In this document: piece after piece, positions 1 through 64,000 of the stretch
Position numbering within the stretch: the first letter of the stretch is position 1
Layout of the letters: each line of letters opens with the position of its first letter
DNA from: a virus
Taxonomy: Duplodnaviria > Heunggongvirae > Uroviricota > Caudoviricetes
IMG/VR virus record: IMGVR_UViG_2974615235_000001
Coordinates: 1,236-65,235 of that record
Strand: one strand, 5' to 3'
DNA length: 64,000 bases
Translations under genes and position numbers: made by a program
The notes under the pieces: model-generated
Databases searched by the model: none
What the model was told of the DNA's origin: nothing
Seen by the model: only the letters and a program-made list of their open reading frames with translations

Positions 1-316
1 ACATGGCTTTAAAGTTAGGAAAGACCCTGCTGGACATACAGCAAGGAAAGGAGAAAAGGCTGAATCATTCCTTACAGCTTGTGAACATGGCTTTGTTTAC
101 ATTGTAAGAGATTCATTTACTCCCGCATCTTATGACTGGCTTATGGGACAACTTGAAGTATTTAACCCTAACGAAAAGTCTACATCCTCTTATAAAGACG
201 ATGCGATGGACGCATGTGCTTCTGGTTTTAACTACTTAAATGCAAAACCTAATACCACAGTTCAGATGCTTCCTGATATTAACTCACCAACTTTAAAGAG
301 TCAACTTGGAATTTAA
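1..316 (+). CDS. terminase large subunit, C-terminal fragment (5' end outside window)
   Basis: Frame open from window edge to TAA 314-316; acidic ...YKDDAMDAC... segment typical of terminase nuclease domain; sits directly upstream of portal. Confidence 0.4.
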   Translation, partial: HGFKVRKDPAGHTARKGEKAESFLTACEHGFVYIVRDSFTPASYDWLMGQLEVFNPNEKSTSSYKDDAMDACASGFNYLNAKPNTTVQMLPDINSPTLKSQLGI

Positions 317-322
317 GGAATT

Positions 323-1834
323 ATGTCAGACGAAAAAGAAATAGATATTAAAAAGGCTGAGGCAAATCCTGACTCTAATTCAAAAAGACTCAGGTTAGGT
401 GAGGTAGGAACTCCTTACATTAATGCTGTAGCTGGCATCATCAAAGAGGAGGCTCGTAGAGAGTTACAATTCCCACGATGTCTTCAAACTTATGATGAGA
501 TGAGACAGAATGCCACTATAGCTGCTGGTCTCACTGTTAATGAGGTTTTCCTAACTAAGTCCTTAATGAATGTGAAGGTTCAAGCAGGAGACCCTAACAG
601 CGAGAAGTCTGTAGAGTTTGCCAATGCTTTAAACTGGAACTTTAAGAATTTAGTAGGACAAACTTGGTATGATGTAGTTACTGCTTTGATTACCTACCAA
701 CAGTATGGGTTCTCTTGGTTAGAGAAAGTTTATGAGAAAAACTCTAGCAAGAATTTCCCTTACAAATATAAGATTAAAAAGTTAGCACCTCGCTCTCAGA
801 AGAGTATTAAAGGTTGGTTAATGGATGAGGATGCAAGGGAGCTTAAAGGTTTAGAACAATGGCCTCAGTCACTCCTAGCTAACCCTTATCAACAATATGT
901 AAGTGGTCAGAAGTTTGGTACAAGCCCTGTGAAGCTACGTAGAGACAAGTTCCTACTCTTCTCATGGGATAATAAGAACCATAACCCTCAAGGCATATCT
1001 CCTCTTAACGGCTGTTACAGGGCGTATAAAGAGTTGAGTATGATAGCTAGTTATGAAGTTACAGGTGTTTCTAAAGATCTTGCTGGTGTGTTGGTTCTAC
1101 GTGTTCCTACTGACATTATTAATAAAGCTGCTGAAGACCCTTCTTCTCCCGAAGCTGCTTCACTGGCTCAACTTCAAAAGAATGCAGCGAGTGTTCATGC
1201 AGGCGATCAAACGTATATGCTCTTAGGGAGCGATACAATTGACGGAAGTGGTTCTGGTCACAGGGCATACGATGTAACACTCCAAGGTGTTGAGGGTGGT
1301 AGTAAGTCTTACAAAACTACTGAACTTATTCAAGAACGTAAGAAACAAATACTAGATAGCTTAGGTGCAGGTTTCCTTAACTTAGGTAACGACGGTGTAG
1401 GGTCTTATGCGCTTGCAACAGGTAAACAATCCTTACATGCTCACTACATGGAAAGACACCTTATATTTATTAAGAGTGTTTTAGAGAATGACTTATTCAA
1501 ACAGTTAGCTGAAATCAACGATATTGAATTATCTCAAGATGAAATGCCTGTTATTGAATATGGTGATTTAGACGAGCCTGATTTAGATACTATGAGTAAA
1601 GTAGTACAGAGAATGGGTTCAGTTGGAATGCTACCTAAAGAGAAGAGTTTCCTTATTAAACTTTATGAGTCTATGGGTTTTGATACCTCTATGTTTGAGG
1701 ATATGACTGACGAAGAGTTCTTAGAGTTGCTTACAGAGGACACTAGCGCGGCTGGCGAAGGTCTTGGCACTTCAGGTACGGGAATGACACAATCCGAGGG
1801 TGCAAGCTCTACAACAAACAGTGAGAACGCTTAA
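323..1834 (+). CDS. portal protein
   Basis: 503 aa ORF immediately after terminase and before protease/scaffold/capsid; size and position typical of portal; acidic C-terminus. Confidence 0.55.
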   Translation: MSDEKEIDIKKAEANPDSNSKRLRLGEVGTPYINAVAGIIKEEARRELQFPRCLQTYDEMRQNATIAAGLTVNEVFLTKSLMNVKVQAGDPNSEKSVEFANALNWNFKNLVGQTWYDVVTALITYQQYGFSWLEKVYEKNSSKNFPYKYKIKKLAPRSQKSIKGWLMDEDARELKGLEQWPQSLLANPYQQYVSGQKFGTSPVKLRRDKFLLFSWDNKNHNPQGISPLNGCYRAYKELSMIASYEVTGVSKDLAGVLVLRVPTDIINKAAEDPSSPEAASLAQLQKNAASVHAGDQTYMLLGSDTIDGSGSGHRAYDVTLQGVEGGSKSYKTTELIQERKKQILDSLGAGFLNLGNDGVGSYALATGKQSLHAHYMERHLIFIKSVLENDLFKQLAEINDIELSQDEMPVIEYGDLDEPDLDTMSKVVQRMGSVGMLPKEKSFLIKLYESMGFDTSMFEDMTDEEFLELLTEDTSAAGEGLGTSGTGMTQSEGASSTTNSENA

Positions 1835-2337
1835 TGGATAAGAAAACATTATTAGAAAAGTTTGCAGAGTTCCTAGATACGAACATAGGAGGCTCTCAGG
1901 CGAATCATAAAGAATACGTTGAGTCAGATACTACTTTAGTGAAATCTCTTGATACAATGGAGCGTAGGGCGTTATACGTAGCCTTAGAACCTCAAGACGA
2001 TATGGATAATGTATCAGACCTACATGGCGATTACTATGACGCTATTACAGTAGAGAAAGCTTGTAACAGTTTCAATAAACACTCCAATAAAGCGGGGCTG
2101 TTCCACGAGTACGTAGTAGATAGTGAGCTTGTTGAGATTGAACAGTCATGGATTAACCCTGCTGAGTTCACAACGGAAGAAGGTATCACTATCAAGAAGG
2201 GTACATGGTTAATGTGGTTACATTTCCCTAAACCTGACAATGAAGAAAACGACACTATATGGCCTGATGTACTCTCTGGGGAGTTCTCTGGTATTAGTGT
2301 TGAATGTGGTGGAAGAGGATATGAACTAGATGCCTAA
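1834..2337 (+). CDS. prohead protease-like protein (XkdF/S78-like family)
   Basis: 167 aa; ATGA overlap with portal stop; C-terminal ...KKGTWLMWLHF...IWPDVLSGEFSGISVECGG resembles the XkdF-type pattern found between portal and scaffold genes. Confidence 0.4.
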   Translation: MDKKTLLEKFAEFLDTNIGGSQANHKEYVESDTTLVKSLDTMERRALYVALEPQDDMDNVSDLHGDYYDAITVEKACNSFNKHSNKAGLFHEYVVDSELVEIEQSWINPAEFTTEEGITIKKGTWLMWLHFPKPDNEENDTIWPDVLSGEFSGISVECGGRGYELDA

Positions 2338-3229
2338 AGCTAAACGAGTTATTACAGAGTTTAATTTCGAAGAAGAAGGTGCAAGTATCCACTTAGTTTC
2401 TAAGAAACAAGGCGGTGCTGCTAACGGATTCAAAACTCTCATTAAGAAGTCTAACGCTACAAGTAAACTACCTGATGTAGAAGAAGTAGAAGTGGATATT
2501 CAAAAGAAATTAGAACAGATTAAAGTCACTATGTCAATGGAGGAGTTTTTACAAAAGTTCTTCCACATGTACTACGATGACGCAGAATTGCTTACCGCAA
2601 TGTTAGGGTTCAAAACTGAGCATGAAGCTTATATGGAAACCCTAGAAGAAGACTCAGAACCAATGACCTACTCAGATTACATTGCTAGTAAGCTGTCAAG
2701 TTTTGAGATTATGAAGTCGATGCACGAAGGAAACTACGAACAAGCTTCTGCATTAGATTACGTTACCATTCTTGAATTACAAGAAAACTTAGAAAATAAA
2801 CTAAACGAGGAAATGATGGATAAAGTATCTATTGAAAAATCTCTACTAGCTGACCTAGAAGATAAGGCTGGCAAACTTGATGCAGAAATTGAGGTTAAGA
2901 AGTCTCTTGAAGCGCAAGTACAAGAACTAACAGAACAGCTTGACACTATTAAGAAAGCCCAAGTAGAAGCAGAAGAAGCTGCTATGAAGGCACGTCTAGA
3001 AGGTGTAGTTGCAGAAGATAAGATTGAATCATTGGCTAAATCACTGCTTGACATGGATAAAGAAGCTGCTGACCTTATGATCGACACACTTACTAACGCT
3101 CAGAAGAAAACAGAAGAGTCTGACCTTTTCGTAGAGAAATCTTTGGAAGGTGAACCTGAAATTAAATCAGACAAAGAAGAACGAGAGCTTGCCATGCAAA
3201 AGGCTCTTGACGAAGCTTACTCTAAGTAA
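2330..3229 (+). CDS. scaffolding protein
   Basis: 299 aa, very acidic, long predicted coiled coil (EIEVKKSLEAQVQELTEQLDTIKKAQVEAEEAAMKARLEG); located between protease and capsid. Confidence 0.55.
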   Translation: MPKAKRVITEFNFEEEGASIHLVSKKQGGAANGFKTLIKKSNATSKLPDVEEVEVDIQKKLEQIKVTMSMEEFLQKFFHMYYDDAELLTAMLGFKTEHEAYMETLEEDSEPMTYSDYIASKLSSFEIMKSMHEGNYEQASALDYVTILELQENLENKLNEEMMDKVSIEKSLLADLEDKAGKLDAEIEVKKSLEAQVQELTEQLDTIKKAQVEAEEAAMKARLEGVVAEDKIESLAKSLLDMDKEAADLMIDTLTNAQKKTEESDLFVEKSLEGEPEIKSDKEERELAMQKALDEAYSK

Positions 3230-3260
3230 TTATAAACGATAACAAATAGGAAAACAAATA

Positions 3261-3728
3261 ATGACTGTTATTGCTACTAAAAATGATGCACAGGTACTGT
3301 CTGGTGTATTAATGGATGACCTAGCAGGTCTAGTCCTTGACCACAACTTTGCACACCGTCAGACCCTTACAGAGGCTTCTGCTACTGATGTTAAGATTGG
3401 TGATGTAGTTGTGTATGACTCTGTAAATGACCAATGGGAACTTGCTGCTACTGGTGCAACCCTTGATGGTGACAGCCCTCTAGGTTTCGGTCTAGGCGTT
3501 GTAGTTGGTTTTGAATCACTAGGTGACACTTACACACAAAATATGACTTCTGGTAACGTTGTTGTTCTTTATCAAGGCGCAGTAAATGTTAAGGAAGCAG
3601 GCTTAAACTTTGGTGGTCTGAACGGCACTGAAACCGCAGCAGCTAAAGCTCAATTAGGCAAACAAGGTATTAAATTGATGGCTACTACTAGTGGCGTAGA
3701 AACTTCTTTCTACAGTGCATCAGTTTAA
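3261..3728 (+). CDS. small head protein (possible decoration or accessory capsid protein)
   Basis: 155 aa Gly/Val-rich ORF with RBS, directly upstream of major capsid gene. Confidence 0.3.
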   Translation: MTVIATKNDAQVLSGVLMDDLAGLVLDHNFAHRQTLTEASATDVKIGDVVVYDSVNDQWELAATGATLDGDSPLGFGLGVVVGFESLGDTYTQNMTSGNVVVLYQGAVNVKEAGLNFGGLNGTETAAAKAQLGKQGIKLMATTSGVETSFYSASV

Positions 3729-3758
3729 TCTAAAAGAATAATAACGGAGATATAAAGA

Positions 3759-4844
3759 ATGAAACTTGGTCGTTTTGACGTAACTAAAGCAGTACGCGCA
3801 CAAGGTGATATGAATAGCCTACATGACTTAACTGGCATGATTAGCAAGTCACCAAACATCCCTACTCTTATGAGTGATCTACTAGGTGGCTCTATCGAAT
3901 CAGAGTTCCTATCAACTAACACTTTTGAGCATGACTCAACAGAACGTTTCATCGCTGACATTAAAGATAAGTCTTTCAGTGAACGTGGTGAAGCATTTGA
4001 CCAACGCGGTGAAACTAAAACTCACCTATTCAAAGTTCCTAGCTTTGGTATCCAAACTCACATCAAGCCATCTGACGCGCTACGTCGTCGTGTAGAAGGT
4101 ACTAAAGATGAGATGGAAACTATTGACCGTCTAGTAGCTAAAGATATTGCTGACATTCAGAAGTCTTGGGCTTTGTTTGAAGAGCGTCAGATCGTATCTA
4201 CTATCACTACTGGCAGTTTGTATGTTCCTAATGGTTCTGTACAGTCTTATGACTTCTACGCAGAATACACTGCTAACAATGCAGCTAACCGCCCTTCTGT
4301 AGAGTTTAACTTTGCAGATGACACTGCTTACCCTCGTGAAGTAGGTGAAGAGGCTCGTAACTTCATTGCTGATAACCTTCTTGATGGTCAGACTATTGAT
4401 GGCTTTATCTGTCTGTGTGGTAAAGAGTTCTTCAAGCAACGTATCTCTCACCCTAAAGAAGAGCAAGCAATGGTACAACGTGCTGGTATCTTAGGTCAAG
4501 ACCCTCTTATCGACCGCCTAGATAACTTCACTAATGGTGCAATGTACCGTAAGTACCGTGGTGCGGATGACATCCTTTACGTAGAGTATACTGCTAAAGT
4601 TGGTGGTCTTCCACTAATCGCAGATGACGAAGGTTACATCATGCCATTGAATGCTGGTTCAGTATTTACTCGTGCGTATGCTCCTGCTGAAACTATGCAG
4701 TATGCAAATACTACTGCTCAATCTCAGTACGCTTGGAGATTCGATGATGAGTTCTCTGGTACTAAGCTTTACTGGGAATCAAACCAAGGTCTATATTTGA
4801 CCAACCCTAACACTATCGTAAAAGCTACTATCAAGCAGTCTTAA
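3759..4844 (+). CDS. major capsid protein
   Basis: 361 aa ORF with strong RBS (GGAGAT), follows scaffold, followed by a terminator hairpin; codon usage suggests high expression. Confidence 0.6.
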   Translation: MKLGRFDVTKAVRAQGDMNSLHDLTGMISKSPNIPTLMSDLLGGSIESEFLSTNTFEHDSTERFIADIKDKSFSERGEAFDQRGETKTHLFKVPSFGIQTHIKPSDALRRRVEGTKDEMETIDRLVAKDIADIQKSWALFEERQIVSTITTGSLYVPNGSVQSYDFYAEYTANNAANRPSVEFNFADDTAYPREVGEEARNFIADNLLDGQTIDGFICLCGKEFFKQRISHPKEEQAMVQRAGILGQDPLIDRLDNFTNGAMYRKYRGADDILYVEYTAKVGGLPLIADDEGYIMPLNAGSVFTRAYAPAETMQYANTTAQSQYAWRFDDEFSGTKLYWESNQGLYLTNPNTIVKATIKQS

Positions 4845-4858
4845 TAGTGTTAACTCTA

Positions 4859-4891
4859 AAGGAGGGGCATTCGCCCTTCCTTACTTTGTTT
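4859..4891 (+). terminator. rho-independent terminator after capsid gene
   Basis: aggggcattcgccctt hairpin followed by T-rich tract (ccttactttgttt). Confidence 0.45.
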
Positions 4892-4901
4892 AAGGAAAGC
4901 C

Positions 4902-5342
4902 ATGATAGACATAAACTATAATGATCCAACAAGCGTTGTTCGTAGCAACATTGGTGATCCTAACAAACGTTATGTAAGCGACAACACTATTACATCAGCC
5001 CTTGCTAAGAATGATGGTGACATAGATAAAGCCTCTATCCTTATAATGGAGACTATGTTAACACACTTCTCCATACAAGCTGACGAAAGCAGGACAGATG
5101 ATGTATGGTACAAGTTCACTAAACTTTATGAAAGGTTTAAAAGTCGATTAGACGAGTTTAAGAATAGTAATTCCTCTAAGCATGGTATCCCTATTATTAT
5201 AGGTGGTACACGTATTAGCGAGAAGAATGCTGTAGTACAAGACGTTGATTCTTTCCTCCCACACTTACTGGATGATTGGAGAACTCTTCAAGAACAAGTA
5301 AGACTTGTAGATGAGGCTAAGGCAAGATACGACAATGTTTAG
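4902..5342 (+). CDS. head-tail connector / head completion protein (hypothetical)
   Basis: 146 aa, first of four small ORFs between capsid and sheath, the usual position of neck proteins. Confidence 0.3.
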   Translation: MIDINYNDPTSVVRSNIGDPNKRYVSDNTITSALAKNDGDIDKASILIMETMLTHFSIQADESRTDDVWYKFTKLYERFKSRLDEFKNSNSSKHGIPIIIGGTRISEKNAVVQDVDSFLPHLLDDWRTLQEQVRLVDEAKARYDNV

Positions 5343-5829
5343 TGTAAAGGTGACTCGTAAAACACGTAATCTTGAGAAACTAGTGGATAAGTTAGAAGCT
5401 TTATCCAAGGAACATGTAGAAACAGGCGTATTTGCTGAACAAGGTGAACACCCTAAAACTGAAATGTCTTATGTACAACTCGCAGTAATGCATGAGGAAG
5501 GCGATGGCAATTTCCCCCCTCGTACAGTAAGACCATTGATAATGAATTCTATGAAAGAGAAGCCTTTTATGGATAAAGTATCACAACACCTTAATAAGTA
5601 TTTATTTAAAGATGTTAGTCTTAACTACGCACTAGGTTACATTGGGCAAGATATGGCTATGATAGGTAAATCGTTCTTTGGTGTTATTAATAATCCGTGG
5701 ATGAAAGGTAATGCCCCTAAGACGATAGAACTTAAAGGCAAGAATACACCACTAGTAGATGAAGGTTTCTTTAAAGATACTTGGGCTTATAAAACATCCG
5801 TTAACAACATTGTAGTGGAGAGTGTATGA
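5311..5829 (+). CDS. head-tail adaptor (hypothetical); alternative start ATG 5335 overlapping the upstream stop (ATGTTTAG)
   Basis: 172 aa ORF in neck-gene position; translational coupling. Confidence 0.3.
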   Translation: MRLRQDTTMFSVKVTRKTRNLEKLVDKLEALSKEHVETGVFAEQGEHPKTEMSYVQLAVMHEEGDGNFPPRTVRPLIMNSMKEKPFMDKVSQHLNKYLFKDVSLNYALGYIGQDMAMIGKSFFGVINNPWMKGNAPKTIELKGKNTPLVDEGFFKDTWAYKTSVNNIVVESV

Positions 5830-6194
5830 TTGATTTAATGAGAACACATTCTATACCTCTTTACAGACGGTCTGAGGAAGAAGGGTATCTTAACAATGAA
5901 GGTGAATGGGTTCAGGCACAATTTAAAGACGCTGAAATACTAGAGTGTAATGTACAACCTCTGCGAGATGGTAAGACTAAAGTAATACTTCCTGATGGAG
6001 TGCGTACAGACCATGTTATCGTTATACGGTCTTTCACTAGAATAACTGTAGCGGATATGTTAGACGACACAGAAGGTGATGAGGTAGAGTATCAAGGTAA
6101 AAGGTTTGAGGCTTTTAAAGAGGAAGACTTCTCTGAGTATGGGCTTATGTCAGACCACTACAAATACTTGTTTAAAAGGAAAGACCAACAATGA
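5826..6194 (+). CDS. neck / tail completion protein (hypothetical)
   Basis: 122 aa; ATGA overlap with upstream gene. Confidence 0.3.
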   Translation: MIDLMRTHSIPLYRRSEEEGYLNNEGEWVQAQFKDAEILECNVQPLRDGKTKVILPDGVRTDHVIVIRSFTRITVADMLDDTEGDEVEYQGKRFEAFKEEDFSEYGLMSDHYKYLFKRKDQQ

Positions 6195-6802
6195 ACTTAG
6201 ATGATTATTTAAAAGGTCTTACTAAAGTAACCTCGGAACTAGTAGGGAGTAGATTAGCTATTGCTAAAGGTTCTAACCCTATACCAGCGGTCTTTATAGC
6301 GCGTCAGAAGCATCCTAAGACGTTTTATCCCTATGGGGTATGTGACTATATAGGGAAAGGTAATTATGGCTCTAGGAAGGCGTACAGTTCGTTTAATGAG
6401 GACTCTACAGAGTATACATCCTACTTCAATCGTAGATTAAGACTAAGAGTAGCTTTTTACGGGAAATATGGGGATAACGTACTAGATACGGCAGATGAGT
6501 TAGCCAGTAGATTGAGAACCTCTAAAGGACAACAAGTACTGAGTAGATATATGCCTTGCGCTGGTCTTATGTCTGTATCAGAACCCACTTATAGAGATGA
6601 ACTACTTACTACGGATTACGAAGAGTTTGCTTCTATTACGTTAGACTTCCATATCATATCTGAGATAGTAGACCTTGACTTCTACGCAATTGAACAAGCT
6701 CCTATAGAAGGTGGTCTAGTAGAGGCGGGTAACACTCCTGACATAGACGCTGAGATAGAAGAAATCGCAACCATAACAACAGAGTTTAACCAAAGTAATT
6801 AG
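6191..6802 (+). CDS. tail terminator / sheath initiator-like protein (hypothetical)
   Basis: 203 aa; overlaps upstream stop; immediately precedes putative sheath gene. Confidence 0.3.
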   Translation: MNLDDYLKGLTKVTSELVGSRLAIAKGSNPIPAVFIARQKHPKTFYPYGVCDYIGKGNYGSRKAYSSFNEDSTEYTSYFNRRLRLRVAFYGKYGDNVLDTADELASRLRTSKGQQVLSRYMPCAGLMSVSEPTYRDELLTTDYEEFASITLDFHIISEIVDLDFYAIEQAPIEGGLVEAGNTPDIDAEIEEIATITTEFNQSN

Positions 6803-6810
6803 GAAAAATA

Positions 6811-8172
6811 ATGACCTATAGAAATTTAACAAACATTGACATTGCGTTAACGGATGTTGGTGTAACTGCGCAAGGGTTTGGTACTCCTCTCTTTGCATCG
6901 TCTCACCGTTACTTCCCTGAACGTGTACGTGCTTACACATCACTACAAGCTGCATCAGAAGATTTACCTACAAACTCTAATGCTTATAAAGCTGTACAAG
7001 GTTTCTTCTCCGTAACACCTGCCCCTGCTGTGGTAAAAGTAGGTCGTAGAGAGGCTGACTTAGAATTGAGTGTTGCTAGTGGTGCTACTGGGGCTTCTTT
7101 AGTATTCCATGCTAGTGACGCAGGTACACCTTACTCAGTGGTAATTAATATTACTGGTGAAGCTGACGAAGATGCAGTAGCTTCTGCTATTGCCGCTGCT
7201 ATCGAAGGTGACTCTGATGTAGGTGGTTTAGTTGTTGCAAGTGCAACAGGTAGTACTGTCTCTATTGACGTAGCAGGCGCAGGTTCAGAGTTTTGGGTAG
7301 CTAACCTTTCAAAAGAATTGTCAGAAGTATACAACACTACTGAAACTGCTAGTGACCTTATTACTGCATTGTCTGACGAAGATGACGACTACTACTTCTT
7401 TACTTGTGAAGACCACTCAGATACATTCGTACAAGCAGCATCCGCTGAGATTGAAGCCCGTCTTAAAATGTACTTCACCTCTATTCAATTGTCAAATACA
7501 TTGACAGCTTACAATGAAGGTGCTGCTACTGACTTAGGTGGTATTATTAAAGACTCTGGAAGAGACCGTACTAAAGTATTCTTCCACCACAATGCTGATA
7601 CAGTGTTCCCTGAATGTATTCATGTTGCTGGCAATGCTACCTTTGACGCAGGCAGTGTCTTATGGGCCAATATTGCACTCCCATTAAGTGTATCTCAAGA
7701 CCCTGTTACTGGTAAAGCATTGAGTGCTACTCAGAAGGGATACTTAGAGGACCGTAACATTTCTTATATGGAACGTGGCGCAGGTAATGGTGTAGTAACC
7801 TCCACAGCTATTCTACGTAATAACAAAGTTCCTAGTGGTAATTGGATTTCTACTATTCGTGGTAGAGATAATATGCAAGTAGATTTAGCAGCAGAGATGT
7901 TATCACTACTTACAGCACAACGTGGTACTAAACTACCTTATACAGACGAAGGCATTGACTTAATTAAGTCTTCTGTGCGTAACGTATTAGACCTCTACGT
8001 CCTACGTAACTTCATCAAAGATAACTACGTATTAGACTTCTTGACAGAATCACAATCTTCTATTTCTGACAAGCAAGCAGGTGTATACCGTGGTGGTAAA
8101 TTCCAATGCGAACTGCAACAAGGTATCTTGTTCGTAGATTTATCTGGCTCACTTTCAATCGACTTAGGATAA
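6811..8172 (+). CDS. tail sheath protein (contractile tail)
   Basis: 453 aa; followed by a 174-aa tube-size ORF, a chaperone with frameshift and the tape measure (canonical myovirus order). Confidence 0.5.
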   Translation: MTYRNLTNIDIALTDVGVTAQGFGTPLFASSHRYFPERVRAYTSLQAASEDLPTNSNAYKAVQGFFSVTPAPAVVKVGRREADLELSVASGATGASLVFHASDAGTPYSVVINITGEADEDAVASAIAAAIEGDSDVGGLVVASATGSTVSIDVAGAGSEFWVANLSKELSEVYNTTETASDLITALSDEDDDYYFFTCEDHSDTFVQAASAEIEARLKMYFTSIQLSNTLTAYNEGAATDLGGIIKDSGRDRTKVFFHHNADTVFPECIHVAGNATFDAGSVLWANIALPLSVSQDPVTGKALSATQKGYLEDRNISYMERGAGNGVVTSTAILRNNKVPSGNWISTIRGRDNMQVDLAAEMLSLLTAQRGTKLPYTDEGIDLIKSSVRNVLDLYVLRNFIKDNYVLDFLTESQSSISDKQAGVYRGGKFQCELQQGILFVDLSGSLSIDLG

Positions 8173-8177
8173 TATAG

Positions 8178-8702
8178 ATGTCAACTTTTATTCAAACTTA
8201 TAATCCTGATCAAGTACGTGTCAACTGGGGCGGTAAATTCAACATTGACGGTTTTGCTGACGGTACTTTCATCACAATGAATCGTAACAGCCCTCGTAGC
8301 GAAGTAGTTGTAGGCGCTAAAGGTGATAACGCTATCACTAAAAGTGCTGACTTCTCTGGTATGATTGAGCTTACACTACTACAGAATGCCCCTGCTAATG
8401 AATACCTCTCTTACATTATGTCTTCAGAGGATCTTGCTGGTGAGTTCATTCGAGCTACTATTGAGGTTACTGACCCCTCTGGTAGTGTACTGTCTATTGC
8501 ACAACGTTGTCACATTCAAGAACCTGCCCCTGTTACATTAGGCGATGGTCAGAATGCTAAGACTTGGACTTTCTACTGTGAAGACTTGAAGTACTTATCT
8601 GTGCCAAGTGGCCTAGCAGCAGGTAAGGCTACACAGACAGCAGCAGCAGCCTACGGTGCATTGAAAACTGTAACAGATAGTTTAAAAACTGTTACACGAT
8701 AA
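8178..8702 (+). CDS. tail tube protein
   Basis: 174 aa directly after sheath; strong terminator downstream. Confidence 0.5.
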   Translation: MSTFIQTYNPDQVRVNWGGKFNIDGFADGTFITMNRNSPRSEVVVGAKGDNAITKSADFSGMIELTLLQNAPANEYLSYIMSSEDLAGEFIRATIEVTDPSGSVLSIAQRCHIQEPAPVTLGDGQNAKTWTFYCEDLKYLSVPSGLAAGKATQTAAAAYGALKTVTDSLKTVTR

Positions 8703-8725
8703 TAATTATAATATGTAAACTTGAA

Positions 8726-8761
8726 GGGGCAAATAGATTAATTTCTGTTTGCCCTTTTTTA
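8726..8761 (+). terminator. rho-independent terminator
   Basis: gggcaaa ... tttgccc stem followed by TTTTTT (8755-8760). Confidence 0.65.
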
Positions 8762-8777
8762 TTCAAAGGAGAAAGGT

Positions 8778-9236
8778 ATGTTACCAAAATATTCAGATAC
8801 AACAGTGAATGGCAAGAGCATTCGTATTAAATTACTTCCAGCTTTAACAGTAGGTATTCCTACCGCACGTAGACTTCTTAATATTATTGCCCCTGCTGTA
8901 GGTGGAACATTAGATGGTTTAAGACACGATGATTTCATTCATGGCGCACCTAAGACATTCTCTGAAATGGCTCTTGTAGTGTGTAAGCAATTAGAAGAAG
9001 CAGAAGTACACCAGATTATGTTTACTCTGCTAGAACACATGGAAGTAAATAATAAAGTAGTTAACCTAGATGAGTATTTCATGGGTAACTATGGTGAGAT
9101 GATTGAGATACTAGAGTTTGCTCTAAGGGAAAACTTCCAAAGTTTTTTTACGGGCAACGGTATGAAGGAGCGTTTTCACAAAGTAGTGGGAATGATAATG
9201 TCGGGTCAAACACAAGAAGAGTCCTCTCAAGAGTAG
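8778..9236 (+). CDS. tail assembly chaperone (G-like, frame-0 product)
   Basis: 152 aa ORF immediately upstream of tape measure; contains a T7 slippery run near its 3' end. Confidence 0.6.
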   Translation: MLPKYSDTTVNGKSIRIKLLPALTVGIPTARRLLNIIAPAVGGTLDGLRHDDFIHGAPKTFSEMALVVCKQLEEAEVHQIMFTLLEHMEVNNKVVNLDEYFMGNYGEMIEILEFALRENFQSFFTGNGMKERFHKVVGMIMSGQTQEESSQE

Positions 9237-9448
9237 AGAACTGTAAATCTTTCACACAAGAGAAACAGTTATTATACAGGGTTTACAATAGTGAATACAA
9301 CAAAGAAACTCTGCATACACTTCTTGACATGACAGTGAATGAGTTCTTTGACCATTTAGAGGCTGTAACGATATATGAGGATTTATCTAAAGCTGCTCAT
9401 AAAGATCATGAGGAAGATATGAAACGTAATAACAGAGGTGGAAGATAA
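8778..9448 (+). CDS. tail assembly chaperone, frameshifted long form (GT-like; -1 shift at 9143-9149)
   Basis: After the slip the -1 frame continues ...FFYGQRYEGAF...NNRGGR and ends at the TAATG overlap with the tape measure start; conserved G/GT arrangement of tailed phages. Confidence 0.5.
9143..9149 (+). other. -1 programmed ribosomal frameshift slippery heptamer T_TTT_TTT
   Basis: Run of 7 T in frame X_XXY_YYZ of the chaperone ORF; the -1 frame is open from 9107 to TAA 9446-9448. Confidence 0.55.
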
Positions 9449-11385
9449 TGGCTACCAATGTAGAAAAGTTTGTAGTTGATTTAGGGTTTAATGACGCTGA
9501 CCTAAAGAGACTTAAAGAACTTTTAAAACTCCAACAGACCGCAGATAAGAATGCACCTAAGAGGCTTCAGCAGACTACTAAGCAAGTCAATGAGGAAAGG
9601 AAACTCAACACTTTGGCTAATAAACGGCTTCAGATGAAGAAGCTCATAGCTAAAGCAGAGAAAGAGGGGGTGGCTGTCACTAAGTACAAGAAATCCCTTT
9701 CCGCTGCTAAGAAAATTGAGACTCTTGAAAAGCGTAGGATTGAACTTGAGGAGTTGTTCTGGAAGGCAAAGGAAGCTAATCAGAAAAAGGCCCAAGCTGC
9801 TAAACAGAAAGAGTTAAACACTGAAAAGAAAATAACTCAAGAGAAAGTTAAACAAACCTCTCCTTCTTTCTCTGACAGACGTAATGAAGTAAGGATGAGA
9901 AATGCCTTCGTCGAGAAGGTAGGGTTACGGGTTGAGAAATCTGGAGGCAGTCAGGGAGATATAGATGCCTTCAAGAAGAAAGCTAAGGCTGCCTACGGAT
10001 ATAAAGCTTCTGTTGCAGAGCTTAATAATGAGTTAAACAGATATGCTCATAAGCAACGTCAAGCTACTATGAGGACACGTAAGGCTAACCTAGCCATGCA
10101 AGGGTTGAATGACTCTACAAGGCACATGGTTAGGTCTTACGCTTCTTTGTATGCTGTCTTTGAAGCTACTACCGCTATCAATAGGACAGGTCAGCAGTTT
10201 GAGGCTATGAACTCTGCTATGTTGGCTGCAACAGGTACTTCTGAAATGGCTGCTAATGAGGTGGCGTTCCTTGATAAGATGACCTCTCGATTAGGTCTGT
10301 CCTTATTAGATACCTCAGACGCTTATACTAAGTTCTTGTTTGCTTCAAAAGGTAAGCTTGACCAAGACCAAACTAGGGAACTCTTTACAGGGTTATCTGA
10401 GCTAGGCACAACGTTAGGCGTTTCTAAAGAGAGAATGAAACTCTCAATGAACGCCATTACTCAAATGATGAACAAGGGAAAAATTTCTAGTGAAGAACTT
10501 CGCCTGCAATTAGCTGAAAGTTTGCCCGGCGCAATCCAAATATTCGCTAGATCAATCAATAAATCAGAAGCTGAACTTTTTAAAATGATGGAGAATGGAG
10601 AACTCCTAGCAGCAGATGTCCTTCCTAAAGTAGCTAAGGAAATGAAGAAAGTGGCTGCTGTAGGTTTAGAAGATAAACTAGACACATTACGTGTTGCTCA
10701 AGGACAATTCTTTAATGAGTTACAGAAGGCACAAGACACCATATTCCAAAGTGGATTTGCTGAAGGACTCAAGGATATGTTCTTTACCATATCAGAGTTC
10801 CTAAAAGGAAATGAGGACTCTTTGGAAGGTTTTGGTAAAGGTTTTAAAATGGTCTTCAATCTCATGGACGGAGCTTTAAAGCTAATACTCCCTATATTAG
10901 GTGCAATAGGTAGGGCTTTAGGCACAGTACATGATAGTCTTACGGCTATATTCGGGGAGGACTTATTCATAGATGCAGGTACACAAGTTAGTGGTTTAGG
11001 TCTAGCATTTACAGCCCTAGCGGTTAAGATGTCTCCTGTATATAGAATGGCATTAGCTATTATAGGTGTGATGGATGAAATAGCTGCCTTGTTTAGCACT
11101 GGTAGGTTAGGTATTCTAGAAGTAGCGTTAGGGAAAGATATTGACATAAGCAAAGCTGACCTAGACTTATTCGACATTGTAACAGCTACGAGTAATCCTA
11201 TGAAATTAATGGAACTAAACGAGAAGATGAATGGGTCGTCTGGTGTGTTTACTGATGTTAATAGAAGTAGGATAAACAATTCCTTAGAGCTTAAAGTGAC
11301 CACGGATAAAGAGTCCACTGTAGAAGTTGTTAAGAAGGAACTCAGCAAGGAATATGATGTTAACATACTATCAGGGGCGTTTTAA
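9448..11385 (+). CDS. tail tape measure protein
   Basis: 645 aa; N-terminal basic coiled coil, Gly/Ala-rich hydrophobic C-terminal part; position after the G/GT chaperone. Confidence 0.7.
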   Translation: MATNVEKFVVDLGFNDADLKRLKELLKLQQTADKNAPKRLQQTTKQVNEERKLNTLANKRLQMKKLIAKAEKEGVAVTKYKKSLSAAKKIETLEKRRIELEELFWKAKEANQKKAQAAKQKELNTEKKITQEKVKQTSPSFSDRRNEVRMRNAFVEKVGLRVEKSGGSQGDIDAFKKKAKAAYGYKASVAELNNELNRYAHKQRQATMRTRKANLAMQGLNDSTRHMVRSYASLYAVFEATTAINRTGQQFEAMNSAMLAATGTSEMAANEVAFLDKMTSRLGLSLLDTSDAYTKFLFASKGKLDQDQTRELFTGLSELGTTLGVSKERMKLSMNAITQMMNKGKISSEELRLQLAESLPGAIQIFARSINKSEAELFKMMENGELLAADVLPKVAKEMKKVAAVGLEDKLDTLRVAQGQFFNELQKAQDTIFQSGFAEGLKDMFFTISEFLKGNEDSLEGFGKGFKMVFNLMDGALKLILPILGAIGRALGTVHDSLTAIFGEDLFIDAGTQVSGLGLAFTALAVKMSPVYRMALAIIGVMDEIAALFSTGRLGILEVALGKDIDISKADLDLFDIVTATSNPMKLMELNEKMNGSSGVFTDVNRSRINNSLELKVTTDKESTVEVVKKELSKEYDVNILSGAF

Positions 11386-11993
11386 TGGCTAGTGAAATAT
11401 TTCTAATACACCAACCTGAAGCAGGGGGTCTTGTAGAGTACTTTGAGTTAACATGTACTACAGACATCACAGTAGAGAAAAGAAGTACGGTAACAGATGT
11501 CCCTGTGGAAGCGGGGTTTTCTGTAGCAGATAACGCTTTCGCAGAGCCTACAAGGTTTTCGATTAAAGGTGTTCTTACTAACATTGTCAATGTATCTTTA
11601 GATTACTATAAAAGCCCTGAAGAAACTATTAAAAGTTTACACAGTCTAATGGACCAAGGTACATTATTCACTTTGTCAGCAGACAACACTTTGGATAGTT
11701 ATGATGACGTGGTTATTGAATCTATGTCTATAGTTAAATCTAGGGGAATGGGTACTTCTTGGAATGCAGATATTAGCATGAAGCAAGTAGGTGTCACTAA
11801 TAAGGCACGTAATGTCACTTTCCCTCCACAGCAACCTGATACAGAGAAACAATCATCCGCTAAGAGAAAACAAAGTAGTAACAATACAGAAGAAAAAGAG
11901 TTAGAGTTTACTACCTTTGTAGAAGGAGGTAAAGCCCTCGTAGAGTCTAGTTTCTTTTATGGTATTATCAACGCAACAGTAGGAGGGGAGTAA
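11385..11993 (+). CDS. tail/baseplate assembly protein (hypothetical)
   Basis: 202 aa; ATGG overlap with tape measure stop. Confidence 0.3.
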   Translation: MASEIFLIHQPEAGGLVEYFELTCTTDITVEKRSTVTDVPVEAGFSVADNAFAEPTRFSIKGVLTNIVNVSLDYYKSPEETIKSLHSLMDQGTLFTLSADNTLDSYDDVVIESMSIVKSRGMGTSWNADISMKQVGVTNKARNVTFPPQQPDTEKQSSAKRKQSSNNTEEKELEFTTFVEGGKALVESSFFYGIINATVGGE

Positions 11994-12353
11994 ATGTTAT
12001 ACATAAACAACGCAGACGCTCCTTACTCTGAACAAAGAGTTACCCTAGGTGCTTCTAACTATATCATAGAGTTAAAATTCAACTCAAGGAATGAAGGTTG
12101 GTATCTTAACTTACTTTCTTCTGACGGACAAACCTCTTTAGTGACGGGATTAAGATTAAAACCTAATCAAATAATAACTAACAGATACTTAGTAGAAGAT
12201 TTTGAAGGGGCTTTAGCTTGCCTTAGAACTAAGAATGATTACAGTGTACTTTCCAGAGATAATTTAGGGAGAGACAAGGTGTATAGGATTGTGTGGTTCA
12301 ATGAGACTGAGTTAGAAAACTTAGGAGCAGAAGATGTCGTACAACTATCTTAG
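11994..12353 (+). CDS. tail/baseplate protein (hypothetical)
   Basis: 119 aa in operon. Confidence 0.3.
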   Translation: MLYINNADAPYSEQRVTLGASNYIIELKFNSRNEGWYLNLLSSDGQTSLVTGLRLKPNQIITNRYLVEDFEGALACLRTKNDYSVLSRDNLGRDKVYRIVWFNETELENLGAEDVVQLS

Positions 12354-13365
12354 ATACTACGAACTTATTGTAGGCTTCCCTGATACTTATAGATTAGTCT
12401 CTCCTGAGTACCCTTCCCTTAATGCCACTGACTCTGCTGACCTTACTTTTGACCAAAAACCTTTGAACTTTATGACGGTACAGAGGGCAGAGGGTAAAGG
12501 GGTGTCTGTATCAGAGAACCAATTAGTAGCTAAAGTTGGGGGAACTACTCAATCTAAGGGGTCTAATGCAAGGTCTTGTGTGATTACAGTACACAACCTA
12601 TCGGAGGATACAGTTCAAAACCTTACACAGAAGAATCTCAAGGTTATACTGAAAGCAGGTTATAAAGACGACTACGACCAAGATAACTTACCTGTAGTAT
12701 TTTCTGGACAAATAAAGTCAAGCAAGAGGGTACTTAGTAGAGATGTAAATGCGGTAGAGTTAATCTGCGAAGACGGTTACACTCCCTCTAACGCTGTTAA
12801 GGTTAATAAGACCCTCAAGTCAACTCCCTCTAAAACAATCACTGCTAATGATGTATTCGACTACCTCTTGTCTGTTTGGAATAAGAATGGTATTGCCTCT
12901 ACCAAAGATTCTATAAGATTTGACGAACTGCCTATTCACCCTAGTACAGTTCCTTTTAGAGGGGGTTGGACAGGGGAAGGGTATCTCAGGGATCGTATGG
13001 ATGAGATATGCGATGCTTTTAACTACCAATGGTATATCGTTAATGGGACTATCTACATCCAATCTGCTTTCTCAAATAAAGTCAGGGAAGTTATTGAGTT
13101 AGATATGTCACTAGTTAAAGGGATACAAGATGGTAATGAGAACTATAAGAATGACTCCAACCAAGAAGGGAAGTCTCGTATAAAAGTTACTACTTTTCTG
13201 AATGGGGCTATTACAGAAGATAAATTTATTAACCTTACACCTGCCGCCAACGGGAGTAAAGGAAGGACAGATTATACAGGACTTTATAAAGTAATTTCTG
13301 TTAGTCACTCTTTAGATTACAGGGGTAACAAATGGGATACAATAGTGGAGTGTGAGAGCTTATGA
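12334..13365 (+). CDS. baseplate hub-like protein (hypothetical)
   Basis: 343 aa between tape measure and spike/gp25-like genes. Confidence 0.35.
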   Translation: MSYNYLRYYELIVGFPDTYRLVSPEYPSLNATDSADLTFDQKPLNFMTVQRAEGKGVSVSENQLVAKVGGTTQSKGSNARSCVITVHNLSEDTVQNLTQKNLKVILKAGYKDDYDQDNLPVVFSGQIKSSKRVLSRDVNAVELICEDGYTPSNAVKVNKTLKSTPSKTITANDVFDYLLSVWNKNGIASTKDSIRFDELPIHPSTVPFRGGWTGEGYLRDRMDEICDAFNYQWYIVNGTIYIQSAFSNKVREVIELDMSLVKGIQDGNENYKNDSNQEGKSRIKVTTFLNGAITEDKFINLTPAANGSKGRTDYTGLYKVISVSHSLDYRGNKWDTIVECESL

Positions 13366-14084
13366 TAAACCTTACAGAAGTAATACAATCTCATATTAAC
13401 AAAGCTATGTTTAACCTCAATACTTGTGTTCCTGCTTATATTACTGAGGTGGTGGAAAAAGGGGACTTTATAAAAGAAGTATCTGTTAGAATTGTTAATC
13501 AGAAGTCCTACAAGAGTGGAGAAATATTTGAGAGGAATGAAATTACTAACGTCCCTATTTTATTTCCTTCCAGTTCTGAAGGCATAGTATCGTTCCCTGT
13601 TAAGGTAGGAGATACAGTATTGCTTCTATTTTCTCAAGAAGATGTAGACACGTTCCTGCACGACGGTACTAAAGATAAGCCTCCTCAAAGCTTCCGCAAG
13701 TTCTCTTTAACAGATGCAATAGCAGTCCCTTGTGTCCACCCTACTAACTCAGACATAAAAGCCCACAAGGACAATTTCCAGATAACATTTAACGATTTTA
13801 AGCTGTCTGTAAAGCCCTCTGGGGAGACTTCTCTTGAAACTAATACTAGCGTATCAACTAACGCACAAAACCTCATAGAGAGCGTTACAGGGCGTTATAA
13901 GGTAGATTCTAGTATTACAGAGGTAACTTCTGATACGGTAACTATAGGGAATGGGTCTGTTGATATAGTTCAGTACTTATCTGACCTTACTGAGGAGATT
14001 AGTAATATTACGGTAGGTGGAACTCCAATAGATAATAAAGCTAAATTTACAGAACTTAAAGCCTTAATAGACGAACTCAAGTAG
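13362..14084 (+). CDS. baseplate spike / assembly protein (gpV-like, hypothetical)
   Basis: 240 aa directly upstream of gp25/W-like gene as in P2/Mu-type baseplate clusters. Confidence 0.35.
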   Translation: MINLTEVIQSHINKAMFNLNTCVPAYITEVVEKGDFIKEVSVRIVNQKSYKSGEIFERNEITNVPILFPSSSEGIVSFPVKVGDTVLLLFSQEDVDTFLHDGTKDKPPQSFRKFSLTDAIAVPCVHPTNSDIKAHKDNFQITFNDFKLSVKPSGETSLETNTSVSTNAQNLIESVTGRYKVDSSITEVTSDTVTIGNGSVDIVQYLSDLTEEISNITVGGTPIDNKAKFTELKALIDELK

Positions 14085-14091
14085 GTGATAT

Positions 14092-14457
14092 ATGTCCGAT
14101 ATTAAATTAACAAAAGGTGGGGATATTGATCTTACGAGTGGTAGGGTTACATTACTTTCCACTGAACAAGAATCCACTACACAAAGACTTCTCATCAAGT
14201 TAAAGACTTACAGAGGTGAGTGGTACTTAGATATATCTCAAGGTATCCCTTACTTTCAGAGAATCTTTCAAAGAGGTGGGAACGTAAAGAGTGTTGCTGA
14301 CACAGTGATTAAGAATGCTATTCAAAATGATGAAGGTGTTATCTCCTTAGATAGTTTTGAGTCTACTCTTAGTCCTAGCGGTAACTACTCTTTAAACTTT
14401 AAAGTGACATCTATCTCTGGTGATATTGTCAGTGTACAACAAAATATAGAATTTTAG
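14092..14457 (+). CDS. baseplate wedge protein, gp25/GPW lysozyme-like family
   Basis: 121 aa; size, charge pattern and ...YRGEWYLDISQGIPYF... region typical of GPW/gp25 family. Confidence 0.6.
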   Translation: MSDIKLTKGGDIDLTSGRVTLLSTEQESTTQRLLIKLKTYRGEWYLDISQGIPYFQRIFQRGGNVKSVADTVIKNAIQNDEGVISLDSFESTLSPSGNYSLNFKVTSISGDIVSVQQNIEF

Positions 14458-14467
14458 AAGGTGATAT

Positions 14468-15913
14468 ATGTCCTTAACTGAAACAGGATTTAACGCAAGA
14501 CGTTTCACTGATATTAGGTCTGAGATGTTTGAGGAGATGGTAAGTAACCTTGCTATTGAGTTGGACACTTCCCCTAACCAAGTGTTAAGCATCATAACAA
14601 ATATATTCGCATCCTCTGTCACAGACATTGAGGAACTGGCACAAGCAGTAGCTGATAACTTTAACATAGATAAGGCAGAAGGGAAATACTTAGATGACCT
14701 TGTTGCTATTGTTAAACTAAGACGTTTAGGAGAGAGTTACACTACGGGGGTTATCCATGTAGAGAGTGTTAATGTAAGCTCCTCTATCCCATCAGGGACG
14801 ACTTTCTCTGATACCCAAGGGAATGAGTACACTAACAGTATCGCGGCTTCTGTAAGCAATCTAGAGGCCACTAAGGTTACAATACAGCCTATTGACACAA
14901 GTGGTATCTTCTCTGTTGTCATAGACGGAACTACTTTTAGTGTTACTTATCAGAATACAACTTCAGCGGGGGCTATTGTAATAGCACTCTACAATGAGAT
15001 ACTAGCATCTGCTCCTACTAAATATAGTTTAGGTTTCCCCTCAAATAGTGCATTAGAAATCGAATTAAACGACAAGTCTAACACTATGTCTGTTGTACCT
15101 AATGCCAATATGCAAGTTACCTCTGTGGAAGTTCCTGTTGTAGTGACAGCAACCGAAGTGGGTGTTATTGACCCAGAGGTGGGTACTGTCAGTAATATCA
15201 ACACCAATGTAGCAGGCGTTCAATCTGTAACTAACTACTTCAGGCTCTCTGTTGGTAGGGAGCGTGAGACAGATGAGGAACTACGTGTAAGACAACAAGG
15301 TAGTACACAGATTGCTGGTAGTGCCACTGCTCCTGCTATGTTTGCTAAACTTTCAAATATTATTGGCGTGTCTCAGGTGAGGGTGTTTGAGAATAAGAGT
15401 GGTTTCATTAACACAGGGGGTCTCCCTTACAAGAGTTTTGAGTGCATAGTTCAAGGTGGTGATGAACAAACGATAGCAGATACTATCTATAACACAATGC
15501 CTCTAGGGGTTGAGACCTATGGAGAAATTACTACCATTGTTCAAGATTATGCAGGTAATAATGAAGCAGTAAGGTGGTCAAGACCTACTCTCAGATATAT
15601 TAATGTTAAAGTTACCTTTGACGCTTATGACGAAGAGACTTTCCCTGATGATGGTATTCAAACTATTAAAGATACTGTGGTAGAGGTAGGTGAAGCCTTA
15701 ACCCTAGATGAGGATGTTATCCCACAGAGATTCTTGGGGCACATATACAATGCTGTTACTGGGATTGCTGAAATGACAGTAGAGGTAGGTACAAGTGTTA
15801 ACCCTGCTTCACCTACCCCAGATGAGGTTCAATACTCAACAGACCGCATAGCGATAGATGGTAGAACTAAGGCAGACTTTGACTTAGTAAGGATACAGGT
15901 TGTCCAACAATGA
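14468..15913 (+). CDS. baseplate J-like protein
   Basis: 481 aa directly after the gp25-like gene, as in P2 J / T4 gp6 clusters. Confidence 0.55.
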   Translation: MSLTETGFNARRFTDIRSEMFEEMVSNLAIELDTSPNQVLSIITNIFASSVTDIEELAQAVADNFNIDKAEGKYLDDLVAIVKLRRLGESYTTGVIHVESVNVSSSIPSGTTFSDTQGNEYTNSIAASVSNLEATKVTIQPIDTSGIFSVVIDGTTFSVTYQNTTSAGAIVIALYNEILASAPTKYSLGFPSNSALEIELNDKSNTMSVVPNANMQVTSVEVPVVVTATEVGVIDPEVGTVSNINTNVAGVQSVTNYFRLSVGRERETDEELRVRQQGSTQIAGSATAPAMFAKLSNIIGVSQVRVFENKSGFINTGGLPYKSFECIVQGGDEQTIADTIYNTMPLGVETYGEITTIVQDYAGNNEAVRWSRPTLRYINVKVTFDAYDEETFPDDGIQTIKDTVVEVGEALTLDEDVIPQRFLGHIYNAVTGIAEMTVEVGTSVNPASPTPDEVQYSTDRIAIDGRTKADFDLVRIQVVQQ

Positions 15914-16593
15914 TTCCTTTAAGAAAAGAACATGAACCACAAGCATACGATAGGTTATTAGAGCAATTTAAAGACAAACCTAATGTAATGGCTCTACTCA
16001 AGGGTTGGATGAAAGGGGTACAAACCACAGAAGATTCTATATTTGACTTACTTAACAATAGGTCTATACAAACTGCCATTGGTGTTCAATTAGACAACAT
16101 TGGAAAATTAGTAGGGGCACAACGTAAGGGTAGGTCAGATGAATCTTATAGAGAGTTTATCCAACTACAAATACTAATCAATAACTCTGAGGGCACTCCT
16201 AACGATATATTGGAGATCCTAGCCCTCATCACTGATGCAAGTATTGTTAAGAGTTTTCCTCACTATCCAGTAGGAGGGAGTCTTTACACTAACGGAAGTA
16301 GAATACCCGCTAATTTAGCCTCCACCCTCACAAAAGCGGCCCCCATAACACATGGGGATATCCACATATACCATGACCCCAACAATGATTGTTTAATCCC
16401 TGTGGAGGCTGTTAGAACATTAGGTATCTTGGTAGATAATGATGGTAATGAGATTGTGGATAATAATGGCAACAACATTGTCGTAGGCGGGTTAGGGGCA
16501 GAGATATCTCAGAATACTTGGAGAGGTGTTTTAGCTGAATCAGATGGCTCAATAACTGAGGTTGGCATTCCTTGTGAAGGCTACACAAAATAA
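15910..16593 (+). CDS. baseplate / tail fiber attachment protein (gpI-like, hypothetical)
   Basis: 227 aa; ATGA overlap with the J-like gene. Confidence 0.35.
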   Translation: MIPLRKEHEPQAYDRLLEQFKDKPNVMALLKGWMKGVQTTEDSIFDLLNNRSIQTAIGVQLDNIGKLVGAQRKGRSDESYREFIQLQILINNSEGTPNDILEILALITDASIVKSFPHYPVGGSLYTNGSRIPANLASTLTKAAPITHGDIHIYHDPNNDCLIPVEAVRTLGILVDNDGNEIVDNNGNNIVVGGLGAEISQNTWRGVLAESDGSITEVGIPCEGYTK

Positions 16594-16608
16594 TTAATAG
16601 GATAAGAA

Positions 16609-17322
16609 ATGGCAATTAATGCAGATAACGTTAAATGGGCTGACCAGAGTGTCAATGACCCTGTAACAGGACTCCCTAATAAAGTACAACCTACCGCAGA
16701 GTTTCAAAATGATGGACTCAAATCGGGAGAACCTTTACGAAGGGACTACCTAAACTACATGTTTAATGAACACCATGGGATGTTTGCTGACCTTCAACAA
16801 CAAATTAATGACTTAGTGTTAACTGACGTAGGGGGCGCTGTACTACAGCAGATCTACCATGTTGGTGCATATTACATGAGTGACAGTTCTCAGAGTCCCG
16901 CAACACGATTTGGCTTTGGTACATGGGAACGTGTAAGGGGTAAGTTTATTGTTGGTATGGACGAGGGTGACTCTGACTTTAATGCTGCTGGTAAAACTGG
17001 TGGTAGTAAGACTCACTCTCACAGTAATAACCTTTCTATTAATAGCGCAGGGTCACACACCCATGAAGTTAGTAGAGAAGACTGGGGTAGCTTACAACAA
17101 AGTCAAGGTAGTACTCCTAACCTACCGCAACCTACAACTCAGGGTAGGCTAGTGACAGGTTCAGGTAGAGGAGGGGATGAGTTAGAGCCATTAGGTGAAG
17201 CTTCTGGTGACAAAACAACCTCTACTTCAGGTTCACATACCCACACGATGTCAGGTGGGATTAACTCCTCTAGTAATGTCCCTCCCTATAGAGCCGCATA
17301 TATATGGGTAAGAACCGCGTAA
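16609..17322 (+). CDS. short tail fiber / tail-collar-domain protein with three HxH motifs
   Basis: 237 aa; Gly/Ser-rich; SHSHS, SHTHEV and SHTHTM motifs; C-terminal ...NVPPYRAAYIWVRTA like phage tail-collar domains. Confidence 0.45.
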   Translation: MAINADNVKWADQSVNDPVTGLPNKVQPTAEFQNDGLKSGEPLRRDYLNYMFNEHHGMFADLQQQINDLVLTDVGGAVLQQIYHVGAYYMSDSSQSPATRFGFGTWERVRGKFIVGMDEGDSDFNAAGKTGGSKTHSHSNNLSINSAGSHTHEVSREDWGSLQQSQGSTPNLPQPTTQGRLVTGSGRGGDELEPLGEASGDKTTSTSGSHTHTMSGGINSSSNVPPYRAAYIWVRTA

Positions 17323-17371
17323 TACCTTCTGTACTCTCAGAGGGGATTCCCTCAATATTTAAGGATACACA

Positions 17372-20300
17372 ATGGCACAATTTGAGATTACAGACTTTCC
17401 AGAAATAGCTACGTTAACAGACGAAGAAAACTTTGTATTCTATGTTAAGAGGATTACGGATGGACAAGATTATAAGATTAAGCTAGGCAACTTTCAAGGG
17501 TTAATTCTTGATACTGTGTCTGGACAAGGTGAAGACTTTATACAACAGATAGTAGACCAATTACTACCTGATATAGAGTCTTCTTTTGAACAAGATTTAG
17601 AAGATCAAGTAGCAGAAGCCATAGCCTCTGAAAGAGTTCAAAGGGAAATTGAACTAAAGATTGATGAAATACTAGGGGAGGATTTTGAGAACCCCTATAC
17701 CACCATTGTTGCTGAAGTTAACTCTGTTATCGACAATGCACGTACTAACAAGAAGTTCTCTAAAGAGATTACTCTAGTAAATAATACGCTTGATGTAGTT
17801 AACAATGAAAAATTACCTGCACTACAAGAGGAACTAGATAACCTAAACAATGTAGTGTTACCGCAAGTTAATGCCACTATTGCTCAAGTAGAATCTGATT
17901 TAGCTACTCTTAATGAGGTAGACTTACCTGAGTTAGATACCTCATTAGAGGCTCTGGATGACTCTCTGACAACATTAAATGATGTAACCCTACCTGCCCT
18001 AGAGGGAAGATTAGCACAAGCTGAGATTGAGTTACAGAACCTCAACGCAGTAGACTTGACAGTATTACAGAATGAGCTAGACCAGATTAATGAAGATTTA
18101 GATACACTTAATAATACTACATTACCTGCACTAGAAGCCACTGTACAAGCCGTACAAGACGATTTAGACAATCTTGACCTTACTGGGTTACAGAATGATT
18201 TAAACGCGGCACAGAGCGATATAGACACTCTCAACAACACTACTATCCCTAATATCAATACTACGTTAGGAGGTCTAAGCACAGACTTAGATAACCTTAA
18301 CAATGTAAAGCTACCTGAGATAGATAGTACCTTAGGTGAGTTAGAGAATAACTTGCTAGACTTATCTGATGAACTTACCCTCTTAGATGAGAATACAGAA
18401 GAACTCAATGAAGCACTGTACATTGTTGAGGATATAAATAGTATCCTTGAGAATAGACAAACTCTTAGAGAGCAACGTAAGTCCTCTAATGTATTGGGGA
18501 GAGATTTAGACAACCTTAACCAAGTGGTGTTACCTAATGTACAAGAAACATTAGAAGCTGCTAGGGTTGACATATCTACTCTTAATAACACAACTATCCC
18601 TTCTTTACAAAACTCTGTAAGAGACACCGCTGCTAGTGTTGACACATTGGGGGATAAGTTCCCTATTACGGAAACAGATATAACTGATGGGGCGATCACT
18701 ACTCCCAAGATTGCGACTAATGCAGTCACAGCTAATGAGATACTGGCAGGAACAATAACCTCTAATGAGATTGCTGCCCTTACTATTATTGGTCAGAATA
18801 TCTTAGGAGAAACAATTTCCGCTGACAAACTAATAGCTAACACAATCACTGCCAATGAGATAGCCTCTGAGACTATCACAGGTAATGAGATTGCAGCTAA
18901 CAGTGTCAACGCGGATAGGCTCGTTGCTAACAGTATTACTGCCGCACAGATAGATGCAGGCACAATTACTGCCAATGAACTTTCTGCTGACAGTGTAGAC
19001 ACCTTACAGTTAGTAACTGATTCCGTGATAGCAGATAAGATTGCATCTAACGCAGTTACAGCAGATAAGATACTAGCAGGGAGTGTTACCACTAATAAAC
19101 TATTCTCAGGGGCGGTCACTACAGATAAACTCTTCGCAGGGGCTGTAACCTCAGAGAAGATAGAGTCTCGGACTATTGTAGCAGAGAATATCCAGCTTGG
19201 TACTCTAACAGGTAATGAGATTGCTGTAAATAGTATTAATGCAGACAGGATTGTGGCTAACAGTATAGGCGCTAATCAGATCGCTGCCAATGCTATCACC
19301 GTAGATGAACTTGCTTCTAATAGTGTAACCTCTGTTAAGATTGTATCTGGCGCTATTACGACTGACAAGATGACAGCTAACACAATTAACGGTGACAGGA
19401 TTACTGCTAACACATTAGACGCATCTAAAATTGTTGCTGAGAGTATATCTGCTAGAGAGATTGCCGCCTTATCTATTACAGGTGATTTAATTAAAGGTAA
19501 TACGATAGAAGGGGATAAACTTGTAGTTAACTCTATCTCTGGTGACAGGATTACTACTAACACTCTCAATGGTAATAAGATTACCGCAGGGACTATCAGC
19601 GCAGACAGACTAGTGGCGAATAGCATCACTTCGGGGCAACTTGCTGCTAATAGTGTCACAGCCAGTGAGATTCAGGCAGGTAGTGTCTCTACAGATAAGA
19701 TGGTAGCCAACAGTATTAACGGTGACAGGATTACTTCTAATACTTTACACGCTGATAAAATCGTAGCAGGGACTATTGGTGCTAGAGAGATTACTGCTAA
19801 TAGCATTACAGCAGGAGAGATAGCGTCTCTTACCATAACAGGTAACGAAATCAAAGGTAATAGCGTTCACGCTGATAAGATCATTGCCAACACGATTGGA
19901 GCTAGAGAGATTACTGCTAATAGTATTACATCTGATGAGATTGCCGCTAACACTATTATAGGTGGCAATATCCTCGGTAATACTATCACAGGTGATAAGA
20001 TTAAGGCTAACCAGATTGATGCTAGTCATATACAAGCAGACGCTGTTGAGGCTGATGCTATCAAAGCGAGGGTTATCACAGGAGACAAGTTAGCCTTTGA
20101 GACTATCACAGGTGATTTGATAGCAGCCAATACATTAACCACTAAGAACCTTGTAGTAAGTGACTTTGAGAATCTTACCTATGGAAGTGACTTTGAAGTG
20201 GCAGAGGAAATTCCTTGGGATTTGTCAGACCCTAGCATTTATGTAGTTAACGCAACCAACATATCTCAAAATGCATTACAATTTGCCTCTGAGGGGAGTG

Positions 20301-21664
20301 GTACTAGAAGCACGAGATTGAACTATAACCCAGAAGCTTCTCCTAATGAGGAGTGGTCATTGGAATATGACTTGTATACCACCAATGATTGGAATGGAAG
20401 TTCAGGTAACAGCAAGTTCAGGTTATCAGATGATCTCACCGGAGATTACTTAGCAGACGACCCTTTTGTGAACACAGGGGGAGGGTGGCTTAAAAGAGAG
20501 CATACTTTTACTTTCTCTAGCCCTGCAAGAGTAAATATCCAAATGTGGGCTAATCACACGACGGGTTTTCTTAGAATTACTAATATTAAACTTAGACGTA
20601 AGAAAGCAGGAAACCTTATAGTAGATGGTACTATCACAGCAACTCAGATAGCCGCCGAAGCGATTACTGCTACTAAGCTTAGTGCTGATGCCATAGATGG
20701 TAAACTCATTACAGGGACAATCCTACGCACTTCTGCAAGTACCTCTGTACCAAGAGTTGTTGTAGGCGACCCTTCCTTTCCTTTGTGGTATGGAACGGGG
20801 AATATTTCTACACAGAACATGGTGTTTGGGTTACTCTCTAACGGTACAGCCTATGCACAGAACCTTGTTATAGAGGATAACTCTGTGTTTAAAGGAAACC
20901 TTGTAGCAGCGAGTGGTACATTAGGAACTATAACTTCTGGAACTATCACAGGTACTACGATAAATGGTAACACTATAACAGGTGGTTCTATATCAGGTGC
21001 AACTATATCAGGTAATACTATTACAGGTGGGACTATAAGTGGTACTACTATTACAGGTACAACCGTTACAGGGGGTTTAATACGGACAGCTTCCTCTGGG
21101 TATAGGACAGAGCTTGACGATGGGACATACATGATATGGTCAGGTACTGGTACTAAGAATGACAGTAATGGTATATTCTGGGTTAAGAAGAATGGTACTG
21201 GTTTTATTAAAGGTGACTTCTTTCAAGGGGAAATTCTTGAAACTAAAACTGCTACGTTCTCTGATACAGCGAGTTCGTCAGGTAGTGCTTCTTTGACACA
21301 CAACTCTGCGGGTAAGGCTGTAACTATTAACACTCTTGGTACTTTAAACCTTGAAATGTCCGGAGACCAAAGAGACCAAGCAGGTAAGCTTCAGATAAGA
21401 GTGAGAGTAAAAAGAGGTAGCACTGTTATAGACAGCTATAACGACTATCCCTCTAATGTGGCATACTTGAATGAACCAGAAGCTAATATAAATAAAACCT
21501 TTTTCCGTTTCAGGTCATCTAATTTCTTTTTTGACACTACAACCTCGACAGGTGATAGAACTTACACCTTAGAGGTAGACTTCATAAACGGAGGGGCATC
21601 AGGGACTGTAGCTGTTCCTAATATAGGCGGTTCTATCAAAACCGAAGAAAACAAACTTGCATAG
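17372..21664 (+). CDS. long tail fiber protein (repeat-rich)
   Basis: 1430 aa; about 21-aa LDxLNNxxLP repeats, then about 40 copies of an 11-aa (A/G)N(S/T)ITxxxIxA repeat, then C-terminal TI(T/S)G heptad-like repeats. Confidence 0.7.
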   Translation: MAQFEITDFPEIATLTDEENFVFYVKRITDGQDYKIKLGNFQGLILDTVSGQGEDFIQQIVDQLLPDIESSFEQDLEDQVAEAIASERVQREIELKIDEILGEDFENPYTTIVAEVNSVIDNARTNKKFSKEITLVNNTLDVVNNEKLPALQEELDNLNNVVLPQVNATIAQVESDLATLNEVDLPELDTSLEALDDSLTTLNDVTLPALEGRLAQAEIELQNLNAVDLTVLQNELDQINEDLDTLNNTTLPALEATVQAVQDDLDNLDLTGLQNDLNAAQSDIDTLNNTTIPNINTTLGGLSTDLDNLNNVKLPEIDSTLGELENNLLDLSDELTLLDENTEELNEALYIVEDINSILENRQTLREQRKSSNVLGRDLDNLNQVVLPNVQETLEAARVDISTLNNTTIPSLQNSVRDTAASVDTLGDKFPITETDITDGAITTPKIATNAVTANEILAGTITSNEIAALTIIGQNILGETISADKLIANTITANEIASETITGNEIAANSVNADRLVANSITAAQIDAGTITANELSADSVDTLQLVTDSVIADKIASNAVTADKILAGSVTTNKLFSGAVTTDKLFAGAVTSEKIESRTIVAENIQLGTLTGNEIAVNSINADRIVANSIGANQIAANAITVDELASNSVTSVKIVSGAITTDKMTANTINGDRITANTLDASKIVAESISAREIAALSITGDLIKGNTIEGDKLVVNSISGDRITTNTLNGNKITAGTISADRLVANSITSGQLAANSVTASEIQAGSVSTDKMVANSINGDRITSNTLHADKIVAGTIGAREITANSITAGEIASLTITGNEIKGNSVHADKIIANTIGAREITANSITSDEIAANTIIGGNILGNTITGDKIKANQIDASHIQADAVEADAIKARVITGDKLAFETITGDLIAANTLTTKNLVVSDFENLTYGSDFEVAEEIPWDLSDPSIYVVNATNISQNALQFASEGSGTRSTRLNYNPEASPNEEWSLEYDLYTTNDWNGSSGNSKFRLSDDLTGDYLADDPFVNTGGGWLKREHTFTFSSPARVNIQMWANHTTGFLRITNIKLRRKKAGNLIVDGTITATQIAAEAITATKLSADAIDGKLITGTILRTSASTSVPRVVVGDPSFPLWYGTGNISTQNMVFGLLSNGTAYAQNLVIEDNSVFKGNLVAASGTLGTITSGTITGTTINGNTITGGSISGATISGNTITGGTISGTTITGTTVTGGLIRTASSGYRTELDDGTYMIWSGTGTKNDSNGIFWVKKNGTGFIKGDFFQGEILETKTATFSDTASSSGSASLTHNSAGKAVTINTLGTLNLEMSGDQRDQAGKLQIRVRVKRGSTVIDSYNDYPSNVAYLNEPEANINKTFFRFRSSNFFFDTTTSTGDRTYTLEVDFINGGASGTVAVPNIGGSIKTEENKLA

Positions 21665-21671
21665 GTGCTTT

Positions 21672-21995
21672 ATGAAATTACCTCTTTACGGAGGAGTCCT
21701 TTTAGGTCTTCTCCTTTTAACCACAGGATGTGAAGATAGTAAGCCTCTTGTAAAGAAAGACTTTGATAATACAGGGCAAGAATTAGTCTTAACTGTACAT
21801 ACATACGATTCTTTACAACAACTCAATAATAATGTACGTGAACCTGCTCTTGGTTTAAAAGGGCAAGCTTATTTACTAGGAAACGATTGTGAAATCAAAC
21901 TTTATGAACCTAAGTCATTGAGAGAAGATGATGAGTTTGCCCTTACATTAGGGCATGAACTTATGCACTGCCTCTATGGTAACTATCATAAATAA
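21672..21995 (+). CDS. small lipoprotein with HExxH motif (possible superinfection-exclusion lipoprotein)
   Basis: Signal peptide plus lipobox LLTTG|C; C-terminal GHELMHCLYGNYH; AGGTG RBS; the alternative ATG 21657 overlaps the fiber stop. Confidence 0.5.
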   Translation: MKLPLYGGVLLGLLLLTTGCEDSKPLVKKDFDNTGQELVLTVHTYDSLQQLNNNVREPALGLKGQAYLLGNDCEIKLYEPKSLREDDEFALTLGHELMHCLYGNYHK

Positions 21996-22014
21996 TTAAT
22001 CAGGATAACATATA

Positions 22015-23124
22015 ATGGCTGTAAATCCAGTACAATTTTTAGTTGCTTCAAATGCAAGCATAACAGATGGGTCTAAGATAGTAAATATCTCAGGTAATGT
22101 AGACTGTAGTAGAGTATATTCTGGTACAGCGGTATTCCTTGGCGGGGCTGATAACCCTGCTGAGGCTGTCTCTGGCACAAGCCCAGATGGAAGCGGTAAT
22201 TCTACAATCACTTTACGTAATAACTGGTCTCAAGGGGATGTAGTTAATCAACAGATGGTTACATTCAATACGAATGAGGGTCTTGCTGAGGCTATTTCTA
22301 ATGTAAGGGAGATTGTTAGTAATGTCTCTGCTATAGAGGATTTAGCTACGCAAGGTCTTATCAAGAGGATTGATGATAATAACTATGAAGTAGTGAATAT
22401 ATCTTCTCAAGGGGAGTCTCTCATTACGGCCAATGACGCTTCTAGTCAAAGGAGTGTGATGGGGTTAGGTAGTGCTGCTACGAAGGATGTAGGCACTGCC
22501 GCTGGCAATGTGATGGAGGTAGGGGCTTTTGGTGTAGGTGTAAACCAAACGACAATAATTAGTGATATAAACGCGGTTACAGATGGGTCATCTGGTTTCT
22601 ATGGAATAAATAACGGCACAATAGGAAAGCCAGAATTTGGGGGAAATACCTTCGGAGTTGTAACCAAATTTCCTTATACCAATTTTCAGCCACAACTATT
22701 TACTGGTAGCGTTGGAACTGGCAACCCTACCGCAGCCATACGAGTTTACGACGATCTTACGAGTTCGTTTTCTGATTGGTTAGAGTTTCACCACAGCGGT
22801 AACACTAACTTTAATGAGTTTGGTGGAAATGTTGGAGACACCATTGCAACGGGCGCAGCGCATGGAGCGAACTATGCTAGTTTTGAGTTACCTATTAACA
22901 GTACAAGCTCCCCCGCAGGGGTAAGTGTAGCAGGGGCTTTTTCTGTTGTCGCTAAGAGCGGTACAGCCACTAGAGTAGCTAGTACTACTGTTAATTTTAG
23001 TGGTGCAGACAGTAGTAAAAAAATTGCGGTGGTTAGTGTCACATCATCAGGGGCTTTTACGGCAGGTGAGGTATTAATTCTACGCAGTGCAGCTAACAAC
23101 TCTAAAATAACAGTAAACTTCTAA
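22015..23124 (+). CDS. second fiber / receptor-binding-like structural protein (hypothetical)
   Basis: 369 aa Gly/Ser/Thr/Asn-rich protein after the long fiber. Confidence 0.3.
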   Translation: MAVNPVQFLVASNASITDGSKIVNISGNVDCSRVYSGTAVFLGGADNPAEAVSGTSPDGSGNSTITLRNNWSQGDVVNQQMVTFNTNEGLAEAISNVREIVSNVSAIEDLATQGLIKRIDDNNYEVVNISSQGESLITANDASSQRSVMGLGSAATKDVGTAAGNVMEVGAFGVGVNQTTIISDINAVTDGSSGFYGINNGTIGKPEFGGNTFGVVTKFPYTNFQPQLFTGSVGTGNPTAAIRVYDDLTSSFSDWLEFHHSGNTNFNEFGGNVGDTIATGAAHGANYASFELPINSTSSPAGVSVAGAFSVVAKSGTATRVASTTVNFSGADSSKKIAVVSVTSSGAFTAGEVLILRSAANNSKITVNF

Positions 23125-23136
23125 TAGGAAATCAAC

Positions 23137-23724
23137 ATGCTTAAATTTATAGACGAAAACGACTTTTTATTAGTTGATACCTACAAAGAAAATGAAGATG
23201 GTTCTGTGTCATGGGTATATGACGAAGGGGAGGGGCTTCCTACACACTCTGGTGTTATCAGGGAAGGTTTCAAAAGGTTCACACAATACCCAGATGGCTC
23301 TGACAAGGAAATAGACGTATGGGCTAAGTTATGGGAACTACATAATGATGAACAAGTGTCTATCAATGTTCTTCCCGTAGACATACAACTTCTAAGAGAC
23401 AATGCTAAACAAGTGGTAAACTCTCAAAGAGATAGTCTTATCAACGGAGGGGTCTCTTTCAATGGACACACTTTCCAAACAGACGCTACCTCTATCATGG
23501 ATATGATGAGAGCAATCATGGCAGGGATAGACACTACATGGCTCACTGCTGATAACCAACAAGTCCCTATGACTAATGCAGGTATGGTAGCTCTAGGAGG
23601 CGCTGTAGCTGCCCACAAAGAGAGTTTAGTGTTTAAGGCAAGAGTACATAAGGACAACATTGAAAGTCTTGATACAAAGGCTGACATTGACGATTATGTA
23701 GCTACAATGTCTTGGGAGGACTAA
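23137..23724 (+). CDS. possible tail fiber assembly chaperone (hypothetical)
   Basis: 195 aa ORF following a fiber-like gene. Confidence 0.2.
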   Translation: MLKFIDENDFLLVDTYKENEDGSVSWVYDEGEGLPTHSGVIREGFKRFTQYPDGSDKEIDVWAKLWELHNDEQVSINVLPVDIQLLRDNAKQVVNSQRDSLINGGVSFNGHTFQTDATSIMDMMRAIMAGIDTTWLTADNQQVPMTNAGMVALGGAVAAHKESLVFKARVHKDNIESLDTKADIDDYVATMSWED

Positions 23725-24134
23725 TGCAAGTAATCCTAGGAACAAGTAATAGCATAGGGAGTCTAGCTATTAGACTCCACAACTTTAGTAAGTGGTCTCA
23801 TTGCGGAGTTATTATTAATAACAAAGTTATTGAGGCAACAGCAGGGCATGGGGTAGTTGAATCTACTCTAGAGTCTTTTAAGAGTCGCTATCCTAAATGG
23901 AAAATTATAGAAGTACCCCATAAAGGTGATTACCAGAAAAGGTTGTATGACCAAATAGGTAAGTCTTACGATTGGGGTGCTATCTTTAAGTTTGTCTTTA
24001 GAGGTGATTGGTCTGATACAGACAAATGGTTCTGTTATGAGTTAGCCGCTTATGCAAGTGGTGTATTGAATAATAAATATTTAGATAGGGTGACAGCCAC
24101 TCATCTATTAATGATAAGTGAGGAAGAAACGTAA
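23712..24134 (+). CDS. putative cell-wall hydrolase (permuted papain-like NlpC/P60-type fold); endolysin candidate
   Basis: 140 aa; His (..KWSHCG..) preceding a Cys in ..WFCYELAAY.. as in permuted NlpC/P60/YaeF-like enzymes; heads the lysis cassette. Confidence 0.3.
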   Translation: MGGLMQVILGTSNSIGSLAIRLHNFSKWSHCGVIINNKVIEATAGHGVVESTLESFKSRYPKWKIIEVPHKGDYQKRLYDQIGKSYDWGAIFKFVFRGDWSDTDKWFCYELAAYASGVLNNKYLDRVTATHLLMISEEET

Positions 24135-24511
24135 TGGCTATAAGCCCAGAGTTAGTATCTCTAGTATCTGCTGCTCTTGCTACAGGAAGTGGTGTAGGGA
24201 ATGTTTGGTTTTGGTATGACAAGAAGAAAGGCGATAAAGCGTCAGAAGCCTTCCAAAAGAAACTAGACTTGTTAGATACTTTAGTAGATGACCTAGCTAA
24301 ACAACAAGTAGAACACGATAATAAATTTATCACAGAAGAGCAGACAAGAAAACTTTTACAAGAGTATTTCGCTGAACTTAAACAATCTTGGTCAGACACT
24401 AATTCTGACGTTAAAGATATTAAAAATAACCTTATGGAGTTGACCATGCAATTAAGAGTTCTAAATGCTGTAAGGGATATAGAGAAAGAACTTACGACTA
24501 AGAAGGAATAA
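24134..24511 (+). CDS. membrane protein, single N-terminal TM plus coiled coil (holin/antiholin-like)
   Basis: 125 aa; hydrophobic N-terminus LVSLVSAALATGSGVGNVWFWY; ATGG overlap with upstream gene. Confidence 0.3.
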   Translation: MAISPELVSLVSAALATGSGVGNVWFWYDKKKGDKASEAFQKKLDLLDTLVDDLAKQQVEHDNKFITEEQTRKLLQEYFAELKQSWSDTNSDVKDIKNNLMELTMQLRVLNAVRDIEKELTTKKE

Positions 24512-24513
24512 CT

Positions 24514-24963
24514 ATGAAAGCCTTTATCGTAGATGATGACCCTATTACATTAACACTGGTTGCATTTATGCTTAATGAGGAGGGAGTAGAGACGCAGTAT
24601 TGTCTCTCTCCTGTTCCAGACAACCTCTATAAGGATATAGAGGAATTTCACCCTGACGTAATTATACTAGATATTTACTTAGAAAACGAAAGTGGTTTTG
24701 AAGTAGCTAAGAAGATACGTCAGAGTGAGAAGTTAAAAGATACACCTATTGTAGCTATATCAGGATCACATTCCGTAGAGGATAAACTACAAGCCTTTGT
24801 AACAGGGTTCATTGACTATATCCCTAAACCTTTCACTAAAGATGAGATACTCCAAACAGTGCGTAAATATGGTTACTCTAGTGAGATACTCAGATTGTGT
24901 GAAAGAATTAATAAAAGGGAGGAACTAGATCGTGAGTTATATTTTAAGTTTGATAAAGAATAG
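24514..24963 (+). CDS. stand-alone response-regulator receiver (CheY-like REC) domain protein
   Basis: 149 aa; complete REC signature: DDD (7-9), phospho-acceptor Asp in VIILDIY, Ser in AISGS, Lys in IPKPF; no output domain. Confidence 0.65.
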   Translation: MKAFIVDDDPITLTLVAFMLNEEGVETQYCLSPVPDNLYKDIEEFHPDVIILDIYLENESGFEVAKKIRQSEKLKDTPIVAISGSHSVEDKLQAFVTGFIDYIPKPFTKDEILQTVRKYGYSSEILRLCERINKREELDRELYFKFDKE

Positions 24964-25342
24964 GAAACTAGTTATAGGGATTGTTGTTGTAGGATTGCTA
25001 GGTATTAGTGCTTACTTAGGTTGGAATAGGTTAGAATCATCTATCTACCAAGAGGGTTACAGTGCTGCTGTAATAGAATACCAAGGTAAGCTACAAAAGG
25101 CCCAAAAGGAATATAATAGGGAAATTGAATATAAGCTTACACAACAAAGAACCTTACTCGCTCAGAGACATAAGAATGAGATGCGTAGGTTAGAAGCCGA
25201 ATCCGTGGTAGATAAAGAGGTTCAAACTGTCACAGAATACATAGAGGAAAAGATTTATGTTAAAGAAGAGTGCGATATTGTTCCTCCTGATCTTAACAGG
25301 ATGTTCAACAACTCCATCGACTCCATCAACGGAAGTAAATAA
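24932..25342 (+). CDS. i-spanin (Rz-like)
   Basis: 136 aa; N-terminal TM (LVIGIVVVGLLGISAYLGW) then charged coiled-coil periplasmic domain; the o-spanin is embedded in another frame. Confidence 0.6.
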   Translation: MSYILSLIKNRKLVIGIVVVGLLGISAYLGWNRLESSIYQEGYSAAVIEYQGKLQKAQKEYNREIEYKLTQQRTLLAQRHKNEMRRLEAESVVDKEVQTVTEYIEEKIYVKEECDIVPPDLNRMFNNSIDSINGSK

Positions 25343-25556
25343 GATTGATGAGAAGCTCCTAGAAGCCCCTATAAGCCCTTCTTTGTTAGTACCCTGTAGG
25401 GTAGCTTACCCTTTAAAGAGATATGCCTCTGAAGGCTCTCTCAGAGAGTTCTACGAGGTGTCTATATACAATCTAGGTCAGGTTAATAAATGCTACAATA
25501 AAGATGAGGCTTTAATAGAGGAAGTCAAGGAGAGGGATAATGTGGGGAAAGATTAA
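25257..25556 (+). CDS. o-spanin (Rz1-like outer-membrane lipoprotein)
   Basis: 99 aa; signal peptide plus lipobox LILTG|C; Pro/Ser/Thr-rich; starts inside the i-spanin gene in the +1 frame. Confidence 0.65.
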   Translation: MLKKSAILFLLILTGCSTTPSTPSTEVNKIDEKLLEAPISPSLLVPCRVAYPLKRYASEGSLREFYEVSIYNLGQVNKCYNKDEALIEEVKERDNVGKD

Positions 25557-25803
25557 AGAGTTCTTTACACACAAGTCTCTTAGAGAGTTAGCCACTACAT
25601 TGAATGCTTTCTGTATTGTAGAGATAGTTGTAATAGGGTTCTTCTCTTGGCAAGCTTACGACTTACTACAGTGGTATAAAGAGATCACTACTCCTGTCAC
25701 ATTTAACGCTACAGCATTTTGGGCTGCTATCAGTGGTATTGTTGCGGCAGTGTTTAGCGCATTGAAGTATATAAACCACACATATGAGGCTCGTAAGGAA
25801 TGA
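25540..25803 (+). CDS. holin candidate (two TM helices)
   Basis: 87 aa; two hydrophobic segments (FCIVEIVVIGFFSW; FWAAISGIVAAVFSAL); adjacent to spanins. Confidence 0.45.
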   Translation: MWGKIKEFFTHKSLRELATTLNAFCIVEIVVIGFFSWQAYDLLQWYKEITTPVTFNATAFWAAISGIVAAVFSALKYINHTYEARKE

Positions 25804-26033
25804 TAGAGATAGAAGTAGAAACCACTATGGAGATATGGAGAACAAAGGATACCACCTTCACTGTGATGTACCCTTTCCCTAATGTGGCTTATATAAAAGG
25901 GCTTAGAGGGAGTTTCACAAGGGAGTTGAGAGACTCTATGAAAGAGATGCTTAAAGAAAGAGGGATTACTCTTGTTCATTATGAACGTAGGAGACCTGAC
26001 GGAAGGCATCAAACCTTAGCAGTGGAGATATAA
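25800..26033 (+). CDS. hypothetical protein
   Basis: 77 aa ORF, overlapping start/stop. Confidence 0.3.
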   Translation: MIEIEVETTMEIWRTKDTTFTVMYPFPNVAYIKGLRGSFTRELRDSMKEMLKERGITLVHYERRRPDGRHQTLAVEI

Positions 26034-26593
26034 TGGCTACGATAATTAATCATTACATGAGCAAGATAACAGATTTATTCACTAAACAAGGCAGATCCGT
26101 AACAAGTCTTATAGAAAGCGGTGGATGGGTGTTTAAACAAATAGACACATACACGGAAGCGTCACCTCTTACAGTAGTACAAGGTAATAAGGTTAAACTT
26201 ACTATTCCTCTACAAGACGAAGGCTTCTTCCGTAGTAAATACTTTGAGCTGTCTTACGACTATACCTCACAGAAATTCACTCCTGTTACGGAAGATGATG
26301 TATACCTTGCTAACTTCAGAATGAAGGCTAAACCCTCTACACAGGCAGGTTATCTTAATTTCACTTTAGAATCTCCTAACGTTAGTTATAACCCTCTAAA
26401 TGGGGGAACACTTACATTCACAAAGAGCGCCAATGAAGAACATTTCTTCAGCCCAGATCTCACAGTTTTTATAGGGGAGGATGTAAGACAAAATGGAATA
26501 GAAGTTTGGGTAGAGGCAGTAGATTGTGATGTAGAAATTTATGATTATAGTTTTCTCATTACAAGACTGTTCAGCGATAAAAGGAATCCTTGA
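26033..26593 (+). CDS. hypothetical protein
   Basis: 186 aa ORF; ATGG overlap. Confidence 0.35.
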   Translation: MATIINHYMSKITDLFTKQGRSVTSLIESGGWVFKQIDTYTEASPLTVVQGNKVKLTIPLQDEGFFRSKYFELSYDYTSQKFTPVTEDDVYLANFRMKAKPSTQAGYLNFTLESPNVSYNPLNGGTLTFTKSANEEHFFSPDLTVFIGEDVRQNGIEVWVEAVDCDVEIYDYSFLITRLFSDKRNP

Positions 26594-27000
26594 TGGAATT
26601 ATTAAGACGATATTATGACGATAGGACAGAAGGTAAGTGGATATTCCCTGATGACTCTTATTGTTTCAATTTAGAGAGACCTTGGCTAAACAATAAAGTT
26701 AACGAGAGTTGCATTCCAGAGGGTACGTATATTGTATGCGAGGATTCGACAGGGAAACATCAGTGGTTTAAGTTTAAGGATGTACCTAATAGAACCTTCA
26801 TTGAAATGCACCCTGCATCTAAAGTTTCAGAGTTACTAGGGTGTCTAGCTCCTTGTATGGAACTCCGTAATGGGTATGCCTATCGTAATAAAGAAGCATT
26901 AATGAAATTCAAAGAATGGTTTCCTAATAAAGGTGAATGCTTCGTAGTTACGATTAGAAAATGGCATCCTAGAAGAGATGGTAAATGGAGAGAGGAATAA
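26590..27000 (+). CDS. hypothetical protein (Cys/His-rich, possible hydrolase)
   Basis: 136 aa ORF, last gene of the + strand block; followed by repeat element and terminator. Confidence 0.35.
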   Translation: MMELLRRYYDDRTEGKWIFPDDSYCFNLERPWLNNKVNESCIPEGTYIVCEDSTGKHQWFKFKDVPNRTFIEMHPASKVSELLGCLAPCMELRNGYAYRNKEALMKFKEWFPNKGECFVVTIRKWHPRRDGKWREE

Positions 27001-27066
27001 CCCTCATAAGAGCCTCTGTAAAGCTCTCTCAGAAGAGTTCTCCTAAAAGATGATACATTGTATAGC
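27001..27066. repeat. intergenic repeat element, copy A
   Basis: ccctcataagagcctctgtaaagctctctcagaagagttctcc ... cattgtatagc; shares core with elements at 30511, 37976, 44109 and 61900. Confidence 0.55.
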
Positions 27067-27077
27067 TTATACAAGAA

Positions 27078-27112
27078 AGCCCCTCAGATTGCTCTGTAGG
27101 GGCTATTTTTAT
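27078..27112. terminator. bidirectional rho-independent terminator between convergent modules
   Basis: agcccct (27078-84) / aggggct (27098-104) stem followed by atttttattta; A-run upstream serves the opposite strand. Confidence 0.6.
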
Positions 27113-28615
27113 TTATAAAGATTGTTTAACTCTCTCACGAATCTCTTGTAGCGAATGCTCTACTCGAAGAATTCCATCTTTAAAGACTGTCTTTAACTCT
27201 CCTTGACTTTCCTGTTCAGGTGTTTGTTGGTCATATAATACATATTCCCCTTCTTCAAGTTCTACACGTAGTAACCCTTTGGCAGACTTCTTCTTAGAGT
27301 CCGTGGCAGGGTCTTTACATACATCAACTTGATCGCCATCCCATACCACAGATGTAGCTTTAACGGCGCTGCCATGTGTATCACGAGTGACATACTGATA
27401 AGAGTAACTCCCTACACCAAGAACTACATTAGGAACAAAACCTTTAGCTTCAAGGCGCTTAATAATCTCCGCTTGACGTTCTAGAGTAATAGAGTCCCCA
27501 TAGATAGCACCAATATGGGAATCTAAGAGTTTATAACCTTGTTCTGTTTCAGTTCCTCCGAACAAATCCCATAGGCACTCCACTAGTCCTTTTTCCTCTG
27601 GGGTAGTGCCTTTCCCGAACTCATCAATAGTGCCACATAAAATGTCCACAGGATCGCCACTATCAGGGCGAATTACAAATGTACCATCTCGTGAAAGAAT
27701 GTCTTCTTTAAGTTCCACTAAGCCTTCATTTACGAATGCCCAGAAGTCAAAGCTATCGGATACGTGCGACAGAATACCTGTAGGCACTTTAGAGAACAAG
27801 TAACGTACATACTCTACCTCCGCTTCTAGTTTAGTAATACCTTTCTTTTCTACCATTCCCATAATATAACTAGTAGTAGTTGAATGTTCTGTAGCTGGTA
27901 CTGACACTCCTACCAATTCTTCCTCTACATTGGCATTATAATATTCTTCTGCAAAAAGAATACCACTTATAGTGTCTGTTCCTGCGAAGCTACACAGATG
28001 TCCGAAATCAGCCATTGCAGCGGCTTGTCTTCCAAACATCCCCCTTGCAGAGAAATTATGACACATGAAAGGTATCATGTCTAAATCACCTCCAGTACGT
28101 GTAAAGCTGTCAGTAAAAGCCCTCAAATACTCTTTGGCTGTGGTTGCACTGGTCTGTATAGGCCAATTCTCGTTAGAAAATGCAGTCTCTATATAATTAC
28201 TCAGCCAAGAAAAGTTCGGGTGAGTATTCTTGAAGGTAACAGGGGGTACACCGTAAGGTACAGACACTCCTTCTGGTAGTGCTTTAATTTCTATTGGTAA
28301 ATAACCTAGGTCGTGTAAATCCTCAAAGTGCGATACATCATAATCCATATTTAAACCTGAGTCGCAAATAAGTTTAATACGTGATATAACTTCATCCTTA
28401 GGTTGTGAAAAGAATGTGGTGTTCCACTCATCAATTAAGTAATCCTTGATAAAATACTGAAGACCAACAAAAACAACTTCGTTTGAGTTTGTGTTAGATA
28501 GTTTACCACTACGAGAGGTGTAATTAGAGTAAACTTCAGTAATACCCTCTCCGTAAGCGAATTTATGGAATTTCTTGTAAAAATCTGTGTGAGCTGTTGC
28601 GAATTTAATTGTCAT
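27113..28615 (-). CDS. nadV: nicotinamide phosphoribosyltransferase family protein (NadV/Nampt-like; possible nicotinamide ADP-ribosyl transferase)
   Basis: 500 aa; length and overall sequence typical of the Nampt/NadV family; paired with a PRPP-synthetase-like gene. Confidence 0.65.
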   Translation of the reverse strand: MTIKFATAHTDFYKKFHKFAYGEGITEVYSNYTSRSGKLSNTNSNEVVFVGLQYFIKDYLIDEWNTTFFSQPKDEVISRIKLICDSGLNMDYDVSHFEDLHDLGYLPIEIKALPEGVSVPYGVPPVTFKNTHPNFSWLSNYIETAFSNENWPIQTSATTAKEYLRAFTDSFTRTGGDLDMIPFMCHNFSARGMFGRQAAAMADFGHLCSFAGTDTISGILFAEEYYNANVEEELVGVSVPATEHSTTTSYIMGMVEKKGITKLEAEVEYVRYLFSKVPTGILSHVSDSFDFWAFVNEGLVELKEDILSRDGTFVIRPDSGDPVDILCGTIDEFGKGTTPEEKGLVECLWDLFGGTETEQGYKLLDSHIGAIYGDSITLERQAEIIKRLEAKGFVPNVVLGVGSYSYQYVTRDTHGSAVKATSVVWDGDQVDVCKDPATDSKKKSAKGLLRVELEEGEYVLYDQQTPEQESQGELKTVFKDGILRVEHSLQEIRERVKQSL

Positions 28616-28617
28616 GT

Positions 28618-29151
28618 TTATTTCTCCTCTCTTGAAAATTTATGTCCTCTGTGAGTCTTTTGCTTTCCTTTAAGAACTGCGTGGACATTTCTCCAATCAA
28701 AACCTAAGTCTTTTAAATCTTGATTGCCGTAGCATTTTGCCACAAGATTGCCTCCCATGTCAAACACTTTTGTTACGAACTTAGAATTTCTCGCCTCTTT
28801 ACCGAAAGGGTTAGATATAAGACCTTCTCTTGTAGCATGTTCCATATTCTCTTTTCTAGTATTCCATTCTAGATTTTCTAGCATATTGTTCAGCCTATTA
28901 CCGTCTATGTGGTTGACCTCTGGTTTATTTTCAGGGTTAGGTATAAAAGCTTCAGCTACCATACGATGTACACTTCTAGAATATTTAACACGAGATACAC
29001 ATAACCTCACCCTATAGCAGTTAGTTTTGTGATGTTCTTGTGCAAGGATATGGCCTCTTTTATTTCTGACCTTACCTAGATTGCTTACCTCGTAATTTTC
29101 AGGGAATTCTAGGCTATCTTTCCACACCTCCTTAGTAAAGCTTTCCATCAT
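28618..29151 (-). CDS. HNH homing endonuclease (NUMOD/AP2-like DNA-binding region)
   Basis: 177 aa; ...YEVSNLGKVRN... N-terminal module, H-N-H core EVNHIDGNRLNNMLENLEW; inserted between nadV-like and prs-like genes. Confidence 0.65.
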   Translation of the reverse strand: MMESFTKEVWKDSLEFPENYEVSNLGKVRNKRGHILAQEHHKTNCYRVRLCVSRVKYSRSVHRMVAEAFIPNPENKPEVNHIDGNRLNNMLENLEWNTRKENMEHATREGLISNPFGKEARNSKFVTKVFDMGGNLVAKCYGNQDLKDLGFDWRNVHAVLKGKQKTHRGHKFSREEK

Positions 29152-29980
29152 TAAACTCCATAACGTCTGTTTTATTTATATAACCTCCTACGGTCTGATA
29201 ACAGTATACTTTGTCGAAAATACCTCTTAGTTTAGATAAACCTTTAGGGGCAATCAAATGAGTGACATAAAGATCAACCGTACAACCCATTTCCTTAAGA
29301 ATCTCGCCTAACGCAATGTGCGTCCCGCAGTAATCACCTATGTCATCTACAATGATTACACGGCTTCCTACAGGTAATGTTGTATCTAATTCAGTCTTAA
29401 TAATACGCCCTGTAGAAATATCTCTTTCTTTAGAAGCTTGCACTACAGGAATACCTAGCACTTCCCCAATTTTCTTAGCTTTCTCTGTAGCACCTTTATC
29501 AGGGGAGATTACATAATCCCATTTTTGTGCATAGCCATCGTGACGTTTACAAGTGTACTGGAAACAAGATGTTTGGTCTGTGTGAGAAACCTCTGTGTTA
29601 AACATCCATTGCCCTTTAATTTCATTTAAGTTGTGTACATCGTATAAATGCACTTTGGAGAAAAAAGGGAAAACAGTTTCCATAAAAACTTTAAGAGGTT
29701 CTGGGTTTCCTTCCTCAAACATTCTGTCTGCCCTAGCATAAGGGAGGTAAGGTAAGTGAAGCTCTCTCTCCAAATCCTCACATCCCATTAACCACAGTGA
29801 GTTGTATATAAGGTCAATCTCTTCTCTGACCTGTTTACAAGGTGTGGTAGGGCAAACATTGAAATATAAGGTACCTTTAACTTTGTAAATAGCAGTGTCA
29901 ATTTTACAAGTTAATGCCCCATCAGAGTGTTCTAACCATTCAACCTCTATATTTTTATTATCTGCGAATAATGTAATCAT
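29132..29980 (-). CDS. prs: ribose-phosphate pyrophosphokinase (PRPP synthetase)-like protein; possible ADP-ribose pyrophosphokinase
   Basis: About 282 aa from ATG 29980 (RBS GGAGG); YARADR motif (cf. Prs YARQDR) and PRPP-binding loop VIIVDDIGDYCGT; the track's longer N-extension lacks an RBS. Confidence 0.6.
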   Translation of the reverse strand: MITLFADNKNIEVEWLEHSDGALTCKIDTAIYKVKGTLYFNVCPTTPCKQVREEIDLIYNSLWLMGCEDLERELHLPYLPYARADRMFEEGNPEPLKVFMETVFPFFSKVHLYDVHNLNEIKGQWMFNTEVSHTDQTSCFQYTCKRHDGYAQKWDYVISPDKGATEKAKKIGEVLGIPVVQASKERDISTGRIIKTELDTTLPVGSRVIIVDDIGDYCGTHIALGEILKEMGCTVDLYVTHLIAPKGLSKLRGIFDKVYCYQTVGGYINKTDVMEFNDGKLY

Positions 29981-30245
29981 AATTATTCCCCTCCAATTCA
30001 ATAATGTCATACTCTGTAATAATAGCCGTCTTAGCCCCACAACTAATAATAGGCTTCCCATCTGTAGATGTCAACACCTTAGCTACAATATTTCCTTCAG
30101 AGTCTACGATACCCACAGCGTTACTTCTAAGAGTTACCTTACCAGATGGCGTATTGCTAACACGTATCGCTGGTTGAAGTTCTCCTTCCCATTTCTTTTT
30201 ATTATTAGCTTGAATAGCATTCTTACATACACATATATAAGCCAT
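29958..30245 (-). CDS. hypothetical protein
   Basis: 95 aa; strong RBS GAGGAGG upstream of ATG 30245. Confidence 0.4.
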   Translation of the reverse strand: MAYICVCKNAIQANNKKKWEGELQPAIRVSNTPSGKVTLRSNAVGIVDSEGNIVAKVLTSTDGKPIISCGAKTAIITEYDIIELEGNNYDYIIRR

Positions 30246-30248
30246 TAA

Positions 30249-30497
30249 TTATTCCTCCTCGTAACAACATTGGACAGATACATCACGGTACACTACGTAA
30301 GACCCCTTATACAAACCTTTAATCCTCCTTATACAAGAACGACTGGCCTTGTGCTTATGTCGGTTTGAAAGTCCTGTAAGGATATAATCACATGTCGTAC
30401 TAAAAACTCCTTTTGACAATTCACGAATAATAATTAAAACCATTCCAAATAATATTACACCAAAGATCAAACTAATTACTATTAAATTCTTATCCAT
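30249..30497 (-). CDS. small membrane protein
   Basis: 82 aa; N-terminal TM; RBS GGAGG. Confidence 0.4.
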   Translation of the reverse strand: MDKNLIVISLIFGVILFGMVLIIIRELSKGVFSTTCDYILTGLSNRHKHKASRSCIRRIKGLYKGSYVVYRDVSVQCCYEEE

Positions 30498-30510
30498 AAT
30501 TCCTCCTGTA

Positions 30511-30597
30511 CCGCCCTCTAAGAGCTTATCTATTGCATACCTACCCTACCGTACCTCTTTATAGAGAACTCTATTGAGAGAGCTTCTGAGGGTGTTT
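30511..30597. repeat. intergenic repeat element, copy E (inverted-repeat arms ccctctaagagctt / gagagcttctgaggg)
   Basis: Shares the agctctctc-aga-agttctc and ccctc(t/a)taagagc submotifs with other copies. Confidence 0.5.
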
Positions 30598-30601
30598 AAG
30601 C

Positions 30602-31117
30602 TTACTTAATACTCTTGTTCCACTTAGATATTAACTTAGTTGCTTGTTTTAAGTCAAGTCCATTATGTCCACTTTCTATAATATTCTTGAAACTATTAGC
30701 ATCAGTATGACAAGCCACTACATTACCTTTTACATACCCTTTATTACTGTCTATGCGGTCTATAGTAAGAGTTCTTTTTGTAAGGGGTAGTCCTGTGTAG
30801 TAACACTTCTTAGCCTTCATAATATTCTTTACAGAGGTGAACGATAAGCCAAACTCAATGCCACGTTCTTTTGCGTTGTTGTACTTGGAAGACAGTTTTC
30901 TAGCTACCATGACATCGAAGGGTTCACCTTCATCAATACCACTGACTGAAACTGTCGTAGGTTCTTGGTACATGTCAGGGAAAACTTGTAGTAGCTTCTT
31001 CTCTATTGCAGACGACAACTTGAAAGAAGGAAATCTTGTGAAGTAATCGTCAAGTTCTTCCCTGTTTCTTTGGTCAATACAACGGTTAATATTCTTTAGC
31101 CAGTCACTTCTAATCAT
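30602..31117 (-). CDS. HNH endonuclease
   Basis: 171 aa; C-terminal ...IDRIDSNKGYVKGNVVACHTDANSF.. H-N-H core. Confidence 0.55.
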   Translation of the reverse strand: MIRSDWLKNINRCIDQRNREELDDYFTRFPSFKLSSAIEKKLLQVFPDMYQEPTTVSVSGIDEGEPFDVMVARKLSSKYNNAKERGIEFGLSFTSVKNIMKAKKCYYTGLPLTKRTLTIDRIDSNKGYVKGNVVACHTDANSFKNIIESGHNGLDLKQATKLISKWNKSIK

Positions 31118-31140
31118 TTCCTTCTCCTCAAATTTCAGGT

Positions 31141-31179
31141 AATAAAAAATCCTATAGACCGATTATGATCTATAGGATT
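31141..31179 (-). terminator. rho-independent terminator (minus strand)
   Basis: 11-bp perfect stem aatcctataga / tctataggatt; minus-strand transcript followed by U-run (plus-strand aataaaaa). Confidence 0.55.
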
Positions 31180-31190
31180 CGTCTTGTCAA

Positions 31191-31541
31191 CTAGTTTTGT
31201 GGTTTATTTTCTTTTTTATACTTAACCATCTCATCGAAATATTCTTTTCGTTCTTTAGTAGAAATAGTAGGTCTGGTATTATCCTTTATTTCTACTGACT
31301 TCTCTGTCTGATACATCTCCAAAGTTTTAACATCTAGGTTTTTATTGTAATCTGTTGTGTGCTTATATGTATTATCCGTACCTAACATGAGAAGCAACAA
31401 GACTACAAAAGACACTAGCAGGTAAATCTTAGTTAGTAGATTCCTGTTAGACTTACTAATAACTAAACCTGCAAGATAACCCATAGTTATGACTATAAAT
31501 ATAGGAACGAACTCTAAGAGGATATTAATTACATACTCCAT
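31191..31541 (-). CDS. membrane protein (two N-terminal TM helices); possible partner of SPFH protein
   Basis: 116 aa; hydrophobic N-terminus, charged C-terminus. Confidence 0.4.
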   Translation of the reverse strand: MEYVINILLEFVPIFIVITMGYLAGLVISKSNRNLLTKIYLLVSFVVLLLLMLGTDNTYKHTTDYNKNLDVKTLEMYQTEKSVEIKDNTRPTISTKERKEYFDEMVKYKKENKPQN

Positions 31542-31550
31542 GTAAACTCC

Positions 31551-32444
31551 TTATCGAATTTGATTGCCTACAGCCACTTGAGTGGCAATACTGTCTACCA
31601 TGTTAGAAGGGATGATCATCTTATTATCCGACTTTGCCATTTCATACATAATTTGAATATTATGGTATTGCAGGTACTCTGGCGTGACAGTAGATGCCAT
31701 GATACGGTTAACTTCTGCCTCTGCTTCTGCTTTCTCTACATCAATCTTACGTTGAAGTTGTTGCTCTTGGAGTTTACGCTCTAACTGTACTTTAGAAATC
31801 TCTAGTTGTGCATTCTCCTGCTCAATACGTTCTCTGCGTTCTGCTGCTAACTCTTGCGCTTTAGTTATAATCTCTGGGTAAGCTACATCCGCTAACCCGA
31901 TGTAACGAACTAAGAATGGTGTTGTTTGTTGTAATTCCTTTCTCAATTCATTGGCAAGGATAGTGTTAATACCCTCACGGCTAGAAGCAATCTCAGCTAT
32001 AGTATACTCTGCCAAAAGTTCACGCGCCTTAGAGCGAACTAGCTGTTGCGCATAAGTAGTGTAAATCTTACCTAAAGGTATCTGCTGATTAATAGCTGGA
32101 ATGCGATCAAACAACGAGTCATATTGTGCAGGGTTAGGTGTTAGAGTGAGTCGGATGTCGAAACTCATTTTTAGCTTATCTTTTGGCATGAACAACTCCA
32201 TACGCTCTGTGTAGGAGGAGTCTGATACATCCATAGTGATAAGCTTATCACAGTATGTCCAACACTTATCTAAGCGGAATTTAGAAGTGGTAATAACCCC
32301 CTCCTTATACCCGTTTTTCCCCATCACCTTGCCAACATGCGCAGGAGGAACTTCCACTTTTTCTCCCCAGAAGCACCCACCTAAAGAGAATGCCAATACA
32401 CCTATTGCTAATACCTTGCCTAAACGTTTTTTAATATTCTTCAT
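31551..32444 (-). CDS. SPFH/band-7 (HflK/C-, stomatin-like) domain lipoprotein
   Basis: 297 aa; lipobox FSLGG|C; central SPFH-like region; C-terminal Glu/Gln/Arg coiled coil typical of HflKC/flotillin proteins. Confidence 0.55.
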   Translation of the reverse strand: MKNIKKRLGKVLAIGVLAFSLGGCFWGEKVEVPPAHVGKVMGKNGYKEGVITTSKFRLDKCWTYCDKLITMDVSDSSYTERMELFMPKDKLKMSFDIRLTLTPNPAQYDSLFDRIPAINQQIPLGKIYTTYAQQLVRSKARELLAEYTIAEIASSREGINTILANELRKELQQTTPFLVRYIGLADVAYPEIITKAQELAAERRERIEQENAQLEISKVQLERKLQEQQLQRKIDVEKAEAEAEVNRIMASTVTPEYLQYHNIQIMYEMAKSDNKMIIPSNMVDSIATQVAVGNQIR

Positions 32445-32474
32445 AAATTACCTTCTCCTTTTAAAAATTTAAAT

Positions 32475-32517
32475 ATAACCCTGAAACTCAGGATTGATAC
32501 AAAGTATACAGGGTTAT
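32475..32517. terminator. hairpin (ataaccctg ... cagggttat) with flanking T-tract; possible terminator between nrdA and the SPFH gene
   Basis: 9-bp stem with 25-nt loop, followed by ttttctt on the plus strand and a T-rich tract on the minus strand. Confidence 0.3.
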
Positions 32518-32543
32518 TTTCTTACGTCAACATTTATTTTAAA

Positions 32544-34253
32544 TTAACTTTCACACGCTACACAAACCCCTTTACTAGCATTAACTCCTGCTTGCGACCT
32601 AATGTAGTAGAGGCTCTTAATATTCTCGTCATTGGCGGCTACTGCATGTACATACATAATGTAAGCAGGGTCTTCCTCTGCGTCAAAAGCTAAGTTTAAG
32701 GACTGAGCTTGCGCTTGTTTGTATTTGTCCATAGCTTTCTGTCTACTAGAAGCAAGACGTATTACAGAGGTCTGGTCTATCTCAAAGAATGTCTTAAACA
32801 CTTCTTTCTCTTCATCAGACAAGAAATCTAGATGTTGGCAACTACCTTTGTTAGCCTGAACACTGTCTATTACTTCCTCTGTGTATTGTCCGTGTTTCTT
32901 CAACAGTTCCGCAAATAGGGGGTTGATACGGAACAGACCCCCAGAAGCACTACCCTCCGTGTAGGCGTTACCGTACCAAGGAGTAATACCTTGGCTCTCA
33001 CTTCCAAAGATAAGGGCACTAGTTACGTTAGGGGCTAATGCTACAGTGTGAGTATTACGTACCCCATAACCTTTGCACCACTCAGGTTCTCCCCACTCTT
33101 TAGCCATCCATTCAGACGCCTTACGTGCGTTCTTAGCCAAGTGGTCGAAGATTTCATTGTTCTTCATGTGAGCCTCAAAAGATTCAAAAGCTATCATATT
33201 CTTCTGTAAGTAAGAATGGAAACCTGAGACACCTAAACCTAATGCCCTGCTTTTCTCTGTACCACGCACCGCTTTCTCAAGACCTTTAACCCCACGAGCC
33301 TTTTCTAGGAAGTAACTTACAAGGCAGTCTAGGAAAACTGTCATCACGTATACAGCGTCTGTGTCTTTCCACTCATCATAAGTAGAACATACCATACCAC
33401 TAAGAACACAAGTGTACGTATGTTCTTCGTCAGAGTGTAACGTAATTTCCGTACAAAGATTACTTGCTTTACTACTTAAACCTAATGCTTCATACATAGG
33501 GGGTTGCGCCCGTTTAACTTTATCAGGGAAGTATAAGTAACCTCTCCCTGTAATCATCTTTGTAGATAGAACCCTTTGCATCCTAGCTACTAGGTCTTCA
33601 TCCTCTTCGTTAAGTCCTTTTACGTCCTCATCATAAAGGTTGTACCCTACGTTAGTCCCTTCCGGCTCATTCTTAACGTAGTTAGCTATCTCCCAGAAAT
33701 CGTTATGCTGTAGATCAATATAACCTGCCCAAGCCCCTCTACGTGCCCCGCCTTGTGACACCTTCTGCGACATGGTAACAAAGTCTTCTGCTACAGGTTG
33801 TACCCCGTTAGCCTTGCCACCACGAGATATAGATGCCCCACGCTCTCGGATACCACCTAAATAAGAGCTAGTACCAAAACCCTCTTGACTAAGCACTGCA
33901 CACTCTTTAAGGCTGTCGTAGAAGTCGTAAATAGAATCACCTACGTAGTTACCACTACATGACACTGGCATACCATAGTCAGTACCAGCATTCCCTAGCA
34001 CAGGAGTAGCTAAGTAGGCATGGTTGTCCATAATACACTCTTTCCAACGCCTTTTAAAGTAGTCTGTATTAGAGGGACAATGATTCCCTACAGCATTAAC
34101 TATACGATCAATCTGTTCTTCGAAAGTGTCTACACCTTTCATGTATTTAGTAAAGGCTTGCCAACTTAGTGTAGTAAACCAATCGGGGAGTTTACCTTCC
34201 TTTTGTAACTTCTTCCTCTCTTTAGAGAACTCCTCAAAAATACTATCCGACAT
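32544..34253 (-). CDS. nrdA: ribonucleotide reductase class I alpha subunit (compact, no ATP-cone)
   Basis: 569 aa; catalytic NxCxE (SNLCTEITL); C-terminal Cys pair (CVACES); overlaps and precedes nrdB. Confidence 0.7.
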   Translation of the reverse strand: MSDSIFEEFSKERKKLQKEGKLPDWFTTLSWQAFTKYMKGVDTFEEQIDRIVNAVGNHCPSNTDYFKRRWKECIMDNHAYLATPVLGNAGTDYGMPVSCSGNYVGDSIYDFYDSLKECAVLSQEGFGTSSYLGGIRERGASISRGGKANGVQPVAEDFVTMSQKVSQGGARRGAWAGYIDLQHNDFWEIANYVKNEPEGTNVGYNLYDEDVKGLNEEDEDLVARMQRVLSTKMITGRGYLYFPDKVKRAQPPMYEALGLSSKASNLCTEITLHSDEEHTYTCVLSGMVCSTYDEWKDTDAVYVMTVFLDCLVSYFLEKARGVKGLEKAVRGTEKSRALGLGVSGFHSYLQKNMIAFESFEAHMKNNEIFDHLAKNARKASEWMAKEWGEPEWCKGYGVRNTHTVALAPNVTSALIFGSESQGITPWYGNAYTEGSASGGLFRINPLFAELLKKHGQYTEEVIDSVQANKGSCQHLDFLSDEEKEVFKTFFEIDQTSVIRLASSRQKAMDKYKQAQAQSLNLAFDAEEDPAYIMYVHAVAANDENIKSLYYIRSQAGVNASKGVCVACES

Positions 34254-35244
34254 ATTCTAAACTCCATACAAAATCTTTCTCAGGCCAGTCCCTATTATAA
34301 GAAGAACCTAACTTATAGAAAAAGTCGTGTTGTGTGTCACCACCAATCATTTTATAGAACCACTTTGCGATAGGGTTGTAGGAAGGATTGTAAATCTTAT
34401 CCAATCCTAAGTTCTCTAAGCAAAAGTCTATACGGGATTCTACAAATCTTTCCATCTGCGTAGCTGTAATCCCTTTAATATTCCCTTTAGCGAATACCAT
34501 ATCTATAATACGTTTCTCATGTTCCATGATTGTCTTCGCAGCCTTGTATAACTTTTCTTTAAGTTTCTCTTCCTCATTCTCTGTGTATCCTAATTCTTTC
34601 ATCTCTTTAAGTAGGTTTTTAAAACACCAAGCTCCTGTTTCAGAGTGTAAGTTCTCGTCCTTAACAGAGAAAGTTAAGCCAGAGTGTATATTAGGCAGTT
34701 TGTTCTTCCCCTCTGCTTGGAAGTGCATAAGGAATGCAAAACTAGAATAGAGAATAGCCCCTTCCACCATACTGAATACCCCCACAGAATAAAGATCATC
34801 TTTATTACCTACACAGTCGTCTAAGAAGTTCATTCTAGACTTTAGAAGGGGGTCATCTGTAAAAGAGGAGTAGAACTCGTCATTGTCTAATCCTAGTAAC
34901 TCGTCTACACGTTGATAGAATCGACTGTGTACATTAAGCTCAATGTTACTAAAACAAGCCCCTACCATCTCAAACTCTGGTCGAGGGAACATTCGTTTAA
35001 ATCTGCCTCCCCAGTACTCATTACCCGCTAAAATTTCGTATTGAGTGAACAGACTTAGGGTAGTCATTACTCCGTGTAATTCGGCTTCGTCTAACTCTGT
35101 TTTAAGGCAATGTAAATCTTTCTCTACTTTAGGTTCGGTAGGTAGCCAAAATATTTCATTTTGTGTCTGTACCGCCTCAAGCAACTCAGGGTGGTCGTAT
35201 GTCGGTATTGTTTTCTTTATTTGACATCTAGGTTTCAATTTCAA
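34243..35244 (-). CDS. nrdB: ribonucleotide reductase class I beta subunit
   Basis: 333 aa; ferritin-like di-metal motifs (VEGAILYSSFAFL; KDENLHSE), C-terminal tail. Confidence 0.75.
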   Translation of the reverse strand: MKLKPRCQIKKTIPTYDHPELLEAVQTQNEIFWLPTEPKVEKDLHCLKTELDEAELHGVMTTLSLFTQYEILAGNEYWGGRFKRMFPRPEFEMVGACFSNIELNVHSRFYQRVDELLGLDNDEFYSSFTDDPLLKSRMNFLDDCVGNKDDLYSVGVFSMVEGAILYSSFAFLMHFQAEGKNKLPNIHSGLTFSVKDENLHSETGAWCFKNLLKEMKELGYTENEEEKLKEKLYKAAKTIMEHEKRIIDMVFAKGNIKGITATQMERFVESRIDFCLENLGLDKIYNPSYNPIAKWFYKMIGGDTQHDFFYKLGSSYNRDWPEKDFVWSLEYVG

Positions 35245-35250
35245 TTCCTC

Positions 35251-35622
35251 TTATCCAATCAGCTTCTTAACAAATGCTTTCCATTCTTTATCTTTACGAA
35301 TAGTGCCTACATAGCGTTCCCCATTCACAAAGTTGCCTCCAAAGGTTAAATGTCCACATATCTGACGTTCTACAGATTCATTTAAGTCTAAGCCTAGCGA
35401 ATGTAATGCCTTATCCATAATCTCTCGCGGAGGACGTGGTACAGCCATGTGAATGTTTGTAGCGTCTTCTATAATAGCTTCTAATGTTGATGTACTCATT
35501 CCCCGTACATTGTTTACAGCCCATTCTTTGTAGATGTCTGTTTGACACACATCAAAGATTGATACTTCATGTTGATTATCTTCACGTTCTTTTTGTTCTA
35601 GTGTGTATTCGATGTTATCCAT
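35251..35622 (-). CDS. hypothetical protein
   Basis: 123 aa ORF between thyX and nrdB. Confidence 0.35.
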   Translation of the reverse strand: MDNIEYTLEQKEREDNQHEVSIFDVCQTDIYKEWAVNNVRGMSTSTLEAIIEDATNIHMAVPRPPREIMDKALHSLGLDLNESVERQICGHLTFGGNFVNGERYVGTIRKDKEWKAFVKKLIG

Positions 35623-36299
35623 TATTTGTTCTCCATAAATTTAACTAAGTTAGGAAAGTATTCGCGTAATACTTCTCTACATTGTTCTGCTAACCAAATG
35701 TGCTCTAGTTGAGTGCCGTTACCTCCACGTAAGCCACAGTAATGTAACCAAGTTCTCATAGTAGCATTCATATACATATTACTCATAGTATTGCCTTCAG
35801 GAAGAACCACACGCGCACATTCTTTAGCAATACCTCGTTTTATAGCCCACTTATAAGCCTCTGTTGCCTCTTTGATTACTCTTGTTTGACGTTCTTCCCA
35901 AGCTTCTTGTAAGTAGTCGTCTTCTAGAGCGATACTGTTCTGTCGATTCTTAGTGTCTTGTAGTCGTGCCTCACGTAGTACAAACATTTGCTCATCTACC
36001 TCTGCATAGCGTTGGCTAAACTCTTGAAATGCGGCACTCTTGTGACGTAGAACTTGTCGGCTAATGTCACGAGGGGATTTCATTTCAATAATAGCATTAC
36101 TCATCTCAAACACAGACCAATGGGAGTTCTTCGCACAGTAAGTAAGAAGTTTATCCGCTGTATTAAAGTTCTCTTGGTTTTGGGGAGAGCTAACCCTTGC
36201 GGTGTAACTGATAATACCTTCACTGTCAGGGATAAAATCTACTACAGGAGTAGTCACTGCGATAATACGTGTCTCTGCTTTATATTGTTTTAAATCCAA
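35622..36299 (-). CDS. thyX: flavin-dependent thymidylate synthase
   Basis: 225 aa; ThyX signature RHKSAAFQEFSQRY (RHRxxxxxxxSxR). Confidence 0.75.
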   Translation of the reverse strand: MDLKQYKAETRIIAVTTPVVDFIPDSEGIISYTARVSSPQNQENFNTADKLLTYCAKNSHWSVFEMSNAIIEMKSPRDISRQVLRHKSAAFQEFSQRYAEVDEQMFVLREARLQDTKNRQNSIALEDDYLQEAWEERQTRVIKEATEAYKWAIKRGIAKECARVVLPEGNTMSNMYMNATMRTWLHYCGLRGGNGTQLEHIWLAEQCREVLREYFPNLVKFMENK

Positions 36300-36515
36300 T
36301 TATAGTCCCTCCTTCAACTTCTTCATAATATTCTCTGCCCCTACAACTGATACCTTACCACTCTCAATCAAAGCAGGAATACCTCTCACACCTGCCTTTT
36401 GAGCTTCTTCCATGTTAGTGTCAATGTCTAACACCTCTACGTCAAGGTTATTTTCTTCGATATACTTCTTTACAGGCTGACAAGCCGAACACCAAGCCGC
36501 TGATGCTAATTTCAT
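36300..36515 (-). CDS. glutaredoxin/NrdH-like redoxin
   Basis: 71 aa; CxxC (WCSACQ) thioredoxin-fold active site; linked to nrd genes. Confidence 0.55.
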   Translation of the reverse strand: MKLASAAWCSACQPVKKYIEENNLDVEVLDIDTNMEEAQKAGVRGIPALIESGKVSVVGAENIMKKLKEGL

Positions 36516-36736
36516 TCTTTCTCCTCTTCTACTTCTAGGAATAACTTCTTTGCTAATTCTAAACCTTTAATAAGGCGGTTAACCTCGTGGATGTCTAATA
36601 CCTCTGTGAGGATGTCTACTGCCAGTAGTTTACCACCTTCCCCGTTTACAAACTCTAGAGTTATATTGTCGTCAACAACAATTTCCTCTACCTCTTCCTC
36701 GATAGGATCACCTTCTAAATTCACTCTCACAATCAT
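36512..36736 (-). CDS. hypothetical acidic protein
   Basis: 74 aa; ATGA overlap. Confidence 0.3.
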   Translation of the reverse strand: MIVRVNLEGDPIEEEVEEIVVDDNITLEFVNGEGGKLLAVDILTEVLDIHEVNRLIKGLELAKKLFLEVEEEKE

Positions 36737-36760
36737 TCTCCTTTATTTAAGGTAGAGATA

Positions 36761-36788
36761 TATTCTACCACAATTTTGTCTAAAGTCA
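36761..36788 (-). promoter_or_regulatory. sigma70-like promoter candidate (TTGACT-N16-TAGAAT, minus strand)
   Basis: Plus-strand attcta 36761-66 and agtcaa 36783-88; about 25 nt upstream of the ATG at 36736. Confidence 0.3.
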
Positions 36789-37133
36789 ATCACTACTTTC
36801 GTTAGCTTCGTTTAACCAGCTTATCTCTATCCTACACGGCTCATGTCTGGTGATTTGATATCCCCTCTCCTCTAGCTCCTCTACTAGGAAGTTAACATAT
36901 TCTTCTTCTGAGAATACTTGTCCTTCGAAGTTGTAGTTTACCTTACTAGCACTACTTAACATATCAGCCGAAAAGATAACGCTATTATGTACTTTAAGGG
37001 TTAAAGACGGGAAACCTTTACTAGCTAGATTGCGAATGTTTTTAACCACCTCGCATCTAAAGTCCGCCATTGTCTCCGCATTTACCTCTTTTAGAGAAAA
37101 AGAATTCGCATGAGGTATTTCCGTTTTAGTCAT
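36786..37133 (-). CDS. hypothetical protein
   Basis: 115 aa ORF. Confidence 0.3.
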   Translation of the reverse strand: MTKTEIPHANSFSLKEVNAETMADFRCEVVKNIRNLASKGFPSLTLKVHNSVIFSADMLSSASKVNYNFEGQVFSEEEYVNFLVEELEERGYQITRHEPCRIEISWLNEANESSD

Positions 37134-37143
37134 ACTTTACCTC

Positions 37144-37797
37144 CTATTCACAAACTAAATTAGGTTCTTTGAAACATGAATGCCCTTTTAATACTTTCCC
37201 GTTCTCATTAAAGAACACTACAAAGTCCTCCCCTTCAAAAGAACGTACTTCTTTACTTACTGCGTGTTGCGGATACGCTTGAACAACTTCTGCATAGTAG
37301 CTTTCAGTGTACTCTTCCAAAGGAATAAATTTTGATAAATTACTCTCCAACACGCTTTCACAGTTTGCTTCGTAGTGTGTTTCATCGCATACCAATACAG
37401 TAAGTAATGTATGTACCATAGCTGAATGGTCTGAGTAGAAATCATAATTATGGAAATCCTCTGGTTTAGTGTCAATGTAAGTGTTAAGTTCTTCTTCTAA
37501 ATCTAACGCATTGTAACCTTGGTCGAAACAAGAATCCCAGTAATACAGGAAATCTTTCTCAGGTACTAAAGGTGCTAATGTAACTAGCCCATCAATAATA
37601 CCATCCATGAACTCTATTTCATTCTTGCTATCAATAATCTCTTGTAGTTCACTCTTGATAATGGGAATCTGCTTAGACTCCACTACTCCATCAGGGTTAG
37701 CGATAGCATTGAATTTATACACTTCTCTGTGAAACCATGTCAAATCGTAGTCGTAGTGTCTTAGTAGTTTACTCTTATACATTCTATTCCTCCTCAA
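37144..37797 (-). CDS. hypothetical protein
   Basis: 217 aa ORF. Confidence 0.3.
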   Translation of the reverse strand: MRRNRMYKSKLLRHYDYDLTWFHREVYKFNAIANPDGVVESKQIPIIKSELQEIIDSKNEIEFMDGIIDGLVTLAPLVPEKDFLYYWDSCFDQGYNALDLEEELNTYIDTKPEDFHNYDFYSDHSAMVHTLLTVLVCDETHYEANCESVLESNLSKFIPLEEYTESYYAEVVQAYPQHAVSKEVRSFEGEDFVVFFNENGKVLKGHSCFKEPNLVCE

Positions 37798-37975
37798 TCT
37801 GTTTAGAGATGTCTTTTATTTCCTTACCTGTCTCAATGATAACTTGCTTAACTCCTCCTGCCTCGTTGACAGTGTGAACTAAGTAAGAACAAGACCCTAC
37901 AAAGGCTACTGCCATCAGTATCATAATACCAATTACTGCCTTAATAATATTATTTGATGTTTTACGTGTATTCAT
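37784..37975 (-). CDS. small membrane protein
   Basis: 63 aa; one TM; RBS AGGAGAT; preceded by conserved upstream element. Confidence 0.35.
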   Translation of the reverse strand: MNTRKTSNNIIKAVIGIMILMAVAFVGSCSYLVHTVNEAGGVKQVIIETGKEIKDISKQIEEE

Positions 37976-38068
37976 TTTATATCTCCTATTTGCTCCTGTA
38001 AAGCTCTCTCGGAGGACTTCTCACCTCTCCCTATACAATCACCTTACTTAATGTTTAAACCTCTTAAA
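37976..38068 (-). repeat. intergenic repeat element, copy B (about 85 nt upstream element with TAAGGTGATTGTATAGGGAGAGG core)
   Basis: Minus-strand reading ggtttaaacattaagTAAGGTGATTGTATAGGGAGAGGtgagaagtcctccgagagagctttacaggagcaaataggagatataaaATG; roughly 75% identical to copy D (not computed). Confidence 0.6.
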
Positions 38069-38075
38069 ATGACTC

Positions 38076-38726
38076 TCAGGTGCTCTTAATCATACGCTCG
38101 AACCACTCTGTTTCCTCTGGAGTTTCTACTTGAGAGTACCTGTCTCCCCAAAGTTTACTATGCAGTTGGTCTAAATCCCTAATGTAAGTAACTCCCTCTG
38201 CACCTTGGTTAAAAGGATAAGATATAAGGTAAGTGTCAATCCCTAAGTTCTTAGCCTTTAGTGCATGGTCTTTATTATCCTCTACAAACACTGCGGGGTC
38301 AAGACGTTTTAACACTTTTTCTTTGCACTGGCCTAACCCTAGAATGATAGTATCGCTGATAAGGCCATCGAAAACTACACGAAGGTAATCCTCTCTAAAA
38401 GAATTATTATAGGGGCAACTCCCAAAGGAAGTCACTACCACTACCTCATACCCTAGACTAACAAAACCTCTGATAGCTTCTTTTGCATTGTCTAACGGGT
38501 ACAAGCATCTTGGGAATCCGTTGAACTCTTTTACTAAGGTTACGAAGTCCTCCTTACACATATTGAGGCCATCTTTCGCTTCAAACCATGTGTGCATATC
38601 GTAGGTGTCTTGGTTAGATAAAGGGTCTATGTGCCATCCGTATGTTTGCTCCACCCAATCAATAAAACCTCCATGCCAGTCTAGCAATACTCCGTCACAA
38701 TCCAGTGCTATAATTTGCTTAGTCAT
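38076..38726 (-). CDS. HAD-superfamily 5'(3')-deoxyribonucleotidase-like protein
   Basis: 216 aa; N-terminal DxDGV motif (ALDCDGVLLDW) typical of HAD phosphatases/NT5C-type nucleotidases. Confidence 0.5.
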   Translation of the reverse strand: MTKQIIALDCDGVLLDWHGGFIDWVEQTYGWHIDPLSNQDTYDMHTWFEAKDGLNMCKEDFVTLVKEFNGFPRCLYPLDNAKEAIRGFVSLGYEVVVVTSFGSCPYNNSFREDYLRVVFDGLISDTIILGLGQCKEKVLKRLDPAVFVEDNKDHALKAKNLGIDTYLISYPFNQGAEGVTYIRDLDQLHSKLWGDRYSQVETPEETEWFERMIKST

Positions 38727-39207
38727 TTAAAAACTCCTCTTGAAAGTATTTATCTACCATGTCCCTCCCTTCAGAATTAAGTGTTACGTTGTGCATACCT
38801 CTGATATGCCCTATAGGGAAATCGACATTAACTCCCTCCGTGAAAAGGTCGTCAATAAACTTTTCAAACTTACCTTCCTTAGCGTCAATCTCACCTTCTT
38901 TCTTCTGCCAGTACTTACTCTGACTCCCAAAGTGGTACGCTAAGAAAGCTGCATTACACATGATATGACCTACATGAGGTAAACCGCTCTCAGGGTCTAC
39001 ATCCTCCCCTGAGTAGAATGCGTCTATGTGCCTTAACATACTGTCTAAGAGTTTATCTTTAGGGAAGCCCCTTTGCCAGTTGTTCCTTTCATATTTATTA
39101 GCTCCGAACTCCATTACTGCCACCATATCTTTTAAAGCTGGCATTACGTCAAGGATGTAGCTTAGTTCAGGTTTATTATCGTTAAATCTCATTGCTTGTT
39201 CTGTCAT
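38719..39207 (-). CDS. putative nucleotide pyrophosphohydrolase (dATP/dGTP diphosphohydrolase-like N-terminal domain)
   Basis: 162 aa; GANKYERNNW...LPHVGH pattern; weak recall-based assignment. Confidence 0.25.
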   Translation of the reverse strand: MTEQAMRFNDNKPELSYILDVMPALKDMVAVMEFGANKYERNNWQRGFPKDKLLDSMLRHIDAFYSGEDVDPESGLPHVGHIMCNAAFLAYHFGSQSKYWQKKEGEIDAKEGKFEKFIDDLFTEGVNVDFPIGHIRGMHNVTLNSEGRDMVDKYFQEEFLND

Positions 39208-39215
39208 AGCCCCTC

Positions 39216-40439
39216 CTACGCCAACTGTATCACATGAAAATCTTTAATAGTGTTACGTCCAATACGTTCCTCTGGTGTATGTAACATTACCACTTGAGAT
39301 GGTACAGAACTAAAACCAATAATCCCTGAATACTCTGTACCACCCTCATCTACCCCAAAGAATGCTCCGTTTAATACCAGACGGTGGCTATCATAAGAAC
39401 ACGTATGGTGCATATCCCCACACCTGAAGTACTCTACATGCTTTTTAATCTGCTGTCCACGTTTTTTCATTTGGTCTGTCATAGATTTTTCTGTGGCGGA
39501 GTTGAAATAACCATGTTCTGCAATGAGGTAGTTACCATAAATGTTAAGGTAACCAAATACACCCTCTGGAATTATAAAGTCTACATTCTTGAAGTCACAA
39601 CCCTTGGCTAGAAGTTCCCATGTCTTGTAAATAGTGTAGTCATAGCTGTATAAGCCTGCTTTAAACATGTCCATTCCTTTGTGTTGACTACTTCCATGAT
39701 TTCCCGCAATACACAATACGTCAGTATCAATCCCTAGAGAAAACAGAGGGTACAAAACTTTTTCCCAAACATACGTAATAGCGTTTGCCATTTGTTCTGA
39801 TAAACCACTATCGGTAGATGTGGCAGATTGGATACCATGCTTCATGTGGTCTTCTACAATATCACCTAAAGACTCAAAAACAATACGCTCAATGTAGTAA
39901 CGATCTGACATACGATCAATGTACGCAAGGATTTCTTTACCGTACTCTTCTATAGCCTTGATAGCCTTTTCAGTATTAAATTGTTCCCCTACCTTGCCAA
40001 TTTGTAAATCACTGAAAAGAATCTCTACTGTAGCAGGAGGTTTATTATCTAAATTATCTTTTTTAGGTAGTTCTACTACAGGGTTAGGGTTAATACGACC
40101 TACAACGTTCTCTACAGCTTTAATGTGTGCTTTAAAGTTAACGTCTTGGTCAAATACCTCTCGTTGTATTCTACGTAACTGTGTGTTAGTACGTTGTGCT
40201 GTACGCAGACGCTTGGCTAAGTTAGAGATTGCAGTGTCGGGGCTTTCACAAAGAGTCTCAATCTCTGCGTCATTAAGTTCCTCTTCCTCAGATTCTGATA
40301 AACTTGCAATATAACTGTTGTAGTAATCATTAATAGTGCTCTTACCTCGACCAATCATTTCACCAATCTTACGAGAGGCTGTACCTTTCAATTTCTCTTC
40401 TACAATGACTTTCTTCTCTTGCTCTGTTAATCGACTCAT
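39216..40439 (-). CDS. SbcD/Mre11-like calcineurin-type metallophosphoesterase with N-terminal HTH
   Basis: 407 aa; motifs FSDLQIG (motif I), IAGNHG (GNHD/E), CGDMHH; N-terminal HTH-like KGTASRKIGEMIGRGKSTIN. Confidence 0.5.
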   Translation of the reverse strand: MSRLTEQEKKVIVEEKLKGTASRKIGEMIGRGKSTINDYYNSYIASLSESEEEELNDAEIETLCESPDTAISNLAKRLRTAQRTNTQLRRIQREVFDQDVNFKAHIKAVENVVGRINPNPVVELPKKDNLDNKPPATVEILFSDLQIGKVGEQFNTEKAIKAIEEYGKEILAYIDRMSDRYYIERIVFESLGDIVEDHMKHGIQSATSTDSGLSEQMANAITYVWEKVLYPLFSLGIDTDVLCIAGNHGSSQHKGMDMFKAGLYSYDYTIYKTWELLAKGCDFKNVDFIIPEGVFGYLNIYGNYLIAEHGYFNSATEKSMTDQMKKRGQQIKKHVEYFRCGDMHHTCSYDSHRLVLNGAFFGVDEGGTEYSGIIGFSSVPSQVVMLHTPEERIGRNTIKDFHVIQLA

Positions 40440-40658
40440 CTACTCCCCCTCTTTCATTTTAAAACTTTCAATCTCTCTGATACACTCTTTACTTAGTTCC
40501 TCTTGTCCTCTTAATATAGCTGCTGCTGTACATACAGAGACCATACTTTGACACTCACTATTAGAGAAAGTCTCTTTTAAAGCTAGTTTTTGAAACGGCG
40601 CTAATGTTAATTCTAATTCCTCTAAAAATTCTTCATACTTCTCTGATAACTTACTCAA
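40440..40658 (-). CDS. hypothetical protein
   Basis: 72 aa. Confidence 0.25.
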   Translation of the reverse strand: MSKLSEKYEEFLEELELTLAPFQKLALKETFSNSECQSMVSVCTAAAILRGQEELSKECIREIESFKMKEGE

Positions 40659-40840
40659 TTCAATTCTCCTTTATCTTTACTAATATCACCAAACATACTC
40701 ATCCTACCATCACGTACTTCTTTTTGCATAGATAAATATTCGTAGTAGTCCGACATGCGTTCGAAGCAAATTGTACTTTTAGAATCCTTCACCTCTGTAA
40801 CTATAACCATGGCGAAGTGTCCTTCTGGGATATCACTCAT
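40655..40840 (-). CDS. hypothetical protein
   Basis: 61 aa; ATGA overlap. Confidence 0.25.
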   Translation of the reverse strand: MSDIPEGHFAMVIVTEVKDSKSTICFERMSDYYEYLSMQKEVRDGRMSMFGDISKDKGELN

Positions 40841-41093
40841 TACCTACCTCCATATAAACTATTCTAACCTTTACAGCCTCTAATTCTACATCAGGGTCGG
40901 TATAATGGTCCTTGTATTTAGGATAAAATCCATGCCTTTTAAAAGCACTTTCAGCTTTACCTTTACTGTTGTAAGTCAATATTCTTTCATTAGCAGAATC
41001 AGCAACTTTAACAAGCTTTCTATCTCTAGGATTCCCTGCTGCAATTACCTTCCTACACTTAGACACGATAATCCATGTATCTTTCTCAATCAT
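40833..41093 (-). CDS. hypothetical protein
   Basis: 86 aa. Confidence 0.3.
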   Translation of the reverse strand: MIEKDTWIIVSKCRKVIAAGNPRDRKLVKVADSANERILTYNSKGKAESAFKRHGFYPKYKDHYTDPDVELEAVKVRIVYMEVGNE

Positions 41094-41251
41094 ATTACTA
41101 ACCTCCTACCAGATAATCTCTAAACATATCTATCATTAACGCCCTATCTTTCAAGTCTTCCTCTGTTATATCACTTGATTGCACAAGAAACGTCAACTCT
41201 TTGCAAAACTCTTGTACATCGCTCTCTAAACCTTGTTGTAGGGAGAGTATA

Positions 41252-41887
41252 TCATTCTCCATTATAAGTCTCCTTCATAAAAGCCTCTACAAGTTGTTTG
41301 CGCCTCTTAGTCGCGTTGCTTTCTGGCTTAATACCTAAACCTTCTAGTACTTCGTTTACTATACCTTGTTTCTCCATCTCTATAACTTCCTTAGTAGCCT
41401 TAGCCTCCTCAAAGGTTATACCTTGCCTTTCCGCATAGGATTTAATTTTATGGGCTTCCTTCTTCACTAACTGCAAAGAATCTGGGGGAGGTACGAGGTG
41501 CTTTATAAACTCTAGTATATCTTCCTCTGATAGTAGAGACACATTACCGTGTTTATGATCCACCTCAGACGCACTTTTTCCCACCCACTCTCCTGTCAGC
41601 GCACAGTAGCTGCCTGTCTTAGCTCTCCCTGTATACCCGCTTGGAGGTTTACTAACATTCTTATTTTTAAAGTCCAGTTTTATTGGAGACTTCTCCCAAA
41701 GCCCCCTTCTCAAACCTCCCCGCAGGTAAGACCAAAAAGATGCCTCTGTTTTCCATATATGAGGATACCACTCCCAAGGTTTAAATGGTTCATCTGTACT
41801 CACTATTTTCCCTCCAGTAATTAAGCACATCAGGTCTTCTAACGATTCTAGACAAGTTAGATTCGGATACTTCAAATTTCCTCGCAA
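41252..41887 (-). CDS. hypothetical protein (possible nuclease-related; C..TGE..EVDHKHGN)
   Basis: 211 aa ORF. Confidence 0.3.
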   Translation of the reverse strand: MRGNLKYPNLTCLESLEDLMCLITGGKIVSTDEPFKPWEWYPHIWKTEASFWSYLRGGLRRGLWEKSPIKLDFKNKNVSKPPSGYTGRAKTGSYCALTGEWVGKSASEVDHKHGNVSLLSEEDILEFIKHLVPPPDSLQLVKKEAHKIKSYAERQGITFEEAKATKEVIEMEKQGIVNEVLEGLGIKPESNATKRRKQLVEAFMKETYNGE

Positions 41888-42602
41888 CCTCTTTTAAACT
41901 CTCCCTATTGACATATACACAATCCAACATAGTAATAAAGTCCTCAGGTGGTAGGTTATTCTTGTAAGGCTGGTTGAATTTTTCTGCCCGTTTCCCTTTA
42001 ACTGCCTCTCTTAAAGACCAACCTCTTTTTAGTCTGTAGGTTAGAGTGTTCTGCTTTACTCCTATTTTATCTGCCAGTTCTGAAAGGGTGTACCTAGTAC
42101 CTTCATACTTTACAATATGGTTAGCTGAGAAATTATTACATTGCTGTTTTTGAGTTGCCCATCTACAATTAGTTGGCTCATAATCCCCTTCGTTATCTTT
42201 TCTATCTAAACTATAAGTGTTGTCAGGTTTTTCTCCTACGTCTTTTAAGAAATTCTCAAAGGATTCTAACCATCTGTCACACACCTTTATGCCTCTGCCT
42301 CCGTACCTGTGGTAACTAGGGTGATTGCCGTGGTAACATCTCGCTATCATTCCTCTGTATGTTTTGTACAAAGGGTGGTAGGAAAGTCCATGCGTCACCT
42401 TACTTTTGTTAATATGGTTAACTGTGCAATGATTACAACCTTTAGTGCCTCTATTTCTCATATTGGAAATAAGTCTTTCTTGGATATTGCCACAAGAGCA
42501 TATAATATCTAGTTTACGTACTCCGTTAAAAAACACCCTGTTTATTTTAAAACCTCTGTAAATATCCCCCTCTTTGAGATTTCCGTCTTTAGTTTTCCTC
42601 AT
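41790..42602 (-). CDS. HNH homing endonuclease
   Basis: 270 aa; Cys-rich zinc module and YSLDRKDNEGDYEPTNCRWATQKQQ HNH_3-type core; C-terminal DNA-binding region. Confidence 0.6.
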   Translation of the reverse strand: MRKTKDGNLKEGDIYRGFKINRVFFNGVRKLDIICSCGNIQERLISNMRNRGTKGCNHCTVNHINKSKVTHGLSYHPLYKTYRGMIARCYHGNHPSYHRYGGRGIKVCDRWLESFENFLKDVGEKPDNTYSLDRKDNEGDYEPTNCRWATQKQQCNNFSANHIVKYEGTRYTLSELADKIGVKQNTLTYRLKRGWSLREAVKGKRAEKFNQPYKNNLPPEDFITMLDCVYVNRESLKEVARKFEVSESNLSRIVRRPDVLNYWRENSEYR

Positions 42603-43689
42603 CCAACATCCCCATCTTTTTAAGAATCTTCTTAATACAAGTCTTATCGTCTTCCTTACGTTTCATATAAGCAAGCTGAAATTGCATATCAAGCACGTCT
42701 AACCAAGTTGCAGTATGTTTATTATCTTGCCAATCTAAATACTCGAAAGGTTCTTCACCATACCACTCTTTGTATTTCTTAACAATAAGTTCTAGGCATT
42801 GTTTGTGGTTAGAACATTTTTGTAAAGCTGTATAAGCAGTCTTACTTCCCCATCTAGGTTTCTTGCGTTTCTCCCCAATCTTACCATCTATAAGAACCCT
42901 AGTGTAAGTGTCACGACTGCAATAGTTGTCAGCCCCATCTGCACATATAATCTGGTAGTAGAGAAACTTCCAACCCTCTCCTTTTACGTCAGGGACTTTC
43001 AAAGTAGTGTCAATCCACAAGTCACCGAACCCTTTGACAAAATGAGGCTCTTCCTCTTTCTCGTAGTTAAACCACCAACCCTCTGCTTGACGTGCATCTT
43101 TGTCTTGGGTGGCCCCGATAACCTTACTACCCTCTTTAAATCCCTCTGTCACACGTATGACAACTTGATCGTCTGTTTCCATTCCATCTATCTCTATAGC
43201 TCCTAGAGAATTGATTGCGTAAGTTTTCAATTCTTTAAGCAACACAGGTCTGATAGTGTTTTCACGATTTCCTTTATACTTTACCGCTAAAGGTAGTTCG
43301 TCTCTAAAATTACCTGTACCATCAATGTACAACTCCATGTTGTCGGGGTGACATTTAGTTTTCTTACAGATATTGTCTAGTCTACGCTTAAGAGTGTTAA
43401 TGGCAAAGCTAACTTTCTCAGGCTTCTGTACGTCTTCTACTTCAAAAAGTTCTTTGTCAAAGTCAATACCTTGCATGAACTCTCTGAACTGCGTTCTGTT
43501 CTTAAACAACCCTATGCCTAGTGAGAGTGTATTAGTGTATTGTACAAGGCGCTCTTCACAAGCAGCAGCCGTGATAAACACTTGCTCGTCCATATCAATA
43601 ACCAAAGTCACATCAGGGTCAACCTCCCAAGGGATGATATCCTTTAAGTCATCTTCTGTGACCTTTCCTTTCTTAGTGAATTTCTTCAA
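42589..43689 (-). CDS. putative 5'-3' exonuclease / flap endonuclease (RNase H-like, PIN-5'nuclease fold)
   Basis: 366 aa; acidic clusters LVIDMDEQVF, EIDGMETDDQVV, ICADGADNY resembling FEN/T4 RNase H/T5 D15 metal-binding motifs. Confidence 0.4.
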   Translation of the reverse strand: MKKFTKKGKVTEDDLKDIIPWEVDPDVTLVIDMDEQVFITAAACEERLVQYTNTLSLGIGLFKNRTQFREFMQGIDFDKELFEVEDVQKPEKVSFAINTLKRRLDNICKKTKCHPDNMELYIDGTGNFRDELPLAVKYKGNRENTIRPVLLKELKTYAINSLGAIEIDGMETDDQVVIRVTEGFKEGSKVIGATQDKDARQAEGWWFNYEKEEEPHFVKGFGDLWIDTTLKVPDVKGEGWKFLYYQIICADGADNYCSRDTYTRVLIDGKIGEKRKKPRWGSKTAYTALQKCSNHKQCLELIVKKYKEWYGEEPFEYLDWQDNKHTATWLDVLDMQFQLAYMKRKEDDKTCIKKILKKMGMLDEEN

Positions 43690-43817
43690 TAGTGTTCTCC
43701 TCTTGTTATGTGCCTATATCATCACATTACCTCTGATATTACCTTTAATGTTCTCATATAGACACACTACGTTGTATACAAAAATAGAGGGAAGGAAAAG
43801 CTCCCTCCCTCTTTAGA

Positions 43818-44108
43818 CTATCCCTCAGATTGCTCTTCTTCAGGATAATCACGTTGCCCTGTCAAAATTTCATGATTACTCAAAGCCGTAGCACGTTCTT
43901 CAATCTCATCTTCAATCTTATTCTTATCAATCTGTACTTTCACCACAGCGTTAAACTCTTTAGGAGTGACACCGTACTTCTCTACCGCGTCGTCTACGAT
44001 AGCTTTCTTATCCTCTCGTAGCATCTTGATTTCATTCTCAAGGTTAGCTACATTCTGTACCTTTTGTAGGTAGTCCTTACGTTGTGCTTTATCTTTAGGG
44101 ATGTACAT
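43818..44108 (-). CDS. hypothetical protein
   Basis: 96 aa coiled-coil-like; preceded by repeat element copy C. Confidence 0.3.
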   Translation of the reverse strand: MYIPKDKAQRKDYLQKVQNVANLENEIKMLREDKKAIVDDAVEKYGVTPKEFNAVVKVQIDKNKIEDEIEERATALSNHEILTGQRDYPEEEQSEG

Positions 44109-44232
44109 ATTTACTCTCCTTATAATTCTCTTTGTAAAGCCCTCTAAGAAGACTTCTCTGTAAAGGTATACAATGCCTTTAATTTAGTGAGAAGTCCTCT
44201 CAGGATGGCGTATGCTTCGTTATATGACGTTA
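44109..44232 (-). repeat. intergenic repeat element, copy C
   Basis: Minus-strand aaggcattgtatacc...gagaagtcttcttagagggctttacaaagag; also gagaagtcctctcagg on the plus strand at 44187-44205. Confidence 0.5.
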
Positions 44233-45195
44233 TTAATCTTCATCATCTAAGTTAAACGGATTCTCATCATCCTCTGGTTCTTCGTCAGGTTCTTGTTCTA
44301 CCTTAGAAGGACGTTTTGGTTTAGTGACAGTCTTTTTAGGTTTATCTTCCTCAGAGCCATCACTAGAACCACCCCCTAGACGACCTGCCTCCTCAAGCTC
44401 TTTCTTCAAACCAGAATCATCCCATTCCTTAGCTAGTTGAAGACGTTTAAGAATTTTACTATTAATCTGTTTAAGGTCTTCCTCATCATTGCCTCCGTCC
44501 ATCATTACTGCGAATGGCTCAATGTCATGCTCTGGCATAGGAATAGCTTTAGGCTTATTAGCAGGACTAGAGATTTTAACATTCATAAACTTCTCATCTT
44601 CCGACCAAGAGGCTTCAATACTCATCATAAACTCTGCACCAAGTAGTTCTCCTAAATCGAAGTCCTCTGGAACTTTACCCTTCTTAACTCCCGTCACTTT
44701 ACACAATGTAGCGATACGTGATTTAGGATTATAACCGTCCTTACTAGGATTAAGTGCGATAGGAGAAGCTGCCCCTTCCCAATCACCTGCTAGTAGTTCA
44801 CGGTAAGGTTTGAAATCTTCCTCATCCGAGTCTGAAGCAGGGTGCTTAGAGTAGTCAATGAGGATAGACGGGAAATCTACTGTCATCACTACTGTATCGT
44901 TGTCGCGGTTCTTAACGTAGAACTTGTCACCTTCAACACGACCAACACCTACTTTAATAAGTTTGTTCTGTTGTTCCGTATCTTCCCAATCGTATTCACG
45001 TTCTGCATCTTGGGGAGATTGCAAACCAGTGTCTACGATCCCTGAAATGAAGCATGGTTGTGTAGGCTCATCCCCGTCCTCAGTTCCTTCCATAATTCGA
45101 TCATATACGTAGTCATTCCACTCTTTCCATTGCTCATTAGAGATAGAAGAACCACCACCAGTGTTTACTTTAGCCTTTTTCTTAAATTTACTCAT
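44233..45195 (-). CDS. putative single-stranded DNA-binding protein (acidic C-terminal tail)
   Basis: 320 aa; extremely acidic C-terminus ...EPEDDENPFNLDDED reminiscent of SSB tails (DDDIPF); located next to the polymerase/helicase genes. Confidence 0.4.
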   Translation of the reverse strand: MSKFKKKAKVNTGGGSSISNEQWKEWNDYVYDRIMEGTEDGDEPTQPCFISGIVDTGLQSPQDAEREYDWEDTEQQNKLIKVGVGRVEGDKFYVKNRDNDTVVMTVDFPSILIDYSKHPASDSDEEDFKPYRELLAGDWEGAASPIALNPSKDGYNPKSRIATLCKVTGVKKGKVPEDFDLGELLGAEFMMSIEASWSEDEKFMNVKISSPANKPKAIPMPEHDIEPFAVMMDGGNDEEDLKQINSKILKRLQLAKEWDDSGLKKELEEAGRLGGGSSDGSEEDKPKKTVTKPKRPSKVEQEPDEEPEDDENPFNLDDED

Positions 45196-45434
45196 TACTT
45201 AGTTTCTCCTTCTGTGATTTTACCAGTTTGTTTAATTACTTGTACACTCTCATTTGGTTGAGGCGTAAGGTACAGTGTTGTGCCTTCGATAACAGCCTTT
45301 AGAGTGTTTGTTACTTTACAAGGCACTACCGTAGTAGCATTGTTTAAGGACTGTTGTACAGGGAATCCTGCAATATTGCCTTGCAATACGATAGTGTAAT
45401 ATTGTGTAGGGTCTACGTCAATAGTTTCTGACAT
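45195..45434 (-). CDS. hypothetical protein
   Basis: 79 aa; ATGA overlap. Confidence 0.3.
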   Translation of the reverse strand: MSETIDVDPTQYYTIVLQGNIAGFPVQQSLNNATTVVPCKVTNTLKAVIEGTTLYLTPQPNESVQVIKQTGKITEGETK

Positions 45435-45659
45435 TTATTTACTCTCCATTTTACGTTTCTGAATTTGAATACCTCGACTTACAAAGTCACCAATAATCTT
45501 ATGACCATCCATCACCTTCTCACGGTTATATCCTGCGGGACGACCATTAGTAATGTCATAAAGAAAATTATTCTCAGCAATCTTCTTTACAGACTCTTGT
45601 ACCACTTGAGGACTATCTTGTCCTAGTGATTGTAATAAATGAATTACTTTGTTAAACAT
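45435..45659 (-). CDS. hypothetical protein
   Basis: 74 aa. Confidence 0.3.
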   Translation of the reverse strand: MFNKVIHLLQSLGQDSPQVVQESVKKIAENNFLYDITNGRPAGYNREKVMDGHKIIGDFVSRGIQIQKRKMESK

Positions 45660-45671
45660 GTTTACTTCTCC

Positions 45672-45860
45672 TTATTCAAAAATTTTAGATAGACTCATAA
45701 AAAATAACACAATCACTAACAAAACTGCGGCTGGCAACCACATTGGCGAGAGAACCCACCACCAAGACCAATCAATATTATCTGTAAGCTTTAAACCTAC
45801 AAATAACACCGTTAGTAATGTGCAAATTCCGATACCACCTGATTGATTGTTGTCACTCAT
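45672..45860 (-). CDS. small membrane protein
   Basis: 62 aa; two hydrophobic segments. Confidence 0.3.
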   Translation of the reverse strand: MSDNNQSGGIGICTLLTVLFVGLKLTDNIDWSWWWVLSPMWLPAAVLLVIVLFFMSLSKIFE

Positions 45861-45923
45861 TTTACTTCTCCTTTTCTCTAGTTTATAAGCATATTATACC
45901 TGAACTGAAATAATATGCAAGGG

Positions 45924-46517
45924 TTATTTTAAATTAATTTTAGTTTCTCTATAAATCATAAGCATTTCAAAAGCAGCTCGACCATTAATAAAACTTGAAA
46001 TAGACGTTCTACTTCTTCCTAGAGCTTTTGCTATTTCATTAATAGAGTAACCTTTATGTTCTAGGATTGCAATATTTTTAGCGTCATTTTTTGTAAACCT
46101 ATTATACTTCCTCCCTACCTTGACGTTGTTAACTTTACCCGCAGAAACTCCATGTTGGATATTCTCAGAAGGCGTACACCACTCTAAGTTACATGCCCTA
46201 TTATCTTTATGATCACTATTAATATGATTTACTTGTGTTTTACTATCAGGGTTATCATTACCGCAAAAATGCTCTGCTATGAGTCTATGCAGATAATAAC
46301 TTTTGTACACCCTATTCCCGTAACAAAGCCTGATCGTTAGATATAAGCTTGTATGTTTAGATGGGGTCAATACTCTACCTTTTACAATCTTAGAGAATCC
46401 ATTTTTATTAACAACCTCTCTATCGAGAGAGCGAACTCTCCCTTCACTACTGACCTCGTATAAACCTTCAAAACCGTTCACTCCTTTCCAAGTCTCGCTA
46501 TTACTAGTGACAATCAT
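45924..46517 (-). CDS. HNH endonuclease (with NUMOD-like helix)
   Basis: 197 aa; GLYEVSSEGRVRS N-terminal, VNHINSDHKDNRACNLEW H-N-H core; C-terminal HTH-like KNIAILEHKGYSINEIAKALG. Confidence 0.65.
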   Translation of the reverse strand: MIVTSNSETWKGVNGFEGLYEVSSEGRVRSLDREVVNKNGFSKIVKGRVLTPSKHTSLYLTIRLCYGNRVYKSYYLHRLIAEHFCGNDNPDSKTQVNHINSDHKDNRACNLEWCTPSENIQHGVSAGKVNNVKVGRKYNRFTKNDAKNIAILEHKGYSINEIAKALGRSRTSISSFINGRAAFEMLMIYRETKINLK

Positions 46518-48966
46518 AATACGTTTTTCCTGTCTTATAACCCCCGTTCAAATCTATGGCAAATTGAGGGGGTTCTTCATTTGCAAAATGGTCAGGTCGC
46601 TTTTTATGATATAAATATATCTGTTTTGCAGACCAAGTATAAGCATCCCCCGTTAATTTACCTGCTTCATCCTCGTAACCTTTCTCTACCTCTAAAAGTA
46701 GTTCATCATGTACCGAGCATACTATTTTCATTTTATCAGAAAGTCCTAACTTTTTAACATCTTTTGACAATTTTATTGTAGCAAGTTTCTGTGCTAAAGC
46801 CTCAAAACCTTGGTCAATAGTGTTAAAAGATTTATGACTACTATTATTCCATAGCCAATAACCGAAAGCAAGAGGTAACATGAAACCACCTCCATACTTG
46901 TAAGTCTTCTCGTAGTATTTGAGAACGTCTATCACCGTGTCCAAACCCATCTGCTCTAAGAACTTTTCTTTAGCTTTAGCTCCATCCCTTTCAGATATAC
47001 CTACAGTCTTTCCTACTTTAGCACCACTAGCCCCAAATATGATCGAAAAAGAACCACCTTTGCTTTTCTTACGTTTTAAGCTCAACTTTTCTATAAGAGT
47101 GTGGTCTTGTGTACGTACAGCCTCTCTCCAATCCTCATCTGACACCATACCTAGCATACGCGTATTAACACAGTGCGCAGTTTCACCTACGTACTTACCA
47201 TCTTCGTCAAATTCCATGCCAGCCGCGACATTGTTGTAGTAATCCCAATTATTTGCATAGTATGCAGCTATAGATAACTGTGCAGACTTCATATCAATAC
47301 CGACTAGCACGTTACCCTCCTCCGCGATAATACAACTTCTAATCTCTTTCCCATACAAAGCAGATTCAGAGGGAGCATTTACCCAAACCCTGTGGGACGA
47401 CCTACCACTCCTCGTGGCAAAGTTATTCACTCCCGCAGGAATCCTACCATCCTCCCTAACATAACTTAGGATACCTTTGTTCTCAGGGTCTTTAAAGTTC
47501 TCTAAGAAATTACGTCTATGTTTGTACGTATTGTATTCAGCTATCTTCTTACCTAATCCTTCGGGCAACTGTTCGTAGTCGTCATCTGTTAATTTAGGAC
47601 TTGACACAAGGTACTCCCCTTTCTTAACAATCTTAACCAACTGATTATCGTAGTGAGCTTTACGAGGCCACCTAACCTCAGTATCTTCTTCTACTTTAAT
47701 GTAGTTGTCATTAACATCAGTTTTTAGATTCCATTCTTCAGCTTCTTTCCAACCAAGTTTAATTAGAAACCCTTTTACAACTTCATGTTGTGTTAGTTTA
47801 GAAGGCTCTATACTAATCCTTGTGAAAGCACCACAAACTATGTCAGTGTCCTCTGGCTCTAAATCAAAGTGGTTACATGTATTCTGATTTAATACTTTAG
47901 TTTCCCACTCTTCCTTATAAATATTCCACCCTTTAGTATCACCATGTTTACGTTTGATAACGTCTGTAACCTCTTTCTTGGTATCAAAAGAGGGAACTCT
48001 GCCTAATGTAGAGTGTTCAGCTTTCCATGCTTTATGTTTCTGAGTGTTATAGTATTTAACAGTAGGCTTATGAAAAGGTTTCTCAATGACATCTACAACC
48101 TCCCCGTCTTTTTTCTTTTTAATCCACTTCTCTCTAACCCTACTAGAGTCAAAACCAAACAACTCAGACATTTCTCTCCGACTTATTTTAGGAGTAGACC
48201 CTTTAATAGTGGGAGGTAATTGAGGTTCAATTTCTTTACGTAGTATCTCTAACTTTTCGTCTAAGTCTTTAATACAACGTCTAGCATGTTCAATGTCAAT
48301 CTTAACACCATTCTGCTCTTGGCGGAAACACTCAATAGCATACTGACCTTCAATATCTAATGCTACGGAGAAATCTACCCCGTACCGTTCTTTTAACAGA
48401 GAAGCTTCTTTCTCAAGCATTAAGTAGCAACTAGCTTGTATCTTACAATCCTCTATAACCCTGTGCATCTTGAAAGCGTCTATTGTAGTCCAGTCTGTTA
48501 TCTCAGGCTTATTCACACCACACTTAATACCGTAAGCTTTAAGACCATGAGGGCTTTTAGCACCTTTAGGTGTAGGACGTTCAAACCATTGTACTTTAGA
48601 CTGTACAAATGTGTCGTGGTAGTCCTTACGTTTAATAGTATTATCAGGCCATATCTTGTCAATTACGTGCTTATCGTAACCATACGCATTATGTATAATT
48701 AGCTTACTACCATTAGCAACTGCCTTCTCCCAGAACTTAATCCCCTCGTCCAATGTACCGACTCTGGCAGGGATTGTGTAAGTTTTATTATCGTACGGGT
48801 CTGTCACTTCTACATTGTCAAATTCAGGATGATCATGAAACAGTAATACCCCCTCTGTCTCTATATCAATAGAACAAAGACAATGTATATCTTTCTTAGT
48901 ATGAACTTTGTCATAGAAGCCTACCGCCTCAATATCTGAGGCAAGTAGTCTATTTTTATATTCCAT
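46504..48966 (-). CDS. DNA polymerase, family A (3'-5' exo plus polymerase domains)
   Basis: 820 aa; N-terminal exo motif DIETEG; motif A GIDMKSAQLSIAAY; motif C SVHDELLLE. Confidence 0.75.
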   Translation of the reverse strand: MEYKNRLLASDIEAVGFYDKVHTKKDIHCLCSIDIETEGVLLFHDHPEFDNVEVTDPYDNKTYTIPARVGTLDEGIKFWEKAVANGSKLIIHNAYGYDKHVIDKIWPDNTIKRKDYHDTFVQSKVQWFERPTPKGAKSPHGLKAYGIKCGVNKPEITDWTTIDAFKMHRVIEDCKIQASCYLMLEKEASLLKERYGVDFSVALDIEGQYAIECFRQEQNGVKIDIEHARRCIKDLDEKLEILRKEIEPQLPPTIKGSTPKISRREMSELFGFDSSRVREKWIKKKKDGEVVDVIEKPFHKPTVKYYNTQKHKAWKAEHSTLGRVPSFDTKKEVTDVIKRKHGDTKGWNIYKEEWETKVLNQNTCNHFDLEPEDTDIVCGAFTRISIEPSKLTQHEVVKGFLIKLGWKEAEEWNLKTDVNDNYIKVEEDTEVRWPRKAHYDNQLVKIVKKGEYLVSSPKLTDDDYEQLPEGLGKKIAEYNTYKHRRNFLENFKDPENKGILSYVREDGRIPAGVNNFATRSGRSSHRVWVNAPSESALYGKEIRSCIIAEEGNVLVGIDMKSAQLSIAAYYANNWDYYNNVAAGMEFDEDGKYVGETAHCVNTRMLGMVSDEDWREAVRTQDHTLIEKLSLKRKKSKGGSFSIIFGASGAKVGKTVGISERDGAKAKEKFLEQMGLDTVIDVLKYYEKTYKYGGGFMLPLAFGYWLWNNSSHKSFNTIDQGFEALAQKLATIKLSKDVKKLGLSDKMKIVCSVHDELLLEVEKGYEDEAGKLTGDAYTWSAKQIYLYHKKRPDHFANEEPPQFAIDLNGGYKTGKTYYDCH

Positions 48967-48969
48967 TTA

Positions 48970-50973
48970 TTATTCTCCATCAAAAGGGTTAATGTCCTCC
49001 TCCACATTATCAGGTTCAAATGGAGGCTTATCTTCATCTATGTTAGCAGGTTTTTTAGGTTTACTAAACTTTTTCTTTGGCTCGTTTCCCTCTTCGGAAG
49101 GGGGTTCACCAAAGAACTCCTCATAATCATGTATTGTATGAGATTCATTATCATAGTACCACATACCAGCTTTACCGCTGCGTCCTGTCCACCTACACTT
49201 AGGTACTTCTATCTCTGTGACATTCTTCATTACAGGATCTTCTGAGAGTTTATCCCTTGTAGCGAATATATTACAGCCACCACTCTTAGCGATATTAGAT
49301 ACACCTGAGAAGTCATCCTCTGTAAGCTTACGTACCACTCTATTGCCATTTTTATCAATGTGTGTCTTTCCTTTGGTAATATGACAAATATTAATAATAC
49401 TAATACCGTCAGAGATAATGCCCTTGAGGTATTTTATAAAAGCGGTCTGTTCTTCTAATGATACCCCTTCAAACAGGTCATTAATAGGATCTATTACAAT
49501 AAACTTACAGTCATACTTCTTAATGAGTTTGTCAATTTGTTTTTTAACGTCAACTAAAGTACCTTCCCTGCCATCTAGTAGTACATATCTAGGCTCTCCA
49601 TTGTCGTGTTCTCTTAGTTCCCTACGTTTCTCTTGTACCCAATCTTGTTGTACAAACTCTACTGCTTCTTTAGGGTCTTCTATAAGCTGTATCTTGTGAC
49701 CAATGTGCCTACTTAACATAGTAGTTTGATATTGACCTGCATTAAGTTCTAGCGAAAGGATACCTATTTTATAAGGAGAATTAAATATCCAGTAATAGAT
49801 CATCTCGTTAGCAATGGTAGTCTTACCTCCACCTGTTTGCGCCCCAAGATTAACTAAATACCCTAAAGGTATCCCCCCCGCCATTAGTTTCTGAAGCTCC
49901 TTCATAAAGCTAGGGAGAGGAATCTTAGGACGAGACAATTCTATCTCCATCTCATCATCAGCGTCTTTAGAGGTTTTAACTGTGTCAGGTATATAAGGTT
50001 TAGCATTGTAGAAATCACGTATAAATTGCTTATGCTTTCCTTTCTGTAGCATATCATTAGGGTCTTTACCAGACCACGTTACAATATGTACTTTCTCCGC
50101 TGGTAATACATCAATACAGTTAACTAAGGCTTCTTTACCTGCTTTATCAGAATCTAACGCAAGGTAGATGTTATCAAAGGTATCTATCCAGTCATATTGT
50201 GCTGAAAGTTGTTTATACGCACTGCCTTCCCCTGTTGTAGGAGACACAATAGGAAATTGGTCATAGTCTTCTTGTCCTCTGGATTTGTTATACTCAGAGA
50301 ACATCTGATAAGCAGCCGCCTTATCCTCTTCTCCTCCTACAATTAACAGATATTTACCACCTCCTTTTTTCCAGCGCACTTGTCCAGAAAGTTGATTAGT
50401 GATTCCTGTTAAACCTAACTTGCCGTATTTGAAATTCTTAGGGTGGTTGCGGCATTTGAACCCTACAATTTTACCATCATTATCTGTTTCAGGATAATAA
50501 CGTGCTACAACCTCTCCTTGTTTATTTACTTTAGTGAGGTGTCCGTAGAATTTATTAGCTTCATCAGAAATACCTCTATAACCATGTCCTTTAAAGCCAA
50601 TCTCTTTCATAAAGTCTTTGGCTTCTTGTGTGGTTAAAGGTTCTGCTTTAGGTCGTTTTTGAAAAGTTTTCTTCTCTTTTACAGAGCCATCCTCTGATAC
50701 ACCTAATTCCTCCGCATGGCTAGATTTAGCAACCATTTCCTTAGAGAATACTTGAGCGCATGACCAACAATGTGCATCATAAGAAACTTCACCTTCTTCA
50801 TTTATATGTTCGTAGATGTCCATAGCATCAGAACTTCCACATTGTCTCAAACGAGGAAAGTCCTCAGAAAAGTTCTCTATAAGTTCATCCGCTATACAAT
50901 AGAACTTTTGGGATAGACGATCTCCTGATTCATATTCTTTATCTTCTTTCTTGTTCTTTGTAATCTTCTTCAC
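48970..50973 (-). CDS. primase-helicase (zinc-ribbon/TOPRIM primase fused to DnaB-like helicase, T7 gp4-like)
   Basis: 667 aa; N-terminal Cys4-type ribbon, central acidic TOPRIM-like region, Walker A GAQTGGGKTT, acidic C-terminal tail ...EEDINPFDGE. Confidence 0.7.
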   Translation of the reverse strand: MKKITKNKKEDKEYESGDRLSQKFYCIADELIENFSEDFPRLRQCGSSDAMDIYEHINEEGEVSYDAHCWSCAQVFSKEMVAKSSHAEELGVSEDGSVKEKKTFQKRPKAEPLTTQEAKDFMKEIGFKGHGYRGISDEANKFYGHLTKVNKQGEVVARYYPETDNDGKIVGFKCRNHPKNFKYGKLGLTGITNQLSGQVRWKKGGGKYLLIVGGEEDKAAAYQMFSEYNKSRGQEDYDQFPIVSPTTGEGSAYKQLSAQYDWIDTFDNIYLALDSDKAGKEALVNCIDVLPAEKVHIVTWSGKDPNDMLQKGKHKQFIRDFYNAKPYIPDTVKTSKDADDEMEIELSRPKIPLPSFMKELQKLMAGGIPLGYLVNLGAQTGGGKTTIANEMIYYWIFNSPYKIGILSLELNAGQYQTTMLSRHIGHKIQLIEDPKEAVEFVQQDWVQEKRRELREHDNGEPRYVLLDGREGTLVDVKKQIDKLIKKYDCKFIVIDPINDLFEGVSLEEQTAFIKYLKGIISDGISIINICHITKGKTHIDKNGNRVVRKLTEDDFSGVSNIAKSGGCNIFATRDKLSEDPVMKNVTEIEVPKCRWTGRSGKAGMWYYDNESHTIHDYEEFFGEPPSEEGNEPKKKFSKPKKPANIDEDKPPFEPDNVEEDINPFDGE

Positions 50974-51130
50974 ACACTACTCCTCGATAGTCACCCAATC
51001 ACAGTCAATAGTTACCCCTTCTAGGACTAGAGACACCTCCAGAACTCCCTCTCCTTCGCATTGAGAATCATAACCTACACTGATTTCTAAGTTCTGGTGT
51101 AAGTATTGTTTAATATCGTCTTTGTCCATA

Positions 51131-51388
51131 TCATCCTCCTAATTCACACATCACATCAATCTCATTTACTCGTAGGTCATGCTCCATAGAGGTTTCTCTA
51201 ACCCCTAAATCATCCCAATCCTCTTCATCAAACATATCCCTCTGATCCCCTCGTGTAAGCTCCTGTAATTGATTCTCAAGAGACTTTAGGTATTTCTTGT
51301 CCGATTGCACCTCTTTAGATTTAACCTCGATAGAACGCTTCACAGAAACGATTTTGTATTCTAATTCTTGTTTAGTCAACATCCACAA
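51131..51388 (-). CDS. hypothetical protein
   Basis: 85 aa. Confidence 0.3.
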   Translation of the reverse strand: MWMLTKQELEYKIVSVKRSIEVKSKEVQSDKKYLKSLENQLQELTRGDQRDMFDEEDWDDLGVRETSMEHDLRVNEIDVMCELGG

Positions 51389-51602
51389 CTCCTTCTAAAT
51401 CAACCTCACTAAGATGTACAAAAAGTGCATTTCTTTTTAAATGTACCCCCACATCTTCTCCTATATAAACTTCTACACGTACCCCATTCTCCGTGAAGCC
51501 TTTATAAACAATATGCCCGAAACCTTGTAAGAGGGGGTAAGGGTAACTATAAGGCTCTACGTAATTGATGTTTAAGTTAATCTTCATCCCTTTTCTCCTC
51601 AA
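51372..51602 (-). CDS. hypothetical protein
   Basis: 76 aa. Confidence 0.3.
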   Translation of the reverse strand: MRRKGMKINLNINYVEPYSYPYPLLQGFGHIVYKGFTENGVRVEVYIGEDVGVHLKRNALFVHLSEVDLEGVVDVD

Positions 51603-51795
51603 CCTTCTTATTAAGATATTCCAAGTTGTCTCTATTAGCCATCCCTTGTGCAGACGCTAGATTAGCGATACATGCTACGAAGAATATTCCTGCTAACGTT
51701 GCATCTGGGGCACAGAATATCCCAAAGAAACAAGCTATAGCAATGTAAAAGTTTAACTGGTGATACGCTCTGCTAGGGAGTCTGTCTTGTTTCAT
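51577..51795 (-). CDS. small membrane protein
   Basis: 72 aa; hydrophobic core. Confidence 0.3.
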   Translation of the reverse strand: MKQDRLPSRAYHQLNFYIAIACFFGIFCAPDATLAGIFFVACIANLASAQGMANRDNLEYLNKKVEEKRDED

Positions 51796-51798
51796 GTG

Positions 51799-52083
51799 TC
51801 ACTCCTCCATAGCTTCTATAGTACGTCTCACCTTGATGTTGTACTCTTTACAAAGGTGATACGTATAGAATAAATCAAAAACAAACAGAATGCAAGTGAT
51901 TACATATAAAACAGGAACAAACATACCAAAGAAGAATAACACTACATAAACAAGACCTCCTACATTATCCCCTAGATAAAACCTATGTAGCCCGACGCTC
52001 GCCAATAAAGCCCCTAACAAATAAGCAATAAACACATTCTTCTTACGTGAATCGTACAGTATCTCTTGTTGAAAATTAGTCAT
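51799..52083 (-). CDS. membrane protein (2 TM)
   Basis: 94 aa. Confidence 0.3.
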   Translation of the reverse strand: MTNFQQEILYDSRKKNVFIAYLLGALLASVGLHRFYLGDNVGGLVYVVLFFFGMFVPVLYVITCILFVFDLFYTYHLCKEYNIKVRRTIEAMEE

Positions 52084-52474
52084 TAGTTTTCTCCTCTTCT
52101 AAATACTTATCTAAAGTTTGCTCTATTAATTGTAGAGACTTGCCCCCAATATCTTGCACACGTTCACTGTCTACAATCTCCTCCACTCCATAGGCAGCTA
52201 ACATAGCGTAAGAAATTTCTTTTGTAGGGGTAAGTGTGAGAAATGCACCTGCCACTAAAAAACTACCTAAGAATCTTTTAGCCCACATCGTGTAAATAGT
52301 GTGCATATCTTTACTTAGGTCGTCATATCCTACACCTTTTATCAACAAACACACAAAAGTTGCGATTGCGGAAGCTCCTGCTATAAAACCTAAAGCCTGA
52401 TTCAGCTTCTCTACCAAACCTAACAAATAAACAATAAAAACTAAACTCATAATCTTCTCCTTAAATAATACCAA
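52076..52474 (-). CDS. membrane protein
   Basis: 132 aa, multiple hydrophobic segments. Confidence 0.3.
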   Translation of the reverse strand: MVLFKEKIMSLVFIVYLLGLVEKLNQALGFIAGASAIATFVCLLIKGVGYDDLSKDMHTIYTMWAKRFLGSFLVAGAFLTLTPTKEISYAMLAAYGVEEIVDSERVQDIGGKSLQLIEQTLDKYLEEEKTND

Positions 52475-52619
52475 CTTGTTTACAGAACCATAATCCTACT
52501 ATGAAAGAAAAAATGTAGCAAGGTAATTCTAACAATAATTTTGACTTCATGTTACGTGTCTCTATAGAAATTCCCATCAACAACAACCATAACGCCAATA
52601 CTAATGCAATGTAAATCAT
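52461..52619 (-). CDS. small hydrophobic protein (52 aa; below the ORF-track length cutoff)
   Basis: ATG at 52619 preceded by AGGAG 6 nt upstream (minus-strand ctttataggagataagattATG); 14-nt overlap with downstream gene start. Confidence 0.3.
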   Translation of the reverse strand: MIYIALVLALWLLLMGISIETRNMKSKLLLELPCYIFSFIVGLWFCKQVGII

Positions 52620-52630
52620 AATCTTATCTC

Positions 52631-52876
52631 CTATAAAGTTAAATTCTTAACAACAATTTTCTCACCACAACAAGGGCAAGGGTGTAGAGGGTGAAACTCT
52701 TGGGTATCATACTTATCGTAGTGAAACCATCCATCTCTCATAGAACCATCCATCTGTAGATAGTAATCATCTACATCAATCTTACTAGCTATTACATCTA
52801 AGTCTAATACACTTCCGCAGCTTTTGCAAGAGGTAAAGTTAAGATTCACCATAATTATTCTCCTCCCCATTCCCAT
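52631..52876 (-). CDS. zinc-ribbon protein
   Basis: 81 aa; CKSCGS ... CPCCGEK. Confidence 0.3.
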   Translation of the reverse strand: MGMGRRIIMVNLNFTSCKSCGSVLDLDVIASKIDVDDYYLQMDGSMRDGWFHYDKYDTQEFHPLHPCPCCGEKIVVKNLTL

Positions 52877-53154
52877 TGGTCATGTAACACCTGTAGTAGT
52901 TTTATAGTGTTACTTAAAGACCTCCTATTGTCAAATAACAAAGTAACTTGCTCCTCCTCAGAGGCCTCCTCTAAAGTTAGTGCCTTTTTATCTATACCGT
53001 CCTTACAGTAAGAGAACAAAAGACCTTTAAAATTCTCATCTTTTACAGTAAACATCTTCATTCTGCTGTCACCTAGGTAGAGGTGTGTGTTCATAATTGG
53101 TGTACCTTGCTCCACTCCAAAACTGTGAAATATCCCATACTGATTACTCATCAT
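52855..53154 (-). CDS. hypothetical protein
   Basis: 99 aa. Confidence 0.3.
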   Translation of the reverse strand: MMSNQYGIFHSFGVEQGTPIMNTHLYLGDSRMKMFTVKDENFKGLLFSYCKDGIDKKALTLEEASEEEQVTLLFDNRRSLSNTIKLLQVLHDQWEWGGE

Positions 53155-53165
53155 TACTCTCCTAT

Positions 53166-53570
53166 TTAAATTTCCAGTGCATCAACTAAAACCATCTTAT
53201 CAACAAGTGCCATAGATTGTACATCACTTTCTATAAGGAATTCTTGTGGTACTTTATATACTGAAATCTTAGCCACGTCTAACTCTCTTACATATCTTAT
53301 AGCGTCTTCATCAATATAGAACCAATCTATAAGTTGGTCTAAAGAACTAAAACAGAAACGGTACTTCTTAATTACACTTCCCACACAGTAAGGACGAAGA
53401 ACTGGGTCATAATGGGGCAAGGGATGTTTGTCTGCTAAGTATTCCCCTTTCCTAAACAAGATATTAGCTATGTAAGTGTCCTGCTCTTCTAAGTAACCAC
53501 CTCTATATGCACCATTATTTCCTGTTATTATATCTCCAGTTTTTGATTCTAATCTGTAAACAAGTGGCAT
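53166..53570 (-). CDS. hypothetical protein
   Basis: 134 aa. Confidence 0.3.
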   Translation of the reverse strand: MPLVYRLESKTGDIITGNNGAYRGGYLEEQDTYIANILFRKGEYLADKHPLPHYDPVLRPYCVGSVIKKYRFCFSSLDQLIDWFYIDEDAIRYVRELDVAKISVYKVPQEFLIESDVQSMALVDKMVLVDALEI

Positions 53571-53573
53571 AGT

Positions 53574-53771
53574 TTACTCTCCTTCCCCTAAGTAACTACG
53601 TAAATCACTCAAAGCTTCTTCATAATAAATAGATCCTTCTCTCCAAGTAGCCAAATCCTCTGCTACTCTTTCAAGACGTTTAACTTTAAGTTGTGTCTTG
53701 TTTAAAAGTTCAAACTTACTTTCATCGTCCAACTCGTTGAAGTATTCTCTTGTGTCTAGTGTTAATTTCAT
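53574..53771 (-). CDS. hypothetical protein
   Basis: 65 aa. Confidence 0.25.
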   Translation of the reverse strand: MKLTLDTREYFNELDDESKFELLNKTQLKVKRLERVAEDLATWREGSIYYEEALSDLRSYLGEGE

Positions 53772-54127
53772 AGTGACTCTCCTTCTAATTTTCTGAATAA
53801 GATAGCGTCACGCCTCTGCTCGTTGTAAAGGTCTCTTGTTTTAGGGTGAACTTGTAAAGCATAGTCCACACAAGCATGTCTAGAGACAAAACCCTCTACT
53901 TTCGTAGCTGTCTGTAGACAATCCTCTACGTCAGTTACCATCACAGTCCAACCTGCTTTATGTTTGTCCTTTATGACATAGCATATAAAGTGTTCCCCCA
54001 GAAAGAACTTTTTCCAATGATCCCAATTTCCATGCTTCTTAAACTCAAAATCGTAGGGTTTTCCATCTACGAAACCAAAGTACTTACTCATAATTACTCT
54101 CCCATTTAAAATCCTCTCTGCAATCAA
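53768..54127 (-). CDS. hypothetical protein
   Basis: 119 aa. Confidence 0.3.
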   Translation of the reverse strand: MIAERILNGRVIMSKYFGFVDGKPYDFEFKKHGNWDHWKKFFLGEHFICYVIKDKHKAGWTVMVTDVEDCLQTATKVEGFVSRHACVDYALQVHPKTRDLYNEQRRDAILFRKLEGESL

Positions 54128-54221
54128 TTCTAAGAGGACGTAATTCTTACCAATACCGTTGTATACTTAAAGGGTAGATCTCTTGTTATAGTGGCTTACA
54201 GGGCGTTATACGGCCACCTAA

Positions 54222-54488
54222 CTAACCTTCACCTAACTTCTGCAATTTCAATAAGTAAAAGGTAGTACAATCTAAATCTCCGAACACATCAGAATACACT
54301 ACATCTACCTCAATATGCCCATATTTATCTTCTTCCACGTTAACAACCTTCTTATGAGAACCTACTACACCTAGTTGTTCATAAATACAATCTGGGTGAT
54401 TAGCTAGTTGCACTTGGAAATGAGCATGACTTCTTACAAAATAGCCTGTACTACCTTCAATTGTTTTGTTTGTTGATACTAAATACAT
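54222..54488 (-). CDS. hypothetical protein
   Basis: 88 aa. Confidence 0.3.
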   Translation of the reverse strand: MYLVSTNKTIEGSTGYFVRSHAHFQVQLANHPDCIYEQLGVVGSHKKVVNVEEDKYGHIEVDVVYSDVFGDLDCTTFYLLKLQKLGEG

Positions 54489-54511
54489 AATTGTTTCTCC
54501 TAATTTAAGAT

Positions 54512-54970
54512 TTAAAAGTTTTCGTCTTCAACAGGTGTAGCTGCTGGTCTTCCAAATTCTCTACGAATAGATGCACAACGTTTGGAACACGACTTCCCAT
54601 ACCCACGTTTCAGGTCTGCAACACGGGCTTCATATACAAAGCCACAAGCACATTTCATCTTTTGTTTCTTACCGCGAACTGGTTTTTTATTTTGTCTTTT
54701 AGTTTCTGCAATTTCTTTACGTTTTGTTGCTCTTGAATTAAGTTCTTTATCAAGAATGTGAACCCATTCCCCCCATTTATCATCATCACATTCAAACGTA
54801 GATGAACCTGAGTGCATACGCGCCACTCTGAGTGCATTTTTTAAATGTGGCACTGACATTTGAGATACTGGAATGCTGTCGTTCCAGTGAGGTACACTTC
54901 TTGTTAACCCTTCATAAGCGGGGTCATACGTCATCTCGTACCCACCTGCATCTTCTGCGCCTTGTCCCAT
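54512..54970 (-). CDS. early protein with C-terminal basic Cys-rich (zinc-ribbon-like) tail
   Basis: 152 aa; first minus-strand gene downstream of the divergent promoter; CACGFVYE...CSKRCAS. Confidence 0.35.
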   Translation of the reverse strand: MGQGAEDAGGYEMTYDPAYEGLTRSVPHWNDSIPVSQMSVPHLKNALRVARMHSGSSTFECDDDKWGEWVHILDKELNSRATKRKEIAETKRQNKKPVRGKKQKMKCACGFVYEARVADLKRGYGKSCSKRCASIRREFGRPAATPVEDENF

Positions 54971-55043
54971 ATTACCGCCTAAGATTGTTTATTACGGAAG
55001 TCTACACCGCTAGATGGCTTCCATTTTCGATAACTTGTGATAT

Positions 55044-55072
55044 ACTATACACAGACATTAAGATGATGTCAA
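55044..55072 (-). promoter_or_regulatory. sigma70-type promoter for minus-strand early/replication operon (TTGACA-N17-TATAGT)
   Basis: Plus-strand tgtcaa 55067-72 and actata 55044-49 read as a consensus -35 and near-consensus -10 on the minus strand. Confidence 0.45.
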
Positions 55073-55301
55073 CAAGGGAATTCAAATAAAATGAAAATAG
55101 TAAATAATACATCGCATCAGGGAACAATCTTAAAAGATTTCCTTGACACAGAGTACGAATGTAGTTTAGAGTTATTCCACATTATCTTATTCCTGTCGAA
55201 GTTCTATGACTTTGTTATTGATGATGGGAATGTGGTAGTGTGTGATAAAGAGTAAATCTCTTATTAATACAGATACTTAATGTTAATTGTTAAAATAACA
55301 G

Positions 55302-55329
55302 TTGCATTTGAAAATAACTATGTTATAAT
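55302..55329 (+). promoter_or_regulatory. strong sigma70-type promoter (TTGCAT-N16-TGtTATAAT extended -10)
   Basis: ttgcat 55302-07, tataat 55324-29 with TG at 55321-22; about 20 nt upstream of the RBS of the HTH gene. Confidence 0.55.
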
Positions 55330-55349
55330 ATATACACGAGGTAGGAAAA

Positions 55350-55589
55350 ATGAACAACTACTTAGATAAGCTTAAAGAAAGCTTGATAGACCAAATGGTG
55401 AAAGCTATGAAAGAGAATAATATCTCAGCATACAGGGCAGCTAAAGAAAGTAATGTTAACCCTGCATACATGAGCATACTTCTAAACAAAAAATCGAATG
55501 CCACTTTAGACCGAATAATTACAATAGCGGAGGCTATAGGACTTAAAGTAGATGATATTATTTTTAGATTAGAGGTTGACAACAAGTAA
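55350..55589 (+). CDS. XRE/Cro-like helix-turn-helix transcriptional regulator
   Basis: 79 aa; HTH-like segment ISAYRAAKESNVNPAYMSILLN; first gene of the + strand early region; RBS GAGGTAGG. Confidence 0.5.
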   Translation: MNNYLDKLKESLIDQMVKAMKENNISAYRAAKESNVNPAYMSILLNKKSNATLDRIITIAEAIGLKVDDIIFRLEVDNK

Positions 55590-55599
55590 TCTATATGCT

Positions 55600-55715
55600 T
55601 TAATGTAAGAAATACCTATTGTTGTAAGGAAATGTGCGGTTTTACTCTACCCTAAATCGCAATACAAGTAATAAACAAAAGGGTGTAAGAAATACTCCTT
55701 ACAACAATACAATTA
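55600..55715. repeat. direct repeat GTAAGAAATAC (x2) plus inverted repeat tattgttgtaagg / ccttacaacaata
   Basis: 55606-16 and 55686-96 direct copies; 55616-28 versus 55699-711 inverted; in the 450-bp non-coding region after the HTH gene. Confidence 0.5.
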
Positions 55716-55840
55716 TACTTCGTCTTTGACCAGACGCTCCATCATACGTAATACTAGCCAGTGTTAGGCAAAAGTATGAGATAAACAGTGAATAACGGGT
55801 GATATAAAAACTCCTACGATTTTGGTAGGCTCTATCCCAA

Positions 55841-55995
55841 GGTGATAGTTTCCTTCTAAGGATGAAACCTTAGCAAACAACCACTGATAAAGAGTGTAAT
55901 TGTTACTAACAGTCTTGTACTGTAATCGTATGATGTTACCATGATAGTGATAGTTCTAAAGGGACAATCTTTTAAAGGTGTCTCTCCTATCACCC
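55841..55995. repeat. GTGATAGTT motif repeats (two direct including tandem gatagtgatag, one inverted ctatcacc)
   Basis: 55842-50, 55942-55, inverted at 55988-95; operator-like arrangement upstream of the 56042 gene. Confidence 0.4.
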
Positions 55996-56041
55996 TAATG
56001 GTCTTGATACAGATCCGTCTAAAATTTGAGGAGGAGTCATA

Positions 56042-56467
56042 ATGAAAACAATTAAGACAACTGCAAGCGTGTCTATGGGCAGGAACAGTAATAATGAGTT
56101 TTACATACATGTAGAGGATGAACACTCTGGCAATAAAATAGTTTCTCTATCAATGGATGAGAAGGATTTTGCATTTCTTATTACAGGATTGCATGGGGTT
56201 AAGACTGACTGCATTTTACACAACGTCACTAATGTAGGTAAGAAAAGGGTAATTGAACGGGTGTCTATGCCTGAACCTGACGCTTTTGATAAGGGAAGCG
56301 TCAAAATGGCTGTGAGGGAACACTTTGAAAGGGAATATGAGGCTGAAGGTTGGAAACTTTGGGATGATGGTACGAGTAGTCAACAAAATTCGAGGGGACT
56401 TCATAACTTTATTGTAGTTAAATACGTACCTGTAGAAGATGATGTAGTGGTAGAAAAGTATTACTAA
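56042..56467 (+). CDS. hypothetical early protein
   Basis: 141 aa; strong RBS GAGGAGG. Confidence 0.4.
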   Translation: MKTIKTTASVSMGRNSNNEFYIHVEDEHSGNKIVSLSMDEKDFAFLITGLHGVKTDCILHNVTNVGKKRVIERVSMPEPDAFDKGSVKMAVREHFEREYEAEGWKLWDDGTSSQQNSRGLHNFIVVKYVPVEDDVVVEKYY

Positions 56468-56498
56468 TTACTAGACTGTGAAGGATAAGGAGAATATA

Positions 56499-56807
56499 AT
56501 GAATGACTTTACCCCAGACAAAAATGATATTACTAAAGTAAATGGTATGGATAGGCACGTAGTATGTGCAGCTAATAAGTTTCCTTGTGGTACAATTATA
56601 TGTGGTGCTAGGCATTGGGATGAAATTATGTGTACAGTGGCAGACAAACTAGGGTTAGACGGTGGCAAAGAGGAACAGGGTTTTATAGACCAATGGCAAA
56701 ACTTTATTACAAGAGAGGATGCCACTAAGATTGTTCTTGCTAATGAACAGTGTTTAAGGGAGACACCTTTAGAAGGTGATATTCTCTTTAGTGAGAATTT
56801 ATATTAA
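56499..56807 (+). CDS. hypothetical early protein (Cys-containing)
   Basis: 102 aa from ATG 56499 with AAGGAG RBS; the track ORF starts at an upstream GTG without RBS. Confidence 0.4.
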   Translation: MNDFTPDKNDITKVNGMDRHVVCAANKFPCGTIICGARHWDEIMCTVADKLGLDGGKEEQGFIDQWQNFITREDATKIVLANEQCLRETPLEGDILFSENLY

Positions 56808-56815
56808 AATACCCC

Positions 56816-56844
56816 TTGACATAACTATTTACTACACATAAACT
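56816..56844 (+). promoter_or_regulatory. sigma70-like promoter TTGACA-N17-TAAACT
   Basis: ttgaca 56816-21; taaact 56839-44; upstream of the 56875 gene. Confidence 0.4.
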
Positions 56845-56874
56845 AAGACGACATTAACAAAGAGGAGAAACATT

Positions 56875-57447
56875 ATGAAAAACGGTAAGTATAGATTGAA
56901 AGATGACAATGGTGTAGAAATCGAAGTAGAGAATTACGTTGCTTCTTTCACAAAGGTAGGGGGTCTCCTATTTTGGCATGTAGGGGAGAAGATTACTGTG
57001 GACCATTTAGATGAAAACTCTTGGGAACGTATCCCTGATGAATCACCTACATTCAAGAAGGGTGATAGGGTAAAAAGAAAAGATGGTACAAACTTTAGTA
57101 ATGGGGGTTATGTAGTCACTGTAGATGATGTTACAGATGAGTCTCGGATATGGCTTAAAGAAACAGCTACAGTTATTGACCACCAATCTTTAGAACTAGT
57201 TCAGATTTCCTCTGAACAACCTACCCCTACCCCACACAAGTATGCTGATGTAATCAAAGCTTGGGCAGATGGGTATGAGGTGCAGAGTTTTAATTGTGGT
57301 AAGTGGAATGACGTAAATTACCCTACATTCAACCCTGATCTAGAATGGCGTATCAAACCAGACAACCCTAACCAAGATAGAATCCTAGAAATAGAAAACA
57401 CTATCACTGAATTACAAAATGAATTAGAAGAGTTGAAACGCTCTTAG
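56875..57447 (+). CDS. hypothetical early protein
   Basis: 190 aa; RBS AGAGGAG. Confidence 0.4.
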   Translation: MKNGKYRLKDDNGVEIEVENYVASFTKVGGLLFWHVGEKITVDHLDENSWERIPDESPTFKKGDRVKRKDGTNFSNGGYVVTVDDVTDESRIWLKETATVIDHQSLELVQISSEQPTPTPHKYADVIKAWADGYEVQSFNCGKWNDVNYPTFNPDLEWRIKPDNPNQDRILEIENTITELQNELEELKRS

Positions 57448-57453
57448 AAGATT

Positions 57454-57502
57454 GCACCCTTGCCTGAGATAATGGTAAGGGTGTTTTTTTTTTTTTTTTT
57501 TT
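57454..57502 (+). terminator. rho-independent terminator with T19 tract
   Basis: gcacccttgcc / ggtaagggtg stem (one G.U position) followed by 19 consecutive T (57484-57502). Confidence 0.65.
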
Positions 57503-57510
57503 AATAGTAG

Positions 57511-57539
57511 TTGACATCATTAGAATGACAGTCTAGTAT
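57511..57539 (+). promoter_or_regulatory. sigma70-like promoter TTGACA-N17-TAGTAT
   Basis: ttgaca 57511-16; tagtat 57534-39; directly after the terminator, upstream of the 57572 gene. Confidence 0.5.
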
Positions 57540-57571
57540 TACAACCATCAAACAAAGAGAAGGGATAAATT

Positions 57572-58075
57572 ATGAGTTATACTGACAAGTGTTGTGGTGT
57601 TTGTAACGAATACCAAGATATATATGAAACAGGTAAGTTAGAAGTCTCAAAAACATTAGGATGGGTGTCTCCCGAGTATAAGAGGTTCTACGACACAAAA
57701 ACCAATGTTTGTGTGAAATGCATCAAAGATAAGGCACTAGATGGTGTAAATGTAAAAGATTTAAGGTTACATGTCTGGTACAATGAGCCTGAGAATATTA
57801 CTAAAGGTAGCACAATGTTTGTTAATCCTGATACAGGGAAATGGTGGTCTTGCCCTAATAATAGATTACTTAAAGACGAACAAAATTTATGCGATAAAAA
57901 ACTCAAGTACAGTAAAGCTAACCCCTACCTCTATTTTATTACAGGGGTTAATTTAATCAAACATGAAAGACTTTTCGGCAAACATAGCGGTATAAATTCT
58001 TCTGATAAAAGAAGATTAAGAAGAACTTTAAGGAAATTAGGGGTAAAAGGAAGGCTTAAAATGCTTATTGAGTGA
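57572..58075 (+). CDS. hypothetical early protein with N-terminal Cys4 zinc-ribbon and basic C-terminus
   Basis: 167 aa; CCGVCNEY...CVKCIKDK; C-terminal KRRLRRTLRKLGVKGR. Confidence 0.4.
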   Translation: MSYTDKCCGVCNEYQDIYETGKLEVSKTLGWVSPEYKRFYDTKTNVCVKCIKDKALDGVNVKDLRLHVWYNEPENITKGSTMFVNPDTGKWWSCPNNRLLKDEQNLCDKKLKYSKANPYLYFITGVNLIKHERLFGKHSGINSSDKRRLRRTLRKLGVKGRLKMLIE

Positions 58076-58085
58076 GGGATAAATT

Positions 58086-58295
58086 ATGGAACACTTAGAA
58101 TGTGTTATCGAGTTTACCAATAGTGAGAGAGAATGGATTGACCCTGTATTGTATGAGGACATACGTACAGAGAGTGGAGTTCTTATCGTGGAAAGTATGG
58201 TAGGGTACGTATATGAATACCCCTTAAAAGACATTGACAAGTGGTGCATACGTCCTTATAGTGAGGAAACTACTTACGACCCTATAGAGGATTAA
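58086..58295 (+). CDS. hypothetical protein
   Basis: 69 aa, RBS. Confidence 0.35.
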   Translation: MEHLECVIEFTNSEREWIDPVLYEDIRTESGVLIVESMVGYVYEYPLKDIDKWCIRPYSEETTYDPIED

Positions 58296-58298
58296 ATT

Positions 58299-58610
58299 AT
58301 GAAACGTGAGGAATTAGTAAGTGTATTGAAGGCAGCAAAAGTAGAGATCCTTAACGAGAAGGAATTTGGTGAACTTGATGATAACCTAAACCTTATCAGA
58401 GACCTATACTTTAAAGTGGGAGATATAGAGTACTACATTAATTGGTTTCACAATCTTATGAAGCTTTACACCGTAGGTACAACAGGGTTCACCGTATTCA
58501 CTAGAATAGAACATTCTGGTACATGGCCTAACAATTTTAAGCGTAACCTTCAGATGTATTACAATAAGGATTGTGTTTGTGTGATAGGACTAGAGAGGTA
58601 TCCAGTATGA
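58299..58610 (+). CDS. hypothetical protein
   Basis: 103 aa, RBS AGAGGA. Confidence 0.35.
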   Translation: MKREELVSVLKAAKVEILNEKEFGELDDNLNLIRDLYFKVGDIEYYINWFHNLMKLYTVGTTGFTVFTRIEHSGTWPNNFKRNLQMYYNKDCVCVIGLERYPV

Positions 58611-58915
58611 GCGAACAACTAGATTTATTTTCTTCTTATGAATGTGATCCTAGAGGTGCTACTGGTATTAAAATCTGGAGTAGGAATAGTGAGGAAGAAC
58701 TCCCCGATTTGTACTGTGGTATTACAGGAATTAAAGGACAGTATGTAGGGTTCTATGTCATTAATGGGGATTGGGATGGTAGATTAGACCTAGCTAATAA
58801 AACTATGACAATTTTTCATCCTTGGTACGAGGATACTGTGCAGTCTTACCACAAATATGAATTTATTTACGATAAAATTGAAGAAGTTCTTGACATAGAT
58901 GAAATCCCTTACTAA
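58607..58915 (+). CDS. hypothetical protein (start at ATG 58607, ATGA overlap with upstream stop)
   Basis: 102 aa from the RBS-supported internal ATG of track ORF 58571..58915. Confidence 0.35.
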   Translation: MSEQLDLFSSYECDPRGATGIKIWSRNSEEELPDLYCGITGIKGQYVGFYVINGDWDGRLDLANKTMTIFHPWYEDTVQSYHKYEFIYDKIEEVLDIDEIPY

Positions 58916-58918
58916 AAT
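58890..58918 (+). promoter_or_regulatory. sigma70-like promoter TTGACA-N17-TAAAAT
   Basis: ttgaca 58890-95; taaaat 58913-18; within the 3' end of the preceding ORF, upstream of the 58983 gene. Confidence 0.45.
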
Positions 58919-58982
58919 ACACATATTCAATAAGAAATCACATTGAACAATGTTACAATTATTAATCACAGGAGAAACAATT

Positions 58983-59600
58983 ATGAAAATTAACACACTA
59001 GATTACGTACGCACTGAAGCTTTCACTGTTGATGAGTTGAAAGAGCTGGAGAGTTTAGTTCTCTCTCAAGGGTATAACTTAACAGATGAAGTGAACAGTA
59101 ATTATGTAGAGAACTGGCTTGAATATGGAGTGGACGACGACGGTTTTGCTATTTTCTGGGGCAGAAAATTTTCTCAAGTGTGGGAAGGCAATGACATCAC
59201 AGACCAATTCCGTAACTACTTAGACAATGACAAAGGTGTAGTTGCAGAAGAGGAATCTTCTAAGAATAAGCCCTTCACAAAGGACAATTTGAAAGATGGG
59301 ATGGTTGTTAATTTTAGGGATACAGATTTCAAGGAAGGGGTAGTTTTTAGGGAACGTATCTTTGCCACTGATAAATCTCCCTACTCTAGAATCTCTTCTG
59401 GAGGAATAACTCAATTAGAGGAGTTACTTGATAACTTAAAACATGATAGTTACCCTGAGTACGACATTATGAAAGTATCCTACATGGATGAAGTTCTGTG
59501 GGAACGTGTAGAAGAAACTCCTGAACAAAAACGTATCAAAGAACTAGAGAAGATTATCTCTGACGCTCAGAAAGAGTTAGAAAGTCTTAGTGAAGAGTAA
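58983..59600 (+). CDS. hypothetical early protein
   Basis: 205 aa from ATG 58983 with AGGAG RBS (track start 58950 lies in the predicted 5' UTR). Confidence 0.4.
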   Translation: MKINTLDYVRTEAFTVDELKELESLVLSQGYNLTDEVNSNYVENWLEYGVDDDGFAIFWGRKFSQVWEGNDITDQFRNYLDNDKGVVAEEESSKNKPFTKDNLKDGMVVNFRDTDFKEGVVFRERIFATDKSPYSRISSGGITQLEELLDNLKHDSYPEYDIMKVSYMDEVLWERVEETPEQKRIKELEKIISDAQKELESLSEE

Positions 59601-59925
59601 TTTCTGGAGAGGATACAGAAAAGGGTGGTACAAAGGGTTTGTACTAGGAACACTCTATACAACTATTCTTTACACAATAGTTGTTATCTACTGGACAAAC
59701 TTACAAGGATTGTTCTTCTAAAATTAGAATGCCTATTATAGCCTCTCAGACACGTTCTGAGGGGTTTTCTTGTATATGCTAGTATGATTGTATACCTTAA
59801 AATTAAATCCTCTTAAAATGGCTTACAGGAGCTTACACTGAATATAGATAAGTATACACAAATGACACTAAAATAGATAAAAAGCGTAGACATAAGAATA
59901 ATTTCAAAATAATTGAAAATAATGT

Positions 59926-59953
59926 TTGACAGGGAGTTATTCTTTTGTAATAC
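59926..59953 (+). promoter_or_regulatory. sigma70-like promoter TTGACA-N16-TGTAATAC
   Basis: ttgaca 59926-31; taatac 59948-53 preceded by TG. Confidence 0.35.
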
Positions 59954-59984
59954 TTATCCCATCGAAACAGAGGAGACATAGATT

Positions 59985-60146
59985 ATGACTTTTTTATTAA
60001 TTTCAATTCCAACAGTTTTTGTACTATTCTTTGTGGTATCTTACAAAATAGTAAGCGACTACGAGAAAGAGAAATCTGTAGACGAGGAAATTATTAGAAA
60101 GTTAAGAGAAGAAACGTCACAACTACTCACGATAGAGGAAAAATAA
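59985..60146 (+). CDS. small membrane protein (53 aa; below track cutoff)
   Basis: ATG 59985 with AGGAG RBS at 59970-74; hydrophobic N-terminus FLLISIPTVFVLFFVV; first of three tightly coupled mini-genes. Confidence 0.35.
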   Translation: MTFLLISIPTVFVLFFVVSYKIVSDYEKEKSVDEEIIRKLREETSQLLTIEEK

Positions 60147-60147
60147 C

Positions 60148-60324
60148 ATGACAATTGCACAACAGATAATTTTGAATAGCAACTATGTAGCACAGGTTAA
60201 GTTTAAGGCAGGTATTCTTTGTAAGTCGTGTGACCTTAGTAACCTAAAATCTTGGTATTATTTTGAGGATGAAAGCTTTATTGAGGTAGAAAATGGAGAA
60301 GTAACGATAGGAGATAGTGAATAA
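60148..60324 (+). CDS. small protein (58 aa; below track cutoff)
   Basis: ATG 1 nt after the upstream stop; contains CKSC pair. Confidence 0.3.
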   Translation: MTIAQQIILNSNYVAQVKFKAGILCKSCDLSNLKSWYYFEDESFIEVENGEVTIGDSE

Positions 60325-60500
60325 TGAATATTGCAGAGACAATTGTAAAGAAAGCTAACGGAGATACAAATTCTGTCATGGAGTTGTCTAATAAACATGC
60401 TGTTGACAGAGAACAAGACTTTGCACAAGAGAAAACTTATTATTTCTTTGTTGACAATAGCGGAATCATTGTCCATAATGATCTTGTTGAAACATTTTAG
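60324..60500 (+). CDS. small protein (58 aa; below track cutoff)
   Basis: TAATG overlap with the upstream stop; ends TAG 60498-500 just before the RBS of the next gene. Confidence 0.3.
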   Translation: MNIAETIVKKANGDTNSVMELSNKHAVDREQDFAQEKTYYFFVDNSGIIVHNDLVETF

Positions 60501-60509
60501 GAGAAGATT

Positions 60510-60788
60510 ATGATTGATATTAGATCTATGACGAATGAAGAATTTAAACAGTTTACTAAGGGCAAGTTTTTTAGTGCTAAATTTATTAAGAAGGACGGGT
60601 CTCTAAGAGAATATAAAGGTGCTAGGGTAGAGGTTACTAAAGATAGTAAGTTCACAGTGCACAATAATGTAGAGCATAAGAAGAACCTTGTCAGTGTATA
60701 CGTCCCTAATGAGAAACGTCCTAGGGCGACTCTTAATTTAGAGACTGTTAAGGAACTGACTTTCCAAGGGAAAACTTATAAGTATTAA
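60510..60788 (+). CDS. hypothetical protein
   Basis: 92 aa; RBS AGGAGAAG. Confidence 0.4.
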   Translation: MIDIRSMTNEEFKQFTKGKFFSAKFIKKDGSLREYKGARVEVTKDSKFTVHNNVEHKKNLVSVYVPNEKRPRATLNLETVKELTFQGKTYKY

Positions 60789-60798
60789 GTATTAAGTG

Positions 60799-60828
60799 TT
60801 GACACAAGGATGTGTGTTAAGGTAGTAT
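60799..60828 (+). promoter_or_regulatory. sigma70-like promoter TTGACA-N18-TAGTAT
   Basis: ttgaca 60799-804; tagtat 60823-28; upstream of the 60856 gene. Confidence 0.35.
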
Positions 60829-60855
60829 TTGTTTTAGATTGTTAATGAGGAGATA

Positions 60856-61485
60856 GTGATGAGTGATTTAGAAAAGTTGTTTGAACATGCGCCAGAGGGT
60901 GCGGTTGAGTTAAGGGAAACTCTTAATGGTGGTTATTTAAGGTGGTTTAACAAAAATAACGATGCATGGGGAGGTAACGAATGGACCACACCTGACTGTG
61001 GAGAATATAAAACCCTAGCCACACGACCACAGCCACAGCGTAAAACGGTGGAGGATGCGGTTGATGAGCACAAGGGTAAGTGGCCTTTTAGTCTCGGAGT
61101 TATACGCATGGGTTACTCATCAAAACTCGAACATTACTTTGCTTTTGGACATGGCTATGATTTTTGTGAAGGGGAATACCTAGTCTGCACCCGCGAAGAA
61201 TTCGAAGCCTGTGTTGCTGCTAAGAGCGAGCCTGAGTGGACGCATATTTACAACGGGGAAGAGTGCTACATAGCTACAACATATAACGATTGTGCATGGG
61301 TTGTGCGAAGGATGACTGACGACAAGATTGTACTATTGGAAGACCTAAAACCCATCAAGCCTACAATCACAGAAAAAGAACGTGAAACAGTAGCTAAGTT
61401 TGTAGCGCGTATATACACAAAAGAAAGTTACGACTTGCGTAAAGAGTTTGACGACTTTGTTAATGAGCATGAGGTAGGAGAATGA
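60856..61485 (+). CDS. hypothetical protein
   Basis: 209 aa; RBS GAGGAG. Confidence 0.4.
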   Translation: MMSDLEKLFEHAPEGAVELRETLNGGYLRWFNKNNDAWGGNEWTTPDCGEYKTLATRPQPQRKTVEDAVDEHKGKWPFSLGVIRMGYSSKLEHYFAFGHGYDFCEGEYLVCTREEFEACVAAKSEPEWTHIYNGEECYIATTYNDCAWVVRRMTDDKIVLLEDLKPIKPTITEKERETVAKFVARIYTKESYDLRKEFDDFVNEHEVGE

Positions 61486-61685
61486 GTCTGGTAAGAGAAA
61501 ACTTATTATCAAGGTTAAATTACACGCCTTATTGCGGTGGAGAGTGTTGCAGGGCAATGCCTCGCACCTCTTTTAATGGTAGCCAGTTCCAATGCTCTAG
61601 TTGTGGTTGGGTTTCAAGGTTCGAGCATGAATTTATTGAGACGTACATTTCTAGGCAAGAACAACTACGCAAGGAGCAAGAGTGA
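61482..61685 (+). CDS. zinc-ribbon protein
   Basis: 67 aa; CGGECC...CSSCGW; ATGA overlap. Confidence 0.35.
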   Translation: MSLVRENLLSRLNYTPYCGGECCRAMPRTSFNGSQFQCSSCGWVSRFEHEFIETYISRQEQLRKEQE

Positions 61686-61879
61686 TGAGAGTCACACAAG
61701 TTTTAGAAGGGCAGTATATCCTCATAACAGAGGAAACTAACACACTCTTCACTAAGTACAGATACGATGTTCCACAGGATGTAGTTACTCTTTTCAGAGG
61801 GGATACTTACTTACATTCATTAAGAAATCCAGAGAAGTTTTTCGAGGCATGGCGAGCTTTTCAAATGGAACAAGACTAG
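61682..61879 (+). CDS. hypothetical protein
   Basis: 65 aa; ATGA overlap. Confidence 0.3.
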   Translation: MMRVTQVLEGQYILITEETNTLFTKYRYDVPQDVVTLFRGDTYLHSLRNPEKFFEAWRAFQMEQD

Positions 61880-61899
61880 AGGAAGAAACCTTTAGAAAT

Positions 61900-62009
61900 A
61901 TAACACCCTCAGAGCTATTCTAAGAGGGTTTAATTTTAACTAAGGTGATTGTATAGGGAGAGGGTAGAAGTCCTCTCAGAGAGCCATACAGAGACAATTA
62001 GGAGGGAAA
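61900..62009 (+). repeat. intergenic repeat element, copy D (inverted-repeat arm plus about 85 nt upstream element with TAAGGTGATTGTATAGGGAGAGG core)
   Basis: ccctcagagctattctaagaggg hairpin, then ggtttaattttaacTAAGGTGATTGTATAGGGAGAGGgtagaagtcctctcagagagccatacagagacaattaggagggaaaATG. Confidence 0.6.
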
Positions 62010-62270
62010 ATGAAACGATTAATACTAACACTAGGGCTGGCGCTATTTCTCACTGGGTGTGTGGAGGAAAAAGTGGTTTATTTGAATGAGAAAGGTGAAG
62101 AGTTAGCGCCACCTGCTAGAGCTATGCCTGATTGGAGCAATAACGTAAAGGAAATTTGTGTTAAAGGGGTTGTGTATTATCACACTACATACGGGGCTAG
62201 TGCAACGATGTCTCCTAAGATTATACCTAGTAACAACCAGTTCAATAAACCTTTTATAGAAAAATGCTAG
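62010..62270 (+). CDS. small lipoprotein
   Basis: 86 aa; signal peptide plus lipobox FLTG|C; RBS AGGAGGG; preceded by conserved upstream element. Confidence 0.5.
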   Translation: MKRLILTLGLALFLTGCVEEKVVYLNEKGEELAPPARAMPDWSNNVKEICVKGVVYYHTTYGASATMSPKIIPSNNQFNKPFIEKC

Positions 62271-62696
62271 AGACAGTTCCAGTTAAAAATTTGACCCGTT
62301 TGAGAGTCCCATTGGCTTAGTTGCTAGTGGGATTTTTCTTTTTAGGGATCGACACAAAAACCACTGAAGTCTAGAGTAAAAGCTGGCTAGGTTTTTGACC
62401 CAAAGGGGATTTTCTCTAGCCTAGAGGCAATCGTGATTAGGCTAGACACTTTTTTCATTAGAAAGCTAAGGAATTTTCATAAGGATAAGCATATATTAGA
62501 GAAACCTTTTATAATGGACAGCTTACATTCATGGGATTTATAGAGGGGATTTATTATATAAATGGCAAGTTGGCATGAAAATTAATAAAGCAAATAGTGT
62601 GCCAATTTATTTTCTATCGGGCAGGGTTGGTGTTTGTTTCGTACCGCATCAGCACCTATGGCGTTTTATTTATCAATTTGTAAAGCTAGTATAAAG

Positions 62697-62727
62697 AAAG
62701 CCCTCACATAATGCAAGGGCTTTTTGA
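62697..62727. terminator. hairpin terminator (aaagccct ... agggcttt plus T-run), likely bidirectional
   Basis: 8-bp GC-rich stem followed by ttttt on the plus strand; located between convergent genes. Confidence 0.5.
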
Positions 62728-62729
62728 AA

Positions 62730-62924
62730 TTATTTTACACCTAATTTTACTCTTCTAATGTTAAACCATTTTAAAGCCTTTTCTAAATCATTAAAAAAGT
62801 CTATTTCAATCATCTCACCCTCTTTACACAACTCTACAAAATAAGGCTTATTTTCTGAGCCGTCATTGCCTAATTTATAACTATGAGCTGTTAAACTTTG
62901 TTCAGTTTCTAATAGTGTTATCAT
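62730..62924 (-). CDS. hypothetical protein
   Basis: 64 aa, isolated minus-strand ORF flanked by terminator-like hairpins in an AT-rich segment. Confidence 0.3.
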   Translation of the reverse strand: MITLLETEQSLTAHSYKLGNDGSENKPYFVELCKEGEMIEIDFFNDLEKALKWFNIRRVKLGVK

Positions 62925-63104
62925 TTGTTCACCTTTTCATTAACTGGATTTATTGCCTCGAACAATTGAAAGACTACACTATCATATAAGAATGTAAAGA
63001 ACAAAATGTAATAAGCATAGAAGTTTTTAGAATAGTGAAAGTTTTACATTTATATTCATTTGTGTTTTAATCAAAAAATAATTTAAGAGTAACGGATAAC
63101 TACA

Positions 63105-63338
63105 ATGTATTTACTAGAAAAGAAAATTTTTGTTAATTCGGATAAAGGTAAAGCTCAAATTGTTGACGTGTTTTTAAATAACACATTATACGATCAAACA
63201 TCAGGTAAAACAGCGTGTGAGGTACACTACACTGCAATAAAAGAGGTTGGAGTCCTAAATAAAAGTTTTGATAAAATAGAGTTTTTTACTTATGTGGGTT
63301 ATTGGGAGATAAATTTCATAAAAAATTGTTTGACATAG
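63105..63338 (+). CDS. hypothetical protein
   Basis: 77 aa in AT-rich segment. Confidence 0.3.
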   Translation: MYLLEKKIFVNSDKGKAQIVDVFLNNTLYDQTSGKTACEVHYTAIKEVGVLNKSFDKIEFFTYVGYWEINFIKNCLT

Positions 63339-63401
63339 TGAGAATGCTTGTGTAGATTGCATGGCTTACAATGATGCATTAATAAATAAAGGTTTAAGAT
63401 T

Positions 63402-63785
63402 ATGGAATTAAAAGGTTTTGATAACAAAATATTAGTAGCTAAAAAAGAATGTGGTTTTTCACTTTACATGGTGCAATGGGGTAAATTGTGGCGTTATGCT
63501 TTGAATACGGCAGATGACGTGTCGAATTTTCACACGGTAGGGGACATTTACGACAACAAAACACACTATATAACTAACGCTTATGATTACGCATTAAGAC
63601 AAGGTTTTTCAGATAAAGAGGTATTGGAAAAATACCCGCGTAAAATCAGTCTAATGCTAGATAGCAATGAAGCAGTAGCTTTAAATACTGCCAAGTTTTT
63701 AATATCTAATAGTTCGAGTGACCACGCGGACCAATGTTTGTTGTATTTAAATAAGATTATAGATAGAATAAACATTGACAACTAA
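63402..63785 (+). CDS. hypothetical protein
   Basis: 127 aa; TTGCAT-N17-TAATAA promoter-like sequence at 63357-63385 upstream. Confidence 0.35.
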   Translation: MELKGFDNKILVAKKECGFSLYMVQWGKLWRYALNTADDVSNFHTVGDIYDNKTHYITNAYDYALRQGFSDKEVLEKYPRKISLMLDSNEAVALNTAKFLISNSSSDHADQCLLYLNKIIDRINIDN

Positions 63786-63834
63786 AAACACATAGTTTAT
63801 GGTTAACACTCAATCAATAAATAAGGTTTTAAAA

Positions 63835-64000
63835 ATGAATAAACTTATAGATTTTACCTCAATTCGTCAAAACTTCGATTCTACTTTACTTGCACAAATG
63901 ATAGAAGGCTTTACAGTTGCTTTAATCTGGCAAGATGAAGAGCTTGATCAATATTCTGATAAAAAAGTTAGTTATCATGCGAAGGAAAAGATTGAAAATG
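63835..64000 (+). CDS. hypothetical protein, 5' fragment (continues beyond window)
   Basis: ATG 63835, open to the window end. Confidence 0.3.
   Translation, partial: MNKLIDFTSIRQNFDSTLLAQMIEGFTVALIWQDEELDQYSDKKVSYHAKEKIEN

Follow-up and report, generated by a model that had tools for sequence, protein, structure and literature searches.

The locus described here raises the question of whether a run of seven T's, located close to the 3' end of the gene that directly precedes the tape measure gene of a tailed phage, is a site of programmed -1 ribosomal frameshifting, i.e., whether this one gene encodes two tail assembly chaperones that share their N-terminal part and differ in their C-terminal part. 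The window, that is, the whole stretch of DNA that was analyzed, comprises 64,000 nucleotides. Unless stated otherwise, all coordinates are positions in the window, and record positions are obtained by adding 1235. Between 8100 and 9600, the window is 100% identical to the genome of Alteromonas phage vB_AmeM_PT11-V22 (MN877442.1 / NC_048847.1, genus Myoalterovirus), referred to below as V22.

The chaperone gene and its second reading frame

The gene in question lies between a tail sheath gene (6811-8172) and a tube-position structural protein gene (8178-8702) on one side, and the tape measure protein gene (9448-11385, + strand) on the other. The latter was identified from the ORF list, from the annotation, and from matches to multiple PHROG tape-measure families, with E-values down to 1e-54. 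This is the position described for frameshifted chaperone genes of the G/GT type (Xu, Hendrix & Duda 2004). As read directly from the sequence, the ORF (8778-9236, + strand) starts with an ATG at 8778 and ends with a TAG stop at 9234-9236; it encodes a protein of 152 amino acids and 17.1 kDa, the 'G'-like frame-0 product, which GenBank lists as ORF13, 'tape measure chaperone / tail assembly chaperone'. This protein scores 78.8 bits against Pfam PF21822 (Phage_TAC_15), for which the gathering cut-off is 22, with residues 11-126 aligned to profile positions 1-125 of 127. Further matches are to several PHROG families of tail assembly chaperones, PHROG 1613 among them. An earlier note on this DNA had taken the 152-residue ORF directly before the tape measure gene for a tail chaperone, and the Pfam and PHROG matches, together with the gene order, bear this out.

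The T run (T_TTT_TTT, 9143-9149, + strand) comprises the codons of Phe123 and Phe124 and the third base of the AGT codon of Ser122. The frame-0 codons are thus AGT (9141-9143), TTT (9144-9146), TTT (9147-9149) and ACG, a phasing that places the heptamer in the X_XXY_YYZ register. In the -1 frame, a TGA at 9104-9106 is followed by an open stretch from 9107 to 9448, which ends with a TAA at 9446-9448. This stop codon shares its last A with the tape-measure ATG at 9448, so that the two overlap as TAATG. The register of the heptamer and the extent of the open -1 frame had both been described in the earlier note, and direct reading of the codons gives the same result. The -1 extension, which would encode a 'T'-like domain, spans 9149-9448 on the + strand, with 99 codons (YGQRY...NNRGGR) and the TAA. 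The predicted fusion therefore consists of 124 + 99 = 223 amino acids, with a mass of 25.6 kDa, as compared with 17.1 kDa for the frame-0 product. A fusion by slippage had been proposed before, with a length of about 222 residues (122 plus about 100); the proposal stands, with the lengths corrected as above. Translation across the junction gives ...ENFQSFF followed by YGQRYEGAF...NNRGGR, in agreement with the junction ...QSFFYGQRY... given earlier. At the peptide level, the frame-0 peptide ENFQSFFTGNGMK is to be set against the predicted junction tryptic peptide ENFQSFFYGQR, and the peptides VENCK, SFTQEK and VYNSEYNK are encoded in the -1 frame within 9149-9328.

The first possible start codon in the -1 frame is an ATG at 9329, and there is no ATG, GTG or TTG in the 74 open codons that precede it; the ORF list has no entry of at least 40 amino acids in this frame. 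The absence of an ATG from the -1 frame, as given in the earlier note, thus applies to these 74 codons, and not to the frame as a whole, since the ATG at 9329 is the annotated start of ORF14. Two features of G/GT-type genes are therefore found at this locus, namely an overlapping -1 frame that lacks a start codon up to 9329 and ends at the start of the tape measure gene, and an in-phase slippery sequence inside the overlap.

To gauge how often such an arrangement arises by chance, we evaluated 17,071 codon positions in the 66 non-overlapping ORFs of at least 100 amino acids in the window, in which off-frame stops are frequent (38.7% G+C). The open run in the -1 frame has a median length of 4 codons, and it reaches at least 99 codons at only 0.66% of these positions. 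The 66 ORFs include 61 in-phase heptamers of the X_XXY_YYZ form, also with a median -1 extension of 4 codons. Only one of the 61 has an extension of more than 47 codons, and this is the T run at 9143-9149, with 99. It is also the sole intragenic run of at least seven T's in the window; the other run of this length is the tail of an intergenic terminator. The combination of this slip site with a long -1 ORF is more than chance.

A second heptamer was considered as a frameshift candidate and rejected, namely T_TTA_AAA at 8681-8687, at the end of the tube gene, which has a -1 extension of 47 codons. This extension passes through the intergenic terminator. Moreover, the heptamer is lost in a locus that is 93% identical to the window (L004, where it reads TCTAAAA), and hence its presence at 8681-8687 is most likely due to chance.

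A structural model of the 152-residue protein was created with AlphaFold2 from an alignment of 25 homologues. The pLDDT of this model is 74.8, and its confident core ends with a helix comprising residues 105-123. The end of the core (about residue 123) coincides exactly with the slip site, and the frame-0 tail beyond it is poorly ordered. Comparison with the BFVD collection shows that the model resembles phage tail assembly chaperones, the best match being the 212-residue tape measure chaperone of Citrobacter phage Moogle. Neither a profile search of PDB sequences nor a Foldseek search of the PDB with the model gave a significant match; thus, no solved structure represents the V22-type chaperone family. 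The 223-residue fusion, modeled without an alignment, reached a pLDDT of 37.9, and this model is therefore uninformative on the T domain. When compared with Pfam and PHROG, the domain encoded in the -1 frame gave only sub-threshold noise (DUF4581, E 0.01; phrog_9583, E 0.02). The chaperone profile PHROG 29715, which has 255 positions, matches the fusion with an E-value of 4e-10, in two stretches, versus 1e-4 for the short product.

Conservation of the probable slip site and of both predicted products

Among 25 protein homologues, all of 148-167 amino acids, residues F123, F124 and T125 are invariant (25 of 25). At the nucleotide level, we drew on collections of viral and metagenome sequences, which yielded 34 homologous loci; about 20 of these are distinct (31-95% identity). 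The positions of slip site and -1 ORF were determined for each locus. The full comparison set consists of 21 distinct sequences with 30-95% identity, namely 20 metagenomic or viral loci and Citrobacter phage Mordin. An in-phase run of seven T's is found at the aligned Phe-Phe pair in 19 of the 20 distinct V22-like loci; the two other heptamers in the set of 21 are T_TTT_TTC, in Mordin, and CCTTTTT, in the one V22-like exception. A -1 ORF of 91-110 codons is present in all 21 sequences, and its end coincides with the start of the tape measure gene or lies a few bases away from it. The codon that precedes Phe-Phe specifies Ser, Thr or Asp across the homologues, yet its third base is always T. 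Similarly, the V22-like loci with seven T's encode Phe-Phe as TTT TTT, despite the fact that this is the rarest Phe-Phe codon pair in the V22 genome (3 of 29). Because synonymous sites are saturated between these lineages (pS 0.6-0.9), the persistence of the run indicates that selection maintains the nucleotides of the heptamer.

The exceptional locus (L029, Ga0070747_1039983, positions 852-858) encodes Ser-Leu-Phe in frame 0 in place of Ser-Phe-Phe, and has an intact -1 ORF of 94 codons. It retains only the shift-prone tetramer U_UUU, and slippage there would thus involve a single tRNA or be less efficient.

The peptides encoded in the -1 frame align well and share a conserved core, VY.SKYNKE[TS][LI]..L...MT..EF. 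Past the frame-0 stop, where only the -1 frame is read, the differences between the window and its closest relatives fall mainly on third codon positions (0/0/5, 10/6/24 and 10/6/26 at first/second/third positions), and the dN/dS ratio of the -1 ORF is 0.05-0.14 relative to close relatives. These substitution patterns show that purifying selection acts on the -1 ORF. Conservation extends to the frame-0 tail, in which T125 and R132 are invariant and G128, K130 and F133 nearly so. In the closer relatives, nucleotide conservation in the dual-coded overlap exceeds that of either flank. Given the constraint on the -1 frame and the conservation of the frame-0 tail, both chaperone products appear to be under selection. 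An arrangement that persists in relatives, with a second frame under coding selection, is a further feature of the G/GT type.

The public V22 records suggest a different reading of the same region. MN877442 and NC_048847 contain no joined or frameshifted CDS at the chaperone; instead, ORF13 is accompanied by a separate ORF14, a 'hypothetical protein' of 39 amino acids (9329-9448, + strand). If there were no recoding, the -1 ORF would be expressed only as this independent protein, from the ATG at 9329, and the T run would be incidental. Both GenBank and RefSeq annotate the region in this way, and the methionine is present in many homologues. However, no Shine-Dalgarno motif precedes the ATG at 9329, and the methionine is missing in one homologous locus (L025). 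Over the roughly 60 codons between the heptamer and this ATG, where there is no start codon, the amino acids are likewise conserved and dN/dS is low, and an incidental T run is difficult to reconcile with its conservation over saturated synonymous divergence, or with the continuity of the homologous Mordin protein across the junction. We therefore regard the independent gene as very improbable; the annotated ORF14 is more plausibly the last part of the frameshift product, and spurious in its own right.

The continuity in Mordin is one of several points of contact with the Felix O1-like phages. A tblastn search of 50,697 phage records with the fusion retrieved V22 and about 300 Ounavirinae and allied Felix O1-like phages. 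The chaperone gene of Mordin is annotated twice, as a protein of 133 amino acids and as a joined, two-piece product of 212 amino acids that reaches the tape-measure start. Its slip site is T_TTT_TTC, at the aligned Gly-Ser-Phe-Phe, and the same is true of phage EC6. In a BLASTP comparison, the V22 fusion and the joined Mordin product share 30% identity over 209 amino acids (E 5e-23), and the alignment is continuous through the junction (SFF followed by Y or R, then G). The homology thus covers the part read in frame 0 as well as the one read in the -1 frame, and the two slip sites fall in the same alignment column. That the tape measure chaperone has a translational frameshift has also been stated in the papers announcing the Moogle and Mijalis genomes (PMC4319497, PMC5543628). 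V22 has in common with the Felix O1-like phages the gene order (sheath, tube, terminator, chaperone, tape measure), the location of the slip site at an aligned Gly/Gln-Ser-Phe-Phe, a -1 ORF that finishes on the tape-measure start, and a Shine-Dalgarno (SD)-like motif upstream, which in Mordin is GGAGG. They differ in the heptamer, i.e., T_TTT_TTC in Felix O1-like phages versus T_TTT_TTT in V22, and in their hosts, which are enterobacteria in the former case and marine Alteromonas in the latter. The frameshift is annotated in Mordin, reported for Moogle and Mijalis, and unannotated in V22, and in all of them it is a bioinformatic prediction.

The length of the T run at the homologous slip site varies among Felixounavirus records. 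In phage EC6 (L040, NC_027369, 954-959) the site is T6C, and the two frames are given as separate CDS. In Escherichia phage CL1 (L038, OK040806, 1854-1860) it is T7C, which results in one in-frame G-T fusion ORF, and in Escherichia phage MET-P1-301 (L039, PV700625, 298-936) a shortened run, with a single Phe in the protein (GSF-R), has the same outcome. Either the run lengths in CL1 and MET-P1-301 are errors of homopolymer sequencing, or they are real, in which case the long product alone would be made.

These two Felixounavirus records are also what lends some plausibility to the idea that the T run of V22 itself results from a homopolymer error in sequencing or assembly, the true genome having eight or five T's and a single in-frame G-T gene with no frameshift. 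However, the two-frame layout with seven T's is found in the isolate as well as in about 20 metagenome sequences assembled independently from different samples. Furthermore, the frame-0 C-terminal tail and its stop are conserved. This explanation is the least likely of those considered here, and we attach next to no weight to it.

Taken together, the conservation of the heptamer, the constraint on the -1 frame and the homology with Mordin through the junction support the frameshift reading. On this basis, we consider it highly probable, at roughly 90%, that the T run in the V22 chaperone gene is a programmed -1 ribosomal frameshift site in a marine myovirus with a Felix O1-like tail. The earlier note had recognized in this locus the conserved tail-assembly-chaperone frameshift of tailed phages, and this view is strengthened by the retention of slip site and -1 ORF in about 20 divergent loci, by purifying selection, and by the joined CDS of the Felix O1-like phages. 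It had also assigned the locus to the G/GT type. The arrangement is indeed of this type, but V22 is a contractile-tailed myovirus, and its chaperone is therefore closest to those of the Felix O1-like phages (Ounavirinae), and not to lambda G/GT itself.

Proposed ribosomal slippage and its candidate stimulators

In the mechanism that we propose, most ribosomes would read 8778-9236 and produce the 152-residue chaperone. With UUU UUU in the P and A sites, a minority would slip back by one base on U_UUU_UUU. The tRNA-Phe would re-pair perfectly in the -1 frame, and either tandem or P-site slippage would result in the same SFF-Y junction. The slipped ribosomes would then read UAC GGG and so on, up to the TAA at 9446-9448, and thus yield a protein of 223 amino acids, of which the N-terminal 124 would be shared with the short product and the C-terminal 99 would be different. 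The stimulus would probably be the slippery sequence itself, aided by the SD-like motif 11-12 nt upstream, and no downstream structure would be needed. In E. coli, U_UU.U_UU.Y is among the efficient -1 motifs and U_UU.U among the most shift-prone tetramers (PMC4066793); in an older comparison, U_UUU_UUU ranked well below A_AAA_AAG (PMC5009743). Given this ranking, the efficiency at the V22 site may be low.

The functional part of this proposal is modeled on gpG/gpGT of phage lambda, whose chaperone gene, like that of V22, lies just before the tape measure gene, and where -1 slippage near the 3' end leads to a different C-terminal domain. In lambda, slippage occurs at a low level, and virions are expected to contain neither of the two products, as would also be expected of V22 (PMC5009743, which summarizes Levin et al. 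1993 and Xu, Hendrix & Duda 2004, 2013, 2014). The G part binds the tape measure protein and the T part binds the tube protein, at a product ratio of 30:1, values and partners that were measured for lambda only (PMC5009743). By analogy, the shared N-terminal domain of the V22 products would coat the tape measure protein encoded just downstream, with the tube protein recruited by the domain encoded in the -1 frame and the ratio of the two products set by the slip frequency. We infer these chaperone roles in V22, and with them the binding partners of the products, from lambda; that ribosomes slip, and how often, is likewise inferred. The two systems have no detectable sequence similarity, lambda being a siphovirus with G_GGA_AAG and V22 a myovirus with T_TTT_TTT. 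The E/E+E' genes of phage P2 are a myovirus version of a frameshift between the tube and tape measure genes, as in V22, but they belong to a different protein family. The efficiency of P2-type frameshifts is reported to be 2-3 fold above that of lambda (PMC5009743).

An SD-like sequence, AAGGGA, is found at 9125-9130 on the + strand, 12 nt before the heptamer. SD-like sequences located 9-14 nt upstream are known to stimulate -1 shifts (PMC5009743), and since the spacing is within this range, the motif is a candidate upstream stimulator. A motif with a GGAG or GGGA core occurs at the same offset in 18 of 21 V22-like sequences; it has the form AAGGGA in V22, and AAGGAG, AGGGAG or CGGGAG in most relatives. 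In Mordin, the sequence at the equivalent offset is GGAGG, though the encoded amino acids differ. By comparison, the same core has a background frequency of 26% in [RK]E codon pairs. In most loci, the SD-like motif is the strongest or near-strongest anti-SD match of the gene body. The V22 motif is weaker than those of its relatives (-5.3 kcal/mol, in the top 1%), and its conservation is confounded by that of the encoded peptide, L-[RK]-E-N. From its sequence and spacing, this motif may stimulate slippage.

A perfect AAGGAG is also found at 9165-9170, inside the overlap and 16 nt past the heptamer. It occurs only in V22 and its closest relatives, while other loci have AAACAG or AAAGCC, and it is followed by no start codon at initiation distance. 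This second sequence is probably incidental.

Downstream of the heptamer, a stem-loop or pseudoknot had been suggested as a possible stimulator; the search for one gave no support for this idea. The minimum free energy of the segment 9150-9240 is no better than that of shuffled sequences (z 0.06). When the segment 9150-9200 is folded, the sole hairpin is that at 9171-9194 (+ strand), a G·U-rich stem of 9 bp that begins 21 nt past the heptamer, with a free energy of -8.7 to -9.5 kcal/mol and a z-score of -1.9. RNAalifold detects no consensus pairs downstream over 16 homologues, and 64% of the cells in the alignment of this hairpin can be paired, as compared with 59% in shuffles. We have therefore rejected the 9171-9194 hairpin as a stimulator, on the grounds of z-scores, consensus folding and pair counts. 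Another candidate, a stem of ACGGGC and GCCCGT right after the heptamer in some distant loci (L027, L028 and L009), was rejected because the V22 clade lacks it and it lies too near the slip site. Likewise, the window contains no tRNA genes, and thus no phage tRNA-Phe that could act as a modulator of slippage.

These features invite comparison with E. coli dnaX, which also has an internal SD-like sequence about 10 nt before a homopolymer-type heptamer. However, dnaX depends additionally on a strong stem-loop downstream of the site and has a shift rate of about 50%, whereas no conserved downstream structure was found in V22; specifically, the folds described above show no stable stem-loop 5-9 nt 3' of the V22 slip site, where dnaX-type signals have a stem-loop or pseudoknot. 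The V22 site is thus mildly unusual, in that a strictly conserved homopolymeric heptamer and a conserved upstream SD-like motif go together with no detected 3' structure.

The homopolymeric nature of the site also makes it necessary to consider slippage during transcription as the main route. In that case, RNA polymerase would stutter on the A7 template, and mRNAs with U8 would be translated into an identical 223-residue fusion (...SFFYGQRY...), so that the protein is indistinguishable from the ribosomal product. The site is a pure homopolymer of seven, and E. coli genes show an under-representation of UUUUUUU in every frame, with transcriptional slippage as a possible cause (PMC4066793). The differences in run length among the Felixounavirus records also show that the run is error-prone, either for polymerases or in sequencing. 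Nevertheless, the productive cases in bacteria involve runs of about 9 A's or T's (PMC5009743), and the V22 run has seven; homologues with runs of six (T6C, in Ounavirinae) or five (L029) still keep the -1 ORF. In addition, the X_XXY_YYZ register, which is relevant to ribosomes, is strictly kept, and an SD-like motif at the spacing typical of -1 frameshifts points to a ribosomal event. Transcriptional slippage as the main route is therefore unlikely, albeit less so than the alternatives of an independent ORF14 or a sequencing error, and ribosomal slippage is the reading that we retain.

A more general, and more speculative, possibility is that V22 exemplifies a family-wide 'half-dnaX' cassette that extends from the marine Myoalterovirus-like to the enteric Felix O1-like phages. 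Such a cassette would consist of a homopolymeric U run and conserved upstream anti-SD pairing, with no downstream RNA structure, and would have been kept over saturated divergence; stuttering of RNA polymerase might make a measurable added contribution. We put this forward tentatively, as an idea that we think has the odds somewhat against it. In any case, the natural series of T7, T6C and CCT5 could be used to study how slip-site composition and upstream rRNA pairing affect the G:GT ratio.

Annotation of the V22 records and other features of the window

The frameshift described here is of a kind that is already known, and even its family-specific instance is, in view of the joined CDS of Mordin, the Moogle and Mijalis reports, and the synteny with Ounavirinae that the authors of the V22 genome noted for its structural module (PMC7289586). 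What is new is only the extension to V22 and its uncultured marine relatives, in whose records it was missed. In the text of the V22 description (PMC7289586), neither 'frameshift' nor 'tape measure' occurs. The understanding of tail assembly is unchanged by this finding; its general interest is low, and its main use lies in re-annotation. The public V22 records split one frameshifted chaperone into ORF13 and a spurious 39-residue ORF14, and the region would be modeled correctly by a joined CDS that carries ribosomal_slippage at position 10384 of the record (= 9149 + 1235). Many Felixounavirus records are affected likewise, with two separate CDS in EC6 and a single fused ORF in others.

Two putative terminators in the window are also worth recording. 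The first is a hairpin at 8723-8764, between the tube and chaperone genes, which resembles an intrinsic terminator (15 bp, -21.5 kcal/mol, z -3.98) and is followed by a T run and then by a strong ribosome-binding site, AAAGGAG. A GC-rich hairpin is found at the equivalent place in 15 of 15 related loci (L004, L005, L006, L007, L009, L011, L012, L013, L017, L020, L021, L027, L028, L036 and L037), in most of them followed by a T run, and in Mordin the hairpin at this place is annotated as 'terminator'. Through attenuation at this element, the chaperone and tape measure genes are probably transcribed less than the sheath and tube genes. The second is located at 57455-57530, between two ORFs on the + strand, where a hairpin (CACCCTTGCC...GGTAAGGGTG) is followed by 19 T's (57484-57502) and then by a TTGACA box; it looks like an unusually long terminator U-tract beside a promoter-like site.

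Follow-up and report, generated by a model that had tools for sequence, protein, structure and literature searches.

A small gene in the fibre module of Alteromonas phage V22 encodes a predicted exported lipoprotein with an invariant HExxH...H motif on a predicted zincin-like scaffold

Between two fibre genes of the Alteromonas myovirus vB_AmeM_PT11-V22 (MN877442) lies a short gene, gp25 (ORF25), and its product raises the question of what a phage would do with a small lipoprotein that ends in a metal-binding-like motif. The window analysed here, the whole stretch of 64,000 nucleotides from IMG/VR record IMGVR_UViG_2974615235_000001, matches V22 with 100% identity. The coding sequence of gp25 occupies positions 21672..21995 on the plus strand (107 codons and a TAA stop) according to the list of open reading frames, GenBank CDS QHZ59750.1 and the homologues. 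In GenBank, QHZ59750.1 is annotated as "hypothetical protein". The two experimental papers on this region give gp25 only under this designation, and neither of them mentions its lipoprotein signal or its HExxH motif (PMC7289586, PMC10579305). A preliminary description of the locus had proposed a blocker of the phage's own receptor, comparable to the lipoprotein Llp of phage T5, and as a secondary idea a tiny metallopeptidase.

The gene upstream of gp25 encodes the 1430-residue "central fibre" gp24 (17372..21664, plus strand; PMC10579305, Table 2). It terminates with a TAG at 21662-21664 and the ATG of gp25 at 21672 comes 7 nt later, so that the two genes do not overlap as had initially been stated. 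The sole start of gp25 that would overlap gp24, a TTG at 21657, receives no backing from the homologues, which all begin with MK. A Shine-Dalgarno-like AGGTG can be read from the sequence at 21663..21667 on the plus strand, 4 nt 5' of the gp25 ATG. As it shares bases with the gp24 stop codon, translational coupling of gp25 to gp24 is suggested. A scan for promoter- or terminator-like sites flanking gp25 gave none beyond the expectation from shuffled sequences, and a promoter or terminator specific to this gene was discarded for that reason. Downstream, gp25 is followed at a distance of 19 nt by gp26 (22015..23124, plus strand), the experimentally shown receptor-binding tail fibre, and by the tail-fibre chaperone gp27 (23137..23724, plus strand; Pfam DUF4376, E 3e-21) (PMC7289586). 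The gene thus does lie directly behind a long fibre gene, as the preliminary description said. However, the receptor-binding fibre is the downstream gp26, whereas a fusion of the upstream gp24 to GFP did not bind host cells (PMC7289586; PMC10579305).

The protein of 107 aa reads MKLPLYGGVLLGLLLLTTG/CEDS...LTLGHELMHCLYGNYHK (full translation MKLPLYGGVLLGLLLLTTG/CEDSKPLVKKDFDNTGQELVLTVHTYDSLQQLNNNVREPALGLKGQAYLLGNDCEIKLYEPKSLREDDEFALTLGHELMHCLYGNYHK, the slash preceding the lipobox Cys) and has the C-terminus GHELMHCLYGNYHK. Its N-terminus combines K2, an uncharged hydrophobic core and the lipobox LTTG/C20 (LLTTG/C) and matches the PROSITE pattern PS51257. The predicted lipoprotein signal peptide (residues 1-19) and lipobox extend over 21672..21731 on the plus strand, and Cys20 (21729-21731, plus strand), the predicted acylated N-terminus of mature gp25, is invariant in our alignments A1 and A2. 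A lipobox Cys according to the PROSITE rule is present in 124 of 167 relatives, and the initial reading of gp25 as a 107-residue lipoprotein holds. Of the remaining relatives, most have one of three other N-termini: a near-lipobox, a type-I signal peptide with AxA, or a hydrophobic anchor that stays uncleaved. In a few, which are fragments truncated at the N-terminus, no signal was detected, and in two of the 167 a membrane helix comes after a cytoplasmic extension at the N-terminus. Since a lipobox, near-lipobox, signal peptide or anchor is found nearly throughout, the domain of the gp25 family is almost always extracytoplasmic. Judged by these N-termini, it is not always lipid-anchored and not necessarily located at the outer membrane. 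The residue following the lipobox Cys is variable among relatives (S 24, E 20, D 20, T 16, G 15 and others) and therefore does not assign gp25 to the inner or the outer membrane. Overall, its sequence identifies gp25 as an exported protein of a usually lipid-anchored kind, with lipidation being predicted. The following residues 21-37 (21732..21782, plus strand) form a putative flexible tether with a pLDDT of 55-77 in both AlphaFold2 models. It holds a family-conserved F-D-[RN]-x-G motif (consensus FDRxG in alignment A2) right ahead of strand 1.

The predicted zinc site and catalytic motif at the other end of the protein, H95-E96-L-M-H99-C-L-Y-G103-N-Y-H106 (HExxHxxxGxxH; HELMHCLYGNYH, 21954..21989, plus strand), comprises three of the four histidine residues of gp25. 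When the whole window is translated in all six frames, the pattern occurs a single time, and HExxH with a nearby third His arises in only 0.11% of shuffled gp25 sequences. It is present in 165 of 167 relatives, and 157 of the 167 terminate no more than six residues past the last His; gp25 itself ends one residue after His106. Among 50 diverse members that are 19-63% identical to gp25 (alignment A2), the only invariant residues are C20, G64, C73, G94, H95, E96, H99, C100, G103 and H106, and alignments A1 and A3 agree with A2 in this regard. Given its uniqueness in the window, its rarity in shuffled sequences, its presence in 165 of 167 relatives and its invariance in A1-A3, the motif is far beyond chance, and the C-terminal HExxH...H pattern that had been pointed out before is confirmed. 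A Glu that invariably accompanies the first His distinguishes catalytic zincin sites from metal sites with a structural role. The HELMH segment (residues 95-99) falls within a predicted helix comprising residues 88-102, and the invariant third putative zinc ligand, His106, is found 6 residues past His99, after the turn at Gly103. Two further residues that are invariant in A1-A3, Cys73 at the start of strand 3 (21888..21890, plus strand) and Cys100 on the putative active-site helix right after His99 (21969..21971, plus strand), are predicted to form a disulfide because the domain is extracytoplasmic.

AlphaFold2 models from 18 and 57 sequences had a mean pLDDT of 79 and 86.5, respectively, with values of 91-98 for the folded core (residues 38-107; 21783..21992, plus strand). 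This core is predicted to consist of a strand (39-45), a short helix (48-53), a beta-hairpin (64-69/72-78) and helix 88-102, followed by the G103 turn and H106, and the HExxH-bearing helix is placed behind the three-stranded sheet. According to these models, the gp25 core equals the N-terminal subdomain of zincins, and nothing comes after the third ligand; gp25 has no C-terminal subdomain, the part which in zincins bounds the cleft from below and provides the S1' pocket. The weak structural matches of gp25 were zincins in nearly all cases. In BFVD, two uncharacterised members of the family were followed by SprT-like, IrrE-like and MMP-like viral proteins. A Foldseek search of the PDB gave no significant match, with collagenase ColH at the top (E 0.6) and Spartan at a probability of 0.51. 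An assignment to the metzincins was rejected, as the spacing HExxHxxxGxxH contains one extra residue in comparison with HExxHxxGxxH/D and no sequence is left for a Met-turn. Among 177,635 PDB sequences, the top match of profile A1 was selecase (MJ1213; PDB 4QHF-4QHJ), a minimal metallopeptidase of 110 residues from the archaeon Methanocaldococcus jannaschii. This match is marginal and restricted to the motif region (E 0.035 with profile A1, 0.25 with A2), where "DDefaLtLGheLmhCLYGnYh" is aligned to "SDEEIRFILAHELLHLKYGKYH" (residues 58-80 of 4qhf/4qhi); the spacing of selecase, H69ExxH73xxYGxYH80, equals that of HExxHxxYGxYH in gp25. Apart from selecase, the top PDB sequence matches of the family profile were lipoprotein signal peptides. 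With an invariant HExxH...H motif on a predicted zincin-like scaffold of sheet plus helix, the tiny metallopeptidase is the best-supported reading of gp25. As modelled, selection has kept a zincin metal and catalytic motif, the Gly turn and the Cys pair on a scaffold that ends at the third ligand.

A word-indexed search returned 17 relatives with 35-98% identity. When all of 1.84 billion cluster representatives were searched exhaustively with a profile, 557 passed E <= 1e-3, these being clusters at 50% identity, and 105 passed E <= 1e-10. The best 150 of the 557 are nearly all 95-140 aa long. Scans of gp25 and up to 50 diverse members against Pfam, PHROGs and NCBIfam found no family model; phrog_27783 (unknown function) was a weak match, and lipoprotein signal models matched the N-terminus only. 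All names of the relatives in their source databases are "hypothetical protein". At least 124 confirmed loci are present in IMG/VR, and 185,579 bacterial and archaeal species genomes (one per species) contain 14 loci, mostly on viral-looking MAG contigs. The only deposited phage genomes with a member are those of V22, schitovirus A5 (gp7) and Kyanoviridae phage C48C1, and phages of all three tail types carry the family. It is thus a large and almost purely viral family that marine phages often carry and for which Pfam, PHROGs and NCBIfam have no entry.

Relatives that are more than ~38% identical to gp25 are found in the same slot, in the order giant central fibre, lipoprotein, tail fibre and DUF4376 chaperone. 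This order is shared by V22-like myovirus contigs, schitovirus A5 and a contig with an SU10/P22-type portal; a tblastn search of the phage collection with gp27 found V22 and A5 only. The giant proteins that precede more distant lipoprotein genes have only the C-terminal lectin-like head in common with gp24 (residues ~1207-1429; ~20990-21658, plus strand). Once near-duplicates were removed, 51 loci were left for which contexts could be counted. The gene follows a gp24-like giant (fibre) protein in 10 of them, and 16 belong to Kyanoviridae-like genomes, in which it comes right after a staphylococcal-nuclease-like gene and is itself followed by the gene for a conserved 207-233-aa protein of unknown function. 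The remaining loci are spread over other contexts, such as the neighbourhood of primase/helicase or ribonucleotide reductase genes. In siphovirus P24, the homologous central fibre, tail fibre and chaperone are gp43-gp44-gp45, and from their consecutive numbering a gp25 homologue is absent (PMC10579305, Table 2). Its viral distribution, the several unrelated contexts and its absence from the P24 module mark the gp25 gene as accessory and mobile. Three pairs of contigs allowed a comparison of gp25 with the neighbouring fibre. In L016/L017, gp25 is 96% identical, as are the N-terminal 120 aa of gp26, and the chaperone is 95% identical, with only 31% identity in the last 200 aa of gp26. The same region of gp26 is 32% identical in L014/L015 and 31% in L008/A5, with gp25 identities of 99% and 96%, respectively. 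Hence, gp25 does not co-vary with the C-terminus of gp26 and is independent of the receptor-binding tip.

These comparisons bear directly on the role as receptor blocker that had been put first in the preliminary description. A protein of the Llp/Cor superinfection-exclusion type would be a non-catalytic plug: from the periplasm, it would bind the outer-membrane receptor of its own phage, block adsorption and thereby protect the progeny. Like Llp and Cor, gp25 is a small phage lipoprotein, and its gene in V22 lies beside that of a receptor-binding protein just as T5 llp adjoins oad; in V22, in A5 and in some ten lineages of related contigs, the gene stands directly between fibre genes. However, Llp does not contain the HExxH that gp25 has. 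Homology to Llp was ruled out, since hhalign aligned the family profile with T5 Llp over 24 columns within the signal peptide only (residues 1-25), and gp25 has no match to an Llp or Cor family in Pfam or PHROGs. Its invariant residues represent a catalytic-type motif instead of a binding surface, and gp25 remains 96-99% identical between contigs whose gp26 tips share only ~31% identity. Moreover, most relatives are encoded away from fibre genes (~10 of 51 non-redundant loci are fibre-adjacent), and some are not lipoproteins but soluble periplasmic proteins or held in the inner membrane by a transmembrane helix. The gene is part of a putative late operon; T5 llp, by contrast, is transcribed divergently from a promoter of its own. 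By its gene numbering, P24 lacks a gp25 homologue, and the lectin-like heads have been taken as an argument that the fibre receptors are saccharides and not an outer-membrane protein (PMC10579305). We consider a plug of this type quite improbable: homology, co-variation and context comparisons gave no support for a receptor-specific plug, which leaves the original main idea unsupported. Superinfection exclusion may nevertheless be achieved by gp25 through proteolysis. A protease for fibre assembly or maturation, with the central fibre, the tail fibre or the chaperone "cap" as its substrate, is very doubtful, too. It would agree with the conservation of the slot between gp24 and gp26/gp27 across myo- and podovirus modules, with the linkage to the gp24 lectin-like head that lasts into distant contigs, and with the grouping of gp25 among "tail-related genes involved in host recognition" (PMC10579305). 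On the other hand, the conserved export signal directs gp25 to a compartment other than that of cytoplasmic virion assembly, functional GFP-gp26 required gp27 alone and not gp25 (PMC7289586), the fibre module of P24 does without gp25 (PMC10579305), and most relatives are far from fibre genes.

The vicinity of the lysis genes brings up yet another identity for gp25, namely that of an o-spanin, the outer-membrane lipoprotein subunit of a spanin. Rz1-like o-spanins are likewise small phage lipoproteins of Gram-negative hosts, only a few genes separate gp25 from the lysis genes downstream of it (it lies ~3 kb upstream of the i-spanin ORF31), and in Kyanoviridae-like contigs a weakly GTA_holin_3TM-like gene (E 4.5e-4, under the Pfam cut-off) is located three genes upstream. 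However, V22 has a separate overlapped pair composed of i-spanin ORF31 (24932-25342; membrane helix and coiled coil, Rz-like, E 7e-6) and an unannotated ORF for a Pro-rich lipoprotein as the o-spanin (25257-25556). Together with the holin candidate ORF32 (two predicted membrane helices) and an endolysin candidate, a DUF5675 protein at 26590-27000 whose counterpart in related contigs is a Peptidase_M15_3 protein, the lysis set of V22 is complete just downstream of the gp25 region. In addition, gp25 is predicted to be a well-folded, enzyme-like and motif-bearing domain and not a Pro-rich unstructured peptide, its relatives adjoin no i-spanin-like gene in most contexts, and inner-membrane-anchored variants exist. 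The o-spanin identity is effectively refuted by the separate pair of V22, and we regard it as extremely improbable. Of more weight, but still unlikely, is an exported metal-binding protein that is no peptidase, for instance a hydrolase of some other substrate, such as peptidoglycan stem peptides, a YbeY-like nuclease or a catalytically dead zinc- or metal-binding module. Proteins of the YbeY type (UPF0054) are metal-dependent endoribonucleases with the motif HxxxHxxxxxH and no catalytic Glu. They lack the Glu of HExxH, whereas Glu96 is invariant in the gp25 family, and they differ further as cytoplasmic RNases of twice the size of gp25 with 13-17% identity. Periplasmic RNA is an implausible substrate, V22 already possesses the candidate endolysin mentioned above, and the spacing of the motif in gp25 is that of an active peptidase, selecase.

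We lean towards gp25 being an exported, membrane-tethered mini-zincin metallopeptidase that would act in the periplasm of the host. It would be an accessory protein exported to the envelope of the infected cell and not a part of the virion. The protein would be made from the late fibre operon, presumably late in infection and probably with translational coupling to gp24, enter the Sec pathway, receive its lipid at Cys20 and be held on a periplasm-facing membrane by a flexible linker of ~17 residues. Its remaining ~70 residues would fold into a three-stranded sheet against one helix, corresponding to the N-terminal half of a zincin. One zinc ion would be bound by two histidines of the helix, His95 and His99, together with His106 past the Gly103 turn, Glu96 would serve as general base of the peptidase, and the Cys73-Cys100 pair would staple the active-site helix to the sheet. 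Since gp25 stops one residue past the third ligand, it lacks the C-terminal subdomain, so that its active site would be open; this site might be completed by dimerisation or by the substrate. We know of no characterised zincin that works without any C-terminal subdomain, and gp25 might therefore be inactive on its own or no peptidase at all. The substrate would be a protein or peptide of the periplasm or envelope, expected to be common to many hosts whichever surface receptor the phage uses. That gp25 is unchanged across tip swaps points to a target common to Gram-negative envelopes or to incoming phages instead of the cognate receptor, and a common target is also suggested by the occurrence of the family in all three tail types and its loss from one homologous module (P24). 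Provided that gp25 is a peptidase, it is possible, if rather unlikely, that proteolysis prevents more phages from adsorbing to or entering the infected cell or its debris. A contribution to the break-down of the envelope at lysis would be less likely again, and what is left of the probability falls to some other function. Nothing relevant was found in a literature search for lipoprotein metalloproteases that phages use in superinfection exclusion.

The nearest published concept is that of the mini-zincins or minigluzincins of about 105-115 residues (PMC3890501). Acel_2062 (3E11), proabylysin (4JIU) and projannalysin (4JIX) are cytoplasmic and have kept their C-terminal helices. Their third ligand is an Asp or Glu at another spacing (HExxHxxGxxD in Acel_2062), whereas His106 is predicted for this role in gp25. 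The gp25 core of ~70 residues is smaller than these proteins, does not have their C-terminal helices and shows no detectable sequence relationship to them. Based on sequence and models, gp25 would be a phage-specific, truncated and so far unannotated version of the mini-zincin kind. A bolder proposal, which we put forward only tentatively and hold to be rather unlikely as a whole, is that gp25 founds a phage-specific family of the smallest zincins seen so far, which have a core of ~70 residues, no C-terminal subdomain and their third zinc ligand at the last residue but one. Marine phages of all three tail types would export them, tethered by a lipid or a helix, to the host periplasm to remodel the envelope of the infected cell by proteolysis, either for receptor-independent exclusion and progeny protection or as an accessory step of egress.

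The gp25 family went unnoticed inside a host-recognition module that had been dissected experimentally in two papers (PMC7289586, PMC10579305). Its case also calls for caution, as a lipoprotein gene beside a fibre gene need not encode a receptor blocker of the Llp/Cor type. An active gp25 would push the lower size limit of zincin peptidases further down, and the C-terminal subdomain would be dispensable or supplied in trans, which bears on the evolution and design of proteases. To our knowledge, few enzymes are known that phages send to the periplasm of their hosts by the Sec/lipoprotein route. A periplasmic phage protease would hint that marine phages manipulate the envelope of their hosts at a layer that has remained unstudied.

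The central fibre gp24 (1430 aa), encoded upstream of the lipoprotein gene gp25, carries a C-terminal lectin-like head (residues ~1207–1429; 20990–21658), and it is through this head alone, at 38–47% identity, that gp24 resembles a set of giant proteins (1200–1930 aa) to which the rest of the fibre is unrelated. These proteins sit before the lipoprotein gene in the distant contigs L008, L016, L020 and L035, so that the gp24-type head domain and the lipoprotein gene seem to travel together. On the 3' side of the lipoprotein gene, we compared the gene for the gp26-like receptor-binding tail fibre in three pairs with near-identical modules (L016/L017, L014/L015 and L008/schitovirus A5). The first 120 aa of the fibre share 96–98% identity within L016/L017 and L014/L015, chaperone identity within the compared pairs reaches up to 95%, and the C-terminal tips are unrelated in all three pairs (~31% identity). 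By this comparison, the three contig pairs are clean examples of tip swapping with a breakpoint within the tail-fibre gene.

The mini-zincin lipoprotein also recurs in Kyanoviridae-like contigs as part of a conserved trio with an SNase-like endonuclease and a protein of 207–233 aa (15–16 non-redundant loci; for example, L062, 5622–6971, and phage C48C1, 5667–7016; also L059, L021 and L037). Overlaps of a few bases are frequent between the trio genes, and the third protein has no match in Pfam or PHROG. Glycosyltransferase genes lie near the trio, and a membrane protein with a weak GTA_holin_3TM match is encoded three genes 5' of it. Two of the 167 gp25 relatives, P0164 (183 aa) and P0145 (202 aa), have a predicted topology in which an N-terminal cytoplasmic extension and a membrane helix precede the mini-zincin domain; the extension of P0164 contains zinc-finger-like CxxC...C motifs with weak LIM/RING matches. 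This predicted layout suggests that a bitopic protein can display the mini-zincin domain from the inner membrane.

V22 encodes further predicted lipoproteins. An unannotated ORF of 99 aa (25257–25556, +) has a good lipobox (MLKKSAILFLLILTG/CSTTPSTPST...) and is Pro-rich; it falls in a gap that the GenBank record leaves between ORF31 and ORF32 and overlaps the 3' end of ORF31 (24932–25342). ORF31 combines an N-terminal membrane helix with a coiled coil and matches Rz-like spanin PHROGs (E 7e-6); taken as a pair, the two ORFs resemble i- and o-spanin genes in the classic overlapped arrangement. Another small gene, at 62010–62270 (+), encodes a predicted lipoprotein of 86 aa (MKRLILTLGLALFLTG/C...) that matches Pfam LPAM_1 (E 1.6e-4) and has a weak 'Rz-like spanin' PHROG match within its N-terminal half (residues 1–55). 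The neighbours of this gene are small early-type ORFs. The annotated stomatin-like protein ORF42 (31551–32444, −) also has an N-terminal lipoprotein signal (…AFSLGG/C), and thus at least four predicted lipoproteins are encoded by V22.

The remaining lysis cassette lies directly 3' of the V22 fibre module. It comprises ORF29 (24134–24511, +; 125 aa), with a hydrophobic Gly-rich N-terminus followed by a coiled coil, the holin candidate ORF32 (25540–25803, +; 87 aa, two predicted membrane helices) and a DUF5675 protein (26590–27000, +; E 3e-17). The latter is likely the endolysin of V22; related contigs encode a Peptidase_M15_3 at the matching position. Thus, the published ten-gene 'host recognition module' common to V22 and A5 also includes lysis genes.

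What the first reader, a model, noticed from the sequence alone, without database searches (positions are those of the whole stretch)
24514..24963. Stand-alone CheY-like receiver domain encoded inside the lysis cassette
A 149-aa protein carries every hallmark of a phosphorylatable response-regulator receiver domain: an N-terminal acidic triad DDD, the phospho-acceptor Asp in ..VIILDIY.., a conserved Ser in AISGS and a Lys in IPKPF. It has no output domain. It lies between a TM/coiled-coil holin-like gene and the overlapping spanin pair, downstream of a hydrolase candidate. Phage-encoded single-domain response regulators are rare. Placement in the lysis module suggests coupling lysis timing to a host two-component or phosphorelay signal, or acting as a phosphate sink for one.
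Basis: seen in the sequence. Interest (0 to 1): 0.75.

Follow-up and report, generated by a model that had tools for sequence, protein, structure and literature searches.

The report
Orphan receiver domain in phage lysis cassettes
A marine phage gene already published as "CheY-like" is a genuine phosphorylatable receiver domain that, in at least eight unrelated phage backbones, is always translationally coupled to a small membrane protein inside the host-lysis genes, which suggests an undescribed phospho-switch on lysis timing that has not been tested experimentally.

Summary
Window 24514-24963 (+) encodes a 149-aa stand-alone receiver (Pfam Response_reg, 79 bits). The AlphaFold2 model (pLDDT 89) has the (beta/alpha)5 fold, all phospho-chemistry residues are present, and helix alpha5 continues for about 30 residues as in WspR.

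The window is Alteromonas phage vB_AmeM_PT11-V22. The gene is ORF30, published in 2020 and 2023 as a CheY-like auxiliary metabolic gene, so the domain call is not new. The deposited name, "hybrid sensor histidine kinase", is wrong.

The context does appear to be new. ORF30 sits between an endolysin candidate (ORF28), a 1-TM protein (ORF29), an i-spanin and an unannotated o-spanin, and a 2-TM holin candidate. None of these is annotated as a lysis gene.

The same pair (a 97-125-aa single-pass membrane protein with a predicted cytoplasmic helical domain, then a 132-153-aa receiver) recurs in myo-, N4-like, T7-like, sipho- and Mu-like phages. The pair abuts or overlaps by 1-8 nt, and four kinds of endolysin and several holins lie beside it. 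The receivers fall into at least three deep lineages. V22 has no kinase or Hpt, and no cellular genome has a close homolog.

Best reading (confidence about 0.45): a phospho-dependent cytoplasmic regulator of lysis timing. Function remains untested.

The parts
23724..24134 (+). ORF28 (QHZ59751), a permuted papain-like (C92 / NlpC-P60-like) amidase and the endolysin candidate of the cassette.
   Evidence: Weak Pfam Peptidase_C92 hit (19.7 bits, below the cut-off) and phrog_1128 at 1.2e-19. A homolog (27% identity, E 1e-20) occupies the slot directly after the receiver in the unrelated contig L024, in the order GTA_holin_3TM, 1-TM protein, receiver, this protein, TerS. That slot is filled by an endolysin in other lineages. 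The start follows the GenBank record; the ORF listing also offers a TTG at 23712.
24134..24511 (+). ORF29, a 125-aa single-pass membrane protein and the obligatory upstream partner of the receiver. It has a weakly hydrophobic N-terminal TM segment (GSGVGNVWFWY), then DKKKGDK, then a helical domain of about 95 aa predicted to be cytoplasmic.
   Evidence: It has no Pfam or PHROG family. There are no positive charges before the TM segment and a Lys/Arg cluster after it, so the positive-inside rule gives N-out/C-in. It is homologous to A5 gp10 (hhalign 98%). A partner of the same architecture precedes the receiver in every lineage examined. Its stop lies 2 nt before the ORF30 ATG. The AlphaFold2 model is all-helical but unreliable (pLDDT 50.8).
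24514..24963 (+). ORF30 (QHZ59753), the finding itself: an orphan stand-alone receiver (REC) domain with a helix alpha5 extended by about 30 residues.
   Evidence: Median dN/dS is about 0.17 among V22-like phages (dS is near saturation).
24932..25342 (+). ORF31, the i-spanin candidate: KNRK, then a TM segment, then a periplasmic coiled coil.
   Evidence: It hits the Rz-like spanin families phrog_4297 at 7e-6 and phrog_1152/1403 weakly. Its homolog is A5 gp12. Its GTG start overlaps the end of ORF30 by 32 nt.
25257..25556 (+). An unannotated 99-aa lipoprotein, the o-spanin candidate, which overlaps the 3' end of ORF31 in another frame.
   Evidence: It has the lipobox LLILTG|C. It hits phrog_2425 at 2.3e-7 and the Rz-like spanin families phrog_456/4719 weakly. 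It is conserved at 59-84% identity among the V22-like loci and is also present in the A5-like locus L007. It is absent from the GenBank annotation.
25540..25803 (+). ORF32, an 87-aa protein with two TM segments and the main holin candidate (class II-like).
   Evidence: TM segments lie at about residues 17-35 and 57-75. Its A5 homolog gp13 (42% identity) overlaps the start of the A5 endolysin gp14.
26590..27000 (+). ORF35, a DUF5675 protein and the last gene of the + strand late block. It may belong to the lysis region.
   Evidence: Pfam DUF5675 at 3.2e-17. It recurs a few genes after the receiver in V22-like loci and in the unrelated locus L108. It has no PDB sequence relative. Its role is unknown.
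27091..27111 (+). A terminator-like hairpin with a T-run that closes the + strand late transcription unit.
   Evidence: This is a consensus match only.

Best explanation
ORF30 is an orphan receiver domain that can be phosphorylated. It has no kinase, Hpt or output domain of its own.

**Proposed role.** It is made late in infection, translationally coupled to the single-pass membrane protein ORF29. It acts as the cytoplasmic, phosphorylation-dependent regulatory subunit of the lysis apparatus.

**Proposed steps.**
1. ORF29 inserts N-out/C-in, so its helical domain faces the cytoplasm.
2. The receiver docks on that domain, probably through the alpha4-beta5-alpha5 face and the protruding alpha5 helix.
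3. Asp53 is phosphorylated by a host histidine kinase or Hpt protein, or by acetyl phosphate. This changes the association or oligomeric state.
4. That change delays or permits triggering of the holin (ORF32), so lysis time depends on the physiological state of the host.

In function this would be an antiholin-like or holin-accessory pair with a two-component-type input.

**Shown here.** The domain identity, the fold, the conserved catalytic residues, the gene order, the overlaps, the recurrence across backbones, the lack of a phage kinase and the lack of cellular orthologs.

**Inferred.** The topology of ORF29, the ORF29-ORF30 contact, phosphorylation itself and any effect on lysis.
For: **1. 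It is a genuine receiver with its chemistry under selection.**
- Pfam scores 79 bits. The AlphaFold2 model has pLDDT 89.4 and the (beta/alpha)5 fold. Foldseek hits receivers at about 1e-10.
- The positions matching CheY D12, D13, D57, T87 (here Ser), Y106 and K109 are kept in all five cultured lineages, although these share only 19-30% identity.
- The DD pair, the Asp-site motif and the aromatic-x-x-Lys-Pro motif are also present in six further metagenomic members.

**2. The lysis context of V22 holds up.**
- Spanin PHROG hits support ORF31, the lipoprotein ORF has weaker spanin hits, and ORF32 has two TM segments.
- In A5 the collinear block ends with an annotated endolysin.

**3. The pair recurs in unrelated backbones beside different lysis genes.**
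- R9Y1, L026 and L106: 1-TM protein, receiver, GH108 lysozyme.
- L023 and L107: 1-TM protein, receiver, Amidase_3.
- L024: GTA_holin_3TM, 1-TM protein, receiver, ORF28-like amidase.
- L025 (Mu-like): Mor, 1-TM protein, receiver, a homolog of the A5 endolysin.
- R8W and H4/4 (T7-like): class II holin (phrog_1356), 1-TM protein, receiver, membrane protein (1-2 TM), TerS.
- PB15: XhlA-like tail-anchored protein (phrog_937 at 1.8e-16), receiver, endolysin (phrog_894), holin (phrog_3427).

**4. The genes are tightly coupled.**
- ATGA overlaps lie at both junctions of the receiver gene in R9Y1 and R8W and at the upstream junction in PB15, whose downstream junction also overlaps by 4 nt (TTGA).
- The upstream junction overlaps by 1-8 nt in L023-L026, L107 and L108. 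It is a 1-2 nt gap in V22 and A5.

**5. Every partner places its soluble helical domain in the cytoplasm by the positive-inside rule.** This includes the inverted, tail-anchored PB15 partner. The receiver is also cytoplasmic.

**6. The extended alpha5 matches the WspR stalk helix.** TMq is 0.90-0.91 over 147-148 aligned columns with 3i5a and 3bre. In WspR that helix is a coiled-coil interaction element (from my own knowledge).

**7. The receiver is an orphan.**
- No other V22 ORF resembles any domain of 142 hybrid kinase or Hpt proteins (the make-up of the query set was verified).
- No kinase is annotated in the record.

**8. The clade is phage-only.**
- Per-domain profile scores drop from at least 134 bits inside the clade to at most 79 bits for the best cellular receiver.
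- Nothing in 185,579 species genomes exceeds 36% identity.
Against: - There is no experimental or structural evidence that ORF29 and ORF30 touch.
- There is no co-evolution signal. Pairwise identities of ORF29 and ORF30 across six V22-like phages correlate at only rho 0.17.
- The partner families are not demonstrably homologous across all lineages. hhalign gives 0.6% for the V22 type against the R8W/R9Y1 type, 2% against PB15, and 54% through the bridging sequence in L108.
- The receivers are not demonstrably monophyletic. Part of the recurrence could therefore reflect module exchange among phages of related hosts rather than independent selection.
- Lysis genes usually follow tail-fibre genes, and this region is a known hot spot for horizontal transfer among Alteromonas phages (PMC10579305).
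- The V22 lysis genes are assigned by architecture and weak PHROG hits. The endolysin is not established.
- No known antiholin or lysis regulator has this fold.
Confidence: 0.45

Rival explanations
1. It is an auxiliary or host-takeover gene with no specific tie to lysis. The receiver would act as a phosphate sink or decoy that drains or blocks a host two-component pathway (chemotaxis, Pho, envelope stress) late in infection. Its position next to lysis genes would only reflect where accessory genes accumulate at the end of the late operon. This is the published reading: a class II AMG in PMC7289586 and PMC10579305, and a 'PhoB' for low phosphate in PMC8228385.
For: - It is a stand-alone receiver with intact phospho-acceptor chemistry and no output domain, as in known phosphate sinks (my own knowledge: CheY1 of Sinorhizobium meliloti).
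- It has no phage kinase, so it must draw phosphate from the host.
- Its sequence evolves quickly (mean 59% identity against 66-75% for most neighbours), as expected for a protein that tracks host partners.
Against: - This reading does not explain why a small single-pass membrane protein always sits directly upstream, abutting or overlapping by 1-8 nt.
- It does not explain why the pair lies between holin, endolysin and spanin genes in many different backbones.
- The 'PhoB' reading fails because no DNA-binding domain is present (132-153 aa, receiver only).
- It is not specifically related to CheY: 23% identity to E. coli CheY, and 22.9 bits with the clade profile.
- A sink role and a lysis role are not mutually exclusive.
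Confidence: 0.25
2. It is an anti-defence decoy. The receiver would soak up phosphoryl groups from a host defence system built on two-component signalling, such as Detocs, in which the stand-alone receiver DtcB buffers the kinase DtcA. That would prevent abortive infection.
For: - DtcB is described as a stand-alone receiver that absorbs phosphate signals within Detocs (bioRxiv 10.1101/2023.01.24.525353). Detocs was characterised from Vibrio alginolyticus, a marine gammaproteobacterium.
- The phage receiver is an orphan with intact chemistry.
Against: - ORF30 has no hit in PADLOC. The other phage receivers give only weak generic hits to SduA and PD-T4-6. I could not confirm that this PADLOC version holds Detocs models.
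- Late expression, coupled to lysis genes, is poor timing for an inhibitor of an infection sensor.
- The conserved membrane partner is unexplained.
- I did not test whether Alteromonas hosts carry Detocs.
Confidence: 0.1
3. It is a scaffold that does not depend on phosphorylation. The receiver fold would be used only as a protein-binding module, for example a fixed cytoplasmic antiholin like T4 RIII or a chaperone for the membrane partner, with no signalling input.
For: - No kinase is present.
- Many receiver-fold proteins act without phosphorylation (my own knowledge).
- Gene order and coupling fit a stoichiometric partner.
Against: - Pseudo-receivers typically lose the acidic pocket. Here the positions matching CheY D12, D13, D57, T87 (as Ser), Y106 and K109 are kept across lineages that share only about 20-30% identity.
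- dN/dS is about 0.17.
Confidence: 0.12
4. It is a hitch-hiker in the tail-fibre or host-recognition module. The gene would persist only through linkage with the frequently exchanged tail fibre and chaperone genes, as proposed for V22, A5 and P24 in PMC10579305, and would have no role in lysis.
For: - V22 and A5 share the whole collinear block from gp24/gp25 to gp32.
- The tail fibres of A5 and R9Y1 share a segment of 33% identity.
Against: - In L024, L025 and L026 the pair is not next to tail-fibre genes. It lies after a holin, after Mor, or next to terminase genes.
- Purifying selection and conserved catalytic residues argue against a neutral passenger.
- The genes that stay constant next to the receiver are membrane and lysis genes, not fibres.
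Confidence: 0.05

Closest known systems
Single-domain response regulators (CheY, DivK, Spo0F, CheY-type phosphate sinks)
   Same: It is a stand-alone (beta/alpha)5 receiver with the acidic pocket, the phospho-acceptor Asp, the Ser/Thr, the aromatic switch residue and the Lys all present. It has no enzymatic or DNA-binding output, so it must act through protein-protein contacts.
   Different: - It is phage-encoded, with no cognate kinase, Hpt or che genes.
- It is only 23% identical to E. coli CheY.
- It carries a helix alpha5 extended by about 30 residues.
- It is genetically coupled to a small membrane protein and to lysis genes, not to a signalling operon.
WspR, NtrC1 and EutV-type receivers with a long alpha5 stalk
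   Same: The best full-length structural matches are WspR 3i5a and 3bre (TMq 0.90-0.91, 147-148 aligned columns), with NtrC1 1ny5 and EutV also listed. The receiver continues directly into a long helix.
   Different: In those proteins the helix leads to a GGDEF, AAA+ or ANTAR output domain and forms a coiled coil between subunits (my own knowledge). Here the protein ends with the helix.
T4 RIII, a cytoplasmic antiholin, together with RI/T lysis inhibition
   Same: The proposed role is the same: a small cytoplasmic protein encoded with the lysis genes that acts on the cytoplasmic part of a membrane lysis protein to set lysis time. The comparison with T4 rests on my own knowledge. T4 lysis inhibition is summarised in PMC12642591.
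   Different: There is no sequence or fold similarity. RIII has no known phosphorylation input, and the T4 signal is periplasmic (RI). No lysis phenotype has been shown for ORF30.
N4 gp63 (class III pinholin with a cytoplasmic regulatory region) and gp62 (PMC12642591)
   Same: N4 gp63 is a single-TM lysis protein whose helical soluble domain is cytoplasmic, and lysis timing is thought to be set through that region. This is the same logic as proposed for ORF29 and its analogues. A5 is a schitovirus like N4.
   Different: The 'Receiver domain' in that paper is only a label for a conserved stretch of gp63, not a CheY-fold domain. N4 has no response-regulator-type protein in its cassette. No sequence similarity was tested or claimed.
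XhlA of the Bacillus PBSX lysis cassette (xhlA-xhlB-xlyA)
   Same: The PB15 partner directly upstream of the receiver matches the XhlA-type PHROG (phrog_937 at 1.8e-16) and is tail-anchored with a cytoplasmic coiled coil. XhlA is a holin-accessory membrane protein (my own knowledge).
   Different: XhlA systems have no receiver gene. V22 ORF29 has the opposite arrangement (N-terminal TM segment) and no detectable similarity to XhlA.
Phage-encoded full-length response regulators (CtrA homologs in alphaproteobacterial phages, PMC9437464; PhoP/OmpR-type morons)
   Same: These are phage-borne two-component parts. For CtrA the title of the paper proposes 'lytic deferment'.
   Different: Those proteins carry DNA-binding domains and act on transcription. 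Examples here are Stenotrophomonas phage Bhz63 phoP (239 aa, followed by a gene with a PRK11100-superfamily match, which I take to be kinase-like) and Burkholderia phage E427 (229 aa). ORF30 has no DNA-binding domain and sits inside the lysis genes.

Membership tests
Response regulator receiver domain (Pfam PF00072, CheY-like superfamily) | The profile match exceeds the curated cut-off over the whole domain. | tested here: met
   79.1 bits against a cut-off of 30.2, covering profile positions 2-111 of 111.
Response regulator receiver domain (Pfam PF00072, CheY-like superfamily) | A (beta/alpha)5 doubly wound fold. | tested here: met
   AlphaFold2 pLDDT 89.4, with elements in the order b1 a1 b2 a2 b3 a3 b4 a4 b5 a5. 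Foldseek TM is about 0.9 to PhoB, VicR, RR468 and CheY4.
Response regulator receiver domain (Pfam PF00072, CheY-like superfamily) | The active-site quintet: an acidic pair, the phospho-acceptor Asp, a Ser/Thr and a Lys. | tested here: met
   D7/D8, D53, S83 and K105, plus Y102. These are invariant in 16 clade members and conserved in the other phage lineages.
Response regulator receiver domain (Pfam PF00072, CheY-like superfamily) | Actual phosphorylation on the Asp. | not testable with these tools
   This needs an acetyl-phosphate or kinase assay, or Phos-tag analysis.
CheY proper (chemotaxis regulator) | Orthology to CheY and a link to che or flagellar-switch genes. | tested here: not met
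   It is 23% identical to E. coli CheY. CheY scores 22.9 bits with the clade profile, against up to 79 bits for other cellular receivers. The neighbouring genes are lysis genes.
Hybrid sensor histidine kinase (the name in the GenBank record) | HisKA/DHp and HATPase_c domains. | tested here: not met
   The protein is 149 aa and the only Pfam family above its cut-off is Response_reg. No V22 ORF matches the kinase or Hpt parts of 142 hybrid kinases.
PhoB/OmpR-type DNA-binding response regulator (the name given to the R8W and H4/4 homologs) | A C-terminal winged-helix Trans_reg_C domain. | tested here: not met
   The proteins are 132-153 aa. After alpha5 there is only a helical tail of about 30 residues.
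Antiholin / lysis-timing regulator (a functional class, e.g. T4 RI/RIII, lambda S107, P1 LydB) | Encoded within the lysis gene cluster. | tested here: met
Antiholin / lysis-timing regulator (a functional class, e.g. T4 RI/RIII, lambda S107, P1 LydB) | It changes holin triggering time and binds a holin. | not testable with these tools
   This needs genetics or biochemistry. No multimer structure prediction was available.
Antiholin / lysis-timing regulator (a functional class, e.g. T4 RI/RIII, lambda S107, P1 LydB) | Sequence similarity to a described antiholin family. | tested here: not met
   The PHROG hits of ORF30 are all to receiver-containing families of 'unknown function'. ORF29 has none.
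Detocs DtcB-like buffer receiver (anti-defence decoy) | Similarity to DtcB profiles, and a host that carries Detocs. | tested here: inconclusive
   ORF30 has no PADLOC hit at E <= 0.01. I could not confirm that PADLOC 2.0.0 includes Detocs models, and host genomes were not examined.
DHp / Hpt-like phosphotransfer partner (an idea for ORF29) | A conserved His in a helical hairpin, with HisKA or Hpt profile similarity. | tested here: not met
   There is no HisKA or Hpt hit even at E < 5. H61 is invariant in V22-like proteins, but it is not in register in the hhalign alignment with A5 gp10. The fold model is unreliable.

The most novel reading that the evidence does not exclude
A mobile two-gene module makes holin triggering answer to the phosphorylation state of the infected cell. 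The module is a single-pass membrane protein with a cytoplasmic helical domain plus an orphan receiver domain. It has been recruited, possibly more than once, into the lysis cassettes of myo-, sipho-, T7-like, N4-like and Mu-like marine phages. The phosphate would come from host kinases or from acetyl phosphate. This would be a phospho-switchable antiholin, and the first direct link between two-component chemistry and phage lysis timing or lysis inhibition.
Probability: 0.35. Interest if true: 0.85.

Novelty: new variant of a known kind. Interest (0 to 1): 0.62.

Why it matters
Lysis timing sets burst size and phage fitness. The known controls are holin-intrinsic clocks, dual-start antiholins and the T4 and N4 superinfection signals. 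No known lysis regulator reads a cytoplasmic phosphorylation signal.

If the receiver and its membrane partner tune holin triggering, marine phages of a feast-and-famine copiotroph would have a way to match lysis to host energy or nutrient status. That would bear on models of the viral shunt, and it would supply a compact, portable, phospho-controlled lysis switch for synthetic biology.

The work also has annotation consequences:
- It corrects three published or deposited names ('hybrid sensor histidine kinase', 'PhoB', 'DNA-binding response regulator').
- It questions the AMG label.
- It assigns the previously unannotated lysis cassette of V22 and A5, including a missing o-spanin gene.

The claim can be tested directly, because V22, A5, R8W and R9Y1 are all cultured phages.

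Tried and rejected
1. **ORF29 as a minimal DHp or Hpt phosphotransfer protein.**
   - A single His in the motif KxQ(V/I)EH is invariant in V22-like proteins.
   - Against this, there are no HisKA or Hpt hits even at E < 5, and the His is out of register with A5 in hhalign.
   - The AlphaFold2 model is unusable (pLDDT 50.8). Rejected as unsupported.
2. **Homology of all upstream partners.**
   - The V22 type and the A5 type are homologous (98%).
   - The V22 type against the R8W/R9Y1 type gives 0.6%, and against PB15 gives 2%.
   - The bridging sequence in L108 gives 54% to the V22 type and 97.7% to the R8W type.
   - The partners therefore share an architecture, but common ancestry is not shown.
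3. **Monophyly of the phage receivers.** With the V22 profile, R9Y1-type domains score 66-70 bits, R8W 50 and PB15 46. All lie inside the range of cellular receivers (up to 79 bits). Monophyly is not supported.
4. **Mirror-tree co-evolution of ORF29 and ORF30.** Rho is 0.17 over 15 pairs, so there is no signal.
5. **The exhaustive representative search.**
   - The ranking was swamped by multi-receiver hybrid kinases, because whole-protein scores are summed.
   - It still showed that the V22/A5 clade makes up only four clusters at 50% identity.
6. **PB15-type receiver in IMG/VR.** No relatives were found.
7. **Promoter scan of 21.5-27.3 kb.** The count was no higher than in shuffled sequence (14 against 14.2), so no separate promoter for the cassette can be claimed.
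8. **PDB sequence searches for ORF28 and ORF35.** Nothing useful was found.
9. **The N4 lysis preprint.** Its 'Receiver domain' turned out to be a label for a region of gp63, not a CheY fold.
10. **Other phage response regulators.** Those in Burkholderia phage E427 and Stenotrophomonas phage Bhz63 are full-length regulators in non-lysis contexts, which is a different kind of gene.
Full report
**What the sequence is.** The window matches Alteromonas phage vB_AmeM_PT11-V22 at 100% identity over the 4-kb segment tested (MN877442.1 / NC_048847.1; window coordinate = record coordinate minus 1235). V22 is a 92.8-kb marine myovirus. The ORF at 24514-24963 (+) is its ORF30 (QHZ59753.1), deposited as 'hybrid sensor histidine kinase - response regulator'.

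Two papers from the group that isolated the phage list it as a CheY-like class II auxiliary metabolic gene (PMC7289586; PMC10579305). The second paper notes that gp29-gp32 of V22 are homologous to gp10-gp13 of the schitovirus A5. It calls gp29, gp31 and gp32 'functions unknown' and treats the block as part of a shared host-recognition module. Neither paper mentions a holin, endolysin or spanin. The domain identification is therefore already known. The lysis context is not discussed in any paper I could search.

**Check of the observation.** It is confirmed in every detail.
- The ORF is 149 aa.
- Pfam Response_reg scores 79.1 bits over the full profile.
- D7/D8/D9, D53, S83, Y102 and K105 align with CheY D12/D13, D57, T87, Y106 and K109.
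- These residues are invariant in 16 relatives of 52-94% identity.
- AlphaFold2 gives a confident (beta/alpha)5 model (pLDDT 89.4). Foldseek finds receiver domains at about 1e-10.

One addition: helix alpha5 does not stop at the end of the domain but runs on to residue 147. The best full-length structural matches are WspR (3i5a, 3bre; TMq about 0.9), NtrC1 and EutV, whose receivers continue into a stalk helix. The deposited name is wrong, because there is no HisKA or HATPase_c domain.

**The surroundings in V22.** The + strand late block ends with these genes:
- ORF28: a permuted papain-like amidase (weak C92 hit, phrog_1128).
- ORF29: 125 aa, with an N-terminal Gly/Ala/Ser-rich TM segment, then DKKKGDK, then a helical domain.
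- ORF30: the receiver.
- ORF31: KNRK, a TM segment and a coiled coil, with Rz-like spanin PHROG hits.
- An unannotated 99-aa lipoprotein that overlaps the end of ORF31 (lipobox LLILTGC, weak spanin PHROG hits).
- ORF32: 87 aa with two TM segments.
- ORF33 and ORF34.
- ORF35: DUF5675.
- A terminator-like hairpin.

In A5 the collinear block runs gp10 (1-TM protein), gp11 (receiver, 44% identity), gp12 (i-spanin-like), an o-spanin-like ORF, gp13 (two TM segments) and then gp14, annotated as the endolysin. The main holin candidate is the 2-TM protein ORF32, not ORF29.

**The wider pattern, which is the main result.**
- Close relatives of ORF30 form a tight clade. There are 15 clusters at 90% identity, all 147-150 aa and single-domain. 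Among 1.84 billion representatives they make up only four clusters at 50% identity.
- Profile scores are at least 134 bits inside the clade and at most 79 bits for the best cellular receiver domain.
- No species-representative bacterial or archaeal genome encodes anything above 36% identity.
- In every V22-like or A5-like contig examined, the order ORF28-29-30-31-oSp-32 is kept.

Other Alteromonas phages of different morphotypes, and several uncultured phage contigs, carry a divergent stand-alone receiver (19-30% identity to V22) in the same kind of place:

| Phage or contig | Gene order around the receiver |
|---|---|
| R9Y1-3, L017-L020, L106 (siphoviruses) | tail fibre, 1-TM protein (120-121 aa), receiver (150 aa), GH108 lysozyme, 75-aa protein |
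| L026 | 1-TM protein, receiver, GH108, then a 2-TM protein |
| L023, L107 | tail-fibre assembly protein, 1-TM protein, receiver, Amidase_3 |
| L024 | GTA_holin_3TM, 1-TM protein, receiver, homolog of V22 ORF28 (E 1e-20), TerS |
| L025 (Mu-like) | Mor, 1-TM protein, receiver, homolog of the A5 endolysin (E 3e-7), 2-TM protein |
| R8W, H4/4 (T7-like Foturvirus) | tail fibre, class II holin (phrog_1356), 1-TM protein, receiver, membrane protein (1-2 TM), TerS |
| PB15 | XhlA-type tail-anchored protein (phrog_937 at 1.8e-16), receiver, endolysin (phrog_894 at 1.6e-31), holin (phrog_3427 at 2.6e-40) |
| L108 | 1-TM protein, receiver, SASA-domain protein, DUF5675 |

The R8W/R9Y1-type clade holds about 37 clusters of 139-153 aa on contigs of 35-58 kb.

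The gene junctions are tight:
- ATGA overlaps lie on both sides of the receiver gene in R9Y1 and R8W.
- PB15 has an ATGA overlap upstream and a 4-nt TTGA overlap downstream.
- The upstream junction overlaps by 1-8 nt in the metagenomic cases.
- In V22 and A5 the upstream gap is 1-2 nt.

All phospho-chemistry positions are kept in all lineages.

In every case the soluble helical domain of the partner is predicted to be cytoplasmic by the positive-inside rule. This holds for the N-terminally anchored partners and for the tail-anchored PB15 partner.

**What this does and does not show.** It shows a conserved, translationally coupled pair embedded among different holins, spanins and four kinds of endolysin in at least eight backbones.

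It does not show common ancestry of all pairs. The receivers fall into at least three deep lineages that are no closer to each other than to cellular receivers. The partners are homologous within the V22/A5 group and within the R8W/R9Y1/L023-L026/L108 group. Between these groups the link is at best weak.

Either way the linkage points to function. Independent recruitment would mean convergence, and ancient divergence would mean linkage kept through turnover of the neighbouring genes. Some of the recurrence could still reflect module exchange among phages that share hosts (PMC10579305).

V22 encodes no kinase or Hpt. Only ORF30 matches any domain of 142 hybrid kinases, and that query set was verified to contain HisKA, HATPase_c and Hpt domains. 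The phosphodonor must therefore be a host protein or a small molecule.

**Most likely mechanism (confidence about 0.45).** The pair is an accessory regulator of lysis timing.
- The membrane protein presents a cytoplasmic helical domain.
- The receiver binds it through its alpha4-beta5-alpha5 face and extended alpha5.
- Phosphorylation of D53, by host kinases, Hpt proteins or acetyl phosphate, alters that complex and so alters holin triggering.

The closest functional analogues are the cytoplasmic antiholin RIII of T4 (my own knowledge) and the proposed cytoplasmic regulation of the single-TM pinholin gp63 of N4 (PMC12642591). XhlA of PBSX is a precedent for a small accessory membrane protein with a cytoplasmic coiled coil in a lysis cassette. 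The PB15 partner belongs to that PHROG.

Shown: the identity, fold, residues, linkage, coupling, orphan status and phage-only distribution. Inferred: the topology, the contact, phosphorylation and the effect on lysis.

**Rival explanations.**
- The published AMG or phosphate-sink reading (0.25) fits an output-less orphan receiver. It does not explain the obligatory membrane partner or the position between lysis genes.
- A Detocs-type anti-defence decoy (0.10) is conceivable. It has no support from PADLOC, and late, lysis-coupled expression is poor timing for it.
- A phosphorylation-independent scaffold (0.12) is disfavoured by the strict conservation of the active site over about 20-30% identity.
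- A pure hitch-hiker in the tail-fibre module (0.05) is contradicted by contexts that lack fibres.

**Negative or weak results.**
- The AlphaFold2 model of ORF29 is poor.
- There is no HisKA or Hpt similarity in ORF29.
- There is no mirror-tree signal between ORF29 and ORF30.
- Promoter-like sites are not enriched.
- ORF29, ORF30 and ORF31 are the fastest-diverging genes of the block (mean identity 58, 59 and 50%, against 66-75% for the others). They remain under purifying selection (median dN/dS 0.15-0.32, with dS near saturation).

**Verdict.** What appears to be new is the recognition that this receiver, with its membrane partner, is a conserved component of lysis cassettes across many marine phage lineages. 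I rate it a new variant of a known kind: a lysis accessory regulator built from a two-component receiver. Interest is 0.62. Function is unproven but directly testable in cultured phages.

Noticed in passing
window 25257-25556 (+): This 99-aa lipoprotein ORF (lipobox LLILTG|C) overlaps the 3' end of ORF31 in another frame. It is an o-spanin candidate. It is missing from the GenBank annotation of V22, which shows a gap between ORF31 and ORF32. It is conserved in all V22-like loci and in the A5-like locus L007.
   Followed up: partly
window 21657-21995 (+), ORF25: This small lipoprotein (LLLLTTG|C) carries an HExxH motif (LGHELMHCLYGNYH) and is 51% identical to A5 gp7. It looks like a Zn-metallopeptidase-like lipoprotein encoded between the central fibre and the tail fibre. 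It has no Pfam hit.
   Followed up: no
window 26590-27000 (+), ORF35; also L008 7874-8275, L009 7530-7928, L010 5024-5419, L108 5104-5508: A DUF5675 protein recurs a few genes downstream of the receiver, both in V22-like phages and in the unrelated contig L108. It may be a lysis-related enzyme. It has no PDB sequence relative.
   Followed up: partly
L015 4489-4887 (Alteromonas phage PB15, KX982260): The annotated start of the PB15 'response regulator' (APC46578) cuts off strand beta1. An in-frame ATG 21 nt upstream gives MKKRVFVMDD..., which restores the domain and creates an ATGA overlap with the XhlA-like gene upstream.
   Followed up: yes
L013 4501-4962 and L014 4501-4962 (phages R8W and H4/4): These proteins are annotated, and discussed in PMC8228385, as 'PhoB / DNA-binding response regulator' and as an adaptation to low phosphate. 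They are 153 aa, consist of a receiver plus a helical tail, and have no DNA-binding domain.
   Followed up: yes
window 24134-25342 compared with L004, L006, L008, L009, L010: ORF29, ORF30 and ORF31 are the fastest-diverging genes of the block among V22-like phages (mean amino-acid identity 58, 59 and 50%). ORF27, ORF28, the o-spanin candidate, ORF32, ORF33 and ORF35 average about 65-75%. This suggests mosaic exchange or faster adaptation of the regulator and i-spanin genes.
   Followed up: partly
window ~28618-29151 (-), ORF37; L010 7131-7661: An HNH homing endonuclease lies between the nicotinate phosphoribosyltransferase and ribose-phosphate pyrophosphokinase genes in V22 and L010. It is absent from the same position in L008 and L009, so it is a mobile insertion.
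   Followed up: no
L108 2711-3004: The 1-TM partner in L108 combines a V22-like TM motif (GSGVFGWFWF, compared with GSGVGNVWFWY) with the R8W-type C-terminal motif (RMDSLMLHLM). By hhalign it is 97.7% to the R8W type and 54% to the V22 type. It may be an evolutionary bridge between the two partner families.
   Followed up: partly
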